Both the position numbers and the translations under genes were made by a program. The notes beneath the pieces are model-generated. The model saw only the letters and a list, made by a program, of their open reading frames with translations, did not search any database and was not told the origin of the DNA. Below are positions 1 to 64,000 of a stretch of DNA of 64,000 nt, in pieces (the stretch's first letter is position 1; every line of letters starts with the position of its first letter). Origin of the DNA: Caecitellus pseudoparvulus (lineage: Eukaryota; Protista; Bigyra: Bicosoecida); assembly GCA_965644315.1 (NCBI GenBank), contig CBFFRQ010000031.1, forward strand, positions 62,001-126,000, in the 5' to 3' direction.

Positions 1-2402
1 ACGTGACAAAGTGCCCCACAGGCGAGCCTGTGAGCGCGTACAGCCGCATGAGCTGCAGCTTGAGCTGGAAGTTGTGCTCGCTTGCGTCCAGCGCCAGCTC
101 GCACAGCGCAATGGCTTGGGTCAGGATGGACAGGGCGGCCTCCTTGTCACTTGTGTCCTTGATGCGGGCGCTTGCGCATCGCACCATGGCCTCGCTGGCC
201 AGCAGTGGCAGCTCGTCCCCAGGCAGCACGCCTCGTTGAGCGGCCTTGGCCTTGTGAGTGCACAGGCAGAATCGCCACGTAGAGCTCAGTGCGCACGCAC
301 ACTGCCACCATGTGTCGGCCGTTGAGTCGGCCGTGCTGCTGGCGTCCAGGGCCTGAGGCAAGCAGTCCACAAGAAGCGACAGGTGAACTGCCGTGGTGAA
401 TGTCTGGATGCCACGCGTGGCAGTCAGCACTGCATCGGGGACCGCCCCGCTGCTTTCACTTGCCTCCCCATCACCTGAACCTGACGCAGGGGCCGCTGCA
501 AGTGCCTCGGTGACTGCCTGCACTGTGGCTTCAGTGGGGCGCGTGTCGCGGGCAATTTGTGCCAGGCATGTCACAAGAGCCGTCCGGGCTGCAGGTGGAA
601 GAAGCCCCGGCGCAAACGTCCCGTTCCACGCCAGCGCAAATGCTGGCGCGCCTTCTGCAGCCGCTGAAGGCTTGGAGGCCCAGCCAAGCCAGCCGGGGCC
701 AGCTCGTGCCGCCCTGGCATACCGGCGCAGTGGCGAGAAGGGCGTCGCGACGGGGCTGGCTTTCACACAGCCGTCACCCCGCATCACGTCTTCAGCCACG
801 GGAGGGTGAGTGGAAAGAGGCCCCCGCTCAGACAGACTTGGTGCTTGCGAAGCGCCGCCTCCGCCCGCCCCGGCACTTGCGCGGGCCTCCGTCCACGGCG
901 CCAGCAGCGTGTGCAGGTCAGGCACGGCACACGCCTTGTGCGCGAAACCCTCCAAGTACTTCACCAATGCCCCTGTTGCCTTGCTCCATGGCTCTCCAGA
1001 GCAAGTGAAACTCGTGAGGGCTCCGGAGAGAGTGCCACTGGGCATCACCGACCACGCAGCTGCCAGCTGGGCCGCCACCGGACTGCCCTCGGCGCTGGTA
1101 CAGGCTTGCTCAGCGTGCAGCATGCGCAGCGCGATGTACACTAGGCCTAGCAGGGGCCCACGCCCCGCAGACGCCTTCTTCTCGGAGAGGTTCGTCAACA
1201 ACACAACGCACGCCGCGAGGGAGGGCCGGGCGTCGGCCATCCCAGAGCCCAGAGCCTGTGCTGCTGCATGCACTTGGGCGCCGGTAGCATCGGCGGGAAT
1301 GCCAGGGGGTGTGAGCAGCGCCGCCAACTCGGGCGTGAGCTCAGCCGCACAGCCCAGCTCCGCGCACATGCACGCGGCCTCCACCAGCCCCGTGACGTAC
1401 GCCCAGTCATCGCCGTCCACCACCAGAAGCAGCTGCACGTACGTTACCCACGCTTCACGCCACTGGCCAGCGGCACATTGCAGGTCGACTCGCTCCCGCA
1501 GTAAGTCTGCCGGCTGCAGGACCTGCCCTGCTCGCTCGGAGTCGTCCGCGGCGCTGTCGGATGTGGGCAGCCATCCTCGAGCTGCCTCCGCCTTCTCCCT
1601 GCGCGCCAGCAGCTCCAAGGCCTCTGGGAAGGAGCCCTGGCGACGCAGCGTGTGCACGGCGAGGGAAAAGACAGACGCCGGCACAGAGGTGAGGTCGCTG
1701 TGGCCCTTGGACAGCATCATGCTGGACAGCCGCAGAGCCATGCTGGCGGGTTTGGGCAGCGGCGCGTGCAGCGGCTCCGAGCCGAAGGCACCAGCGACGG
1801 CCCGGGTGGCCACCAAGTGGCCTGTCAGCGCGGCCCACACAGCAAACGTGGGGTCGTCACTGCGCTTGAACAGCTGCATGGACAGCTTCTGCATGTCCGC
1901 CAGCTTGCCAGTGTTGAGGTAGCAGAAGTGCAGCTCCTTGTGGAAGCCCTCGGAGTCGGGGCAGGCCTGCACCGCCCCCTCCATGAGCCGCGTCGCTGCA
2001 TCTGCATCCCCTGAGAACCGGAACACTGTCATGAGCGCAGTGAGGATGCGCTCGTCAGTGGGCTTGGACTCCTGTGGGAAAGGGCGCCGGAGGCGCGTGC
2101 AGCAGCACTGAGCTGGTCGCCCTCACGCCGGACACGACACACCGCGACTTCAGCAGCCAGCACTGCCGCCTCCTTCTTCATGCCAGAGCGTTCGTAGGCG
2201 ACGGCCTTGATTGCCTGCGCAGCGGGGCAGCCCGCAGCCAATGCTGCGCCAGTCGGCCAAGCGCCAGCGACAGCGCTCTCACCTTTGCAAGGGGATTGTG
2301 GACCATCTCACGCGCATCGCACAACTTCACCACCCGGGCGAAGTTGTTGGCATCAAGTGCGTCATATATCGGCTGGAACTTCTTCCGGCTCTTCTCTGCC
2401 AT
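1..2402 (-). CDS. NAA25: NatB auxiliary subunit NAA25/MDM20-like (3' end runs off the window start)
   Basis: ATG at 2402; GT-AG introns 2282-2215 and 2142-2072. The spliced N-terminus (FQPIYDALDANNF..AKAIKAVAYERSG..EVA-ESKPTDERIL) and the downstream ASEHNFQLKLQLMRLY match NAA25 motifs. Exon 3 and the motif near base 50 are in the same frame. Confidence 0.85.
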
Positions 2403-2823
2403 GGTGCACGGCTCCTTGACGCGCTTCGCTCAGGCACGCCCCTGAGATGGTGTGTTCAGGTCACCTTCTGTGTCGCACACACGCAGCACAGCAGAACAGG
2501 GCGCGGGTGGTCGCAGGCCCTGTGGAAGGCACAAGCGGGGGGGTGGGGGTGGGGTAGGTTTTGACAACGCAGCGGAGAGGATTCCAGGCACATACAGTTG
2601 CTGAGGCAAATTCCGCAAGCAAGTCACGCAGGATTGTGCCAGCGCACACAGCGCGAGCAATTGACAGCATGCGTACAGATCTGCCTAACCACAGGACATA
2701 ACTATCGTTACGATTGCGCCCCCCTGCTTGCACTGTCTGTTACATGCTTAACTAGGTCCTGCAGGCTGCCTTGTGTGTGGACTGGGCGTGCTCAGCTTGC
2801 TGCAGCTGCAGTGCACTTGCAGC

Positions 2824-4035
2824 ATGGACGCTGTGGGCGACGCTTTGCTCTACACGGGTGCAGCGCTGCTGGCCTGTGCGGCGGTACCCTTTGCGGTGTG
2901 GCTGTGGGCTCAGGTGCAGGGGGCTCGTTTGCAGGCACTCAGCAAGTCCGCGCTGGTGGAGGCGGGCAGCCCTGACGGCACACTGGTGCCAGGCGCGCCC
3001 ACGCCCCTCCCAGCCTTCCGCACGCCGGGAGGCACGCCCTTCCTCGCCTTCTCCCAGTACGAAGCCAACGTCTTATTGCATGAGATGTACCACGGCAGCA
3101 CTGAGTCCCGCGTGCACGCCACTGGCCTGCACCGCTGCGGCACACAGTCCCCACTGGTCGTGGACGTTGGCGCCAATGTGGGCACCTTCACGCTGTGGAT
3201 CAAGGAGCAGTTCCCCCGCGCCCGCGTGCTGTGTGTGGAGGCCCTCCCGCCCACTGCAGCGGTGTTGCGCTCCAATCTGGCCGCTGCAGGGCACTCAGAC
3301 GTGGTGGTGGTGCAGAGCGGGGCCGGGTCCAGCAGCAGCCCTGACGCGGTGTTCACCTTCTCCCCCGGCATGTCAGTGGGGGGGGCCTCCCTCAGCGGCC
3401 AGACATCCATGGATGCGGCTGCCGCCCACTCTGCAGCCACACCAGGCCTCCTCGCCACCCTGTCGGACGTAGCGGTGGATGTCCGCCGCACCTTCGCTGA
3501 GGTGGCCACTGCGCCAGCACCCACCCGGGCCCAGGCCAAGCCGGCCGAGCTGTACACGGTGCTGCAAGAGGACGGCAGTGTGGCGCCAGGCGCGGCAGCT
3601 GGGCGGCTCGGCGGCACGCTGCAGGAGCTGGGTCGGTGGGGCATGCTGGCAGGGCAGTTGCTGCCGCTGCTCCTCATCAAGCAGCAGCACCGAGTGCCCA
3701 TCGCCACACTGTCCTCCATCCTGCAGGAGCACGGCCATGCTGTGGGGTGCGGAGATGGGGACGTCATCGACTTCCTCAAAATCGACGTGGAGGGCGCTGA
3801 GTTGGAGGTGCTGGCGGGCATCGCGGAGCGTGACTGGCTGCGCACGCGGGGGGTCATGGTGGAGGTGCACGACGCCGACGGGGCGCTGGACACTGTTGTG
3901 GACACCCTGCACAGCCGTGGCTTCCACGTCAAAACTGCCCAAGAAGTGTGGCGGGTGCACACGCGCCTGGGCATCTACCTTGTGTACGGGACGCGGCCGG
4001 AGGGGTGGCAGCCCCCCCGCCCCCACACACAGTGA
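2824..4035 (+). CDS. FkbM-family SAM-dependent methyltransferase with N-terminal membrane anchor
   Basis: Motifs VVDVGANVG, VLCVEALP, IDFLKIDVEGAELEVL and VMVEVHD; hydrophobic N-terminal segment; no intron needed. Confidence 0.85.
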   Translation: MDAVGDALLYTGAALLACAAVPFAVWLWAQVQGARLQALSKSALVEAGSPDGTLVPGAPTPLPAFRTPGGTPFLAFSQYEANVLLHEMYHGSTESRVHATGLHRCGTQSPLVVDVGANVGTFTLWIKEQFPRARVLCVEALPPTAAVLRSNLAAAGHSDVVVVQSGAGSSSSPDAVFTFSPGMSVGGASLSGQTSMDAAAAHSAATPGLLATLSDVAVDVRRTFAEVATAPAPTRAQAKPAELYTVLQEDGSVAPGAAAGRLGGTLQELGRWGMLAGQLLPLLLIKQQHRVPIATLSSILQEHGHAVGCGDGDVIDFLKIDVEGAELEVLAGIAERDWLRTRGVMVEVHDADGALDTVVDTLHSRGFHVKTAQEVWRVHTRLGIYLVYGTRPEGWQPPRPHTQ

Positions 4036-4196
4036 CAGGGCGGCAAAATGCAGTGTTCCCACCTGCGCCCTCTCCCAAGGCGCCACCGCAATGACTTCCT
4101 TGCGCTCACCAGGACGCCTGCCAGACGCTACACAGTTTGCAGCGAGCACGCCACGTGCCGCCTGCACCCAGTGTCCTGGCAGCGACGGCCACCATC

Positions 4197-5064
4197 ATGA
4201 CTGATGTCACGCCGCTGCGCCTGGCATGCCGGCGCTCCCCGCCCTCCCTGGCTTGCGTGTATGAGAAGGGCGGCCAGCGCTACATGCACTCCGTGCGTGT
4301 GCGAGTGGAAGGCCAGGTGAGGTGCAGGCGAGAGTCCGCTTCTGCAGCGCTGTATGTGCACCTGCACCCTGACCATGCCGCAGAACCCGACCCGCATCGC
4401 ACAATCTTTGAAGCGGAGGTACCCAGACTTGTACGGCCCCATCGCGCTGCACCAGGTGCGTGCGAGGCAGCTCTGGCGTTACGCACAAGCAACGAAACGC
4501 CAGCCGCCCCCGTACGAGCACACGAGTCTGCAGATTCAGCGCACGCACTGCAAGCGCTCCCCGTATTTTCAGATGACACGCATCATCGCTGCCCTGTTCA
4601 GTGGTGCTGATGCCCCTGGTGGCCCTGGGTCGCGCGGGGGCGGCGGCACGTCGGCTCAGTTCGGAGACCTGCAGCGCGTGGGCCCTGCAGCGCTGGCCAA
4701 GGCGAAGATGGTGATGGAGCAGGGCTTCCAGGCGAACCAAGTGAAGCCCGGCGATGCAGAATTCGAGTACGACAAGCGGGTGGACTTCGTGCCCGAGGAA
4801 GACAACGCCTGGGACGAGGACAGCACAGAGGACGCATCTCCAGCCGTGCCTGCCGCACCTGCCCCAGCCAGTGGAACTGCCGTGGCGCCAGCTCAAGACG
4901 CGCCTTCCTCCTACACACCCAGCTGGATGGCCGCAGGTGGGGACGACGCCGCCTCGGACGGCAGCGACCTGAGCCTGGGCGACGCCGAGGACCTGCCCGA
5001 CGGCGACGGCGGCAGCAGCGACGGCAGCCTGGACAGCGACCTGGATGTGGACGACATCTACTGA
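4197..5064 (+). CDS. CEP19: Centrosomal/ciliogenesis protein CEP19-like
   Basis: Exons 4197-4316, 4384-4455 and 4573-5064. N-terminal PLRLACRRSPPSLACVY; C-terminal GDLQRV...KAKMVMEQGFQANQVKPGDAEFEYDKRVDF..WD; acidic tail. Confidence 0.8.
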
Positions 5065-5136
5065 GGGCCTGGCGCGGAGCGCACAACCCCACCGATGAAT
5101 TCATAGGCCCGGCGATTTACCGGCGCCATGCAGCAC

Positions 5137-8100
5137 TCACGAGGAGACGGCCAGGGGCTGGCCCTCGACAGCGTCTGCCTTGGCCAGCTCTGCCGTGGCG
5201 GCGGCGGGCGGCGCAGCGGCGCCCACAGGCGCCTTGGCGCTGCCGCCCAGGGCGCCCTGGAAGATGGTGTAGTCCAGGTAGTGGTCGGCGAAGTCCGTCT
5301 CCCTGTCGCTGACAGGGATGAAGCGCATGCCGATGCCGACGATGAGGGAGAGGGCGCCCAGGCCCATGGAGGCGAACCAGTGCTCGGCAGAGAGACCAGA
5401 GGTGCGGGTGAAGTCGCCGCCCACCTCCACGATGAACACCTGCAGGATGATGGTGATGACGATGACGCCGATGAAGAGCATGTTGGTCTCCAGGCCAGCG
5501 TACACGTTCCACTCGTCCCCGATGCTGCGAGCGTTGAACTCGTTGAAGAGCTGGCAGAAGACAAAGGCGTTGAAGAGGAAGGTGTTCAGGTACACCGTGT
5601 CGCTGGTGTTGATGGAGGAGGGGCGGTCGATGCCAGTGCCCATGAAGACGAGGAGGATGATGAGCTGCAGCACGGACTGGGCGGCGATGTTGCGCATCAT
5701 CTGGGGACTCAGCAGGGGCGCGCTGGCCACGAAGGGCTTGCGGTCCAGCATGGACTCGGTGGGCTCCTCTGTGCCCAGGGCCAGGGCACCCAGGGAGTCC
5801 ATGATGAGGTTCACCCACAGCATCATGACGGCGTTGAGCGGCGGCTCGGCGCTGGGGATGCAGGCGCCGATGAAGGTGATGATGAGGGCCACGACGTTCA
5901 CGGTGAGCTGGAACTGCAGGAACTTGCAGATGTTGTCGTAGACGCAGCGGCCCCACTTGACGGCGGTGACGATGGAAGCGAAGTTGTCGTCCAGGATGAC
6001 GATGTCGGAGGCGCCCTTGGCGACGTCCGTGCCCATGATGCCCATGGACAGGCCCACGTCAGCAGCCTTGAGGGCGGGCGCGTCGTTGGTGCCGTCCCCC
6101 GTCACGCCCACGACGGGCTTGAACAGGGAGCCGGTGCCAGGGCGCGTGTTGGCAGCCACCCACTCATCGTAGAAGCCAGGGGAGAGGTTGCGCTGGTTGG
6201 CCTCGGTGAAGTCGGCGCCGGGGTGGTCCTTCTTCCACTCTGCCTCCGTGCGGGGCAGGTTGCCGTTCAGGCGCTTGACGAGCCAGTTCTTGTCCTCGGG
6301 GGAGGAGCGCGCCATGACCTGCAGGTTGGGCAGGATGGCGTCGATCTGGGCGGGGGTCATCTTGCGGAACTCGGGGCCCTCGATGACAACGCCGCCGTCG
6401 GTGAGGATGCCGCACTTGCGCGCGATGGCGGTGGCAGTCTTCTTGTTGTCGCCAGTGACCATGCGCACGCGGATGCCGGCGCGCTGGCACGTCATGACGG
6501 CCTCCGGCACGCCCGCTCGCAGGGGGTCGTAGATGCCAGACAGGGCGCTGAAGACGAGGCAGTTCGAGGCGGAGGTGACGTAGCCCTCCTCCCCCGTGCG
6601 GGACACGTCGAAGGAAGGGTCCCAGTTCTCCACGGCAAGGGGGTTCACGAACCAGTCCTGCTGCGTCTCCTGGAAGAAGGCGGCTTCGATGGCATGCGGC
6701 TTCAGCCCGCCAACGCCAGCCGCCCCGCCGGGCCCCGCCCCCTCCTGCAGGCGCTCAGCAGGCACAGGCTGGTACCCCGGCAGGTCCTCCCAGGTGGCGA
6801 TGTCGCGGTAGGCGTAGGCGAGGGTGCGCAGAGCGCCCTCAGCCATCTCGTCCTGCCACGTCTTGATGGTGGTGCGGTGCAGCTCGGACAGGGGCTCCAC
6901 CGTGCCGTCCGCGTGCTTCCAGTCGGAGCAGCGGGTGAGGACGAACTCGGGGGCACCCGTGACGTACACGCGGGCGACGGGGCCGCCCTCCTTCGCCGGC
7001 AGGCGCACGACGACTGAGGACATCTTGCGGTCAGAAGTGAACTGGTGGCGCTTCAGCACCATGCCGTCGGCATCGGCGGCCTTCTGGTAGGCGCGGGTGT
7101 CGTAGCCAGAGGCCTCAGCGAAGAGCAGGCCAGCGCCAGCGGTCTTTGAGTTCTTGACCTCCTTCAGGCCCTGGTCCCGGGCGGCCTGGTCCTCAGGGTC
7201 CTGTAGGAAGGCGTTGGTGTTCAGCATGAAGGCCTGGATGAGGGAGTCGGCCTGGTCGGCCTCTGCGACGGCCTGGAAGAGCGGGTTGGCCTCCTTGGCC
7301 ACTGGGGCCTTGTAGTCCAGGGCCTCGGTGTCCAGCACGGCGGCGTTGGGCAGGGCCAGACGCACGATGGTCATCTCGTTCTTGGTCAGGGTGCCAGTCT
7401 TATCGGAGCAGATGTCCGTGGCGTTGCCCATGGTCTCGCAGGCGGCCAGGACACGCACCAGGTTCTGGTCCCGCATCATCTTCATGGTGGAGTAGGCGAG
7501 GGAGATGGTGACGGCGAGGGGCAGGCCCTCGGGGATGGCCACCACCACCACGGTGATGGCGATGATGAAGGCCTCGATGACGACGTCGGCCCACTCGCGG
7601 CCGGAGGCGTTGTCGTGTGCCACGGCGAAGTTGATGATGGTGGCGATGAAGGACAGGATGGCCACGGCAGTGCCGATCTTGCCGATGGTGCCCACCATGG
7701 TGTTCAGCTTCTCCTGCAGGGGTGTCTCCTTGTCCTCCTGCGCCGTAGCCTTGCGGATGCGGCCCTGGATGGAGAACTGCCCCACTGCAGTGGCCACCAT
7801 GCGCGCCTTGCCAGACACCACTTCCGTGCCGGAGATGAGCATGGGAGACGTCTCGGGGTTCACCAGGACCTCGTCAGACTCGCCCGTCAGGGAGGCGTTG
7901 TTGGTCTTGCAGCTCTCCGAGTACAGGCAGATGCCGTCGGCAGGCACGCGGTCACCGTTGGACAGCTCGATGATGTCTCCCACCACCACCTCCGTGACGG
8001 GACGAGACACCTTCTGCCCATCGCGGAAGACAGAGGCGGTGGACTTGGTGTCGCCCTCCTTCTCCAGCTGCACGAACTGCAGCTGTTTCTGGTAATCGTT

Positions 8101-8801
8101 GGTGGCCGTGACGAGGGACACGACGGCAACAGCAATGAAAATGGCCACACCCTCGACCCAGGCGTTTTCGCCAGAGTGGACTGTCTCGTAAATGCCGATG
8201 CCAATGGACACGGCAGCAGCAATCATGAGGATGATCAGCGTCTCGTCTTGCAAGGACTCGATGATGAGCTCCATGAAAGCTGAGAACGGGGGGCGCGAGC
8301 GCGGTGAAGTGAGGTAGGGGCAGGGAGAGGAGTTGCGGCACTGCACTTGCACCGGCGCGCGTCAACGCTTGCCGCACGCCCGCACGCCTGCACGTACACT
8401 TCAAGGGGCGGGATGGCATGACGTTCTCGTGAAACCTGTGAATGAAATGTCAGCCGCTCAAATGCATCCTGTGCGAGGCATCGGAACTGCACCCGCAGTG
8501 GGCGCACTTACACCTCCACACGGCTGGAGACAGAGGACGCAGGAATGCCATCTTCCTCATGCGCCTTGAGCTTCTCCAGGAGGCCCTCTTGGCCACCGTA
8601 CTCCTGCAGTGCTGCCAGGTTGGCCGCTTCTTGTCCCAGTTGGTTCAAGCGGCAGAGCTGGGCCACAGACAGCCCATACGGGGCGTGCACCTTGTTGTCC
8701 GCCTCAGAGAAGGCCAGGTCAGCAACCTGCACTTCATCATCGTCTTCGTCGTCAGACTGGGCCTTGGACTTGCCTGCCTCGGGGTCGGCGGGGCTTGGCA
8801 T
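5137..8801 (-). CDS. P2B-type (PMCA-like) Ca2+-transporting ATPase
   Basis: Motifs LTGES, VAIPEGLPLAVT, ICSDKTGTLT, MVTGDN, TGDGTNDAPAL, KFLQFQLTVN and LWVNLIMD. Two 5' introns (first donor at 8511) give ...RPLKSFMELIIESLQDETLIIL. Confidence 0.95.
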
Positions 8802-9237
8802 GGCGAACGGGAGAGCTGCAGGCACTTGCGGCGTTGCACTGCGCACACAGCCGCGCGATGTCCCGACGTGACCGGACAACGCTCACGCTCTACGCAGGAG
8901 CACGGCGGGGTTGGAATGAACTAAGATAGCCTGGACGAAACCAGGGGGTAAATTAGAAGTGCCTGCGTGCTGCTAGTTGCGCGCAGTGGGGAACTGCTCG
9001 CATCCGGAGCTGCAGACGAGCGGTATGTTTCGACTACCACGCAGCGACTACACTGACGGCACTTTCGAATTGACCAGTCTCGAAACATGATTCAGACTCA
9101 GAGTCCAAGTGGCGAGACTGCCAGCCCATCGACGCTTGCCTTCCAAGGGCAACGAAAGGGTCTTCCGGGCTGGGCAGCTTCCAATTTCCGCAACCTGCGC
9201 AGTGGCAAGCAGCCTTCCCTGCCTCACATAGAACGTC

Positions 9238-10446
9238 ATGGACGCTGCTCAGCGCGTGCCCGGTGTTTCCTGTACGCGCGAAGTTGCTGTGCACCCTCGG
9301 AAAGACCTGACTATCACTCTTCTGGCTGTGCCGGCAGTGCACGTGCCTGGCGCAGCGGCCCTGGCAGACCGGCTGGCAGACGTCAAGCCAGACGCGCTTG
9401 CCGTGCCCATGTCTCGCCGCGCCGCCATGCTGACCTTTCCTGGGCAGTGGCTGCGCTTTCGTCCGCCTCCTGTGTCCCAGACCCTTTCTCCAGAGTGGCC
9501 TGGCTTCCTGGCGTTGGCCCAGCGTGCGCTGCAAAGCCAGCTCAACGCGGCTCTCCGAAGCGCTCTGCCCGGCGCGTGTGCCTCGCCCGCGACAGCAGCC
9601 GTGCACTGCGCCCTTGCCGCGGATGTCCCAGTCTTTACAGTCGGCCCCTCTGATGCTGCGGCAGCCGTGGGTGTGCACAGTGCCCTGCCCCCCCACCTTG
9701 CCGCCTTAGCAGAGCACACCTCACCAGCGCAGGTGTGGCGAGCCCTGGCCTTCGCCAACCGGCGCGCGCTGGCTGGTATGGTGCAGGCTGCAGGGCAGGC
9801 ACACCTGCACAAGCTTCGACAGCAGCCCTCCCGCCACCCTGCCCTGCCCAGCTGTGAGGCAGTGCTGGAGGTGCTGCCCGCCGTCATCGCGGGCGGGCCC
9901 GGCGCGCCACCACCCCCCGCTCTGGCGCAGCTGGCACGCCACTTGCAGCGGGCTGTGAACGCCCTTGAAAGCGGCCCTGGCGCCCCAGCACCCCATGAGC
10001 GCCACGTGACAGCGCTGGCAGGCGACCTGCTTTCCTGCAGCGGGCACGTCGTGTGCACTGTGGCACCCGGTACGTTGCCTGCGCTGGCACGTGCTCTTGA
10101 GTCCCCATTGCACAGTGCACAGCACGTGCAGGCCTGCACAGTGCCTGCTTCATGGAGGTGGCGCCACACCCTCGTCCCGGCAGCCGCCTGTTCGGGGGTG
10201 CTGGGGCTGTTGGCAGGGGCGGTGGCGCTGCGACGCACCTCACGTCTGGCGCGGGCAGTGCTGTGGACCACTGCGCTGTGCCTGCCGCCAGTTGTGGGGG
10301 TGGGGGTGCTAGTGCCCTTTGCTGTGCATGCGAAGCTGTGCGAGGATGTGGCGCGGGCCGCAGAGCTGGGACGGCAGTTTGCGGAAGACCCTGCTGCGCT
10401 ATACGAGGCGGAGGAAGCGTACGCCGCCCACGCCGGCGGCCGGTGA
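9238..10446 (+). CDS. Divergent TraB-domain-like membrane protein
   Basis: ITLLAVPAVHV..LADRLADVKPDALAVPM resembles the TraB N-terminus; HERHV..LLSCSGHVVCTVAPGTL resembles the TraB C-terminal motif; two C-terminal hydrophobic segments. Confidence 0.5.
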   Translation: MDAAQRVPGVSCTREVAVHPRKDLTITLLAVPAVHVPGAAALADRLADVKPDALAVPMSRRAAMLTFPGQWLRFRPPPVSQTLSPEWPGFLALAQRALQSQLNAALRSALPGACASPATAAVHCALAADVPVFTVGPSDAAAAVGVHSALPPHLAALAEHTSPAQVWRALAFANRRALAGMVQAAGQAHLHKLRQQPSRHPALPSCEAVLEVLPAVIAGGPGAPPPPALAQLARHLQRAVNALESGPGAPAPHERHVTALAGDLLSCSGHVVCTVAPGTLPALARALESPLHSAQHVQACTVPASWRWRHTLVPAAACSGVLGLLAGAVALRRTSRLARAVLWTTALCLPPVVGVGVLVPFAVHAKLCEDVARAAELGRQFAEDPAALYEAEEAYAAHAGGR

Positions 10447-10528
10447 GGGCAGGCAGGGAACAGAATGAACTGGATTGATTCACACACATGCGGCGGCACG
10501 CGCTGCCGGAGCAGCCGCCTGCCCGCCC

Positions 10529-13178
10529 TCAAAGCTGCACAGTGGCCGGCTGGCTGGCCAGGGCAGACACAGCACGCTGCATGGCGTGGTGCCTGGCGGA
10601 CACCACCAAGTCTGCCGCTGCCGGGGTGGGCAAGTACGTCCCACCCAGTCCGTGCAGTGCCGTGACAGCGGTGAGAGTGCCAGGTGTTGCGAGGGCCGCG
10701 CCTGTGCCCGGCCCTGCCTGGGGCGGCCCGAAGGAAAGGGGCAACTGAGTCGTGCGCATGAATGCAGCCCGGGGCATGTGGGTGGTGGATGGATACTGCA
10801 TGACGGCATATGGCTGCGCCTGCTGCCTACGTGGCGAGCTGTACAGGGAAGCCTGCTGGTGCTGCGGATGTGCTCCCCATGCCTGGGGCTGGGGCTGCAA
10901 GATTTGCACTGGGACGCCGAGCTGCTGCACGCCGCTGGGCGGTCGAGGGAGTGGCATGTGGACCTGTCGATGCTGCTCGAAGTGCGATTTGGGAGGCTGC
11001 GCAGGCCACGAGGTGCACTTGCTGGCAGGGTTGGGGGGGACTTTTGCTTGGGTCAGAGCTGGTCGGCGTTTGGCCGGCGGGCATGTCTTGCGCTGGGCGC
11101 CGCTCGCTTCCCGCGAGCGCTTGGTACCACCCACCGCTGTGCTCAGGCCCGGCGTCACACTCGGGGGTGGCGCTTGGTGTGGTTGGGAGGCAATGCGGAA
11201 GGAAAATGCTGCAGGGGCTGCCAAGGTCAAGTGGGGCCGGGACAGGGACGTGGGAGCCAGGAGAAGCTGCGTCACGGCCCACACTGCACGCATGCGCCAG
11301 GGGGCGGCATCTGTGAATGCTCGGCCACCATCCAGCGCGCCATACGTTCCCACGACAGAGAGAGTGTTCGCTGAGTTGTTGGATGCTGTGGGGTGCACGC
11401 CAGGGGGCGGTAGCGTGCCACTTGCAAAGCCACGCCGCAGTGCAGCTGCACTTGACGTGTCGGCGGCGGGGGGAAACGCAGGCAACAGGGCTGCCAGGCG
11501 CTCCCGCGGGTGCCTCACCTTCAAGTGCACTTTGCCAGCACCAATTGCCACGTTGAGCCAGGGCGCGCCGGTGCCTTGGCCCTGCACAGTGCCCATCGCG
11601 TGGAGGACGAAGAGCAGGGCTGGAGCCCTGGCCAGGGGCCCGCTGCCAAACCACTCCCCGATGCGCAGCATCACCTCTGCGTGAGGAGCAGGCAAGGTGC
11701 CGACGGCCACAGACCCCTCCACAACTTTCAGGAAAGGGGCGGGAGAGGCCTGAGGCAGGGCGGGGCGTTCCCCGCAAGCTTCCCACAGGAAGGGTGTCAC
11801 AAGTCTGTCAGCCGCCACGCGAGCATCCCAGTCTGCCCGGCGGGCACCCCGCTCCTGGCTCAGGAGGGCGTCAGAGTTGGCCAGTACAGCCTTCCAGAAA
11901 CTTGGAAGGAGGTGCAGGAGCCCCCTTGTCGCGGGTTGCGTGGAGAGGTCGCCAATGAAAGCCGCCCATGCCTTGCAGAAGGCAGTGCGGGCCAGCTCGA
12001 CGTGCAGTGCGGCAGACACCTCCAAGTCCCATGCGGGGGCGCGAGGGCCGCCCAACGCGTCATCCAGGGGCAACAAGAAATGTGCATATGCTCGTCGGAT
12101 GCGGTTGGGAGCAGATTTCGACCTGGCGCTGTCTGGGTTTGCAGCGCGCATGGCCTTGAAAACGGCCGAATACGACATGGCCCGGCTGCTGGAGCAGAGC
12201 AGGGCGTGGCCTCCAGCCCGCCGGACGTGTTGGTACAGCGTGTGCAAGCAAAGTGGCTGCTGCGCCACCTGGATGAAGGGCTTGCCTGTCTGGCTGCTCG
12301 GCGCCGTCGCCGCAAGGGCAGTGCCCCGGTGCCCACGGCGCAGGCCGACACGCGTGGCTGCGCCGCCCGCCACACGAGCTTGCTCGCCCCACGCCTTGCA
12401 TGGGGTGTCCTTCACGCTGCTGCTTGCCTGCAGCAGGAACTTTGCGGCCTGCCCCCGCGCAGTCGGTGTGGGGCAGGGGGGTGTGAACGGGTCCGAAGCG
12501 GTTTCACCCCGCTGATCCTGGCCTGCCGGCTGTCTGCTGGAGGGCAGCCCGTGCCCGCCAGGCAAGGACGCCTGGGACGTGACGCTGGCGGAGCACTCGT
12601 CAGGCATGCCCGTGGCCCTGTCCTGGCCAGCCTGCAGCAGCACCAGCACCTCGGCTGCCGCAGGGCTGCTGGAAACGTCTGGAAGTGGGGAGCCCCACGT
12701 GAGCACACTCTCCGTGGCTGCTCTTCGTCCCCCTGCCCCGCCGACGATGCTGCACACCTCGTGGAAGTCAGGGTGTTCCAGGCCCTCCACCAGGCGTAGA
12801 ACGAAGAAAACATCCGCGGCGAAACGGTTGGGGTGCGCAGATGCCGCGTTTGAGCCTGTGCAGGGGGCGAGGGCAATGCCTCACGCGCCGTCGAAAACCA
12901 GGCGGGTTGCAACGCGATGCAGCGCTTCGAGCCGCACCCTTTCCAAGCGGCGAGGCTGGGCACGGCGCCGGATCTTCTTCGCTGTGTGGTTGTACGAGGC
13001 AAAGAAAATCCACTGCCGTTGTTGACGCTTCCATGGCCTGCTTCAGGAGCTCCGCGCGACTGATTTGAGGTGAAGCTGCGCTGGAGCGCCCTTGCGCCGG
13101 CACATCGCTTCGCTCTGCCACGCCTGGCTCGCCAAGCGCAGCCGGCCCTTCCAACTTTTTAGCAAGGGAGGCACTCAT
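10529..13178 (-). CDS. ARID/BRIGHT-domain protein with low-complexity Q/P-rich C-terminus
   Basis: ATG at 13178 and one predicted intron (AAG G|gtgcgg...cacag|GC). ARID-like PFIQVAQQPLCLHTLYQHVRRAGGH...NRIRRAYAHFLLPLD at about 12070-12280. Confidence 0.65.
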
Positions 13179-13448
13179 GCTAGGTGTTCAGGATCCTGTT
13201 GCGTCTTGATTTCCGCTGGTACTCGTGGTGGAGGCTGCACACGAGCTGGGAAACGGGGCTTGTTTGAGGAGCCCACGTTGCGTGCTGGGGGGGAGATGCA
13301 AAGCAGCTCTTCCCACGCCGTGCGAGTGGACAGAGTGGTTCAGGAACACCACTGTGGGTGTGACAAATCGAAGGTTGTCCTCAAACGAGCCTGGGTCGAG
13401 TCAGAAGTTTGCCGCCACACCCCGATTGCCTGCCGCTGGAGTGAGGCC

Positions 13449-14327
13449 ATGACAGCGCAGGGGCCTGCCGAAGCAGCTTCGGCTGAGCCCGCTGCGTGGC
13501 TGAGGCTGCAGCCGGAATGGCAGTGCACCGCTGAAGACGTCTTCAGCATCCCAGAGCACTTCCTCGCACCCACGTGGCGCATGATGGTGCTGGGGGATGG
13601 CTCGCCCACCCGCCACTTGCACCTGCTCAGCGGGTGAGCTGCCGTGCTGGGCAAAGGGGTTGTGTGGCCAACCGCCACGCCGCCTGTCCTCCCTTCCGCA
13701 GGAGCAAGACCAAGGTGGACGTCATTGACATGGCATCCATTGGCTCTGACGATGATGGAGCTCCCTCTGCCGTGGAACTCGTGGAAGCACCCCGGGTCCG
13801 GCGCCAGGTGCGGAGAACACCAGCCCTGTCTCTGCGGGGCGTGATTCGTGCGGTAATTGCTACCCCTGACCCCGCAGGTTTGGCTGGAAAACGAGCGGGG
13901 AGAGCGCATGGGGTATGCAACATCCTGGTGGAACGAAGCACTTGTAAAGCAGCACCTTCGTGACGAAGCCCTCCCCATTTGGGTGTCCCTGGCCAGCCGT
14001 AAGACGGAAATCTTCCGCGAAATACTGGGTGGGTGCCCCTCGCGACGTGGCCAAGAGCGCCTGTGCAGCGCTCCCCTGCGCTTGACCTCTCCTGCAGGTG
14101 TGTACCGTGGTACAAACTCGGCTTTGGAGGCAGCATTCGGGCACAAGGGGCCATTCTGGGGGCGCCACTACATATTCTGGCACAACGGGCGCCCTATGAC
14201 ACTTATTTACGAAGTCTTCTCGCCACACCTGGAGACGTACCTGGGCCCCATGATTCCGCCCACTGTCAGTGCCGTGGTGCCAAGCGGCGAACCGGAAGCA
14301 GCCAAGCAGGAGAAGGTGGCTGAGTAG
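13449..14327 (+). CDS. Chorismate pyruvate-lyase, cyanobacterial/Ycf21 (DUF98) type
   Basis: Introns 13634-13701, 13808-13877 and 14029-14097. Spliced motifs [43 protein letters not shown] and [26 protein letters not shown]. Confidence 0.88.
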
Positions 14328-14529
14328 CTTGCAGTGTATGAAGAGCGCTCACAGACGGGAAGTCAGACCATGCCTGGGCTGGGGACAAATTCGTCACACC
14401 TCGGATGCTTTCCCGATGCCAGTGATAGGGTCATCTTGTGCCACAGTGACAGCCCCTTGCCTGCGCCCCAGCCTGAGCTGCGCTCTCCACCGCGAACGCC
14501 AGCGAACCCAGCGGAAATTGGTTGCAACC

Positions 14530-16041
14530 ATGGCAGCATCAGCACCCCCTGCTGGCAAGGCAGTCGGTAAGGATCCCAAATGTTTCTGGCAATGCATGCG
14601 TTTGAGCCTGCATGGCGCCTGTGCATGCTTGATTGCAGGGTTTGTTGACCCAGAGCCGGCCAGTGCGCGGCCACGCCTGCCCGTCACTGTGCTCAGTGGG
14701 TACCTCGGTGCGGGCAAGACCACCTTGTTGCAGCACATCCTCCGCAACCGGGAGGGGTTGAAGGTGGCCATCATCGTGAACGACATGAGTGAAGTGAACG
14801 TGGACGCGCACACGGTGGAGGGCGGGTCAGGCGACGTGGCGTTGAAGCACGCAGACGAGAAGATGGTGGAGATGCACAATGGCTGCATTTGCTGCACTCT
14901 GCGGGAGGACCTGCTGACCGAGGTGGCTGCGCTGGCCGACGAGGGCCGCTTCGACTACCTGGTCATTGAAAGCACCGGCATCAGCGAGCCCATGCCGGTG
15001 GCGGAGACGTTCACCTTCGACGACATGACCACCGGCCGCGCCCTCAGTGACGTGGCCCGCCTGGACACCATGGTCACCGTCGTGGACGCTGTGAATTGGT
15101 TAAAGGACTACATGTCTAGGGACTCCCTGGCCGACCGAGACATGGCGGCGGGCGAGGGCGACGAGCGGCACATCGTGCACCTGCTCACCGACCAGGTGGA
15201 GTTCGCTGACGTCATCATCGTGAACAAGGTCTCCTCCGCTACACCTGACGAGTTGCAGACGCTGCTGGGCATCCTGAAGCGCCTGAACCCCACCGCCCAA
15301 GTGCAGCAGACCGACCACAGCGCAGTGCCCCTCACCAGCATCCTGAACACCCGCCTGTTCTCCATGGAGAGGGCCGCCTCCCGGCCTGGCTGGCTGGCCG
15401 AGCTGCGAGGCGAACATGTGCCTGAGACTGAGGAGTACGGCATCACGTCCTTCATCTTCAGGGCTCGCCGGCCCCTGCACACAGGCCGCCTGCAGGCCCT
15501 GGTGGCGGACCGCAGCGGCCCCTGGGGCACAGTCGTGCGCTCCAAGGGGCTGGCATGGCTGGCCACGTGGAACTACGAGAGTGTGCAGTGGAACCACGCC
15601 GGCTCCTTGTTCAACTTGACGCCCCTGCGCCCCTGGTGGGTGGAGGTGCCTGAGGACGAGTGGCCGGAGGGGTTGGCAGCCAAGGTGAAGGGGGACAGCT
15701 GGGACCCCGTGTGGGGGGACCGGCAGCAGGAGCTGGTGGTCATTGGCGTGCACATGGACAAAGACGCCGTGCGTGCTGCCCTGGAGAAGACCCTGGTCAC
15801 GGACGAGGAGCTGGCTGAGGGGCCGGAGGGGTGGGAGGAGTGGGACTGCCCTTGGGGCGATGTCTGGATTGACGATGGCGAAGAGGAGGAGGAGGAGGAA
15901 GAGGAGGCGCATGCGCCTGCGTGTGACAGCGCGCCCCACTCCCACGATGGCGTGCCCTGCACCGCGAGCGGACACGCGCCCATGGCTGAGCTGACGTACG
16001 ACGGGGAGGCCTTGGACGACGAAGGCGACGACACGGCATGA
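14530..16041 (+). CDS. COG0523/CobW-family (YciC/ZigA-like) zinc metallochaperone GTPase
   Basis: Motifs [34 protein letters not shown] and [12 protein letters not shown]; acidic tail with His/Cys residues; probable in-frame intron 14567-14638. Confidence 0.92.
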
Positions 16042-16066
16042 CCTCCAGGCGCCATGCCTGCACGGC

Positions 16067-16998
16067 TCACAGCCTTGACGAAAACCCGCCGTCCACGTGC
16101 AGCACCTGCCCAGTGATGCCTCGCCCAGCGGGAGAGGACAAGTACGCACACAGCGCCCCCACGTCACTTGTCGGGCTGTCCTGCGCCACCAGTTTGCGCG
16201 CCTCAGCCTCCTGTGCCAGGGTGGTGAAGTCTCGAATGCCCCGCGCCGCCACGGTTTGGCAGGGCGGCGCCGACACGGCGTTCACCGTGACGCCGGCAGG
16301 CCCCACGGCCGCCGCCAGCTGCCGCACGACGCCCTCCAGACTGGCCTTGGCAGGGCCCATGACGCTGTACGCAGAGCTGGCCTGGAGTGGGCAGAGGGAT
16401 TGAAGAGGAGAGGCAATGCAGAGTGAGGTTGTGCCGCGCGCTTGCTCTCGGGGGGACGGGGAGGGGGTACTCACCCGTGTGGCGCCAAGGTACGTTAGGG
16501 TCTGCACGGCACCGCCTCCCCCTGCCTCCAGACCCGGCAGCAGGGCGCGAGTGAGGGCCAAAAGGGAGTACGAGCTGACGTCATGTGCGGCTGCAAATGC
16601 CTCGCGGGAGGTGGCGAGGATGCCCCCCTTCATGGCGTCCGCCGGCGCCCAGGCGATGCAGTGCGCCAGGCCGGCAAGGTTGCCCCCACTGGCTTCCAGC
16701 ACTTGTTCTGCAGCGCACGCAATGCTGGAGTCCGATGCCACGTCACACTCCACAATGGGTGCGTTTGCCATGCCGGCCTCCTGCAGCAGCCGCTCTGCAC
16801 GTCCCCTGAAACGTCCAGACTGCACGCCCACCACCACCCTCGCGCCCTGATTGCTCAATGCCTACGATTGGCAGGCGCTCAGAGTTGCACAGAGGCTGAA
16901 GGGTACTCCACGGCCAATGCACGCACTTGAATGATGCCCCAGGCAAGGGATCTGTGATTGCACAGCCCAAACACAGCACACGTCTGCCCTCGGAGCAT
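16067..16998 (-). CDS. fabI: Enoyl-ACP reductase, bacterial FabI type
   Basis: Exon 1 reads MLRGQTCAVFGLCNHRSLAWGIIQ; introns 16926-16862 and 16474-16382. Motifs CDV, HCIAWAP, DVSSYSL, LTYLG, catalytic YSVMGPAK (Y-x6-K), VNAVSA and ITGQVLHVDGG. Confidence 0.9.
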
Positions 16999-17182
16999 GC
17001 TGTGCAGATGAACGTTTCGCCTGCGTTTCACCTCTGCTCAACCTGGCAACCTGCACCCTGCCGCGGGAACGATGGACAGCGGGCGCTTTCGAGCAATTCA
17101 TGTATTTACAGGGATCATTGCGGAAGAAACTGTATTTTGCTTGCGCGAGGCTGCGCCTGGGAGCCGTGCACTCGCCCGATTG

Positions 17183-18451
17183 CTACCCTGGCGTGCAGTC
17201 TCCAACAAGCATGCTTACGAGGTCTTGAGTGCTCACCTCCCGCATGTGCACGGAGCCGCCTTCCTCCAGCCGCATCTGCACGCCCTTCCCTCTGAAGCCA
17301 CGCGTGGCCTCTGCCCCTGAAGCTTCACACAGCACCCACTGGCCACACCCCGGCAGGGACGCCCCTGCACCAATGGCAGGGCCAAAGAGCACCACCCCTG
17401 CAGCTGCTGCACATGCGCCTTCCAGAGCTGCAATACACTCCACACAAGCTGCAGCCTTTGGTTCGCCAGCATGCTGGCAGGGGCCCAACGAAACGGCCAC
17501 CAGGTCAGTGGAGCTGTACACCGGCGCTGGAGCAGCAGCGCCACTGCCCTGGGCGGATGCCACCCAGCCAGCAGAGGCCCACCTTAGAATGCCATAGGGT
17601 CCACTTTCCACACCACTGCCCTGGGCCGTCCAACGGCACTCGGCAGGCTGCGCAGATCCCTCGCTCTGCACTAGCCGCCCGTGGTTTGCCACGTCGCCAG
17701 TGCTCCCAGTGACCACGACACGCGAAGTGGAACGCGTTTCTTGTTGTGCAGAACTTGGGGGCTCTTCGTCTGCCACGGCACCCCGGATTGGTGTCTCTGG
17801 TGTCGCTGGCTCCGCACCTCGGGTGCGCCACACCTGCCCTGGGTGGCTCAGTCGCGAAGCGCCCACTCGTGGGGACGCTGACGGAGACGACACTCGCTGC
17901 AAAGGTCGCAAAGCAGAAGACAGAAGCTTTGCTGCAGGTGAGGCAACCCTGTACATGGACTGTGGCTGCACCCTACGGGCCGGGGTGGCTGCATCGGAGC
18001 GGGCCTGCCGTTGCGGTGTGGAGCGATGCTTTGAAGCGGCCAGTGCCGCCCGTCTCACTGCAGGTGACAAGCCGATGCGATCCTGAGCACTCTTTTGGTG
18101 TCGTTCTCGGTCTGGAGAAGAGCATGGCAGGCAGGGTGCTTCTGCTGAGCGCGCTGTGCGTGTCAATGATGCCCGTTGAGGCGTGGCCAATTTCCGCAGC
18201 AAACCCAGCCCCAAACCAGGAGAAGCGCGGGTCTCACGCCCCTCCACGTGCCCCCATCGCAACCCTGATGCATGACACTTTACATCCATATCCCACTCTG
18301 TGCGTCCGTCTGCCACGTGCAGCCAGCGTGTCTCAAGGTCCCTGGCATGATTCTGTGGCAAGTCTGCTTTGGCACGGCACTCACACTGCAGCTCGTCCTG
18401 CTTTGGTGGGGAGGATCCAAACAGGACAGCGTCTAGATCTTTGGCTCGCAT
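17183..18451 (-). CDS. Hypothetical protein (S/P/R-rich middle, possible small C-terminal domain); start uncertain
   Basis: 422-codon ORF filling the gap between FabI and the TPR gene; no recognised motif. Confidence 0.35.
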   Translation of the reverse strand: MRAKDLDAVLFGSSPPKQDELQCECRAKADLPQNHARDLETRWLHVADGRTEWDMDVKCHASGLRWGHVEGRETRASPGLGLGLLRKLATPQRASLTRTARSAEAPCLPCSSPDRERHQKSAQDRIGLSPAVRRAALAASKHRSTPQRQARSDAATPARRVQPQSMYRVASPAAKLLSSALRPLQRVSSPSASPRVGASRLSHPGQVWRTRGAEPATPETPIRGAVADEEPPSSAQQETRSTSRVVVTGSTGDVANHGRLVQSEGSAQPAECRWTAQGSGVESGPYGILRWASAGWVASAQGSGAAAPAPVYSSTDLVAVSLGPCQHAGEPKAAACVECIAALEGACAAAAGVVLFGPAIGAGASLPGCGQWVLCEASGAEATRGFRGKGVQMRLEEGGSVHMREVSTQDLVSMLVGDCTPG

Positions 18452-18871
18452 GCATCACGGCAACACCTGGCCTGCAGACCTTCGCACGCACCCGCTTGCC
18501 TGCGATCGGGAGGGGACCTCGCAGCAGTCGGCTGCAGCCACAGCACGTCACCACACAATATTTCGGACCCAGAAACATCCTCATGCAGCTGTCATTGTTC
18601 TCTTTGAGTCGCCCTCGTCGCCTCGGAGGCTCCTGCATCCTGGCGAGCCCTTGCGAGGGGCAGTGTGGTGTGCTAGCAGGTCGCTGCGACAACCGGGCAT
18701 AGTCAGCTTCTTTGCAGCTCCGGGCGCCACGTGGCATGCACCGCCTTCACCTGCACGTTCCTCATCCCTTCCTATCCTTGAACTGTTTTTGCTTTCACCA
18801 CTTTCCCGCGCTGCTTCGCAGGAGGTAGCCGTGCTCGAAGCAGGAGCCAATCGCCAGCTGCTGATGTAGAC

Positions 18872-21800
18872 ATGGCCGCAGCTTCGCCTCCAAGCCATGC
18901 GGAAGCAACTGCCTTGGCCGGGCTTCAGACTGAATTCCGACAGCTGGCTGCTTCGTGGAATACTTGTCAAGAAGCCATGGTCAAACTGAAAGAGCAGGAG
19001 GCGAACTTCCAGTACGACACGCAGAAACGGCAACATCTGGAGAGCGAGTTGGAGCGCCTGCCGCGAGACTACTCACAGTGCACGCTTGCTTTGTTGGACG
19101 CAGTATTTCACTGCATCGTTGCAGATGTCAGGGTCGAAGCGTGTACGCCACACACAGCCGCGGAGCTGGCCCAGCTGCGCCTGCAGGACAGCCTGGCCGC
19201 CATTGACGACGGCGTGCCAGACCTCAACGACTTGCGAGCAGTTGCACAAGCGGTGAGGACCATCGCAGACCAGCTGGCGCTGCACGCACAGGTATGCCCA
19301 TTGGCTGCTGCGGCTAGCTGTGAAGCGTACGACGTTGCTCTGGAGCGCCTCCGGGTCGCCTGTGCGCCGGGTGCCCTGCCAGCAGCGGACGCGGTGGACA
19401 ACTTGCAGGCGAAAGGCATGATCGCGGCGCTGTTCCCTGGCCACATATGTGGCGGATTGGAGGTTGCACTGCGTGCCTATGAGTCGTGTCTGGCGCTGGA
19501 AGTTGAACAGGGTGACGGCGAGGCTGAGTTTCGCCGTCTGCGGGAGCTGGCCAGCACGGCTGCGAGTCAGTGCGCGCTGCCAGTCGCATGCCACTACCTT
19601 GAGCGCTTGGCGGCAGTGCAGCGCAAGGCGTTGCAGGGTGCTTCTGTCACAGCCGAAGTGCATGTGGGCTTGGACCCTGGCGAGCAGGTGACGTGGGCAA
19701 GGTGGCTGCGCATGGTGCATCAGCGGTGTACGCTCCTCTTGCAGCACGTCGCATTCCTGAACGACCCCGCAGCTGTGTGTGCTCAAGCGGGCCTAGCCCT
19801 GAGCGAAGTGGAAGCTGTGCTGAACTTGCCATTCTGCCTTGACCACCGGCCAGGTCATGATGCCAGCCCCAGGGCAGAAATGCTGGCGTGTCTGGACGCC
19901 ATGGCTGCACAAGTTCGAGAGTCCCTCAGCGCTGTGGCTGAGCTGCTCCCCGAGCCTTTGCAGGCCAGTGCGGAAGCTAGCCTTGTACAGAGGTGTGTCG
20001 ACGACGTCACGGCATGGTTGCAGCTCGTGGACAGCGTCGTGGATGACTGCGCTGCGCTGCAGGAAGCTCGTCGCAGCGTGAAGGCTGGGCGCCCCAAGCA
20101 GCACACGGACATGCTCCGAGCGACCATGAGAGCACTGCAAGTTGCAGCTGGAAAGCTTCGTGCTGCTCTGGAAATTCCCCAGGTGAAGGAACTGCTCCTG
20201 CGCATTGACGAGAAGCATGCGGGCCTGACGGTGGATCTGGCGGAGGCGCTAGGCGCCGACGAGGACTCTGCGGAAGTTGCCCAGCTGCTTGAAGGACAGC
20301 TGAAGCAGCTGATGAGCGGTGAAGATGCCCTCACTGAAGCCATGCTGGCCACAAAGTTGCCGCCGGGTGAAGGTGACACGGGGCGGCGGTTGCAGCTCGC
20401 CAAAGCCCGCCAGGCACTCCTGTTCGGCCTCAGATGCAGCTCCGCCTGGTGCACGGCAGAGCGGTGGGACAGCGCCAGCGCCATCATCACAGATGTTGCG
20501 CAGTACCTTGTGCATCAAGGGCATCAGTCAGTGGAGTGGCGGAGCGACAGCCTGTCCACCCTGGAGGCCACAGTGCTGAGCAGCATGGCGTGGATGCAGC
20601 TTGCGCGAGCGCAGCAAGCTCAAGGGCACCACATGGCCTTCTTCAACACACTCTCCGAGAAAGTCCTGCCCCAGCTCACTGCAGAGTTGAGTGCTCAGGA
20701 GGAAGCCGTGTTTGCCGCCGCTGCATCCAGCGGCGACCACGGTGCTCTGCTTGCCGCTGCTGTCTGGCACTGTGGGCAAGACCTCGCGCGCGGGGCGCTG
20801 GAGTCGCTTGCCAGGCGCACCATGAACACATATGATGTCCGGCAGCTAGAGGTGTCCTATGCTCAGCTTGCTCCGCAGGTTGATGCGCTGGGGGCGTGGA
20901 GGGGCCGGGCTGAGCAGCTTGCAGACCTGCATGATGCATGGCAGGCATGGCACGGCACAGACCCTGGCAGCCAAAGCGCCCCCATGTCGCCTGCTGGTGA
21001 GGGCCCTCCTCCATTCTCCTTGGCCACTTCCACTGCGTTCTTGTGGAAGCTTCCCGCTGCGCCTCAGGAGTGCACGTGTGCAGCTGCGCAGCCGGCCTTC
21101 CTCGCCGGCCTTGTGAAGTGCAGAGCGGCGCAGGCGACGCTGGCCAAGTCTCATGGGCGCGTGCCAGCCCAAGACACCCGGCAGGCCATGCCCGCCTTGC
21201 CTGAATGCGACACAAGCGCATTGCAGGAAGGTCACAGGCAGTTGTGGGGCGCCGCTTCTGCCCTGGTCTCCAGCTTCGCCGAGCCACCCGCAGGCGGCAC
21301 AGCAGAGGACTGGCCATTTCCTTTGTGGGGCTTTGAATGCCTCGCTCTGGCGGTGACCTTTGGCATGGCCGTGCAGGCGGCTTCGTGGGATGACATCCTG
21401 CGCTTGGCCACGGCTGGACTGTCCATGGCCAACACGGACACTGTGCAGGGCAGCGCCCGCCTGCAGCTCGCCGTGGGCCAGCTTCACCTCGCAGCCGTTC
21501 GCGGTCTGTCGCGGGTGAAGGGGCCTGGAGAAGCCTTGGGGTTCGCCTCTGACACTGCACAGCGCCTTGAAGTCCTGACTCAAGCAGCCATGCAAGCCTT
21601 GCTTGACCAGGAGGATGGGGGGGCAGGCGACGCAGACCTGGCCAAGGCGGGGCGCCTGGCGTGCCACCTGCAGGCTCTGCACATCGCAGCCCTTGCAGAC
21701 CTCGCCCACCTCCACGCGCTCACAGTGGATGAAGCAGGTTCAGGGAACCCGGTGGGGGCGGCCCTGCAGCAGTGCATGCGGTTCGTGGACAAATACTGCC

Positions 21801-24757
21801 CCTACGCGGGAGTCACGGCAGCGTATCCCCACGCCGCCTTCTTCGGATTTCCACTCCTGCCGTGGGCGGGCGGATTTCAGTGCCTGTCCAGCCACATTGA
21901 GTGTCTCTTTCAGTACTTCCTGCGGGGGCTGTGGCAATGTGCCGAGACCCTGGCGCCTGGCGTGGACTTCATGCGCAGCCCGGCGGCGCACGTCAGCCCC
22001 CAGCCCTTCCTGCGAGGCAAGCAGGAACACATCTTCAGCTTGGAAGGGCGCACTCTGTCAGGGGCGTGTACGCCGTACCTTTCAGCCAAGCCGCCTTACG
22101 CGGACCTCGTGAGCGAGCCCGAATCGCGACAAGCGCCGGGCTTCGAAGAAGCTGTCCTGCAAGTGGTTGGCATCTTGCACAAGGCAGGGCTGTGGCTGGG
22201 CACGCAGCCCTTTGCTGGGGAGGTCGCCTCTGCCAATGCCCATCACTACAACCTGTTCTTTGCGGAGGGGAACGCGTTTCAGCTGTGTGGGAATGTGCCC
22301 GGAATGTTGCGATCTCAGCGAAAGGCGGTCGCCTCTGCCCGACTGCTGCTCGATGCAGCTTGGCCGGAGGACATGGACCCTGCAACACTGCAACCTGGCG
22401 AGACGCCTGCCCAAGTCGTGGCAGCCATGGAAGTCGTAGCACAGGCGCTGGACGAGATGGGTCTTGCTCTGCTCGCCAGTGGCTTGAACACGGACGCCTT
22501 GGACACCTTCAACGAGTCCATGCAGCTGAAGCTGGACCTGTACGATGCAAGCGGGGGGGCGTCCCCGCAAGCCGCCAGTGCAGCCAATGGCAAGTACGTG
22601 TGGGTGACCTTGTCAGGTGTCATCGAGGCGGCCCTGAAGGTGAAACAGGCAGACGAGGCTCGCTCTGCGGCCGAAACGCAGCTTTGGGCCACGCAGGAAT
22701 GTGCAGGGCAAGGCGCTGACACCCTGTGGACTGCACTGTCGGCGTTCAACCTTGCCAGGGCGCAAGCCGTGGCGGAAGACCTGACCTCTGCGATCGCCGG
22801 CATGCGCCGTGCGCTTGAGATTGCGGAGAGCGCCGAAGCGGTTCAAGGAGATGCCTGCTGGTACCTCGCTGACGGCTCAGTGTGCGAAAGTGAGCCTGTA
22901 GCATGGGGCCCGCCACCTGCACTCTTCGGTCCATACTTTCCGCCAGCCTTTGTCGACCAGGCCGGCGCGTGCCGGGCTCTCGCTGCCCAGTGCCGGTGGC
23001 ATCTGGCAGAGCTGTACCACAGCACGTTCGACTTAAAGCGTGCCAGCGAGGCATTCCAGTGCGTGCTGCGTGGCTGCACCACCGACACAGCAGACGGCGC
23101 AGTCGCCGCTGCAGACTTGCACTGCGGTCACAGCGGCGTGCTGTGTAAGATGGAGGACCAAGATGCCGCCATGGCAGCCATGCAGAGCGCCCTGGAGCTC
23201 CGCGAAGCATGGCAAGGCCAGCTGTGCCCCCAGCACACTGCGCTGTGCTGTGGCATTGCAGTGCACTTTCTCACGTTCGTCTCAGACGCCCAGACTGCGA
23301 TTGACTTTGTCTCCCAGCACCTGTCGCTCATTGTGGCAGCCCTGGACCACTTGGATGCATTCCTCGGGCCAGATGAGCTCGAGGACGACGAGGTGCTGCC
23401 CGAGCCTGAGCCTGCAGATGATGCGTCCTCCGTGTCCTCCTCAGGCTCGACTTCAGACACTCAAACCAGGGCAGTTGCAGACCGTGGAGCTGCCAATAGC
23501 CTGGCACACGGCCTTCTCGGACAGTCTGCCCTGGCAGCCGTCATGGAGGGTGATGAAGATGCCTCCGACAGCGACGAAGACGGAGGTTCCACCGCGTCAG
23601 GCTCTGAGAGTGGAGATTCCCAACGTGCTCCTCGTGGAATGACAGCCTGTGCACTGATGGAAGCCTTGCGTCCCCCCGGACACGTCCAGCACACGGCGGC
23701 TGAGGTGCTGCATGTGCAGGCGGACGCAGAGGAAGCGCTGGCCGCGCTGCTGTGGCAAGTTGGGGCTGACTCCCTGCGCACAGCAGACCGCAGCATGCTG
23801 CAGACGTGCCGCCTGGCCCTGCTGCGGCAGGCGTCTCAGCTGTGGTACACGCTGGGCGTGGCGGTGGCTCACGCGGGCGGACTGCCAGCGCCGCCCGGCC
23901 CCCTGCAGCAGCTGCATGAGGTGTCTTCCCAGCCCACCCCGCCTGGTGAGTCTGCTCAGGTGCCGAGTGGCGGACAGGAGGCAGGCCAACCTGAGGCTGC
24001 GCAGGCCACCTCCATGACTCTGGCTTGCTTGGCGGCAGCGGTGCAGACAGAACTCCAAGTGCAGCAGGGAACTATCGCAGAGGAGTACTGCAGTCAGCGC
24101 ACGCTTGTCTGTGCGCTTGTGCGCGCCGCCCACTTGCTGTTCTCCGCTGTGGGCGAAGCGGCGATCGCGCGGGACGTTGCCCAACTGGCGTCGAACCTGC
24201 TTCGCCGCAGTCCAGCCCTGAGGGCAGCCACCAGCCGAGATGTCAGCCCTGCCAGCCATGCAGTGGCAGCCGACGTGCTGATGCACTTGGGCTCTATGTC
24301 TGAGGCAAAGGCAGTCGTGCGCCACAGCCTGGAAGCTTTGAAGGAGGCGCGGGACTCCATTGACACTCGCGACGGCGTGGACATTGTGCAGGCCATGCAG
24401 CCGATGAGCGTGCTGAGCCAGATGGAGGCCATGCTGCTCATGCACCTGGCGCGCATGTTGGAAGTGGATGAGCCAGATGCCTGCTTGCTGACCCTCAAAG
24501 CAGCCAAGGGCCTGCTAGAGGAGTACGTGTCCCCTGCGACGCCCCACCCGGCGCGGCTGTTCCCGTGGGACCAGCGCATCGTGGCCTTGACGACAGAGCT
24601 GGGCCGGAAGTATGAGGAAATGGGCGACGCCGTGAACGCTTTGCATTTCCGCCGCGTGGCGGCGGTCCTGTGTGAGCAGCGGGATGTGGAGGATGAAGAC
24701 ATCGCCTGGGCGCCAACGGCTGCCGAGCGAGCTGCTGCTCGTGCTGGCGTGTGGTGA
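18872..24757 (+). CDS. Very large alpha-helical protein with TPR-like repeats
   Basis: Uninterrupted 1961-aa Ala/Leu-rich ORF. TPR-like segments include ALDEMGLALLASGLNTDALDTFNESMQLK, AFNLARAQAVAEDLTSAIAGMRRALEI and WHLAELYHSTFDLKRASEAFQ. Confidence 0.75.
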   Translation: MAAASPPSHAEATALAGLQTEFRQLAASWNTCQEAMVKLKEQEANFQYDTQKRQHLESELERLPRDYSQCTLALLDAVFHCIVADVRVEACTPHTAAELAQLRLQDSLAAIDDGVPDLNDLRAVAQAVRTIADQLALHAQVCPLAAAASCEAYDVALERLRVACAPGALPAADAVDNLQAKGMIAALFPGHICGGLEVALRAYESCLALEVEQGDGEAEFRRLRELASTAASQCALPVACHYLERLAAVQRKALQGASVTAEVHVGLDPGEQVTWARWLRMVHQRCTLLLQHVAFLNDPAAVCAQAGLALSEVEAVLNLPFCLDHRPGHDASPRAEMLACLDAMAAQVRESLSAVAELLPEPLQASAEASLVQRCVDDVTAWLQLVDSVVDDCAALQEARRSVKAGRPKQHTDMLRATMRALQVAAGKLRAALEIPQVKELLLRIDEKHAGLTVDLAEALGADEDSAEVAQLLEGQLKQLMSGEDALTEAMLATKLPPGEGDTGRRLQLAKARQALLFGLRCSSAWCTAERWDSASAIITDVAQYLVHQGHQSVEWRSDSLSTLEATVLSSMAWMQLARAQQAQGHHMAFFNTLSEKVLPQLTAELSAQEEAVFAAAASSGDHGALLAAAVWHCGQDLARGALESLARRTMNTYDVRQLEVSYAQLAPQVDALGAWRGRAEQLADLHDAWQAWHGTDPGSQSAPMSPAGEGPPPFSLATSTAFLWKLPAAPQECTCAAAQPAFLAGLVKCRAAQATLAKSHGRVPAQDTRQAMPALPECDTSALQEGHRQLWGAASALVSSFAEPPAGGTAEDWPFPLWGFECLALAVTFGMAVQAASWDDILRLATAGLSMANTDTVQGSARLQLAVGQLHLAAVRGLSRVKGPGEALGFASDTAQRLEVLTQAAMQALLDQEDGGAGDADLAKAGRLACHLQALHIAALADLAHLHALTVDEAGSGNPVGAALQQCMRFVDKYCPYAGVTAAYPHAAFFGFPLLPWAGGFQCLSSHIECLFQYFLRGLWQCAETLAPGVDFMRSPAAHVSPQPFLRGKQEHIFSLEGRTLSGACTPYLSAKPPYADLVSEPESRQAPGFEEAVLQVVGILHKAGLWLGTQPFAGEVASANAHHYNLFFAEGNAFQLCGNVPGMLRSQRKAVASARLLLDAAWPEDMDPATLQPGETPAQVVAAMEVVAQALDEMGLALLASGLNTDALDTFNESMQLKLDLYDASGGASPQAASAANGKYVWVTLSGVIEAALKVKQADEARSAAETQLWATQECAGQGADTLWTALSAFNLARAQAVAEDLTSAIAGMRRALEIAESAEAVQGDACWYLADGSVCESEPVAWGPPPALFGPYFPPAFVDQAGACRALAAQCRWHLAELYHSTFDLKRASEAFQCVLRGCTTDTADGAVAAADLHCGHSGVLCKMEDQDAAMAAMQSALELREAWQGQLCPQHTALCCGIAVHFLTFVSDAQTAIDFVSQHLSLIVAALDHLDAFLGPDELEDDEVLPEPEPADDASSVSSSGSTSDTQTRAVADRGAANSLAHGLLGQSALAAVMEGDEDASDSDEDGGSTASGSESGDSQRAPRGMTACALMEALRPPGHVQHTAAEVLHVQADAEEALAALLWQVGADSLRTADRSMLQTCRLALLRQASQLWYTLGVAVAHAGGLPAPPGPLQQLHEVSSQPTPPGESAQVPSGGQEAGQPEAAQATSMTLACLAAAVQTELQVQQGTIAEEYCSQRTLVCALVRAAHLLFSAVGEAAIARDVAQLASNLLRRSPALRAATSRDVSPASHAVAADVLMHLGSMSEAKAVVRHSLEALKEARDSIDTRDGVDIVQAMQPMSVLSQMEAMLLMHLARMLEVDEPDACLLTLKAAKGLLEEYVSPATPHPARLFPWDQRIVALTTELGRKYEEMGDAVNALHFRRVAAVLCEQRDVEDEDIAWAPTAAERAAARAGVW

Positions 24758-25104
24758 ACGCCCCCTGCACCGCGCGCCTCCGCCGTCGGGCACTGACACA
24801 GGTAGAACACGGTGAACTTGACACATACATAATTCAGTTTGGTGGGTTACAACGTGTCGTAGGGGGCGCACTGGCAGGGTCCAACCGCACCCTGCAAGCT
24901 GCAGGACCACTGCAACTGAGCAGCACCACCACCTTGCCTGCGTGTGCGCATCGCACCCACCGTTGAAGTGGGGGGTCCATGAAAGCTTCAACTGTGGTGT
25001 TCTGTTGGAAGGTTGCAGCTTTCGTTGGACTCTGATCGCCCAATTGCCCTTTGAAGCTGCTGAAAGGTCCTGGAGGGGCAGCTGCGGAAATCGATTCGGT
25101 GCCC

Positions 25105-27736
25105 ATGGCCGGCAGTGCCAAACCAGGCATGGAGCTGGATCTAAGCCGTGTCTTGAGATGCCTCACAGCCAGTGGACTAAGTACACTTGGATCGGATGTA
25201 TTGGGGGGTACGTAACGTGCGTCCTCCGTACTTTCCGGGTGCTCACATGCAAAAGCCACTGTCCCTTTCAGCAGGACCAGAGCAGGAGCAAGTGCACACT
25301 GTTCAAGCAACGGGCGCCCGAAGCCACGTGCACACACCCCCACGTGCCGTAGCCCAGACCTCTTTCACCACCCCTGCATCTTCCCAGTCCATGGACGGCG
25401 AGAGCATCTGCAGTGAGCAGGCCATCGACGAGTGCCACCCAGCGCTGGTGCTGAGCGAGCAGGCGCTGGAGCACCTGGGCTTGCAGAAGCACTTCAAGGA
25501 GGACGGCTTTTCCACCGAAACTCAGCATGAAAAAGGCTCCCTGCGCGCAGGCCGTGCGGCACACAACGTCCTGCACAGGGTCGCCTTCCTCACGGGACTG
25601 GGGCCTGGGGATGTGCTGCTTGATGTTGGGCATGGGGATGGCTTCCCCCCCCTCGGCCTGGCACACATGACGGGCTGCTTTGCAGTCGGCATTGAGTTGG
25701 TGCCAGTACGGTTCGGTCACTCTGTCGCGCTGGCCCGGCGCATGCGCCATGAGGTTTGCGCTCGTGCTGGCCTTCCCATTTCGACACCACCTGCAGACGA
25801 CACCCCGCCCAGCCCGTGGCTGTGCTTGCCACCAGGGCTGCCACATCAAGTGGCCAAGAGAGTCTCTTCGGTTGAGAGTGGGCAAGTTGCCATGTATGAG
25901 CGTTGGCTGCCCGGCATCCAAGCGCTGCTTTTGAGCGGCGCGGTGCCGCACGTCGTCTCGGCAAACACCAAGCGGCGCCAGCGCGTCCTTTCCCTGGCCA
26001 AGGCTAGGACCCATGCACTGCATATCGCCTGGCAGTTCCGACTGCGCAATTCTTGCGTGCCCCAGCACGTGCGGCTGGGGAGTGAAGCAGGTGCTGCAGG
26101 TGGGGCGGCCAACCGGCCAAGTGCTCCGGCGCAGAACGCAAGCCCCAAGGACGGTGACCGCCAAAGTCCTGCAGCTGAGCGCGATGCCGTGAGAGCACCT
26201 GCTATATTAGTGGACTCTGCCACTCCAGTTGTTAGAAGAAGGCCGACTCGGGGCACCCTCGCGCTTGTGCATCCAGTTGAACGCGAGCGGACTGTTGGCC
26301 GGCAGTTCCACGCACCGGTGGAACGGGCCCTGCAGCAGCGGCTTGCAGCGCACTCCTTGGTTCCCCTTTACAGAAGCACGGCTCAAGGAGCACCCCTGGG
26401 CGCTTTCAGTGACAGTGACGAGGAGGGGGTAGCCGAGGGTGCCCCTCCCAGTCAAGACGTGGCTGCGTACAGTCGCCGGTGGCAGCGGTGGACTATGTTG
26501 ACTGAACGAGAGTTTTGGGCGGGCCAAAGCAGCCACCGCCTCCCTGCTCTCCCGGGCATGACAACGCCAGCCTCTGAACCCTCCACACCGCAGCAGTCCG
26601 CCAGTGACAGCAGCGTGGGAAACGGCACCAAGCACTCCTTTGGTGGACTGCTGCTCATGCCGCCGCTCCGCGAACGCTCTGCGCCGAGAAAGGCAAAAGA
26701 AAGACACGGAGCGGTTGGTTCCGGTGCCACATGGCCAAATCCTGCCGCGCACAGCTCCGAGGTTGTTTCCAGCCGCCCAACGCTTCCACCGCCTCCCCTG
26801 TCACCTCCACCGCCGGTGCCTGCTTGGCCCTTGACTCCCCTGTCCGACCATGAGCCGTGGGAGTTTGCCTTTCCGACCCGAACCAGCGCACCAGACTGCT
26901 GCGAATCCCTGCCCGCCACGCTGCTGCTTCGTGGTCTGCCCTCTCTGCAGCGCGGCAGTGCAGAGTGGGAGGCAGCACAGCTTGCTCTGCAGACAGCAAC
27001 GCGGCCTTTGCATGAGCGTGTGGCGTTGCTGAACGGCAATGCGCTTCTAGATGGCCCAGGTGACTTGCACCCTTCCATCTTGGGGGTTTGCCGAGTCGTC
27101 TTCTGCAACAATTACAACAGCTTCTGGACCCAAGACAGGTACGGCCTGCGCTGCCGCCGGAGCAAACCAATGCCCACACAGCCGCCCCTCTCCCTGTGCA
27201 GATTCCAGAGCAAGCTCTTCCTGAAGCTCACGCGATTCATGCGGCGGGGCTCCTGCCTCGTCAGCTGCACTCAGTTCTTGGGGCGGAGGTCCGCTGAGGG
27301 CATTGTGGTGGACCGCATGCTGGATGCGGGGGACAACGAACGGTACACCACCGCCAACCTGGCAGTCATGGTGCATGGGGGCAAACCTGCATGTGGTTGG
27401 CAGTGTGTTGACCATGCCCTGGCTCTGCAGCAGTGGAAGGAGGGGGCCTTGCCTGCCACAGAGGCTCGAGTGCGGGCGGCGCTGGCTGCGGCTGACGCGG
27501 AGGGTGGCGTGGAGGAGCTCACAGAGCTGGCACACGCCGTGTGTGAGCAAGTGTGGCTCGCAGGATCTGCCTCGCCCGAGTTCGCTGAGATTCGGCGCCG
27601 TGCAGGGGGCTGGAAGAGGGGCGACGTGGAGGAGCCGTGGCAGCACCAGGTGGGCCAGCCTTCGCGCCTGCCGTCTCGCAGTGTCCTGCGCATGCACAGG
27701 GGTCTCAAACGGCGCAGGACCCCCCTCAAGACGTAG
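25105..27736 (+). CDS. DOT1: DOT1-like histone H3K79 methyltransferase with split catalytic core
   Basis: N-half GLGPGDVLLDVGHGDG..TGCFAVGIELVPVR; C-half RVALLNGNAL..RVVFCNNY..FMRRGSCLVS. Predicted introns about 25208-25271 and 27139-27201; the first exon is inferred. Confidence 0.7.
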
Positions 27737-27886
27737 TCCCTTTTGCATAACGCACTTGCAGCACCCCACGCGCCTCAATTTACATCCTACGTTCTCCCAC
27801 CGACCTCGCACGGACGCTGCTTGGGCTCGATGTGATGCACGAGGCACACCCGGGCCTCCCGCACGCCACCTGCTTCCAAACCCAAC

Positions 27887-28933
27887 ATGGCCAGTGCGGC
27901 CACGGGCACCATCGCAGCACTGCAAAGTGCTCGTTGCAAGAGTCTCTCTGCGCTCATGCGGGCCATGGACGTCGTGGCTCCCCGTGAACTGGCTGGGTCA
28001 TGGTGAGGGTGCGCCAAATCCCGCACACCACGCCTGCCGGCACACCGCCCCCCCCTGCACTCCAGGGACAACGTCGGGCTCTTGCTTGACACACCATCAC
28101 ACGCACAAGGGGGAAAGTACAGCGTGCTCGTCACGAACGACCTGACCGAGAAAGTGGCGCAGGAAGCCATCGCCAAGGCCGTCCACGCTGTCGTCACGTA
28201 CCACCCGACACCCTTTCGAAGCATGAAGCGCATTTCTCGTGAGAGCCACACGAGCAGGGTGGTGCTGTCCATGCTCCACCACGGCATTGCTGTGTACGCC
28301 CCTCACACTGGACTGGATGGCTGCCCAGGCGGCATCAACGACTGGCTGCTGTCGGCGTTCCCCACTGGCACCATCGCGGCCCTGAAGCCTGCACCTATCC
28401 CACGCACGCTGGCTCACCTGCCCACAGCTGAAGAGACGACATTCCCCAGTCCCGTGGACTGCCTGGCCGCGACGCCTGCCACCGCGCCGTGTGGAGACGG
28501 CCGCATCCTCACCCTTGCCTCGCCCATGACCTTGGCAGACGCTGTCGCGGCAGTGAAGGAGCACCTTGCCCTTTCGTCAGTGCAGCTGGCGCCTAGCACA
28601 GCTGTGCTTGGAGATGCCCCCATCACGCCCCAGTCTGCCATGGAGGCTGCCGGTGGCTTGGCAGTCAGCACCATCGCTGTCTGCGCAGGATCGGGCGCCA
28701 GCATGCTGCAGGGTGTCTCTGCTGATTTGCTCCTGACAGGGGAGATGAGCCACCATGAAGTGCTTCAGGTCACTGCACAGGGCAGCAGCGTTATCCTCAC
28801 CAACCACTCCAACAGCGAGCGGGGCTACTTGCCCATCCTTGCGCAGCGCCTGCAGGCTCAGTGGGACTGTCCAGGGGTAGAACTTGACGTCCACGTGACA
28901 GCTGTGGATGCAGATCCGCTCGTAGCGGTGTGA
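27887..28933 (+). CDS. NIF3: NIF3-like (DUF34) protein
   Basis: Intron 28003-28065 gives APRELAGSWDNVGLLL. Motifs TNDLT, YHPTPF, HTGLDG..GINDWL, AVCAGSG, TGEMSHHE and HSNSERGYL. Confidence 0.92.
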
Positions 28934-29245
28934 TGTGGGTTCTTGGGAGTGCGCAGCATGCGACTCTTCCTCTTGCAGGGCTCAGGGTACAGCCTTGACC
29001 ATCGACACGGTAGCAACTCAATGCACGGCACAAAAACCCGACTCTTGGCACGCTGGCCTCCACTTCAGTCTGATCGCCCACCCCGCTGCTCCGGCACAGC
29101 TACGCGTTCCCCCTTGCGCACGGCAACTTGCAAACGTAGCAGGAGCGGTTGAGCCACCAACGCTTGACCCGTGTGCTAGCCCGAAGACTGGGGATCCCTG
29201 CTCGCATGCCTCATCGTTCCTCATAGACAAATCGGCGTGTCCTTC

Positions 29246-31615
29246 ATGTCTTCATTCGTCAACCCCTTTGCTGACCCGGAGCCTGCAGCGGCACCTTCTG
29301 CAGCCGCCGAAGCACCTACGCGGAGCAGCTCGATTTCCGCATCCATGCCGCGCGGCCACAGCTCAAGCTCCCTGCCTACGCTTCCGCCAGGGCGAACTGA
29401 TAGCCTGTCGGAGCAAGTCAGTCATGCTCGCCCCCACGAAGAACGCCGAGTCCTCCTGGGCATGATTGCGCAGCACCTTGAGTCTGAGGGCTTGCACACA
29501 GCAGCAGGCGTGCTGCGCAACGACTACCAGTCACTGCACGGTGGGGCAGCCTTCTCAGAGGTGAAGCGGGACCGACGGGGTTCAGGAGGCGTGGGCTTGC
29601 TGCAGGTGGTGTCTGGCCGGCTCCCAGCCCCCCACGCACCGACACCCTCTCCACGGGAGCGGTCGCACTCGGGCAGCTCCCGAGCCTTCACCTCCACACC
29701 CCCAGCACCAGCCCCCTCCACCCTCGTCGCACCCACTGCCTTGGCAGGGGAGGGCATGTCCCTTGGCAGTGGAATTTCCCTTATGGACGCGCTGACGGGT
29801 GCAGGAGGCGTGGCGGCCGCTTTCGGCTCCGCTGCGGGTGGCCGCCGCATGCGCATGGACACGGAGGGCGAGGAGGGCGCAGAGGTCATTGTGCCGTCTC
29901 CCCAGCCCTGTCCGGACGTCAAGTGGGACACCAGCACGGGGCAGGCCATGCGCACTCGCGCCTCCGACGGCGTCGGCGCGACAGTGCACGTCATCAAGGC
30001 GGCGCCACTCCGCGCCACGCTGGAGCACGTGGCAGTGGCCATCGTCACTTCAGACCAGAGCAGGGAGTGCGGCACTACATCCTCAGGTGTGCCCATCATT
30101 GTCGGACCCAGTGGGGAAGACCTCCTCCTGGCTGACCTGTTCTTCACAGCCGCCCCTCGCCTGCTGCGCAAGGCTTCACGGCGGCCAGGCGTGCACAGCC
30201 CGTGGGGGGTCCTCCTGGCCGAAGTCAAGGAGTGGCTGGCCGACCTTGTGCAGCAGCAAGAGCCAGCAGGGGGCATTCTGGTCCTGGGCCTGCTCCGCTT
30301 CTTCCTTGTGCGGCACCTGCCACGCGTGGGCGCTGCCAACGCCCCGGAGGCCCTGCTGGCTGTGCACAGCATCCTGACGTCCACAGCACAGCACATGCCG
30401 ACGTGGGCAGGTGCGCCAGGCACGCGCAGTGCCACGCTGCGTGGTCTGCAGGACGTCACAGATGCCCTCAAGCAGGCGGCAGCGGAGGCTGGCTCCAGCA
30501 GGGCTGCGCCAAACGGGCCTCCCATGCCAGACCTCCTCACGGCCAGCGTGCGATCGCCCTGGCACAGGCTGGCCTCGGGGCCGGGGGCATGGATGCAAGT
30601 GCCCCCCGCCTCGCTCGCTGCTGCCTGGACGCTGTCTGAGCACATGCTCTTTTGCTCCATCCCCACCTCCGAGTGGCTGGCAGGGGGCTGGGATGACCCG
30701 CGCTGGCACCATGGCGCAGACGCCATCTTGCGCTTCGTGGACCGGTACCAGTCCATCGCGCTGTGGGCCGCGAACCAGGTCCTGTGGGCCGCCCCTGCGG
30801 GTGCAGGCATCGCAGCAACGCTGCATGACCTGGGCGGGCCTGCCGACCGCGCAGCCATGGTGGTGCGCCTTGTGGCGCTGGGCCAGGCCCTGTACAAGCT
30901 GCGCAACTTCTCAGCAGTGTCGGCGCTGCTGACTGGCCTGCGCCTGAAGGGGCTTCCAGAGCTGCTGCATGTGACGTGGAGCAAAGTGCCGCGCAGCACC
31001 ACGGCGGCCATCGCCAGCCTCTCCAAGATAGTCTCGGATGAGGGGCAGTATAAACTGTACCACGTGGCGACTCAGAGCGTGGAACCACAGCAAGCCCTCG
31101 TTCCGCACCTGGCGCCTCACACATCTGCCCTGACGCTTCTGGCCGGCAGCCACGTGCCAGACCGCCTGAACCGCAGTGGCGGCAACTACGACGACTCCAA
31201 GGGCGCCAAGGGGCCACCCTGCTTGCACCTGCACAAATGGCGCAATGTGTGGATGGAGGTGTTGGGGCGTCTCGTGGACTGGCAGTCTCGCAGGTATACG
31301 GATGCAGAGCTGCAGGGTGGTCCAGCCGTCCTAGGGCCCCTCGTCCACTTGCTAGGGGGCGACTTGCGTCGGTACCGCTTCCAGTTTGACGAAGATCGTG
31401 CCGCTGCCTTGCAGGAGCTAGTGAGGGTGGCAGAGCTGCTGGAGCCACCCGCACCTCCCACTCCCCCGCCAGCTGTCGTGTACGAAGACGACTATGACGA
31501 GTCGGTCAGTGCAGCAGGGCAGTCTGGCGCGGTGGAACAGGCGCCAGGGGTGGTGGATGATGACAGCGAGGAGGAGCGGCCGTGGTACAGCGACGCCTTC
31601 GTCATTACCGAGTGA
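29246..31615 (+). CDS. RasGEF (CDC25 domain) with N-terminal LisH-like motif
   Basis: LisH-like RRVLLGMIAQHLESEGLHTAAGVL; CDC25 motifs LAAAWTLSEHMLFCSI, IALWAANQVL, LRNFSAVSALLTGL, TWSKV and VPHL. Confidence 0.8.
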   Translation: MSSFVNPFADPEPAAAPSAAAEAPTRSSSISASMPRGHSSSSLPTLPPGRTDSLSEQVSHARPHEERRVLLGMIAQHLESEGLHTAAGVLRNDYQSLHGGAAFSEVKRDRRGSGGVGLLQVVSGRLPAPHAPTPSPRERSHSGSSRAFTSTPPAPAPSTLVAPTALAGEGMSLGSGISLMDALTGAGGVAAAFGSAAGGRRMRMDTEGEEGAEVIVPSPQPCPDVKWDTSTGQAMRTRASDGVGATVHVIKAAPLRATLEHVAVAIVTSDQSRECGTTSSGVPIIVGPSGEDLLLADLFFTAAPRLLRKASRRPGVHSPWGVLLAEVKEWLADLVQQQEPAGGILVLGLLRFFLVRHLPRVGAANAPEALLAVHSILTSTAQHMPTWAGAPGTRSATLRGLQDVTDALKQAAAEAGSSRAAPNGPPMPDLLTASVRSPWHRLASGPGAWMQVPPASLAAAWTLSEHMLFCSIPTSEWLAGGWDDPRWHHGADAILRFVDRYQSIALWAANQVLWAAPAGAGIAATLHDLGGPADRAAMVVRLVALGQALYKLRNFSAVSALLTGLRLKGLPELLHVTWSKVPRSTTAAIASLSKIVSDEGQYKLYHVATQSVEPQQALVPHLAPHTSALTLLAGSHVPDRLNRSGGNYDDSKGAKGPPCLHLHKWRNVWMEVLGRLVDWQSRRYTDAELQGGPAVLGPLVHLLGGDLRRYRFQFDEDRAAALQELVRVAELLEPPAPPTPPPAVVYEDDYDESVSAAGQSGAVEQAPGVVDDDSEEERPWYSDAFVITE

Positions 31616-31626
31616 CGCGCAATGCA

Positions 31627-32130
31627 TTAGTGTGGTAGGCGGTGGGAGTACAGCTTCCCGAAGTGCCGGTTGGCAGATGGCGCGCCATCCTCTGAGCTCC
31701 CCGCTTGTGGTCGGCCCCACGGCCACCCCCGCCCTACGACGCGTCCCTCGTACACCTCCTCGCGAGCGTCAGTGGCGGATTCTTCGCCCGCACGGACGTG
31801 GTCTACCTGCACGCCACCTGACACCAAAGTGGAGGAGCGAGGGGCTTGTGCAGAGGGGCCCTGCACTTCTGGCTCTCCAGATACCGTGGCAGTGCCCACA
31901 TAGCTGGCCAGGATGTTCATTTGCCGTGAAGCCTCAGCCATGGCCGCTCTCACTGAGTACGCATCCACCGATGCCGCGCCGAGCCGAAACTCATCTCGAA
32001 TTCGGGCCGTGACTTCCGCACGTGTCGACTTTGGCAGTTGCTGGGCCAGCCGTAGGAATTGTCTGTATGTCTGCAGTGTCTTGGCCCGCTGAAGGAAGTC
32101 TTTCAGACCTGGGCCACTTCGGCTTGCCAT
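31627..32130 (-). CDS. LYR-motif (Complex1_LYR, LYRM2-like) mitochondrial protein
   Basis: LKDFLQRAKTLQTYRQFLRLAQQLP...IRDEFR. Confidence 0.8.
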   Translation of the reverse strand: MASRSGPGLKDFLQRAKTLQTYRQFLRLAQQLPKSTRAEVTARIRDEFRLGAASVDAYSVRAAMAEASRQMNILASYVGTATVSGEPEVQGPSAQAPRSSTLVSGGVQVDHVRAGEESATDAREEVYEGRVVGRGWPWGRPQAGSSEDGAPSANRHFGKLYSHRLPH

Positions 32131-32335
32131 GGCTGCAATTTCCGCACGCACACTGCTCACTTGACAATGAAACGTTCACACCACAACGCAAGTGCTCATG
32201 GACTCACCAGACAGCGTGAGTTTTGTTGGTGCTGTGCATTGTCTGTCAGGAGCGTTTGCCACTCGCTGCCGGAGCCACCGCACGACAGGGCCTGCAAAGC
32301 CTCCTGCGCCAGAGCATCCCTCAAACGAGCACACC

Positions 32336-33671
32336 ATGTCCAGCTCGCCTCCCGCCGCTGCTTCTGAGGCCGCCGCGCAGTCTCACCATGCCATCCAGGC
32401 TACAGAACTTTTGCGATCCAGTACAGCTGCTGTCCTTAAGTCGCCAGAGGCTGCACAGCCTGCGTCCGAAGACCTGGAGGTGGGCATGCGAAACGCCAGC
32501 GGCAGCTCAAGCAAACCCTGCACCGCCTCCCGCCTGCCATGCGCAGTTCCGCGTCATTACGAATGACGGTCACCCACAGCACTTAGTCTGGCTGACTGCT
32601 GTGAAGAACATCTTCTCACAGCAGCTGCCCAAGATGCCCAAGGAGTACATCACCCGGCTGGTGTTTGACCGCAAGCACCGGAGCATGATTGCCGTGAAGA
32701 CAGGGAAGGTCGTGGGGGGCATTTGCTACCGGCCCTTCTTTGCCCAGCGCTTCGCGGAGATCGTCTTCTGTGCCATCACTTCCAGCGAGCAAGTGCGTGG
32801 GTACGGCACCCGGCTGATGAACCACTTGAAGGAAGCCGTGAAGCTGGACGGCATCATCAACTTCCTCACCTACGCTGACAACTACGCCATCGGGTACTTT
32901 ACTAAGCAAGGCTTCAGCAAGCGTGTGACCATGGAGAAGCGTCGGTGGACCGGCTTCATCAAGGACTACGATGGCGGCACCCTCATGGAGTGCACCATCC
33001 ACCCGTCCCTGGACTACTTGAACCAGCGGCGCCTGCTCAACCAGCAGCGCGCCCTGCTCCTGCGTCGCATCCAAGACATTCAGAGTGGTGCAGCTCGCGT
33101 GCCCACACTCACCTCCAAGGTGCGCCTGTCCAGAGCGGGGGCTGAGGAGGCAGCGTCCAGCACCACCCAACGAGGCAAGCACAGTGAGGAGGAGCGCCGG
33201 AGGAGCCGCTTCCAGGCGGCGCTACAGGCAGCCTTGCAGCGCATCCAGGACCACAAGGACGCGTGGCCCTTCCTGGACCCCGTCATGGTGGACGACGCGC
33301 CAGATTACTACGACATCATCAAGCACCCTATGGACTGCCGCCGCATCGCGAGCAAGATCAAGCGGCATTCCTACACCAGCGTGGGGGACTTCGCTGCTGA
33401 CTTGCGCCTCATGGTGGCCAATTGCAAGTCCTACAATGCCGCAGACACCGACTACTTCAAGGCGGCAGAGGGCCTCATGCCCTTCATCGACGCGTGCTTG
33501 GCTGAATTGGTAGCAGATGTGGACTCAACGCCACCATCCAAACCGGGGACCGCGGGGGACCACGCTGCCGCCGCTGCCGCAACTGCGCGCCGGGCAGCAG
33601 CAGCTGTGGCTGCTGCAGCGGCCGCTGCCAGCGCAATCCCGGATGAGGATGGCGACGTCACCCTGGGCTGA
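32336..33671 (+). CDS. GCN5: Histone acetyltransferase GCN5 (GNAT domain plus bromodomain)
   Basis: Intron 32480-32546. GNAT motifs QLPKMPKEYITRLVFD, EIVFCAI, QVRGYG, TYADNYAIGYF and IKDYDGGTLM; bromodomain AWPFLDPV..APDYYDIIKHPMD..NCKSYN. Confidence 0.96.
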
Positions 33672-33675
33672 CACT

Positions 33676-34478
33676 TCACTGTGCGGACGCATCGGGTGTG
33701 CTGGCAGCTGCAGCAGCTACGGGCGGGGCAGCGGATGCTGCAGCATTGCCATCCGCTTCCTGCAGCCAGACTGCCAGGTGCTTTGCGAAGTCGTACAACG
33801 GGAACCCCTTCACGTTGTTGTAGTCACCCTCAATACCGGAAATTAGCATGGCACCCAGGGCTTGGATGCCGTACCCGCCAGCTTTGTCCAAAGGCTCCCC
33901 TGTCGCGGCGTATGCTGTCAGGGTCTCGCGTGAGGCTTCAGCGAAATGCACCTTGGTGGAGGTGGCCCAAGCCGCTTGTTCACGGGCCACGCTGCCGTCG
34001 CCGGCAGCAGGCACCAGCAGGACAACTCCAGACACCACTTCGTGGGTGGTTCCACTCAGGCCCTGCAGCATGGTCACTGCTGCTGCTTCTGAAGCCGGCT
34101 TCTCCAGGATACCGCCGTCCGTGCCCACCACCACAGTGTCGGCTCCAATGACGAGTTCAGGCGATGCTTCGCCGCCTTCCCCTGCCAGCCGACCAAACAC
34201 CTCCAATGCTTTCTGCCGTGCATTTTCAATGACGTAGTCCCCCTGCATTGTCAAGGGAGCCTGTGCGCTGCACGCCAACTCGTGGCAAGGAACGGTGCAC
34301 CACTCACGGCAGAGGAAAACGAGGACTTGTCCAGCGTCTCCGGAAACGTGGAAGGCACGATGGAGAATCGCAGCCCAATGGTTTCCAGTATTTCTTTGCG
34401 GCGAGGCGACTGTGAAGCCAGCACGATACGCTTGCTCTGAGCCTTGCCGAGGCACTGTAAAAGATGTGGAGCTGCCAT
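33676..34478 (-). CDS. Maf/YhdE-family nucleotide pyrophosphatase
   Basis: RIVLASQSPRR; intron 34307-34243; VIGADTVV, ILEKP, EPLDKAGGYGIQ and GDYNNVKGFP. Confidence 0.93.
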
Positions 34479-34673
34479 GTTGCGGAAATTGATCTCTCGC
34501 CTTGTGCCCGTAAAGCTCAAACTGGCTTGCCCAGCAAAACCTTCACCGACGCGTAGCTTTTCGAACCATGACTTTTGTGTGTCCGGTGTACTCTGGGTGT
34601 GTCAAGTGTCTCGAGAAAGGTTGACAATCAGCTAGGGCCCCTTCCACTTCTGACGTCAGCGCGGCTCCGAGGT

Positions 34674-35777
34674 ATGGCTGCTTCCGCTCCTCAACGGAGC
34701 CTCCTCGTCGTCGGCACCGGGGTCACAGCAGCGCACTTGTGGAAGCGTTTGCGTGGCTTGTCTGCTAACCTTGCTGTCACTCTCGTTGACAAGGCACGTG
34801 GGCCAGGTGGCCGGTTTGCCTCGTCCAGATCCCGCAACTTATCTGGTCCATCCGGCCCCGCCCGACTGGACCTCGGCGCCCAGTACATCACAAGCGAGAG
34901 TGAAAGCGTCAGCGTGCTCGCAAAGGAAGGGCATTTGAATAACTTCACTGCTTCCCTGCATGGTCAGCACGCAAGCCAGAAGCAGCGGCAGAATTGGGTG
35001 GCCCCCGGCGGCATCGCAAGTGTAGTGACTGAACTGCTGCATGGCGCGTCTCCGCTGTACCAACACCACCTGACCCACCTGGACATTGTCGAAGATGCAA
35101 ATGGGCATCGTCGGTGGCAGGCTTCTTTCAAAGACCAGCAAGCGCTTCCCGCAGTGGATGCAGTCGTCCTAACCCTGCCCGCCCCCCAGCTGCTTCAGCT
35201 GGAAGGGGATGTTCAGCCTTTGCTGTCGAAGGCAGCACCGGGACTGTCAGAGGTCGCGTACTCCTCCAGATTCGCAGTGGGGCTGTGGTTCACACCGGAC
35301 CAAGCAAGTGCCGTGCAGGAGTGTATCGCCGGAGCCGGCATGTACGTACCTGCAGACCAGTCGGACATTGTGCGTTTCGTGTCCAACGACACGGTGAAGA
35401 GGGGCGTGAATTGCGAAGCAGAGGGGGGCATGTCCATCGTGGTGCACAGCACCGTGCAGTACGGTCATGCTCATCGAGAGGAAGCAAAAGACGATGGCTG
35501 CAAAGCCGTGCTGCAAGAGCTGCGCAGGCTCATGCCCACCCTGCCTGAGCCAGTCGAGGTCAAGCCACACAAGTGGAAGTTTAGCCAAGTCACCAAGGCA
35601 TACGCAGACGAGCACGGTCACACACCAAATGCTGTCCTGGTGAGCGAGCATCCGCTGCTTGTGTTGGCTGGTGATAGCTTTGCAAGCAGCAACTACGACG
35701 GCTGCGAAGCATCCGCCAGTGCCGCAGCGCGCCTGCTGGCTCCTGCGGACCTCAAGTCGCCCGAGGCAGAGGAATAG
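34674..35777 (+). CDS. Renalase-like FAD-dependent oxidoreductase
   Basis: Motifs LLVVGTG, DKARGPGGR, DLGAQY, AVVLTLPAPQ, YSSRFA, HKWKFSQV and AGDSF..SNYDGC. Confidence 0.85.
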   Translation: MAASAPQRSLLVVGTGVTAAHLWKRLRGLSANLAVTLVDKARGPGGRFASSRSRNLSGPSGPARLDLGAQYITSESESVSVLAKEGHLNNFTASLHGQHASQKQRQNWVAPGGIASVVTELLHGASPLYQHHLTHLDIVEDANGHRRWQASFKDQQALPAVDAVVLTLPAPQLLQLEGDVQPLLSKAAPGLSEVAYSSRFAVGLWFTPDQASAVQECIAGAGMYVPADQSDIVRFVSNDTVKRGVNCEAEGGMSIVVHSTVQYGHAHREEAKDDGCKAVLQELRRLMPTLPEPVEVKPHKWKFSQVTKAYADEHGHTPNAVLVSEHPLLVLAGDSFASSNYDGCEASASAAARLLAPADLKSPEAEE

Positions 35778-38700
35778 GCCATAAGGGCATGATCCGTTCT
35801 CCCCCACTTCCACTCAGCATGTTTTGGACGGCTTCCTGTGCCAGAGCGATGAGTGCAGCACCACGATCAGACGCACACCACGCGGAAAGCGCATCATGGG
35901 CGCTGGCCAGGTGCAAAAAGCTGGACCCGCGCCGCACGGCAGATGTCGCATTGGTCGCGTCATCCCAACGCATTTGAATGACGCCAAGACTAGCTTGGTA
36001 CCGCTGGTACTGCACATCCTTCACTGCTAAGACCGTACCTGGGCTGAGCAATGATGCCATGATTTTTCGCTGCCAGCGTCCGGCAGAGCAAAAGACTTCT
36101 ACGGACGCCACAGCTCCATGGTGATCCATGAGGAAAATGTGAAACGTGTGGCTCATCAAGCCGGAAGCCATTTGCCGCTCGTCGCCATCTGACACCGCCA
36201 GCACCACGCCGACTGTGTCGAGCACGCGAGGCCCAATGAACACAGACACGCTGTCGTCAAACGACGTGAACGAGCCACAAGCAGCGTGAGCAATGCTTGT
36301 GAACACTGTGGGTAAAACTGCACCTGCTGCGCCCTGAGCTGACCGCGCACTTTTCGGTGCACGGCCGTCCGACGCCGGGACCCACGAACAAGCACGGTCA
36401 GCAGACAGAGAAAACTCTGCCATAGGGGGCGTCAGAACTCTGACATGGACACAATCTTCATCATGCCCTTGTGGTCCAACTCCCACTACGTTCACAAATC
36501 TCACACTGAACGGGTCTTGGGGCTGTAGAATGGCCAAGTGGCATGGCCCGGGTGCCCTCGCTTGGCACTTCTCGAACAGCTCATCCAGACTGCAATGCAC
36601 CTCCAGGAGAAACGAGAACTCAGACTTCCATGGTGCAGCGAGACTGTACAGGCAATGCTGCGTGATCAAATCTGAGCTCATGTTCGCAGGCAGGGAGCGG
36701 AGCCCGAGTGGAGGCACCATTGGCTTCCTCGCAGCGACCGACAACCCGCTGACGAAATACCGCTCACCAGCGCGAAAGCCCGCGATGGACTCTTCCCCGG
36801 CTCCCCACATTGATACACTCACAAGCTTCTTCTCCCCACCCGCGCGCTTGCGAGGAACAGACACGAGCGGATCACATCGCCATTCGCAGCAAGGCAACCC
36901 CTGTGTCCTGCACATGACCAGGAAAGGACTCCGCGGGCCTTCACAAACAAACCTCTCAGGGCATTCCTCAGACTGAACAGCAACCATTCGCTGCCTGCGA
37001 ACTTTTGCAACGATAGCTGCCGAGGCACTCTGCCTCGCTGATCGCACAACTCGGCGTCGTACGGGCACGCTGGCAGGAGTCCTGGGAGCAGCAGGGACGG
37101 GATCAGTGTCAACCGTGTCTGTCGCCTTCCCTGCATCGATTCTCTGGCCACAGGCTAGCAATACTCCGTCGCCCTCACCCCCCTCGCCCAGCACACTCGC
37201 TGCTCGCGCCTTCGCTGACTCGCTCACCACCAACGGCTTGTTCCGGCCCGTCACGAACCCCGTGCTCCCTCCGCCCCCCTCACCCCCCTCGCCCAGCACA
37301 CTCGCTGCTCGCGCCTTCGCTGACTCGCTCACCACCAACGGCTTGTTCCGGCCCGTCACGAACCCCGTGCTCCCTCCGCCCCCCTCACCCCCCTCGCCCA
37401 GCACACTCGCTGCTCGCGCCTTCGCTGACTCGCTCACCACCAACGGCTTGTTCCGGCCCGTCACGAACCCCGTGCTCCCTCCGCCGCCCTCACCCCCCTC
37501 GCCCAGCACACTCGCTGCTCGCGCCTTCGCTGACTCGCTCACCACCAACGGCTTGTTCCGGCCCGTCACGAACCCCGTGCTCCCTCCGCCCCCCTCGCCC
37601 CCCTCGCCCAGCACACTCGCTGCTCGCGCCTTCGCTGACTCGCTCACCACCAACGGCTTGTTCCGGCCCGTCACAAACCCCGTGCTCCCTCCGCCGCCCT
37701 CACCCCCCTCGCCCAGCACACTCGCTGCTCGCGCCTTCGCTGACTCGCTCACCACCAACGGCTTGTTCCGGCCCGTCACGAACCCCGTGCTCCCTCCGCC
37801 GCCCTCGCCCCCCTCGCCCAGCACACTCGCTGCTCGCGCCTTCGCTGACTCGCTCACCACCAACGGCTTGTTCCGGCCCGTCACGAACCCCGTGCTCCCT
37901 CCGCCCCCCTCGCCCCCCTCGCCCAGCACACTCGCTGCTCGCGCCTTCGCTGACTCGCTCACCACCAACGGCTTGTTCCGGCCCGTCACGAACCCCGTGC
38001 TCCCTCCGCCCCCCTCACCCCCCTCGCCCAGCACACTCGCTGCTCGCGCCTTCGCTGACTCGCTCACCACCAACGGCTTGTTCCGGCCCGTCACGAACCC
38101 CGTGCTCCCTCCGCCGCCCTCACCCCCCTCGCCCAGCACACTCGCTGCTCGCGCCTTCGCTGACTCGCTCACCACCAACGGCTTGTTCCGGCCCGTCACG
38201 AACCCCGTGCTCCCTCCGCCCCCCTCGCCCCCCTCGCCCAGCACACTCGCTGCTCGCGCCTTCGCTGACTCGCTCACCACCAACGGCTTGTTCCGGCCCG
38301 TCACGAACCCCGTGCTCCCTCCGCCCCCCTCACCCCCCTCGCCCAGCACACTCGCTGCTCGCGCCTTCGCTGACTCGCTCACCACCAACGGCTTGTTCCG
38401 GCCCGTCACAAACCCCGTGCTCCCTCCGCCCCCCTCGCCCCCCTCGCCCAGCACACTCGCTGCTCGCGCCTTCGCTGACTCGCTCACCACCAACGGCTTG
38501 TTCCGGCCCGTCACGAACCCCGTGCTCCCTCCGCCCCCCTCGCCCCCCTCGCCCAGCACACTCGCTGCTCGCGCCTTCGCTGACTCGCTCACCACCAACG
38601 GCTTGTTCCGGCCCGTCACGAACCCCGTGCTCCCTCCGCCCCCCTCGCCCCCCTCGCCCAGCACACTCGCTGCTCGCGCCTTCGCTGACTCGCTCACCAC

Positions 38701-41700
38701 CAACGGCTTGTTCCGGCCCGTCACGAACCCCGTGCTCCCTCCGCCGCCCTCGCCCCCCTCGCCCAGCACACTTGCTGCTCGCGCCTTCGCTGACTCGCTC
38801 ACCACCAACGGCTTGTTCCGGCCCGTCACGAACCCCGTGCTCTCTCTGCCCCCCTCACCCCCCTCAGCCCCAGCCTGTGCAACAAACCTGCTCATCACAG
38901 GTGATTCCCTAGCGCGCAGGCTGGTTTCAGTCGTCGAAGCTGGGAGGAAGGCCTGTGTTTGAGAAGCACCGGCTCGGAGCTGCTGCTGCGCTGTCTCGGG
39001 CGTCTCCTCACGCTGAGTGGGCTCCTCCACTGGCACATCTCTGTAGGATGGCGGTGTGAACGCGAGAGGCGCGTCTAAACTCTTGGTCTCGGGGAACGCG
39101 GGCCACTCGGGTGGTGCTTCGTGCAATACCATGGTTGCGAATGGCTTGCCGCTGGAAGACGGGTCAGAAGACATGGCCTGAATGGCTGCCGACATGCGAT
39201 CTGCTTGGTCTGCTTGCAGTGATTCCAGGCTCTGTGCGGGCACACACCCACTCTGCCTGGCTCGCGCTAATTGTACTTGAACATTATCCCGCTCACGGGC
39301 AAACTCCACTTGCAACTGCTGAACCAGAGCAGATGCTCGCTCACGGGCTTTGTCCTGCTCAAGCCGGTGCACTGCAGCTGCAACTGCGCTGGACACCGCC
39401 ACGACACGGGGCTTGTCGCCTTCAGCTTGGTCTGGACGATGCCCAGAGCCGTCGTCGCTCCCCGCCAACACTGAGGCAGGGAGCAGTACTTTGCAGCCGC
39501 TGACTCGCTGCACGGCCAGACTGAGTTGGGGTGCAGACCCACCCCCTTGGCGCAAAGATCGCAGCTGCACTGTGAACGTCCGTGCATGCTGGTGGCCCAA
39601 GCGCTTGTGCCACACAGCTCGGCGAGTGCCGTTGAATCGCAAGAGCAACACTGCACTGCCAAGTTTCTGTGGCGCCACCATTCCTCGACCACGCATGAGC
39701 CCTGGCGAGAGCGGGAAGCGCCAATGCCTTGTGGCCTTGGCTTGCCTTGGGCTCGCACTGGCGCTGCTCAAGGTACACATGCGGTCCGATGCAGTCTGGG
39801 TCCAGTCCCACCCAAGGTACACCGCATTGCACACAGTCTCCAGCGGGTCCATGCCGTCGTCCATGGGCCGCAAGCCAGACACTGGAGTCCATGATGGGGT
39901 ATCTGCGGGGTCCAAGAGCACTGTGCCCCTTGAGTACAGCTCGGCGCCGCACACTGCCAACTTGAGCCCTGGGAAGATCTTGCCCCGGCGAACTTGTTCT
40001 GCAAGCAAGTCGTCCACGGCACACTCGACGCTGTACCAGCCATCTGACACTTCCAACCGGATGGAGTCAGATGCGGCAGCACCAGCACTCCCACTGCCAC
40101 TGCTAGACGTGGAGACCACTTGTGCCACCACCAGCACCATGTACCGTGCAGGTGACTCGTCCTTCTCCAGAACCCGCCTCAGAGCGCTGCGTGAGCCCTG
40201 TGTGTACTCACGCTCGTAACGATGCCACAGTTGTTGGAGCACGGTGTCCCAGTCAAGCAGCACTGTGTCGCTGCCGGCGGGCGCCACTTGGACCCTTCCG
40301 TCTGCACCATGTCGCAAGCTGCCTGACAGCTGCGCCCCCTGCAGGCGGCTGCCACAGCGCTCGTAGGAGGCAAGCTTCCAGATGATCCACCGGTAGTGGT
40401 TCGCGACCCAAGCGGGAGAAACGCCAGCTGGTACCGCACCCCACTCCAGCAGTGTTGCCCGAGCATGGTCAGGGCCGCGCAGGGTGTCTGGCAGGCGGGT
40501 GTTGGGCTTGGCCACCGCCAGCGCGCCATCAGCACCGAACGCAACCCAGGCTGCCGAGGCAGCATCAATGCTCCAGAGGAATTCAAGCCGCATGGCAACT
40601 TGGGATGACTCCGTCCGCTCAGCGCTGGGAGCCAGCACGATCTTGCCCTGCGCCACCAAGCTCCGCACCCGAGCACCTCCCTCGCCCCCGCCCCCAACCA
40701 CCACGGTTGGCTGGCGAGCCAGAGACACGAGCGGCGCTGTCAGGGCGGGGGTAAGGTACCTCTCCACACGCTGTCGCTTGCGGGAGGAACCGGCCTGACT
40801 GCCTGGTGTGGTGCGGTGTGGGTTGGGAGTGGCCGAGAGTGGAGCCGTCGCCCGAGGCAACGGACGGGGTGTCACGAACTTGCGCGTGCGAGCTCGCTTG
40901 GAGGGATTCGGTGTCGCCGCTGATTCTGTCAGGGTTGCAGAGCTGTCTGCCTCGCCAGGTCCAGGTGTGTGGGGGGCGGGCACAGGCTCGTCAGCCGCAC
41001 CAAGTGCGCCGGGGGCAGGGAGCGTGCTGGGAAGGACAGGGGCAGCAAACGAGACGCTCTTGCGCCGCCGTTGCCGAGCACGAGCAGAGAGCCTGGAGAT
41101 CTGTGGGCTGAAGGGGCCCTCTGTGCCCGGAGTGGCGCCTGCAGTGTCCCCAGCTCGCAAGCTGATGCTGTCACCGCCTTGGGACTGCGAGTCCCCCTGG
41201 GAGTACATGAAGGCAGGGCCGGCGTCAGGGGCCTCGGAGACGATGTCTGAGGCAACGCTCTGATGATCGGCCACAAGGGGCAACATGGGCGTGACCGTGT
41301 GGGGGTCCCCCAAGGACACGCGTCGGCCAGGCCGTGTCGGCTGCCCTGGCGTGGCCAGCTGTGGCGACGCCGAGCCGTCCGAGGCAGGGGATGCCGGAGC
41401 ATCTGCTTGCATGAGAATGCGTGAAGCTGTTGCCCTGCTTGACTCCGAAGGGACGACAGGCACGTCATGTCCCGTGCGGAATCCGGAAAATGCCGGAGCC
41501 TGACCACTGTCCACGCCGCTCACAGCGTCTGCACCAGGAGAAGCGTCGGAGGCTTGCGAACTGCGGCTCTCCCGACCCTCAAGAGGTTGGTGTGACCCCT
41601 CCTCACTTTGAGAAGAGTTCGAATGGGGCGGCACGTCGTCCACTGCACCTGGCCCATCCTGTGACAGCACGCCAGCTTCTGGAGCTTGTGCTTGAAACGC

Positions 41701-41970
41701 CGGTGAAACGGCAGGCAAAACTTGGGCAGCTGGAGGCTCCTCATGGTCGGCCTCCAGGCTGGTCTGTGCTGCATCTTCGGGTTGAGAGTGTGTAACTTCG
41801 TCACTTACTCGCACGCTTGCGAGCTGGCCAGGCCCACACTGCGCAGAGTTGGCCTCTGAGCCGCGTTCAAATTCTTGCTGCGCAGGTACTGCGCTCCACG
41901 CAGCAAAGAGCCTTGCGATGCTCTGGTCCGACCCCAGGTAGACTTGGGCCTGCGGCTCGTGAGCAGACAT
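35752..41970 (-). CDS. BRCA2: BRCA2 homolog with 1 N-terminal and 16 intra-DBD BRC repeats
   Basis: Helical domain WVANHYRWIIWKLASYE (about 40360-40410). OB1 QLWHRYERE..SRSALRRVLEKD, LEVSDGWY and FNGTRRAVWHKRLG. OB2 start LRSLRQGGG..AVQRV; OB2 remainder VSMWG..GFRAGERYFVSGL (about 36750-36820). OB3 LDTVGVVLAV. First genuine ATG at 41970. Confidence 0.93.
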   Translation of the reverse strand: MSAHEPQAQVYLGSDQSIARLFAAWSAVPAQQEFERGSEANSAQCGPGQLASVRVSDEVTHSQPEDAAQTSLEADHEEPPAAQVLPAVSPAFQAQAPEAGVLSQDGPGAVDDVPPHSNSSQSEEGSHQPLEGRESRSSQASDASPGADAVSGVDSGQAPAFSGFRTGHDVPVVPSESSRATASRILMQADAPASPASDGSASPQLATPGQPTRPGRRVSLGDPHTVTPMLPLVADHQSVASDIVSEAPDAGPAFMYSQGDSQSQGGDSISLRAGDTAGATPGTEGPFSPQISRLSARARQRRRKSVSFAAPVLPSTLPAPGALGAADEPVPAPHTPGPGEADSSATLTESAATPNPSKRARTRKFVTPRPLPRATAPLSATPNPHRTTPGSQAGSSRKRQRVERYLTPALTAPLVSLARQPTVVVGGGGEGGARVRSLVAQGKIVLAPSAERTESSQVAMRLEFLWSIDAASAAWVAFGADGALAVAKPNTRLPDTLRGPDHARATLLEWGAVPAGVSPAWVANHYRWIIWKLASYERCGSRLQGAQLSGSLRHGADGRVQVAPAGSDTVLLDWDTVLQQLWHRYEREYTQGSRSALRRVLEKDESPARYMVLVVAQVVSTSSSGSGSAGAAASDSIRLEVSDGWYSVECAVDDLLAEQVRRGKIFPGLKLAVCGAELYSRGTVLLDPADTPSWTPVSGLRPMDDGMDPLETVCNAVYLGWDWTQTASDRMCTLSSASASPRQAKATRHWRFPLSPGLMRGRGMVAPQKLGSAVLLLRFNGTRRAVWHKRLGHQHARTFTVQLRSLRQGGGSAPQLSLAVQRVSGCKVLLPASVLAGSDDGSGHRPDQAEGDKPRVVAVSSAVAAAVHRLEQDKARERASALVQQLQVEFARERDNVQVQLARARQSGCVPAQSLESLQADQADRMSAAIQAMSSDPSSSGKPFATMVLHEAPPEWPAFPETKSLDAPLAFTPPSYRDVPVEEPTQREETPETAQQQLRAGASQTQAFLPASTTETSLRARESPVMSRFVAQAGAEGGEGGRESTGFVTGRNKPLVVSESAKARAASVLGEGGEGGGGSTGFVTGRNKPLVVSESAKARAASVLGEGGEGGGGSTGFVTGRNKPLVVSESAKARAASVLGEGGEGGGGSTGFVTGRNKPLVVSESAKARAASVLGEGGEGGGGSTGFVTGRNKPLVVSESAKARAASVLGEGGEGGGGSTGFVTGRNKPLVVSESAKARAASVLGEGGEGGGGSTGFVTGRNKPLVVSESAKARAASVLGEGGEGGGGSTGFVTGRNKPLVVSESAKARAASVLGEGGEGGGGSTGFVTGRNKPLVVSESAKARAASVLGEGGEGGGGSTGFVTGRNKPLVVSESAKARAASVLGEGGEGGGGSTGFVTGRNKPLVVSESAKARAASVLGEGGEGGGGSTGFVTGRNKPLVVSESAKARAASVLGEGGEGGGGSTGFVTGRNKPLVVSESAKARAASVLGEGGEGGGGSTGFVTGRNKPLVVSESAKARAASVLGEGGEGGGGSTGFVTGRNKPLVVSESAKARAASVLGEGGEGGGGSTGFVTGRNKPLVVSESAKARAASVLGEGGEGDGVLLACGQRIDAGKATDTVDTDPVPAAPRTPASVPVRRRVVRSARQSASAAIVAKVRRQRMVAVQSEECPERFVCEGPRSPFLVMCRTQGLPCCEWRCDPLVSVPRKRAGGEKKLVSVSMWGAGEESIAGFRAGERYFVSGLSVAARKPMVPPLGLRSLPANMSSDLITQHCLYSLAAPWKSEFSFLLEVHCSLDELFEKCQARAPGPCHLAILQPQDPFSVRFVNVVGVGPQGHDEDCVHVRVLTPPMAEFSLSADRACSWVPASDGRAPKSARSAQGAAGAVLPTVFTSIAHAACGSFTSFDDSVSVFIGPRVLDTVGVVLAVSDGDERQMASGLMSHTFHIFLMDHHGAVASVEVFCSAGRWQRKIMASLLSPGTVLAVKDVQYQRYQASLGVIQMRWDDATNATSAVRRGSSFLHLASAHDALSAWCASDRGAALIALAQEAVQNMLSGSGGERIMPLWPIPLPRAT
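37170..38865 (-). repeat. Tandem array of 16 x 105-bp units encoding BRC repeats (STGFVTGRNKPLVVSESAKARAASVLGEGGEGGGG)
   Basis: An anchor recurs every 105 nt from 37191 to 38766 (16 copies). The unit aligns without gaps to the human BRC4 core [26 protein letters not shown]. Confidence 0.95.
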
Positions 41971-42177
41971 GATACTGCTACAGCCTGTGCATGTGCCCCG
42001 CCTTAGCTTGTGCGCAGAGAATATCAGCGCGCCGTGGAGCTTGTGGCGCGCCTCAGCGCTGGAACGTGGCGCAATCGCGCGTGTCTTCAGGCCAAAGCAG
42101 ACACTACACTGGAGGGAGCGAAAGAAGGAAGTGTAGAGACACATGTATTGGGTGGGAAATTTGTTTGTGCCTACGCC

Positions 42178-43143
42178 TCAGCATGGCGCTGAGCCCGCTG
42201 CCTCCACCGACACCTCCAACGCAGGCGACACAGCGTCCAAGCCAGCCAGCACCAGCGCCTCTTCGATGGAGGCAGCTGAACGCGATGCCTGGTAGGCAGC
42301 AGCTGCTGCGCAAGCTGCGCGTTGCAGTGGTGTCTCTTCTTCATCGAGGGCCTGGCGAGTCACGATGATGAGGCGCAGCCGACGCGCCACAGCCTGCTGG
42401 GCCCAAGCGTTGGACACTTCGTACACCTGCATGGCCAAGCCAGCGCCGCAGCGACGCTCAAGCAGCTGCAGGAGCTTGTCTGCAGCAGGACGACCAGGGT
42501 CCACGATGATGGCGCAGGCCCCTGGAGACATGAGGCCGATCACGGCGTCTGCAAGGTGTGGCACGTGGCCCGCGGCGTAGCACACGTCCGAGCCCAGCAC
42601 CAGGTCCACTTGCTCAGTCGCAGCCAGCGCTGGACCATCTGCCCAGTCCAACACTTGATATGATACAGGGGGGTGTATCGATCCCTGAGTGCAGCTGTAG
42701 TGGGCAGCCGTGGCTGCGTCACTGACAACGTCCGACGCAACGGACACGGCGCCACATGCGGCTGCGACCACTGCAGGCAGCGCACAGCCAGCTCCCACTT
42801 CGTGCACGGACACGCCCTTGAGGGCAGTGTGCATGTGCAGCAGCAGCTCACAGAGGAAAACATTGCTCACCCACACGTGCGCCCAGAGTGCCATGGACAC
42901 AGCAGAGGCATGGGAATACTCGCTGCTTGCAGATGAAGCGCTGGAGCCAGGCCGGGCCACATCGGCGTCGGCAGCGACAGCCTCAGCAGCGCCTAGGCGC
43001 CCGACATCAAAGTAGTGCGGGTCAAGAATGCATCCGAATGTGAATGTCTTGCTCTTGTGCTCCTCCTCTGAGCCCGCCCTTGGAGCGGTCAAAGTCAGGG
43101 AAAAGCAGCCCAGCTCCGGGGCTGCGGAAATTGCCTGGGCCAT
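42178..43143 (-). CDS. Seven-beta-strand protein methyltransferase (Methyltransf_16, METTL21/23-like); start uncertain
   Basis: Motifs LWAHVW...FLCELL, VHEVGAGCALP, LDW and DLVLGSDVCY. Confidence 0.8.
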   Translation of the reverse strand: MAQAISAAPELGCFSLTLTAPRAGSEEEHKSKTFTFGCILDPHYFDVGRLGAAEAVAADADVARPGSSASSASSEYSHASAVSMALWAHVWVSNVFLCELLLHMHTALKGVSVHEVGAGCALPAVVAAACGAVSVASDVVSDAATAAHYSCTQGSIHPPVSYQVLDWADGPALAATEQVDLVLGSDVCYAAGHVPHLADAVIGLMSPGACAIIVDPGRPAADKLLQLLERRCGAGLAMQVYEVSNAWAQQAVARRLRLIIVTRQALDEEETPLQRAACAAAAAYQASRSAASIEEALVLAGLDAVSPALEVSVEAAGSAPC

Positions 43144-43272
43144 GAAGGCTGCAAGGTTGGCACGCTGCCCAGCCAGCAGTGGTGCCAGGAGGCCACAGCC
43201 AGGGTGGAGGCTTGGTGGCTCCCAGATGTTGGGAAAGTGTGCCGGGCGCGATGCATTGCCTCGCTGTCGGCC

Positions 43273-44936
43273 CTACTCCAGGGCACTCATAGGGCGGTCA
43301 TGCTTCATGCCCTTGCGATAGTCAAGCCAGCAGCGCTTGACCACCAGCTCAATCTTCTCCAGAGCCGTGTCCAGCACCTCACGTGTATGCCCAGCAGAGA
43401 TGCAGAAGCGCACGCGGGACTTGAGAAGGGGTGTGGCCGGGAAGCCCACAACAACGACAGCCACACCCAGCGCCATCAACGCCCGTGACATGGCCACGTT
43501 CTTGCACGGGTCAAAGAGCATGACAGGGATGACAGGGGAGTCTGTGTGCCCATACACGTCACAGCCCATGTCGATCAAGCGCTTGCGGAAGTAGTTGGCG
43601 TTGTCCTTGATGGCCTGCAGCTTGGCCGCGCCCAGCCCCGAGCCATCCCGCCCCGAGATGATGTCGAAGGAGCGCAGCACCTGAGCAGTCACGCTGGGCG
43701 CCATGGCGGGCGTGTACACGCTGCCACTGGCGTTGTGGCGCAGGTAGTCGATGAACTCCTTGCTGGCGGCGATGTACCCCCCCATGGCGCCGAAGCTCTT
43801 GGTGAAGGTGCCCATCATGACGTCCACATCCCCCGGGTCCACGCCGAAGTGCTCACACACGCCGCGGCCGGTCTTGCCCACGGCGCCGATGCTGTGGGCC
43901 TCGTCCAGGTAGATGTACGCCTTGTACTTCTTGGCGACGCTGACGATGGCGGGGAGGTTCACCATCTCCCCCTCCATGCTGTACACGCCCTCCACCACCA
44001 CTACAATCTTCTTCCACGGGCGGCGAGTGCGGGGCTGGCCGTCCACCAGGGCTGTGCGCAAGATGCCCTCCAGGGTCTTGATGTCGTTGTGGCCGAAGAC
44101 TCGCACGACGGCCCCGCTGGCGCGAGCCCCGTTCACAATGCTGGTGTGGTTCAGCGCATCCGACACGATCAGGGTGCCTTTGCCCATGAGCGCAGGCAGG
44201 GCCGTCGCGTTGGTGCCGTAGCCCATGTTGAAGACGATGGCATCAGGCTTCCCCACGAACTCAGCCACGGTCCGCTCCAGGCGGCGGTGCAGGGTCGTGT
44301 AGGCACCCTCAGCAATGGATGCCGCCATGCCCACTCCGAAGCGGTCCACGGTGCTCACGACGGCGTCTCGGCAGGTGGCTCGCCAATCGTCAGCGAAACC
44401 AAGGTAGTTATAGCTGCCAAGATTGATGCAGGGGCGGGACTTGCCACTTGGCCTGCGCCTCGTGCGGGAGGAGCGACTGTGCGCTGGGGCAAACTCGCAC
44501 CATTCCCAGCTTCACGCACCTCAGCGAAAAGTTCCCATCATAGCTCACACGCTCAGCAACCTGCATGCGGTTTGCTCCAGGTGGGCCGGTAATGGGGCGG
44601 TTAAAGCAGTCTTGCGCGCGATGGTACATGCGGCGAGTGAAGAAGTTCTCCCAGTCATTCAGCAGAGGTGCGTATCCCTGAGTGCGGAAATAGGCGATCT
44701 GGTGGCTCACAGTAAACCTGTCACCGTGCCGTCCTGTGAGCACCGGCATCGACAGAACATAAAGTTGTCGGCACACCTACCTTCTGGGGTGAAGAGTTGC
44801 CACCCAAGTAGCGTGAGTACCCAGTCGTGCGGGCGAAGAAGTCGCGCATCTGGCCGAAGAGCATCAACACAGAGTACGCGAAGTACGTCGTGAGGGCAGA
44901 GAACCAGGGGATCTCGTCAAAGTCACTGTGTCCCAT
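43273..44936 (-). CDS. LCB2: Serine palmitoyltransferase catalytic subunit LCB2/SPTLC2
   Basis: Three coding exons: TYFAYSVLMLFGQMRDFF; YAPLLNDWENFFTRRMY..DCFNRPI; and SDALNHTSI, EGVYSMEG, DEAHSIG with the PLP-lysine motif GTFTKSFG. Confidence 0.95.
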
Positions 44937-45162
44937 CTTGATGTTGTTGTGGTACTATCTGGAGAGGAGGGCACTCTGCGCAAGGGGAGAGCGGATGTGC
45001 CACGTTCATGCTGTGCTTGGCTGGTGCAGCGGCAGTTTGGGGCAGCACTCAACGTACCTGGAGCGAAAGCCAGAAGATGCGGCTAAGACACGGACGCGAA
45101 GCGCGACAATGGATTGAATGGTGAAAACGATTGTGGTGCGGAAACTGGGCAGGTGCTGTGAG

Positions 45163-47847
45163 CTACCGTGTCCACCGCTGGACCATGGCTGTGAGGTCAA
45201 CGCCACCTACAATGACGTGGGGCACTTCACTGGCACTACCTCGTGCAGGGGGCTCGCCAGGAGGAGGCCCCAGGTGCAACGGAGACCTGGTCATGAAAGA
45301 GCTCTGTGGTCTTTCGCTTTGCGCCCTGGCAAGCTGTAGGGCCGCAGGTGACACCTGCGACGCTGCGCGCCACGAGGCTGAAGACCGCAGGGGCGCCCGC
45401 TGCGAACGGCCATGTGACAGAGCCCAACTCTGCAGGGGTGTCAGGCGGGCAGGGCTCGGTCGAACGTAGCTGGTCGAAGCCGGCACACGCATGCCCGGGC
45501 TTGGCTGGGCATGTGGCGCACGTGAGGCGTTGGCAGCACTGTAGACATGCGCAGGGTTGGACGTGGAGGCCGGCGATGGCGCGAAGGAGACGGCAGGGGC
45601 ATGCTGTGGGCGAGGAGCAGATCGCTGCACTGGTGGCGCGTGCGACCGTGGTGGCCCCAGCGCCTGTTCTCGTGCTTCATGTACCGGCCCTCGGCCAGCC
45701 AGCTCCGCCTGCAGCCGAGCACGGCGCCGCCTGACCTGCTGCAACTGTGCCTGCAGGGCACGCAGTGACTTGTGCCGGTATGCACCCAACAAAGCAGCTT
45801 GGCCCATGTGACGTGGAACTCCCGGCGAATTCTGCATGGAGTGTGCAGCAGGGCCCTCGTGCCCGGCCGGCTGAAGACCGGCTGCACCGTAGTCTGGGGT
45901 GCTGTGGACACGTGACACGCCTGAGCCGGACACCGGAAGCGAGAGTGGTGGCACTGGTGCTGCAGCTGGGTTTCGTTGATGCGTTGAGGGGTCGCCTCCT
46001 GCACGGGTGGGGAAAGTCTGGAACGGCAAGACATCATCCAAGTCACTCCCCGCCCTCCCACTGCCCCCGCCCACATCGCCCACATCACCCACACCGCCTG
46101 CCTCACCGTCCCCCTCCTCGCCACTCCCCGCCCTCCCACTGCCCCCGCCCACATCGCCCACACCACCCGCCTCACCGTCCCCCTCCTCGCCACTCCCCGC
46201 TCTCCCACTGCCCCCGCCCACATCGCCCACACCGCCCGCCTCACCGTCCCCTTCCTCGCCACTCCCCGCTCTCCCACTGCCCCCGCCCACATCGCCCACA
46301 CCCCCCGCCTCACCGTCCCCCTCCTCGCCACTCCCCGCCCTCCCACTGCCCCCGCCCACATCGCCCACGCCGCCCGCCTCACCGTCCCCCTCCTCGCCAC
46401 TCCCCGCCCTCCCACTGCCCCCGCCCACATCGCCCACACCACCCGCCACACCGTCCCCCTCCTCGCCAATCCGATCCCTCCCACTGCCCCCGCCCACATC
46501 GCCCACACCGCCTGCCTCACCGTCCCCCTCCTCGCCACTCCCCGCTCTCCCACTGCCCCCGCCCACATCGCCCACACCGCCTGCCTCACCGTCCCCCTCC
46601 TCGCCACTCCCCGCCCTCCCACTGCCCCCGCCCACATCGCCCACACCGGCCGCAACTCCGTCCTCCTCCTCGCCACTCCCCGCCCTCCCACTGCCCCCGC
46701 CCACATCGCCCACACCCCCCGCCTCACCGGCCCCCACCTCGCCACTCCCCGCCCTCCCACTGCCCCCGCCCACATCGCCCACGCCGCCCGCCTCACCGTC
46801 CCCCTCCTCGCCACTCCCCGCCCTCCCACTGCCCCCCCCCACAACGCCCACACCGCCCGCCTCACCGGCCCCCTCCTCGCCACTCCCCGCCCTCCCACTG
46901 CCCCCGCCCACATCGCCCACACCGCCCGCCTCACCGACCCCCTCCTCGCCACTCCCTTCACCCACCCCCTGACTCTCAGCAGCCTGAGAAGTTTCTGCCT
47001 CCCCCAGCAGTGCCAGAAGACTAGTCCGCTGTGCCTCTGGGGTCAAGTGCAGCAAGGCCGGCTGAGCATATCGGGCTGTCTGAGGGGACTGCACCCATGC
47101 AGCCCGTGCGCTGCGTTGGCCATCCGCCACTGGACCTCCGAAGGCGTCGGCCACAGCCAGCATGCCCTCCACTGCCTGGATGCAGGCACGAGTTGATGCC
47201 TCCACTTCGTGCAGAGCCTGCTGGGGGCTGGACCCGGCAGCTGGAGGCGGGCCTCGCAACAGCACCGGAGCCATGACAGTCGCTATAGCCTCAGGACCCA
47301 TGTGGTTGACCTCCTCTACTGTCGTGACATGGCGAAGGTGGTGCAGCAGGGCGGTCAGCGTCCAGCGAGCTGCTGGCTGCAGCTCTGCCAGAAGCCATGC
47401 CGCCTCCTCCTCGCCAGAGGCACCCTCAACTCCTTTCAGAGGCTCAAAACGGGAGCACGCTTGCGCAGTGCAGGCCAGGGGCACTAGTGGTTCGAGCAGG
47501 GCGAGCGAACGCTTGAAAGCCGACGCCAACACCTCAGGTGTTGCGCAGTGAGCGAGCCGCATGAAGGCGTCACCTTCCCCACCAAGCGCCGCATCCACCA
47601 ATGCCGAGACATCTTCTTGTCTCCCTGACGAACGGTAGATAAACTCGGTCTGCACGCCGCTTTGTCGGTCCTCGAGAAGGCAAAGAAACAACAGGAGCCG
47701 CTCGGCAATCTGACAGGTCAGAGGCGGCTTGGGGGAGTCTTCGACAGGCTCAGGGTTCCCTTGCGCAGTACCACCACCCAGCCTCTCGTCAGTACTTGAG
47801 GAGCTTGACTTTCCTGCTCCTTTTGCCTTGGAGTTGCGGCCACCCAT
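45163..47847 (-). CDS. RhoGAP-domain protein, probably N-myristoylated, with Gly/Glu tandem repeat
   Basis: MGGRNS fits MGxxxS. Arginine finger [30 protein letters not shown] and [17 protein letters not shown]. Confidence 0.82.
46044..46960 (-). repeat. Coding minisatellite, 13 x 69 bp ([23 protein letters not shown])
   Basis: Anchor at 46044, 46122, then every 69 nt to 46950. One unit has a 9-nt internal duplication. Strong G/C strand asymmetry. Confidence 0.95.
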
Positions 47848-48246
47848 GCCAAGAACCCAAGTCGAAGCGTGTGCGGAAATTGCTTCAAGTACAAGTGATT
47901 CACGTCGGACTGCCAGAGCCGCGACGGAGCAGCTTGAAGAAGCTGGCCAACGCGTGAGAATCAAAGTCACAATACTTGCCTTGAAGGAGCGTCCAAGGCT
48001 GAGCACGCGGTGTCTCGCGTAATTTGAGTCACCGGCTGCAATGCGACGTCACCACGCGCCCGAATTGTGTGGCAGACACGCCATCGTCGCCCTGGCAGGG
48101 CAGAATCTCCGGTCGATGCAGTCAGGCGCGACAAACACCGCAGTGGCTGCCTCAAGAAGCCCCTGCCTCACTTGTGCTGACTGCAGGGAGGGGGCAGTAA
48201 ACATGCATTTTCGCGGGGAAGTCAACGCGCCAAATTTGCGGAATTC

Positions 48247-49106
48247 TCAGGCGGTGCCTCGGGGGGGATACCCAGCCTTCTTAGCGAACGCCAGCCCACC
48301 CTTGAGGATGTCCACGTCGGGTCGGCCAAATGGGGAGTTGGAGACTTCCACAACCTGCACTTTGCCGTCGCTGTTGATGACGAAGAAGCCGCTCTCTGCG
48401 AACACCGTCGGCTCAAACCAATCCATGCCCTCAATCTTGGAGGCACCAATGTGCTCCGTAAGGTACAGCCCCAGCTGCGTCTTCGCCACTTCGGGATCCA
48501 ACCCGTAAGCCACTGGGAGTCCTTCCAGGCCCCAGTCTTCCTTTGCTTTCTGTGCAATGTGAACGCACTCGCGGTGAAGCGCCGTGAGAAGCGCGCAAAC
48601 CCATTCAACGAAAGGCACGCACCTCTGCGCGCTCCTTGGTGTCAGTGCTGACTGCGACAACATCAACACCGATCTCCTTGAAGCCTTCAAGGTTGGGCAG
48701 AACCTTGTTTGCCAGGAATCCCCTGCAAAGAGCAGACCGGTCGGAGATTACAGCAGAGAATCCTCGCGGAAATCGGCAACTACCCGCAGGGGAAAACAGC
48801 GCGCTTGCCGAAAGAATGAAGCAGCAACTCACTTGCAAATAGGACAATGAAGACCTCGGTACACGATGAGAAGGAGCTGTGGACGACAGCAGCGAGCCAA
48901 GGTGAGGAAACTGCGCCACTCCGTAGGACACGGAATTCTGCGCTGCCGCTGACACGTACCCAGTTCTCCCGCGGGCCACTGAGTTTAACCTCCCCACCGC
49001 CAACAAGAGGGAGGGTAAGATCAGGGAAATCGCTTCCACTGGCTATTTGGGCTCGGGCCCAAGTGCGGGCGACTTCACCGGACACGACTGGTGCTGAGGC
49101 TGCCAT
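48247..49106 (-). CDS. AhpC/TSA peroxiredoxin-like (redoxin) protein of bacterial type
   Basis: Four predicted exons giving FPDLTLPLVGGGEV..W-LLLIVYRGLHCPICK..VDVVAVSTD..ERAE..VFAESGFFVIN..SNSPFGRPD..YPPRGTA. Confidence 0.85.
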
Positions 49107-49290
49107 GATGAGTTGAAGCTTAGGAGTGTGACAAAGGGTGCTGATGGCGAGGATGGCGGGTTCGTAAGCAGGCTCTGTATTGACACTGGTGGGAGAAATG
49201 GCCAAAGCCAACCGATGCAGATGGGCGTCAGAGGAGGGGGGGCTACAGGCTGCTCCGTTGGGGGGGTACCTGCCACGGATGCAACCGCGA

Positions 49291-52200
49291 TCAGTAGCCT
49301 CCATCGGCGTAGCCGTCACTCTCCGCAGCAAGCTCTTCCAAGGTGGGTTGCTGCGGCCATGGACCGCATGTCTCTTTGTACTCCTCAGCTGACCCGCCGT
49401 GGGGCGCTGCAGGCCCTGTGTCCCAAGAGTCCTCACTGTCACCCGAGACCTGCGAGTCTGCTGAAGCACTCCTGTGTGTCATGTCATCCATCGCTTCTAC
49501 AGCAGCAGTGAGGGCTCTACGCGCATCTGGTAAGGGCATGCTATCTGCGTGAGCTCGCGAAGCGATCCACGCGTCGTACCGCTTGTGGCCTAGGTCGACT
49601 TGAGTGCCGTTCCCCCGCTCCGACCGACCTTCATTGTCGATGAAGTGCCTCAGTCGCTTCCACAAGCGCCGCAGAGAAACCATGCCCTTCATCGTGATTT
49701 TCGTCCTTGCCCTCGCGTTGTAGCGCAGCACACAAGCTTCTGCAACGAAGTGCTCAGCACATGCCACGGACAGACGTGGCCGATCGACCAGTTCGAGCAC
49801 ATTTTGCTGCAGGCCTTCAGACGCGGCCGCCTGCACCACCTCTGCTAGCACTCCTGCCGCAACCTCGATAAAGGCAGCGCGGTCACGCTCGCTTCCAGTC
49901 AAAGGCCGCACCCGGGCCCGAGGCGCCGTCTTGCTTCTGCGGATGGCCGTTGCTAGCGCCTCGCTAAGGTCTGAGACAGCACGCAGCAAGCTTCGTTGGG
50001 CTCCTTCGTCACACAAGAGGACTGCCGCTGCAGCATCCTGTGTGAGCTTACGCCCTACTCCATGAAGATGTGCAGCAGGGGAATCGGGGCGCTTGGGAGT
50101 GCGTGTCGCCTTGGGTGTGCTTGGCGTGCTCGGGGCGGGAGCAAACTGCACCTGGCCGTCGCCAGCCCCTGCCGCGGCCCGTACACCAGCATGTGCAGGC
50201 TTCTCGTCGCGTGCCAAGACTTGGTCCAGCATGCGCTTTCGCCAGCCATCCCTGCGAGAAGGCTTCACTGTGGGATGCCCTCCTCGCGCTGACGGTGTCG
50301 CAGGCAAGGCCACCGGCGGCGGCTCAGCAGCAGCTGCAGCAGCAAATGCAGTCTCTTCCCGCCGGGGCTTCCCAGCGGGGCGCACAGGAGCTGGGCGCGC
50401 AGCTGGCACCTTGGGTGCTCCGCGGGGCTTTGCCAGCATGGCCTGCTTGAAGGTGTGGGAGCGGATCATGAGGATCTCTTCCCGCGTGATGTCGCAGCGC
50501 TGGCGAAGGAGTGTCTCTGCCAGCACGGAGCCCGCCGCCCCACGCAGTCCGGCCATGTACTTCTCTCGCTCAAACGCGAGCTTCTCCCACACGTTCAGCC
50601 GGGCCCGAACCAGGTGACTGCCGTGGGCCTCTGACACCGTCGCGGCCAAGGCCCGGTCCTCCAGGTGCGGCGGCACTGCGCCCTGTTTGATGGCGGCGGC
50701 GACGAACGCCCGCTTGTCGCGCTGGGGGTCCACGCCTAACGGGCGCCGGCCGGCCCGGCGCTCCTCTTCCCACCGCGCCTCCACCTGTGCAATTCTCTCT
50801 TGCCGCATCATGTTGTACTGTTCCTCTGTGAACTGTGTCATGACCTGGTAGTACCGCATTGAGCGCTGGCGGCTCTCCAGGGACTGCACGTCGGCCGTGG
50901 CACGCGTGCGGATGAGCCCCATGGACTCGCCGAAGCGTAGGGAGGAGGCGCTCTCTGCGCCATCTGCAGGGTGCTGCGAGATGGTCACCAGCAGTCCTGT
51001 GCGGCAATTGCCGCCCAAGGCCGGCTCCAGGGTCTGCGTCAGCACGCTCTCGCCGATGGGGACGTGGGACTGCCCAGTGGACAGCGCGACAACGACGCGG
51101 CCCAGCACGGACAGGCTGGAGTTGATGCCCACCATTTCCTTGAACCGACTCTGGTGGTGAAAGTGCTTCTTGCCTCCAAACGCCGCTGTCGCCTTGTCGG
51201 CGGCCTTCATGTCTCTCAAGACGTCCTTGCTCTCCTTGCCAGACAGACGGATGGGCGCGTCGCCGTGAGCCTTGCCCATGCGCTCCGAACCGGCGAGATC
51301 CGTGAGGTACAGAGTGCTCTCCATCTTTGCACCAGTTGCAACGTTGGTCTGCGTCAGTTTGAATGTGGTGATGCAGTGAGAGCGGCTGCTTTGGTGGTTC
51401 ATGCGCGTCGCACGAGTCGTGCGTGCTTTGTGCCCCTCCAAGATGTACCGCAGCCCCAACTGCAGGGAGGGAACGCCATGCCCGACGAGCACTGTCTTCT
51501 CTTCGTTGTAGATTTCTATCATTTGCAGGTTAATCCTTAGCGTCTGGATGTCCTTGTAGAACTCCTGCCACCTCAGCAGCGTGTACAGAGCTCGGGGAAC
51601 GAGGCCGCAGTCTTCCAGCGGCGGCAGCAAGGAGCCGGGCCCAGCATAGCCCAAACTAACAATGTACGCCTCCAGCGACTCGATGGGCCCCAGCATGCTG
51701 TGTGTCTTTCCGCTTCCCGTCTGCCCATAGCACATCAAGCACGCATTCACGCCTTGGAAGGCAGTGTGCAGGAAGGGCATGGCAAAGCGGCGGAACACCT
51801 CCCGCTGCGACGCGTCGCCGTCAAACACGCCACCACTCGGGAAGGTGAACCTTCGTGGGCCTGTCGTGGGGTTGTGCAGCTTGATCACGCATCCCTCCGT
51901 GTCCACGTCGGTGATGACAGTCGTGATGCCCAGCCGCCTGGCCAGCGCCGAGCCTGAGACCTCATCCCCCTCACCAGAGCCAGCCGCGGCTGGCGCCGAG
52001 GCAGCACTGCTCGCAGACCTTGGACGGGAAGGTGGCGTGCCTGGTGGAGAGCCCCATCCCCGGCGCTGCCGGCGCTTGCTGCCTGGTGTTGCTGCAGCAG
52101 CCTGCGGCGTCCGGCTGGTGCCGCGCCTGAAGCGAGGCTTCGACGTCTCGTTGAGCAAGGAAGCGTACATGCTCATGAGGGTGTCCGCACTGAAGGTCTT

Positions 52201-52943
52201 CACCTTTCCATTTTCGAGCACTTTTAGCTGCTCCAGCTTGAAGGGCCGCGGCCGAACGCCAACAGACACGCTGAAAACACCGGACGACTGCTTCTTGCCT
52301 CTCCCACGCCCAGCTGTCTCCTCTGAGGCAGCCGCCCACTTCTCAAGCTGCGTGTCTCGCTGAACGATTTCAAGGACGACCTCTCGGATCTCTTCCAAGT
52401 TCCCGCTGGGCAGGCTTTGGAGGTGGCCCTGCGACGAGGAGTGGAGCGTGCAAGTGCAGCAACTGAAGCCACATCGCACGAGGCAGGGAGACCGCTTGGA
52501 GGCACACCGACACTGCCCACAGGTTGTATCCCCAGCACAATACACTGGTGATTTGCTGTGCGTGTCCCTGCCACCTGTGAAGCCTCAGATGGCAGCGCGC
52601 TTGTTGCGGCGTGGTGGTGGGAACGTACGAATAATCTCCCGTGGACTTCGGATGAACAGGCAACCCTCAGAAGGCTCTTCCAGGAGGACTCCTGCCCCAG
52701 AATCAGTTGGGCAAACGAGCTGCACACGGCCCCTACGTCCAGGCTGTCGCCAGCGCCAAGAAACCCTTCCCGTACAACAAGGCAGCAAGCCTGTGCGGCG
52801 AGAGCGTCGTACTCCCGGCGACGGTGCTCGTCGAAGTCAGAGGTGGCAGCAGCCATGCCTGCCCTCAGGCGCGGCACAGGATGTTTTCCCTTTCTTCCCT
52901 TTGCACGCAAGCGCTGTTTTCGTCGTTGAGCGCGCGTGGGCAT
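49291..52943 (-). CDS. Divergent kinesin with putative N-terminal F-box-like segment
   Basis: Motifs VRPRP, YGQTGSGKT (about 51703-51729), EIYNE, NHQSSRSH, DLAGSE, INSSL, ALGGNCRT and SSLRFG. A 5' exon from ATG 52943 is inferred to join via the acceptor at 52429; the donor is uncertain. Confidence 0.85.
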
Positions 52944-52967
52944 CACCGTGTCCCCTTCAGCCGACAA

Positions 52968-52978
52968 CAATTTCCGCA
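52968..52978. promoter_or_regulatory. Representative copy of recurrent start-proximal motif TGCGGAAATTG/CAATTTCCGCA
   Basis: The exact 11-mer also occurs at 9182, 18188, 32136, 34481, 43123, 47872 and 59289, mostly close to predicted ATGs. Confidence 0.55.
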
Positions 52979-53118
52979 CATGCACAGCTTGGCAGAGGCG
53001 GGTCGCCAAACGGGCACAATGCACAATCCATGAATGCAGGGCATACTCAGGGGTGAAGTGGGTATTGAATTTGTTGCCAGCCTTCGTGCAAGCAGCCCCT
53101 TTTGAAGGAGGGGCCGGT

Positions 53119-55446
53119 ATGGCTCTGCCCACAGACGCCAGCTTGGCGAAAGAGTTTGACATTGCCTTCCTGGGCTCAGGCTTTGTGAACTCCATTGTTG
53201 CATCGTAAGAGGCCCGCCTGTGGCATTGGCAGCCCCCCTTTTGCCCAGCTCTGTGAACCCCCCGCCCCTGCAGGGCGCTCTCTCGTGTTGGCGTTCAGGT
53301 TCTGTGCCTGGAGCAGGTTGGTCCAGGCAGTGCCACGCAACTTCCGCACGCTGCACAGGTGCCTCGCACGCTCCACCTTGCACAGAGCGGGGTCTATGGC
53401 GATGAATGGGCATCCCTTACCCTTCCCGAGGCTGTCAAGTACTTCTCCCTGGACCACCCTTCCATCTTGAGCAGCTCAGCCCCGCTGGACGCGACAGCAG
53501 CTGACCGAGTTCGCTCAGCCACAGGGCATCCAAGCACGCCTGCTGCCTGCTGGGAAGCACATGCGCTTCCAGGCGCACCAAAGGAGATCCCTGCATCCCC
53601 AGCCCTTGACTTTGGAAACCCTGGCGACGACCGAGACTGGCGCATCATCTACCAGGCCTGCACACCTCTGCCTGCCAGCCTGGAGGCAGATGCAGCGCAG
53701 CGAGGGTGGACGCTGGACTTGCGGCCTGCCCTCATCGCCAGCCGGGGGCCCTTGGTGGATGCCCTCGTGCAGAGCAAGACAAGCGAGTACCTGGAGTTCA
53801 GGACGTGTGGCAGCGCCCGGGTGCTGATGCAGGGGCCAGGCGAGGCTGGCACGGCGCAGGTGTTTCAGGTACCCTGCTCCAAAGCAGACATCTTCCGGGA
53901 CTCGACGCTGACGTTGACTGAGAAACGCACACTGATGAAGTTCATGCTGGGGGTGGTGGACCTTGCCTCAGCCAGGGATACCTCCCACGCGCAGCGCCTG
54001 AACGAGGCGAGGCTTGCGCGTGGTCGAGCGCTGCTGCGGCCACAGAACAAGCCCACGTCTGCGGCAGCTGTGGCAGCCACTGACCAGCAATCCTTCCCCC
54101 ACGCATTGCAAGCGGCTGGGCTGTCTCCGCGCCTCGTCGCGGTGCTCATGCATGCAGTTGCGCTGGTGAACCCAGCCGCGGACCACGGCGGGCAGGCCAT
54201 GTCCGCTGCGGAGGGCATGCAGCGCCTGTGCTTGTACGTGGCTGCCGCGGGGCAGTTCGGCACCACCTCCTTCATCTTGCCGAGCTATGGCATGGGGGAT
54301 GTCACGCAGGCCTTCGTCAGGCTCAGTGCAGTGCACGGTGGCATATCCCTGCTGGGCATCGCGCCCGGGGCACTGCTGCATCCGCCCCGCCAGGCAAGCC
54401 CTCCCCAACCAGTCGCTGCAGGCGCAGATGTCGAGGCCGCGCCTGCAGCTGAAGCGCCGGTGGGAGACAAGGCACCCCCTTCGCCTGGCCCCCCCCCCAT
54501 GGCTGTGCTGACCAGCGGTGGTGTCGTGTTCAAGGCAGGCGCCGTTGTGTGCGGCACGCGGTATGTGCCGGCGTGGACCGTGGAAGGCCGACTGCTGCAG
54601 GGCCAGGCGTGCCCAGACACACACGCTAGCACGCTGCACTGTCGCGCCATGGGCTTGATCCGGCTTGGCGAAGCTGGGGGCACAGCAGCGGGAGAGGACG
54701 AGCAGACCAGTGTGGGGCGCAGCTACGCCGTCGCACTTCCAGGCATCGCCGGCGCCCCCGTCACAGCGGCAGCGCACATCTTGGCACTGGACACGACAGC
54801 CAAGGTGTGCCCGCCTGGCCACGCTGTCGTGCATGTGGGGGTGCAGGTGAGGGTGCAGCTGCCCGGTGAGGACGCCGAGGGGGCCGCTCAGGCTCTGCGT
54901 GAGGGGGGGCGGTCGGGCTGCGAGGCAGCGCAGCGTGTGTTGGAGCAGGCGGCCCCCCTGCTGTGTGGCGAGGACTGCGAGCTGCTGTGGCACGCCCAGT
55001 GGTGCGCCGTTGTCCCCTGGGTCATCGCCTCTGCCGTGCCTGCCGGGGTGGTGGTGGCAGGCGAGGGGCGTGTGGTGGGCAGCTTGCCAGGGGCGCAAGC
55101 AGCGCACTCACCACATGGGGATGGTCCAGGAACAGACACCCTGTTCTTCCATGGAGAGTACGATGCCGAGCTGGCACAGCAGCTGTTCGGGGCGCTCGTG
55201 GCTCCAGGCACGCCGTACTTCCCCCAGGCACAGGAGGCACAGCAGAAAGCGCAGAAGGCCGAGGAGGCACGGGAAACAGCGCAGGAGGCCAACCCGGCGC
55301 AGCTAGCAGAGCAGGCGCCGGAGGAGGAAGTCACTGCCACTCCGCCTGCCGTTGCCAACAGTCCGCAGCAGCCCGGCCCTACACAGCCGTCCCCTGGGGC
55401 TCTTGATGCTGCAGCACTGGCAGAATTGGATGACCTGGACTTTTGA
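53119..55446 (+). CDS. Rab escort protein (REP/CHM, GDI family)
   Basis: Introns 53205-53273 and 53317-53385. Motifs EFDIAFLGSG..SIVASALSRVG.QVL, YGDEWAS, SEYLEFR, VPCSKADIF..LTLTEKRTLMKF and PSYGMGDVTQAFVRLSAVHGG. Confidence 0.9.
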
Positions 55447-55615
55447 TGGGCAGTTCGAGGAGTGGCTTTGCCCTTGCACCACACCCCGCAAGAGAAGCCG
55501 CACGGAAACGCCAGCATCGCGCCCAGCGCGCCAAATCGTGGGTGAGGCTCAGACCGGGAATCCACGCTCATCTCAAAGTAGCCTTGTCTTGAATGTAGCA
55601 AGGTGACCACAAACC

Positions 55616-57048
55616 ATGGCCCGCAGCGCTTTGGCAGCTGTGGCAGTGGCGGCTGCCGCCGCCCTGGCAGCTGCCCAAACGCTGCCGGGCAGCAACATGC
55701 CGCCGCTGAACGTGGACCGCAATGACATCACTGTCTCCGGCATCTCAAGTGGAGGCTTCATGGCTGTCCAGCTTCATGTTGCATTCTCCGCCACGTTCAG
55801 CAAGGGCTTGGGAGTGCTGGCTGGTGCGTGGTGCAGTGCCTTTGCTTTGTGCACTGCACTTGTGCAAGCAGACCCTGCGCTGTGTCTATCCGCCCCCTGG
55901 CCACCCTTACCCCTCCCATGTACTTGGTATGTGGCTGTTGTGTGCACCCCTTGCTGGCCTGCTGCGCAGGTGGGCCGTACTGGTGCGCCATGGACAACGT
56001 GGAGATTGCCCTCACCAGCTGCATGTCGGTGGGGTACACCATCGACAGCAGCTACCTAGAGCTGGTGGCGAAGTGGACAGCGTACAGCGGCTTCGCAGAC
56101 CCCACCACGAACATGCGTGACTCCAACGTGTGGGTGCTGTCTGCCCAGCAAGACACCGTCGTGGAGACGGAGGTGGTGAAGAAGCTGGAGGAGTTCTACA
56201 CCTCGTACGTCGCCGACCCCTCCCGCATCAAGGGCGTGTACAACCAGAGCGGCGAGCACAGTCAGCTGACGCTGGACTACGGCAACGCTTGCACGACGCT
56301 AGCGGAGCCTTTCTTGAACAAGTGTGACTTCGACGCTGCAGGGGCGTTGCTGCAGCACATCTTCGAGGACTCCCTGGCGCCCCCGCCGTCCACCGCCTTC
56401 AACGGCACTGTGTACTCCTTCGACCAGGGCATCTTCTTCGACTCCAAGGTGTGGGCGGCCGCCTTTGGCATGGGGCCGACTGGGTTCGTGTATGTGCCCA
56501 AGCAGTGCGAGGCAGGCACCCAGTGCAGGCTGCACGTGGCCCTGCACGGGTGTGAGATGACGCAGAAGGATATCGGGCAGCAGTACGTGCTGCACGGCGG
56601 CTACAACTCGTGGGCAGATGCCAATGACATGGTGGTGCTGTACCCTCAGGCGTACACGAACGTGCTGAACCCCAAGGGCTGCTTCGACTGGTGGTCGTAT
56701 GCTGGCTTGTCCTACGCCTCCAACGTCGGCTCCCAGACACTCACCATCAAGCGCATGGTTGACAGTCTCACCGGGCAGGCCCGCACACCCAACGTGACCC
56801 TGTGCAACGGGCAGCAGGAGGCAGCCCTGGCAGCGTGGGTGGACAAGGCGCAGGCAGTGGACATCTCACACTCCACCGTGCTGCAGGCTGGCGCATTTGA
56901 CGATGAGCGCCTGAACGCGCAGCTGGGCGAGGGGCCGTGGATTGACGGGCAGCGGTGCTGGCCGTCCAAGGGCATGGCAGGCTTCATTCCAGGCTGGAAG
57001 GGCACCCCTAAGACATCTCTTCGGCGCCCCAGCTTGAGAGGACTTTGA
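55616..57048 (+). CDS. Secreted poly(3-hydroxybutyrate) depolymerase-like esterase
   Basis: Ala-rich signal peptide; lipase box ITVSGISSGGFMA; intron 55824-55969; AGGPYWCA, DTVV, GEH, GFVYVP..C, LHVALHGC, VLYPQ and NPKGCFDWW. Confidence 0.88.
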
Positions 57049-57289
57049 ATGCATGGGCTTGTGTTTGCTGTGTCAATCACTTGGGCAAGCATGCATGGCA
57101 CCAGCCTGCAGACGACACGCAGGGACAAAACAATCTTCAGCAAGTAGCAAGACTCCAGTGCGCTGTGCCCCTGTCGACGGACCGCGTGTGTGGACGCTGA
57201 GCAGACCCCTCCGGTGTGCCAGCACCAGCGCCACACCACAACGCCACCGGCCAGCCACCAGCCCAGCCACAAGCACAGCTTTCGCAACC

Positions 57290-58905
57290 ATGGAGACGCG
57301 CTCGCGGCGCCGAAGCAGCGGTGGTGCTCTTTCCAGCCGAAACCCCAACGCTCAGAGCAGTTCTGGCCTTCCAGTGCGTGCTGGAGGGCGTGGCGTGGCC
57401 TTGGCCAGGCGCGCCATCATCGTGCGCCTGCATTTGAGTTTCGCAGGGGCAAGAAAAATCGCGCTCAAGCCGAGCCGGACGGCGCAGGGTTGTCTCCACA
57501 GCAGCACACTCGACTGTGGAAGAAGCCACGTCAAGTTCTCTCCCAGATCAGTCCTCTGAAGGCAGCCGTGCTGGTGCAGTTGGCGCGGTGGCTAACGCCA
57601 GTGTCACAGGTGGCAAGGCCCGCGGCACCAAGCGCACTCGTGGCGAGAGCAAGGAGAAAGCAAGCAAGCAGGTCACGACAGTCTCTGCTGGCCAGGGCAC
57701 CGCGCGGCCGGGCGACGCCTCGGCTGCTGCAGGTTCTGGCAGTGTCGCGCCGCCTGAGGCCAAGCGTGCTCGGGTGGAGGACGAGGACCCAAGTGAGTCT
57801 GCGAGCTGGCGGAGCGTTGGAGCAACACAGGGCCTCGCTTGTGAATGACTGAACCACCGCTGCCTCGTACTCGCTTCGCAGTTCCCTCCGATGGCAGCGA
57901 CGCTGATCTTCACCAGCAGGCAGCAGCAGGCGCTGGCGCTCGCAATAAGCCATACACAGACATCGACTTGCTCAGAAAGGACTGTGCCAATCAGTTTTAC
58001 GAGTATGCGCCGGATATCTACGAGCACATGAAGGAGTTAGAGGTGTGTGGCTGCTAACGGCACGGGTTGCTCTTCAAATTCCGCGCGCAACCCGCGCTGC
58101 CTCCACCCCTCCCGCACAGATCCGCCACCCCATCAACACAAACTACTGCGAAGAAGTCCAGCGAGATATTAGGCCAAAGATGCGGGCAGTGCTTGTGGAC
58201 TGGCTGGTGGAGGTCATCGAGGAGTACCGACTGCTGCCCGAGACGCTGTACGCTGCTGTGCAGTACTTGGACAGGTACCTCTCAGTGCGGTCAGTGGACA
58301 AGCAGAAGCTGCAGCTGCTGGGCTGCGCGTGCATGCTCATCGCGGCGAAGTTCGAGGAGATCTACATGCCCATGGCGGGGGAGTTCGTGTACATCACGGA
58401 CTCGGCGTACACTCGGCAGGAGATCCTGGCCATGGAGGGCGAGGTGCTGCGGGTGCTGCAGTTCCAGGTCAAGGCCGCGACGTCCAAGCACTTCATGACG
58501 CGGTTCCTGCACGCAGCTGGTGCCGGCAAGTGGGACATGACCACCAACCTCACCAAGTACCTCTGCGAGCTGTCCCTGCTGGAGTACCGCTTCCTGCAGT
58601 ACCGGCCGTCGCAGATCACCGCCTCCGCCATCCTCATCGCGCGGCGCCTGCAGGGTATCATGCCTGAGTGGACCCCCACCCTGAAGCACTACACTGGCTT
58701 TGACTTGGAGGACCTGCTGGACTGCGCTCTGGACCTCACCTCCCTGCACCACGACGCCCCCACCTTGCCCATCACGGCGGTGTACCAGAAGTACACACAC
58801 TCCCCCTACATGCGCGTGGCCAAGGCAGTGGACCCACTGGAGTTGCCAGAGGATTACGTCAGGCCCCCCTCCTGCTCCTGCTCCCTGCGCGGCAACACGT
58901 ACTGA
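57290..58905 (+). CDS. A-type (mitotic) cyclin
   Basis: EYAPDIYEHMKELE; cyclin box MRAVLVDWLVEVIEEY..ETLY..LDRYLS..KLQLLG..IAAKFEEIY. The last intron is 58043-58119; the 5' exon structure is approximate. Confidence 0.92.
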
Positions 58906-59412
58906 GGCGCCTCCCCGCCCAGCCCGTGCACTGCCCGCAGCAGCAGCAGCCCCCTCTCCTTTCCCGTGTCCCCCAATGCACCCTCGCATCAGTGTGCACC
59001 AAGGCACACTTCTCGACGTCTGGACTGTCCACGACACTGGGCGGTGCCTCCATGCACGGCACTCTCCTCGCCGAGCACTGCTGCTCCCCCATCCACATCT
59101 GGGTCGCAGCCATGGACGTTAGGGCAAACCACGCTTCCAGGCTCGCAGCTTGGCGCAAGGGACGAGCAAGGTGCGTGCGATGGAACGCTTAGTGATGCAA
59201 CTGTGTAGCACATGCCATGCTCTTCATGCGCAGCTCGGAGAACCACGGCTCACTTGTGCAAGGCAAGGTGTGAGTGGCGCGGGCGGGTTGCGGAAATTGG
59301 CGCCCTACGCCGGAGCGCGCGGCCGCCCAGACGCACGCTGGGAGGCATGCAACCAGAAATAGCCGTGCCCAGCGAATCGACTGTGCACGTCTACTGTCTT
59401 TTACTGTGCAGG

Positions 59413-62046
59413 ATGCAACCTCGAAAGAGCCGAAGGGCCCTCGGGGCAGCCGAGGTGAACAACGGCAGCAACGTTGCTGCAACAGGCACTCGCAAGCCCG
59501 CGGTGCCCTCCCACATCGTCCCACGCCGCGCCCCCACCATCGTCAAGGACCATGTTGCTGAAACAAGTGAGCCCAGCAAGGCCGTCGCTGGCAGGGTGCG
59601 CCGGGCAGCCCCCCGTGTTGACTCGGGCATGCCCCGGCGTCGCTCCACCGCCTCGGGCGCCTCTGTGGCCAGCGCCACGAGCCAGGCCGGCGCCAGCCTC
59701 GCATCCAGGCGGCAGAAACGGCGCCTGGATGACAGCAGTGACAGTGTGGGCGCTGCACGCCCCCGCCCAGCAAAGGCAGGGGGCCACACCAAGCGACGCC
59801 GCGCCAGTGGCAAGGCGCCCACCGCTCGGCAGAAGAGCGTGCAGGTGCTGCTGGTGAGCCGCGTGAAGGAAGCACGCGCTGCCGCTGCCCTGGGGCAGGT
59901 GGACACCGCTCGCAGCGTGCTGTCCGAGCTGGCCTCCGCCGTCCCTGAGGTGCGCCAGCGGTCCCTGTACTGGGTGTACGCCGCCCGTCTGGAGGAGGGG
60001 CAGGGGGCGCCCCACGTCGCCATGGACCTGCTCATCCGCGGCAGGGAGGCGGTGAAGGCGGACCAGTGGGAGTACAACAACGTCAGCCAGGCGCTGCACG
60101 CCCTGGCCGGGCGCATCCCCCACCTCCCCTCCATCCTGGACTCTGCTCGTAAGCGCCGCCTGGCGTGGAGTGCCGCCCGCCCAGCCCTGCCACAGCCCAG
60201 CCCTGCGCCTGGGGCCAGCGACGCGCCCGTGACGGAGGCTGCAGTGGACTCTCCGCCGCCTGTCACGTCGCCTGCGGTGCCGCGGGCTCTGAAGTGGACA
60301 GCAGTCGCCCATGCCGCAGAGACAGCCACGCCCCCTGCCCCGCCAGCTGCGGAGGGGGTGGTGCCTAGCGCTAGCAGTCCACAGCCAGCTTGCCAGGTGC
60401 TGGACAGCCCTGACGGAGCGCCCACAGGGGAGGCAGCGGCGGCCCCCGCGTCCCCTGATGTGGCGCCTTCGCCCCCCCCCCTCACATCCAGCGCCATCAA
60501 GACTGCGCCCTCCCCTGACGTGGCGCCTTCGCCGCCACCCCTGGCCTCCAGCGCCATCAAGCCCGGTGCACAGGATGACGTGGCGGCGTCACCCCCCCTC
60601 GTGACGTCAGCGGCGCTGACTGCGCCCGTCGCACGCACGCCGAGCAGTGCCCTGCCCACGCCCCATGCTTCCGCCTTCAAAGCCCCGGGCACTGCCTCGT
60701 CAGGAGCATCCACAGTGCCCAGTCCCAGCAGCCTGGACGAGCAGGGGGAGGGGGAGGCGGCGGAGACGTCACCGGCGCAGGCCCCCATCACCCCCAGCCG
60801 CGTGATGGGGTCTGTGCCCGTCTTCGCGGCGGTGCAGGCCAGACCCAGCACCGCAGCAGCCATGGGCAGCCCTTGTGTGGCAGCCGTCGTGCGCCGGTCC
60901 GCCCGCATCGCCTGGACGGCGGGCTCCAAGGTCACAGGCGTACCGCCCACTGCCGTTGGCATCGCCGGCTCCCCCTGTGGCAGCTCTGCAGAGGGCTCTG
61001 TGGGTGGGGAGGTGCTACTGACGCCACTGCGGGGGAAGGGGCGGCACCCCGCTGCCCCTCGCTCCGCGCCAGCTGGCCCCGTGCCGGGGGATGACACCTC
61101 CATCACCTCCGCCTCCTCTGTGCTCGTGCCACAGGCCTTTGCTCGCACGCGGCAGGAAGTGCTGACGGCTGCAGAGTGGGCCGTGCTGCCCAACCCTGCA
61201 GCGGCCAGCCTGGGCAGCCCCATCAACGAGCACGCAGTCATGCAGCCCGTGTCAGCTGCCAAGAGCAGCCGCCCCGCCCTGTCCCCCATCGGCGAGTCAC
61301 CTGCCTCGCCAGGCATCGCGGGTGACTCCGCCAGCCCGGCCTGGCAGCGTGGCGGCGCGTGCTCCCCGGCACCCCTGAGCCATGGACGCCGGCGCCAGGG
61401 CAGGGGTGGCGTGCCGCCCCGTTCCCCCCGCACCCCATCCTGGTGCGACACAGTGGCCAAGTTCGTCGCGCACCGCCACGCAGCCCAGGCTGGCGTGCTG
61501 CCCAGTGACGTGCCGGTGACACGGGCCACGCTCGCCGGTGCGGCGCATGCCCAGGCGGCGCAGCAGCAAGCTGCCCATGCCGTGGCCAGCGGCAGCCCGC
61601 TGAAGGCAAGCCCTGTGGGGTCTCGCTCCAGCCGTGGTACGCCGCCACGACGGGGTGCCCCTTCGCCCCTCCGCACCGCCGTGCACCCAGCAGCCGAGCC
61701 AGCCGTGTCTCCGCGCATCATGCAGGGCGCGGCAGCGGCGGCAGATGCAGCTCTGCAGGTGGAGGTGTCGCGGCGCATGTCCTCCAGCCCAGCCCCCGCC
61801 GCTGCGGCGACTGCGGCACCGACCCCCGTGTCGGAAGGCCATCCTGAGACTGGCCCTGCAGCCAGCCACGCCATGGCCTCTCCCCCGCCCAGCCAACGGC
61901 GCAAGTCGCGCCGCATTAGCGCTGGCACTCCCCGACGTGGCGGCAGCGCGGGTACCAAGGCCACAGCAGACTCCACGCTGGTGTCCCCTGACCGTCGGTG
62001 TAAGCGGCGAGGCGGCGTGAAAACCACAACCCCCCGCCGGAAGTGA
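59413..62046 (+). CDS. CKAP2/TMAP-like low-complexity, S/T-P-rich protein
   Basis: D-box-like RRALG..N at the N-terminus, basic region, helical segment SLYWVYAARLEE..AMDLLIRG, later VVRRSARI, and many S/T-P sites; start uncertain. Confidence 0.5.
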   Translation: MQPRKSRRALGAAEVNNGSNVAATGTRKPAVPSHIVPRRAPTIVKDHVAETSEPSKAVAGRVRRAAPRVDSGMPRRRSTASGASVASATSQAGASLASRRQKRRLDDSSDSVGAARPRPAKAGGHTKRRRASGKAPTARQKSVQVLLVSRVKEARAAAALGQVDTARSVLSELASAVPEVRQRSLYWVYAARLEEGQGAPHVAMDLLIRGREAVKADQWEYNNVSQALHALAGRIPHLPSILDSARKRRLAWSAARPALPQPSPAPGASDAPVTEAAVDSPPPVTSPAVPRALKWTAVAHAAETATPPAPPAAEGVVPSASSPQPACQVLDSPDGAPTGEAAAAPASPDVAPSPPPLTSSAIKTAPSPDVAPSPPPLASSAIKPGAQDDVAASPPLVTSAALTAPVARTPSSALPTPHASAFKAPGTASSGASTVPSPSSLDEQGEGEAAETSPAQAPITPSRVMGSVPVFAAVQARPSTAAAMGSPCVAAVVRRSARIAWTAGSKVTGVPPTAVGIAGSPCGSSAEGSVGGEVLLTPLRGKGRHPAAPRSAPAGPVPGDDTSITSASSVLVPQAFARTRQEVLTAAEWAVLPNPAAASLGSPINEHAVMQPVSAAKSSRPALSPIGESPASPGIAGDSASPAWQRGGACSPAPLSHGRRRQGRGGVPPRSPRTPSWCDTVAKFVAHRHAAQAGVLPSDVPVTRATLAGAAHAQAAQQQAAHAVASGSPLKASPVGSRSSRGTPPRRGAPSPLRTAVHPAAEPAVSPRIMQGAAAAADAALQVEVSRRMSSSPAPAAAATAAPTPVSEGHPETGPAASHAMASPPPSQRRKSRRISAGTPRRGGSAGTKATADSTLVSPDRRCKRRGGVKTTTPRRK
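60451..60615 (+). repeat. Degenerate 60-bp coding repeat (about 2.7 copies; SPDVAPSPPPLxSSAIK)
   Basis: Units start at 60451 and 60511, with a degenerate third copy at about 60575. Confidence 0.7.
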
Positions 62047-62122
62047 GCCGGGGGGGGAGCAGGGCAGCAGATGCAGAGCATGCAGCTGGCCCGGAGTGTA
62101 TTGAATGCAGTGGTTCTGCGCC

Positions 62123-63028
62123 CTACCTCGCCTCCCACGGCTGCCCGAAGGTGTCAGCCCGCACCATGTCTGGCAGTGCGAAGCGTGGACTGCGCCGGGC
62201 CTGGGAGGGGTCCTCCGCGTGTGCCTGCCCCATGGAGATGATGAGGGGCACGTCGTACCTGCTGGGGATGTCCAGCGCCCGGGCGATGCGGTCTCCGTCG
62301 AAGCCCTCCATGGGACAGGTCGCCAGTCCGTGGGCCGTCGCCGCGAGCAGCATGGTGCTGGCTGCCATGGCCGTTTGCTTGTACGCCCACGCCGTGGGAG
62401 ATTGGGGTGTCGGCATGGGGGTCAGCGCGGATGCAGCCCGGATGAGGGTGGAGCGCACCAGGCTCGCGATGCGCGGCAGGGGGCCCGAAGCGAAGGCTGC
62501 CGCATTCATTGGCAGGGAAGCAAGGTACCCTTCGTGCGCCCCGCTGGACCGCTCCATCTGCACCACCGCGTCCACTCGGCGCAGGGACTCCAAATCAGCT
62601 GCGAATACAGCTGTCACGGCTGCGTCCTGCACACGCCAGGCGTTCGGGCCCAGGCACGCGTCCGCCACGGCAGCCTTGGCCTCCTCTGACTGCACCATGA
62701 CGATGGTATACGGCTGGAGGTTGAAGCCGGAAGGCGAACGCTGGGAAAGGGGTTGGGGGGCGAGGCAGTGGTGAGGGGCTTGCCTGCAGAAGCTGGAGTG
62801 CATCTCCGTACGCACCAGCGTTTGGGTCAGGATGTCCTCCAACACGTCAGGGGGTATCACGCTGTCTCGCTGGAAGCGCTTGCAGGACCGGCGCGTGTTG
62901 ACCACCTCCCGCATGACGTCAGCCGCTGAGGTGGATGCAGCACGATACCAAGCCCTGACCAGCGGTAGCCTGACGGTCTGCACCGCAAGACTCTGCGTCC
63001 CTGCTGCACAACAGCGGCGCAGCGCCAT
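62123..63028 (-). CDS. Nitroreductase-family flavoprotein, probable mitochondrial presequence
   Basis: TRRSCKRF; in-frame intron 62815-62741; SPSGFNLQP, MLLAATAHGLATCPMEGFD and SPRF; Arg/Ala-rich N-terminus without acidic residues. Confidence 0.9.
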   Translation of the reverse strand: MALRRCCAAGTQSLAVQTVRLPLVRAWYRAASTSAADVMREVVNTRRSCKRFQRDSVIPPDVLEDILTQTLVRTEMHSSFCRQAPHHCLAPQPLSQRSPSGFNLQPYTIVMVQSEEAKAAVADACLGPNAWRVQDAAVTAVFAADLESLRRVDAVVQMERSSGAHEGYLASLPMNAAAFASGPLPRIASLVRSTLIRAASALTPMPTPQSPTAWAYKQTAMAASTMLLAATAHGLATCPMEGFDGDRIARALDIPSRYDVPLIISMGQAHAEDPSQARRSPRFALPDMVRADTFGQPWEAR

Positions 63029-63545
63029 GGTGCTGAACGCTGGCGAAACGCAAGCAAGGCTGAAAACTGAGACGCCGCCTGGCGCCGCCTGCCACGCAGT
63101 AGTGGTACAGACAGCAGGTGATTTACTTAAGAGTCGAAATGCTGCTGTGATGGTCGTGTGATTTTTTTAATTTGGTGCACCCATCGCACGAAAAAGCAAC
63201 TTTTAGTACTCTGTGACATAAAGGAGAGCACAGCAGTAAAGAAGGGTAGTTACGCTTTCTTGGATTATTGCTTCCTGAAAGATGAACATGAATGCACCGT
63301 TTTGCATGCATACACAGATGCCCTCCGCACCATGGATCAAATCATCAAGCTCCAGGACCTCTGAGAGCCGTTTGGCTTGCTAGTCAAGGCGCACATGGCA
63401 ACAGTGCGCGCTGTGCAAGGCTGTTGCCGGGAAGGCGGCGCACAGGATTCCAACGAAGCAAGCCGGCGATCCAGCGGTGCTTCGGGCTGCACCGCCTGAG
63501 GCGCTTACCGCAGCCTTCCGTTTAGGGGTAGTGAGGAAAGGGTGA

Positions 63546-64000
63546 ATGAAGCCTTTCGGCATCAGTTTGTGGGCCTGCCTCTTGGCTGGGCTGGCGGCAG
63601 GCACGGGGGCATGGGCAGTCGCTGCGCGACAGTGGAGTTCAGCACCTTCCCTTGCACCCTCATTCGCGGCCAAGGTCAGGGCCAAGTCTGCAGCCACTGC
63701 ACACACGACAACACCTGCGTCTTGGCCATTTCCCTCGCCACACCCGGATCCCATGGACTCCTTCATGCCGCTGCATGGCCAGATCCGTGACGCGGTGCAG
63801 GCTGGCGCAGTGGGCGAGCTGGGGGCTTTCTTCGTGGACAACACCTTCCTCGCACGCAACGTCGTGCAAGACATGCTGGGCACACAGGACAACTACGGCG
63901 CGTCGGTGACGTGGCAAGCCCTGCAAGGCTTCGCGGGCGCCTCCTCCTTGGCTGGCCACATCGCGGCAAGAGTGGCGGCAGGGGCGCCGCTGGCAGAGGG
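63546..64000 (+). CDS. Partial gene for a protein with N-terminal signal peptide (runs off the window end)
   Basis: Frame open from ATG 63546 to the window end: MKPFGISLWACLLAGLAAGTGAWAVAARQW...DSFMPLHGQIRDAV. Confidence 0.5.
   Translation, partial: MKPFGISLWACLLAGLAAGTGAWAVAARQWSSAPSLAPSFAAKVRAKSAATAHTTTPASWPFPSPHPDPMDSFMPLHGQIRDAVQAGAVGELGAFFVDNTFLARNVVQDMLGTQDNYGASVTWQALQGFAGASSLAGHIAARVAAGAPLAE

What the first reader, a model, noticed from the sequence alone, without database searches (positions are those of the whole stretch)
36750..41490. BRCA2 with its RAD51-binding BRC array inserted inside the DNA-binding domain (OB2)
Seen in sequence: the protein order is one divergent BRC (GFRTGHDVPVVPSESSRATASRIL, about 41410-41490), helical domain, OB1, first OB2 strands, a tower-like helical region (about 39170-39400), a post-tower strand (KPFATMVL), a roughly 760-aa insert holding 16 tandem 35-aa BRC repeats, the rest of OB2 (VSMWG..RAGERYFVSGL), then OB3. 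Established: in the characterised BRCA2 proteins I know (human, Arabidopsis, Ustilago Brh2, and the tandem-expanded Trypanosoma brucei protein), BRC repeats lie N-terminal to the DBD. The unit keeps both BRC modules: FxTG in place of FxxA (as in plant BRCs) and VLGE in place of LFDE. Inference: a high-valency RAD51/DMC1-loading arm emerging from an OB2 loop next to bound ssDNA would be a different recombination-mediator architecture, possibly reflecting high demand for homologous recombination.
Basis: partly seen in the sequence, partly recalled or inferred. Interest (0 to 1): 0.85.

Follow-up and report, generated by a model that had tools for sequence, protein, structure and literature searches.

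The report
BRCA2 with BRC array inside OB2
This marine protist's only BRCA2 gene carries sixteen identical copies of the RAD51-binding BRC motif inside a loop of its DNA-binding domain, not ahead of that domain as in every other BRCA2 compared here, so it is a natural test of whether motif position matters.

Summary
One uninterrupted 2130-aa ORF (35752-42144, minus strand) encodes, in order:
- one N-terminal BRC
- the helical domain and OB1
- OB2 strand 1
- a two-helix tower
- 16 tandem 35-aa BRC units, identical as protein (37164-38870)
- OB2 strands 3-5
- OB3

A 110-sequence BRCA2 profile hits both sides of the array in collinear order. In an AlphaFold model of a one-repeat version, a single OB fold forms from segments on both sides of the array, and the model matches the mouse BRCA2 DBD at Z 17.

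Both junctions recur in three read sets (one may be the window's own sample) and in an ENA metagenome scaffold. Unit depth indicates many copies. Among 108 other BRCA2 homologues with recognisable BRCs, none has a BRC downstream of the helical domain.

Not settled:
- Which segment is OB2 strand 2. The best guess is VMSRFVAQA, just before the array.
- Whether the array is in the mRNA. RNA evidence is weak.
- Whether the units bind RAD51.

Verdict: a new architectural variant of a known protein. It most likely works as an ordinary but looped, high-valency RAD51/DMC1 loader. Earlier notes from this scan on the same stretch covered only the repeat's synonymous variation and its G-runs.

The parts
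35752..42144 (-). BRCA2 coding ORF, 2130 aa plus stop. The true start is probably M59 at 41970.
   Evidence: It is the only BRCA2 OB1 match in the 30.6-Mb genome.
41407..41484 (-). N-terminal BRC repeat (aa 221-246, GFRTGHDVPVVPSESSRATASRILMQ), in the canonical position
   Evidence: 12 of 26 residues identical to the array unit. BLOSUM62 score 58 against a shuffle maximum of 40. No Pfam hit on its own.
39934..40569 (-). Helical domain and OB1 (aa 526-737)
   Evidence: Pfam PF09169 and PF09103. PDB 1iyj, 1miu and 1mje, E 1e-26. HMM 193 bits.
39658..39921 (-). Lineage-specific insertion of about 88 aa in OB1 (aa 742-829)
   Evidence: Gap in all homologues in alignment A1. pLDDT below 50.
39502..39657 (-). 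End of OB1, linker and OB2 strand 1 (aa 830-881, ..GGSAPQLSLAVQRV)
   Evidence: HMM 42 bits, E 5e-15. Matches rat BRCA2 chain positions 370-420. Strand in both models.
39163..39429 (-). Tower-like helical hairpin (aa 906-994): one helix of about 60 residues and one of about 24. No three-helix bundle recognised.
   Evidence: AlphaFold helices 91-150 and 155-178 of model 2, pLDDT 57-78, and the same in model 1. No Pfam Tower hit.
38871..39162 (-). Proline-rich disordered linker 1 (aa 995-1091). It holds KPFATMVL (39124-39147) and the best strand-2 candidate VMSRFVAQA (38872-38898).
   Evidence: pLDDT about 30, except the strand at model 2 residues 269-276, pLDDT about 65. That strand follows the MAFFT alignment. 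dN/dS against the sister strain is 0.11.
37164..38870 (-). Sixteen tandem 105-bp / 35-aa BRC units (GFVTGRNKPLVVSESAKARAASVLGE plus a Gly/Glu spacer)
   Evidence: TRF. Units compared. Pfam PF00634 single unit E 0.0087, 15.9 bits. My own BRC HMM 14 bits per unit, i-E 2.5e-4. Junctions and multi-copy depth seen in other samples.
36841..37163 (-). Linker 2 (aa 1661-1768). It has an Arg-rich stretch (aa 1695-1724) and the alternative strand-2 candidate PRSPFLVMCRTQGL (36895-36936).
   Evidence: Disordered in both models. dN/dS 0.18. No significant strand-2 match.
36721..36840 (-). OB2 strand 3, helix and strand 4 (aa 1769-1808, LVSVSMWGAGEESIAGFRAGERYFVSGLSVA)
   Evidence: hhalign P 4.5e-4. HMM positions 483-522. 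Strands at pLDDT 71-78.
36430..36720 (-). Second lineage-specific insertion of about 97 aa in OB2, between strands 4 and 5 (aa 1809-1905)
   Evidence: Gap in homologues. Low-confidence helices and strands.
36379..36420 (-). OB2 strand 5 region (aa 1909-1922, AEFSLSADRACSWV)
   Evidence: Aligned with the homologues' LxLTxxRxTRW. Strands at pLDDT 70-78.
35809..36222 (-). OB3 and the C-terminal helices (aa 1975-2112)
   Evidence: HMM E 1.3e-7. Matches P0011, which has Pfam OB3, and P0009. pLDDT 85-93. RPA-type OB folds at Z 10-11.

Best explanation
This is the organism's single BRCA2 orthologue. It keeps one BRC repeat in the usual N-terminal position and carries a second, amplified set of 16 identical BRC units inside OB2 of the DNA-binding domain. 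The array lies after OB2 strand 1 and the tower hairpin and before OB2 strands 3-5 and OB3.

Shown:
- The array and its two disordered linkers form a loop of about 680-760 residues.
- In the model, OB2 closes around this loop.
- The most likely position is the strand 2-3 loop, with VMSRFVAQA as strand 2 (about 55%). The alternative is the strand 1-2 loop, which already holds the tower (about 35%).

Inferred mechanism:
- Each unit binds one RAD51 or DMC1 monomer through FVTG (the FxxA module) and VLGE (the LFDE module).
- The loop therefore carries up to 16 recombinase monomers, tethered at both ends to the ssDNA-binding OB2-OB3 module, and hands them to ssDNA as canonical BRCA2 does.

Inferred origin: a copy of the N-terminal BRC landed in a length-tolerant OB2 loop. 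It was later amplified and is kept uniform by unequal recombination or replication slippage.
For: Architecture:
- collinear helical, OB1, OB2 strand 1, [array], OB2 strands 3-4, OB3.
- OB2 strands 3-4 lie after the array, P 4.5e-4.
- the C-terminus is homologous to proteins with Pfam OB3.
- model 1 matches 1iyj_B at Z 20.6, model residues 34-1110 to chain 2467-3116.
- model 2 matches 1miu_A at Z 17.0, rmsd 5.4 A over 285 residues. Single OB folds (8aa9_B, 3u4v_A, 1o7i_A; Z 10.2-11.7, rmsd 2.6-3.0 A, 106-111 residues) span model residues about 40-606, across the array.

BRC identity:
- PF00634 is the only Pfam hit of a single unit, E 0.0087.
- 14 bits against an HMM built from 534 BRCs of other species.
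- both tetrads at the canonical 17-residue spacing, and strong paralogy with the N-terminal BRC.

Real, not an assembly artefact:
- contigs from three read sets (one, X1, may be the window's own sample) run from each flank into the array. Unit unitig depth is about 10x the flanks in X6. No joint skips the array.
- an ENA metagenome scaffold of a 98%-identical strain has the same in-frame junctions.

Coding:
- only synonymous differences among units.
- dN/dS is 0.11 and 0.18 in the two linkers, about 0.2 gene-wide.

Partners in the genome: RAD51, a DMC1-like gene and DSS1 are present, and there is only one BRCA2.
Against:
- A single unit is below Pfam's gathering score. The 117-bit whole-protein score is one weak match counted 16 times.
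- Position 6 of the Lo et al. consensus Fx[ST][AG]xG is N (array unit) or D (N-terminal copy), not G.
- OB2 strand 2 cannot be found by sequence. The strand in model 2 follows the MAFFT alignment, so it is not independent.
- Both models have low overall confidence: mean pLDDT 56 and 51, from alignments of 14-16 sequences.
- RNA evidence is one 274-nt contig across the array/linker-2 junction, from a library labelled metatranscriptomic that the tool flags as probably DNA.
- The copy number rests on one assembly. Short-read contigs break in the array, and the ENA scaffold collapses it to one unit.
Confidence: 0.75

Rival explanations
1. Same protein, different topology. The array sits in the strand 1-2 loop with the tower, for example at or after the tower tip. 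Under this reading an Arg-rich post-array helix (aa 1695-1724) is the descending tower helix, and PRSPFLVMCRTQGL (aa 1737-1750) is strand 2.
For: - The ascending helix has about 60 residues but the return helix before the array has only about 24.
- The 64-sequence MAFFT alignment puts SLESLQADQADRMSAAIQ..DPSSSGKPFATMVL against the tower-tip three-helix bundle of homologues.
- SPFL matches the TPF[ML] core of the strand-2 consensus RDVTPFMRVRVVGL.
- The strand 1-2 loop already tolerates 65-190-aa towers.
Against: - The post-array region is disordered, pLDDT 23-35, in both models. No helix or strand is predicted there.
- When homologues' strand 2 was aligned to the post-array Arg-rich stretch, AlphaFold built nothing there. 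When it was aligned to VMSRFVAQA, it built a strand at pLDDT about 65.
- All strand-2 scores are below chance level.
Confidence: 0.3
2. The array is genomic but is removed from the mature mRNA, always or in a major isoform. The working protein would then have an ordinary OB2 and a single N-terminal BRC.
For: - The genome has introns, according to other unchecked notes.
- No run clearly on record as RNA holds the gene.
Against: - The frame stays open through 1.7 kb of array and about 600 bp of linkers.
- All differences among units are synonymous.
- The unit keeps both BRC modules and is a paralogue of the N-terminal BRC.
- Linker dN/dS is 0.11-0.18.
- A contig from a metatranscriptomic library crosses the array/linker-2 junction unspliced.
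- No joint skips the array in four runs.
Confidence: 0.07
3. The repeat is a Gly/Glu-rich coding minisatellite that resembles BRC by chance or has lost function. It would be a tolerated disordered loop expansion, like the other insertions in this protein, and would bind no recombinase.
For: - A single unit is below Pfam's cut-off.
- The G of FxTAxG is replaced.
- The protein also has large lineage-specific insertions in OB1 and between OB2 strands 4 and 5.
- Another Gly/Glu minisatellite lies nearby, according to an unchecked note.
Against: - PF00634 is the only Pfam family a single unit hits, E 0.0087 across the whole library.
- 14 bits over positions 2-31 of 33 in an independent BRC HMM.
- Both tetrads at the exact canonical spacing, and strong similarity to the N-terminal BRC of the same protein.
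- Protein-level identity is maintained over 16 units despite DNA variation.
Confidence: 0.1
4. Assembly artefact: the array belongs elsewhere, or its copy number is inflated.
For: - Near-identical 105-bp units cannot be spanned by short reads.
- Logan contigs stop inside the array.
- The ENA scaffold shows one unit.
Against: - Both flank-to-array junctions are identical in X1, X3, X6 and the ENA scaffold, and in frame.
- Unit unitig depth is 370 against 33-37 for the flanks in X6, and 69 against 18 in X3.
- There is no second BRCA2 locus in the genome.
Confidence: 0.04

Closest known systems
Canonical BRCA2 DNA/DSS1-binding domain (mouse and rat structures 1MIU, 1IYJ, 1MJE; Yang et al. 2002)
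   Same: Helical domain, OB1, OB2 with a helical tower inserted after strand 1, and OB3, in the same order. E 1e-26 by sequence and Z 17-21 by model. A DSS1 gene is present.
   Different: - The BRC array and about 200 aa of linkers lie inside OB2.
- The tower is reduced to a two-helix hairpin with no recognisable three-helix bundle.
- There are extra insertions of about 90 aa in OB1 and between OB2 strands 4 and 5.
Trypanosoma brucei BRCA2 (Hartley and McCulloch 2008, PMC2408642; Trenaman et al. 2013, PMC3553974)
   Same: A recent tandem expansion to about 12-15 virtually identical BRC units, apparently kept uniform by expansion and contraction. Unicellular organism.
   Different: - The T. brucei array lies N-terminal to the DBD and its units are 44 aa.
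- There the expansion was discussed in the context of VSG switching. Here the host is a marine protist (free-living per other, unchecked notes of this scan) and the array is inside OB2.
High-BRC-number protist BRCA2s (Trichomonas vaginalis P0130, Anaeramoeba flamelloides P0105)
   Same: 14-16 BRC matches per protein with the same HMM.
   Different: Their BRCs are diverged and dispersed, and all lie upstream of the helical domain.
Engineered BRC-RPA70 fusions (cited in PMC2408642 and PMC3240595)
   Same: They show that BRC repeats work when simply tethered to an ssDNA-binding OB module, so position is flexible. That makes a working intra-OB2 array plausible.
   Different: They are artificial, tethered at one end only, and have few repeats.
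Non-canonical BRCA2s lacking the DBD (Drosophila, moss; PMC12412785)
   Same: Further examples of BRCA2 architecture being reshaped in particular lineages.
   Different: Those lost the DBD. This one keeps a complete DBD and relocates the BRCs into it.

Membership tests
BRCA2 | BRCA2 helical domain | tested here: met
   PF09169, 30.6-33.6 bits, above the cut-off of 25. NHYRWIIWKLA motif aligned to rat BRCA2.
BRCA2 | OB1 | tested here: met
   PF09103, 92.6-96.8 bits. HMM 193 bits together with the helical domain.
BRCA2 | OB2 (five-stranded OB fold following OB1) | tested here: met
   Strand 1 by HMM and PDB match. Strands 3-4 by hhalign, P 4.5e-4. In model 2 a whole OB fold superposes on RPA and Teb1 OB domains, Z 10-12 at 2.6-3.0 A. 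Strand 2 is not assignable by sequence.
BRCA2 | [quoted passage not shown] | tested here: inconclusive
   A helical hairpin of about 60 and about 24 residues is predicted at the right place. There is no PF09121 hit and no clear three-helix bundle.
BRCA2 | OB3 | tested here: met
   HMM E 1.3e-7. Transitive Pfam OB3 through P0011. Confident OB fold at pLDDT 85-93. No direct Pfam hit.
BRCA2 | DSS1 partner encoded in the genome | tested here: met
   PF05160, 40.2 bits, above the cut-off of 32.2. Binding was not tested.
BRC repeat (PF00634) | Pfam gathering score for a repeat | tested here: not met
   A single unit scores 15.9 bits against a cut-off of 20.3, E 0.0087, and it is the only family hit. 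The whole protein scores 117 bits only because one match is summed 16 times.
BRC repeat (PF00634) | FxxA module, Fx[ST][AG] (Lo et al. 2003, as quoted in PMC10684384) | tested here: met
   FVTG in the array unit and FRTG in the N-terminal copy. The following xG of the stricter consensus is RN or HD, so that part is not met.
BRC repeat (PF00634) | Second hydrophobic tetrad, two hydrophobic residues then x[DEQ], 17 residues after FxxA (Rajendra and Venkitaraman 2010, as quoted in PMC10684384) | tested here: met
   VLGE (array unit) and ILMQ (N-terminal copy) at exactly that spacing.
BRC repeat (PF00634) | Binds RAD51 and/or DMC1 | not testable with these tools
   RAD51 and DMC1-like genes exist in the genome. 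No complex prediction or assay is available here.

The most novel reading that the evidence does not exclude
The intra-OB2 position is functional, not merely tolerated. Because the 16-unit loop is anchored at both ends to the barrel that grips ssDNA, DNA binding by OB2-OB3 and recombinase loading or release by the array would be mechanically coupled. For example, ssDNA engagement could open the loop and release RAD51 or DMC1 directly onto the bound strand. That would be a mediator design distinct from the N-terminal 'fishing line' of all characterised BRCA2s.
Probability: 0.2. Interest if true: 0.8.

Novelty: new variant of a known kind. Interest (0 to 1): 0.58.

Why it matters
In every characterised BRCA2 the RAD51-binding repeats lie upstream of the DNA-binding domain, and models of RAD51 loading assume that layout. 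A natural protein with the repeats threaded through an OB2 loop shows that this order is not obligatory, and it gives a ready-made construct for asking whether the geometry between BRCs and the DBD matters.

It is also a second, independent case of a recent expansion to about 16 identical BRC units, this time in a marine protist with no known antigenic variation. That bears on why T. brucei expanded its array. For annotation, it warns that domain-order rules and short-read assemblies can misdescribe such genes: the ENA scaffold collapsed the array to one unit.

Tried and rejected
- **Pfam and PDB searches of the C-terminal 469 aa alone:** no hit. This was resolved later with a family HMM and transitive hits.
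- **Exact-product look-up of the 2130-aa protein:** not on record.
- **The search for homologous proteins with this protein:** only 3-6 distant hits, because low-complexity words dominate. Re-querying with the Amorphochlora DBD gave 159 hits.
- **Locating OB2 strand 2:** an ungapped PSSM from 110 homologues gave a best score of 8.4 bits at an unrelated site, below the 95th percentile of shuffles at 10.8. A 20-column HMM gave nothing above -3.8 bits. hhalign of the pre-array segment gave nothing. KPFATMVL was therefore rejected as a supported strand.
- **AlphaFold with the 64-sequence alignment A3:** I did not send those rows to any other remote tool. I folded instead with rows already accepted or not flagged (A4). 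The models therefore rest on shallow alignments.
not built or folded, because the tools take unaltered sequences only. The natural one-unit product P0012 was used instead.
- **Relatives in JGI metagenome contigs:** the alignment was too diverged to search with. The single protein found none.
- **Pfam Con-6 hit (61 bits):** rejected as an artefact of summing a weak match over identical units.
- **The 618-aa ORF on the plus strand (37106-38962):** the stop-free antisense of the repeat, not a gene.
- **Organism:** could not be named. Other notes call it a marine stramenopile, which I did not check.

Full report
**What is there**

The finding lies in one uninterrupted ORF on the minus strand, 35752-42144, 2130 aa. 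Tandem Repeats Finder reports a single array at 37164-38870, with period 105 bp, 16.2 copies and 98% matches. When cut into units, the 16 copies are identical as protein except for the spacer of the first. Their DNA differs at only three positions, all synonymous. The 618-aa ORF on the opposite strand (37106-38962) is only the stop-free antisense of this G+C-rich repeat.

**Is it BRCA2, and in what order?**

- Pfam finds the BRCA2 helical domain (aa 561-596), OB1 (653-739) and BRC repeats (from aa 1100).
- The pre-array part matches the rat and mouse BRCA2 DBD chains 1iyj, 1miu and 1mje at E 1e-26. The match includes the segment that holds OB2 strand 1 and the first tower helix.
- The 469 aa after the array hit nothing in Pfam or the PDB on their own.
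- A HMMER scan of 1.8 billion representative proteins linked aa about 1970-2113 to fragments that carry Pfam OB3 (P0011) or the end of OB1 plus OB2 (P0009).
- I built an HMM from the DBDs of 110 BRCA2 homologues, without this protein. It hits the ORF four times in collinear order: aa 526-737 (193 bits), 830-881 (42 bits, OB2 strand 1), 1769-1808 (OB2 strand 3-helix-strand 4, weak, i-E 0.08) and 1975-2112 (OB3, E 1.3e-7).
- A profile of OB2 from seven homologues aligns to GEKKLVSVSMWGAGEESIAGFRAGERYFVSGLSVAARK with P 4.5e-4.

The array (aa 1092-1660) therefore lies between OB2 strand 1 and OB2 strand 3.

**Structure prediction**

I used P0012 instead. This is the product of an ENA metagenome scaffold from a 98%-identical strain, in which the array is assembled as one unit.

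- Model 1 (aa 494-1619, alignment of 14 sequences, mean pLDDT 56) is confident for the helical domain, OB1 and OB3. It matches 1iyj_B at Z 20.6, with model residues 34-1110 aligned to chain residues 2467-3116.
- Model 2 (aa 830-1619, alignment of 16 sequences, mean pLDDT 51) matches 1miu_A at Z 17.0, rmsd 5.4 A over 285 residues.
- In model 2, single OB domains superpose on model residues about 40-606. These are Rpa1 8aa9_B, Teb1 3u4v_A and SSB 1o7i_A, at Z 10.2-11.7, rmsd 2.6-3.0 A and 106-111 residues. In other words, one barrel is built from segments on both sides of the tower and the BRC. This is the 'OB2 reforms' test, and it passes.
- Caveat: both models are of low overall confidence.

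**Are the units BRC repeats?**

The 117-bit Pfam score of the whole protein is one weak match counted 16 times. The spurious 61-bit Con-6 hit shows the same effect. Taken alone, the evidence for one unit is:

- It scores 15.9 bits, E 0.0087. This is below Pfam's cut-off of 20.3, but PF00634 is the only family it hits.
- Against an HMM I built from 534 BRC motifs of other species, each unit scores 14 bits over positions 2-31 of 33 (i-E 2.5e-4).
- The unit has FVTG as the FxxA module and VLGE exactly 17 residues later as the second tetrad. The motif definitions are those quoted in PMC10684384.
- The glycine of the stricter FxTAxG consensus is replaced.
- The N-terminal motif at aa 221-246 (FRTG ... 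ILMQ) is a clear paralogue of the unit: 12 of 26 residues identical, score 58 against a maximum of 40 in 2000 shuffles.

The protein therefore has one BRC in the ancestral position and 16 inside OB2.

**Is the locus real and coding?**

- Contigs from three read sets (one, X1, may be the sample the window was assembled from) run from each flank into the array and stop there, as expected for a tandem repeat. No joint skips it.
- The unit unitig has about 10 times the depth of the flanks in X6 (370 against 33-37), and 69 against 18 in X3.
- The ENA scaffold has the same in-frame junctions.
- dN/dS between the two strains is about 0.2 gene-wide, and 0.11 and 0.18 in the two linkers. The counts are small.
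- A 274-nt contig from a library labelled metatranscriptomic crosses the array/linker-2 junction. The tool flags that run as probably DNA, so expression of the array is not shown.
- The genome (30.6 Mb) has only this one BRCA2. It also has a RAD51 gene, a DMC1-like gene, RAD51 paralogues and DSS1.

**Where exactly in OB2?**

The consensus of strand 2 in 110 homologues is RDVTPFMRVRVVGL. Nothing in this protein matches it above chance.

In the large alignment it falls opposite the tower tip of homologues.
- Model 2 builds a strand at VMSRFVAQA (aa 1083-1091, pLDDT about 65), directly before the first unit. However, MAFFT had aligned the homologues' strand 2 to that segment, so the support is not independent.
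- The alternative is that strand 2 is PRSPFLVMCRTQGL after the array, which would place the array in the tower loop. It remains open.
- My estimate is about 55% for the strand 2-3 loop and about 35% for the tower loop.
- The claim that the loop emerges 'next to bound ssDNA' is therefore not established.

**How unusual is it?**

With the same BRC HMM, 117 other homologues have a median of 4 BRCs and a maximum of 16 (Anaeramoeba). The set covers plants, insects, chytrids, a sponge, Trichomonas, Anaeramoeba, the chlorarachniophyte Amorphochlora and unnamed metagenomic proteins. In all 108 homologues that have both BRCs and the helical-domain anchor, the last BRC lies at least 123 residues upstream of that anchor. 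Only this protein and its strain variant have BRCs downstream of OB1.

P0009, one of the nearest fragments by OB3 similarity, has a short ordinary strand 2-3 loop. The insertion is thus probably lineage-specific. The sample is thin for this organism's own lineage, and no closer relatives were found.

The literature searched describes BRCs as central or N-terminal to the DBD. It singles out T. brucei for a tandem array of up to 15 near-identical units (PMC2408642). I found no report of BRCs inside the DBD. This is absence of evidence in an open-access library only.

**Mechanism**

- Shown: a complete BRCA2 DBD, interrupted in OB2 by a disordered loop of about 680-760 residues made of 16 BRC-type units with Gly/Glu spacers.
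- Inferred from the established role of BRC repeats: each unit holds one RAD51 or DMC1 monomer, and the array delivers them to ssDNA held by OB2-OB3. Engineered BRC-RPA fusions work, so BRC position is known to be flexible. I therefore expect ordinary mediator function with high valency and a loop tethered at both ends.
- A more novel possibility is coupling between DNA binding and recombinase release (about 20%).
- Origin: a copy of the N-terminal BRC inserted into a length-tolerant loop. This DBD also carries insertions of about 90 aa in OB1 and between OB2 strands 4 and 5. The copy was then amplified and homogenised recently. Fifteen G-quadruplex-type motifs on the coding strand may promote slippage.

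**Verdict**

This is a new architectural variant of a known protein, of moderate to high interest.

Noticed in passing
window 39658-39921 and 36430-36720: Besides the array, the DBD carries two further lineage-specific insertions of about 90-97 aa. One is in OB1 (aa 742-829). The other is between OB2 strands 4 and 5 (aa 1809-1905), and it contains a strand-2-like stretch DPFSVRFVNVVGV. Both are absent from all homologues aligned.
   Followed up: partly
window 37164-38870, minus strand: There are 15 non-overlapping G-quadruplex-type motifs (four runs of three or more G) on the coding strand of the array, about one per unit. They may favour replication slippage and copy-number change.
   Followed up: partly
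window 35752-35777: The 3' end of the BRCA2 ORF overlaps by 26 nt the 3' end of the convergent ORF 34575-35777 (NAD(P)-binding Rossmann-like protein). The same neighbour is called in the ENA scaffold.
   Followed up: partly
window 41970-42178: The ORF's first ATG (42144) lies 34 nt from the stop of the upstream same-strand lysine methyltransferase gene (42178-43143). The first 58 codons look non-native, so M59 (MSAHEPQ, 41970) is the more likely start.
   Followed up: no
window 37106-38962, plus strand: A 618-aa ORF antisense to the array is an artefact of the stop-free repeat. The Pfam Con-6 hit (61 bits) and the 117-bit BRCA2-repeat score are inflated by summing one weak match over identical units.
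   Followed up: yes
L003/L004 (G000:C66:291575-292310) and L002 (G000:C53:404587-405243): The RAD51 orthologue (best PDB matches RAD51, 232-234 bits) is split into two matches with one in-frame TGA. This could be an intron or a frameshift. The intact 366-aa gene on C53 matches DMC1 slightly better than RAD51 (323 against 305-312 bits), which hints at a meiotic toolkit.
   Followed up: partly
L008 (ENA ERZ23499060 scaffold_665, 38490-46349): A metagenome scaffold of a 98%-identical strain collapses the 16-unit array to one unit with no run of N. The public gene model (1619 aa) is therefore about 510 aa too short.
   Followed up: yes
window 39124-39147 and 36895-36936: Two similar short hydrophobic stretches flank the array: KPFATMVL before it and SPFLVMCR after it. 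Both share the PF of the strand-2 consensus. This could be a vestige of a duplicated strand 2 from the insertion event, or chance.
   Followed up: no
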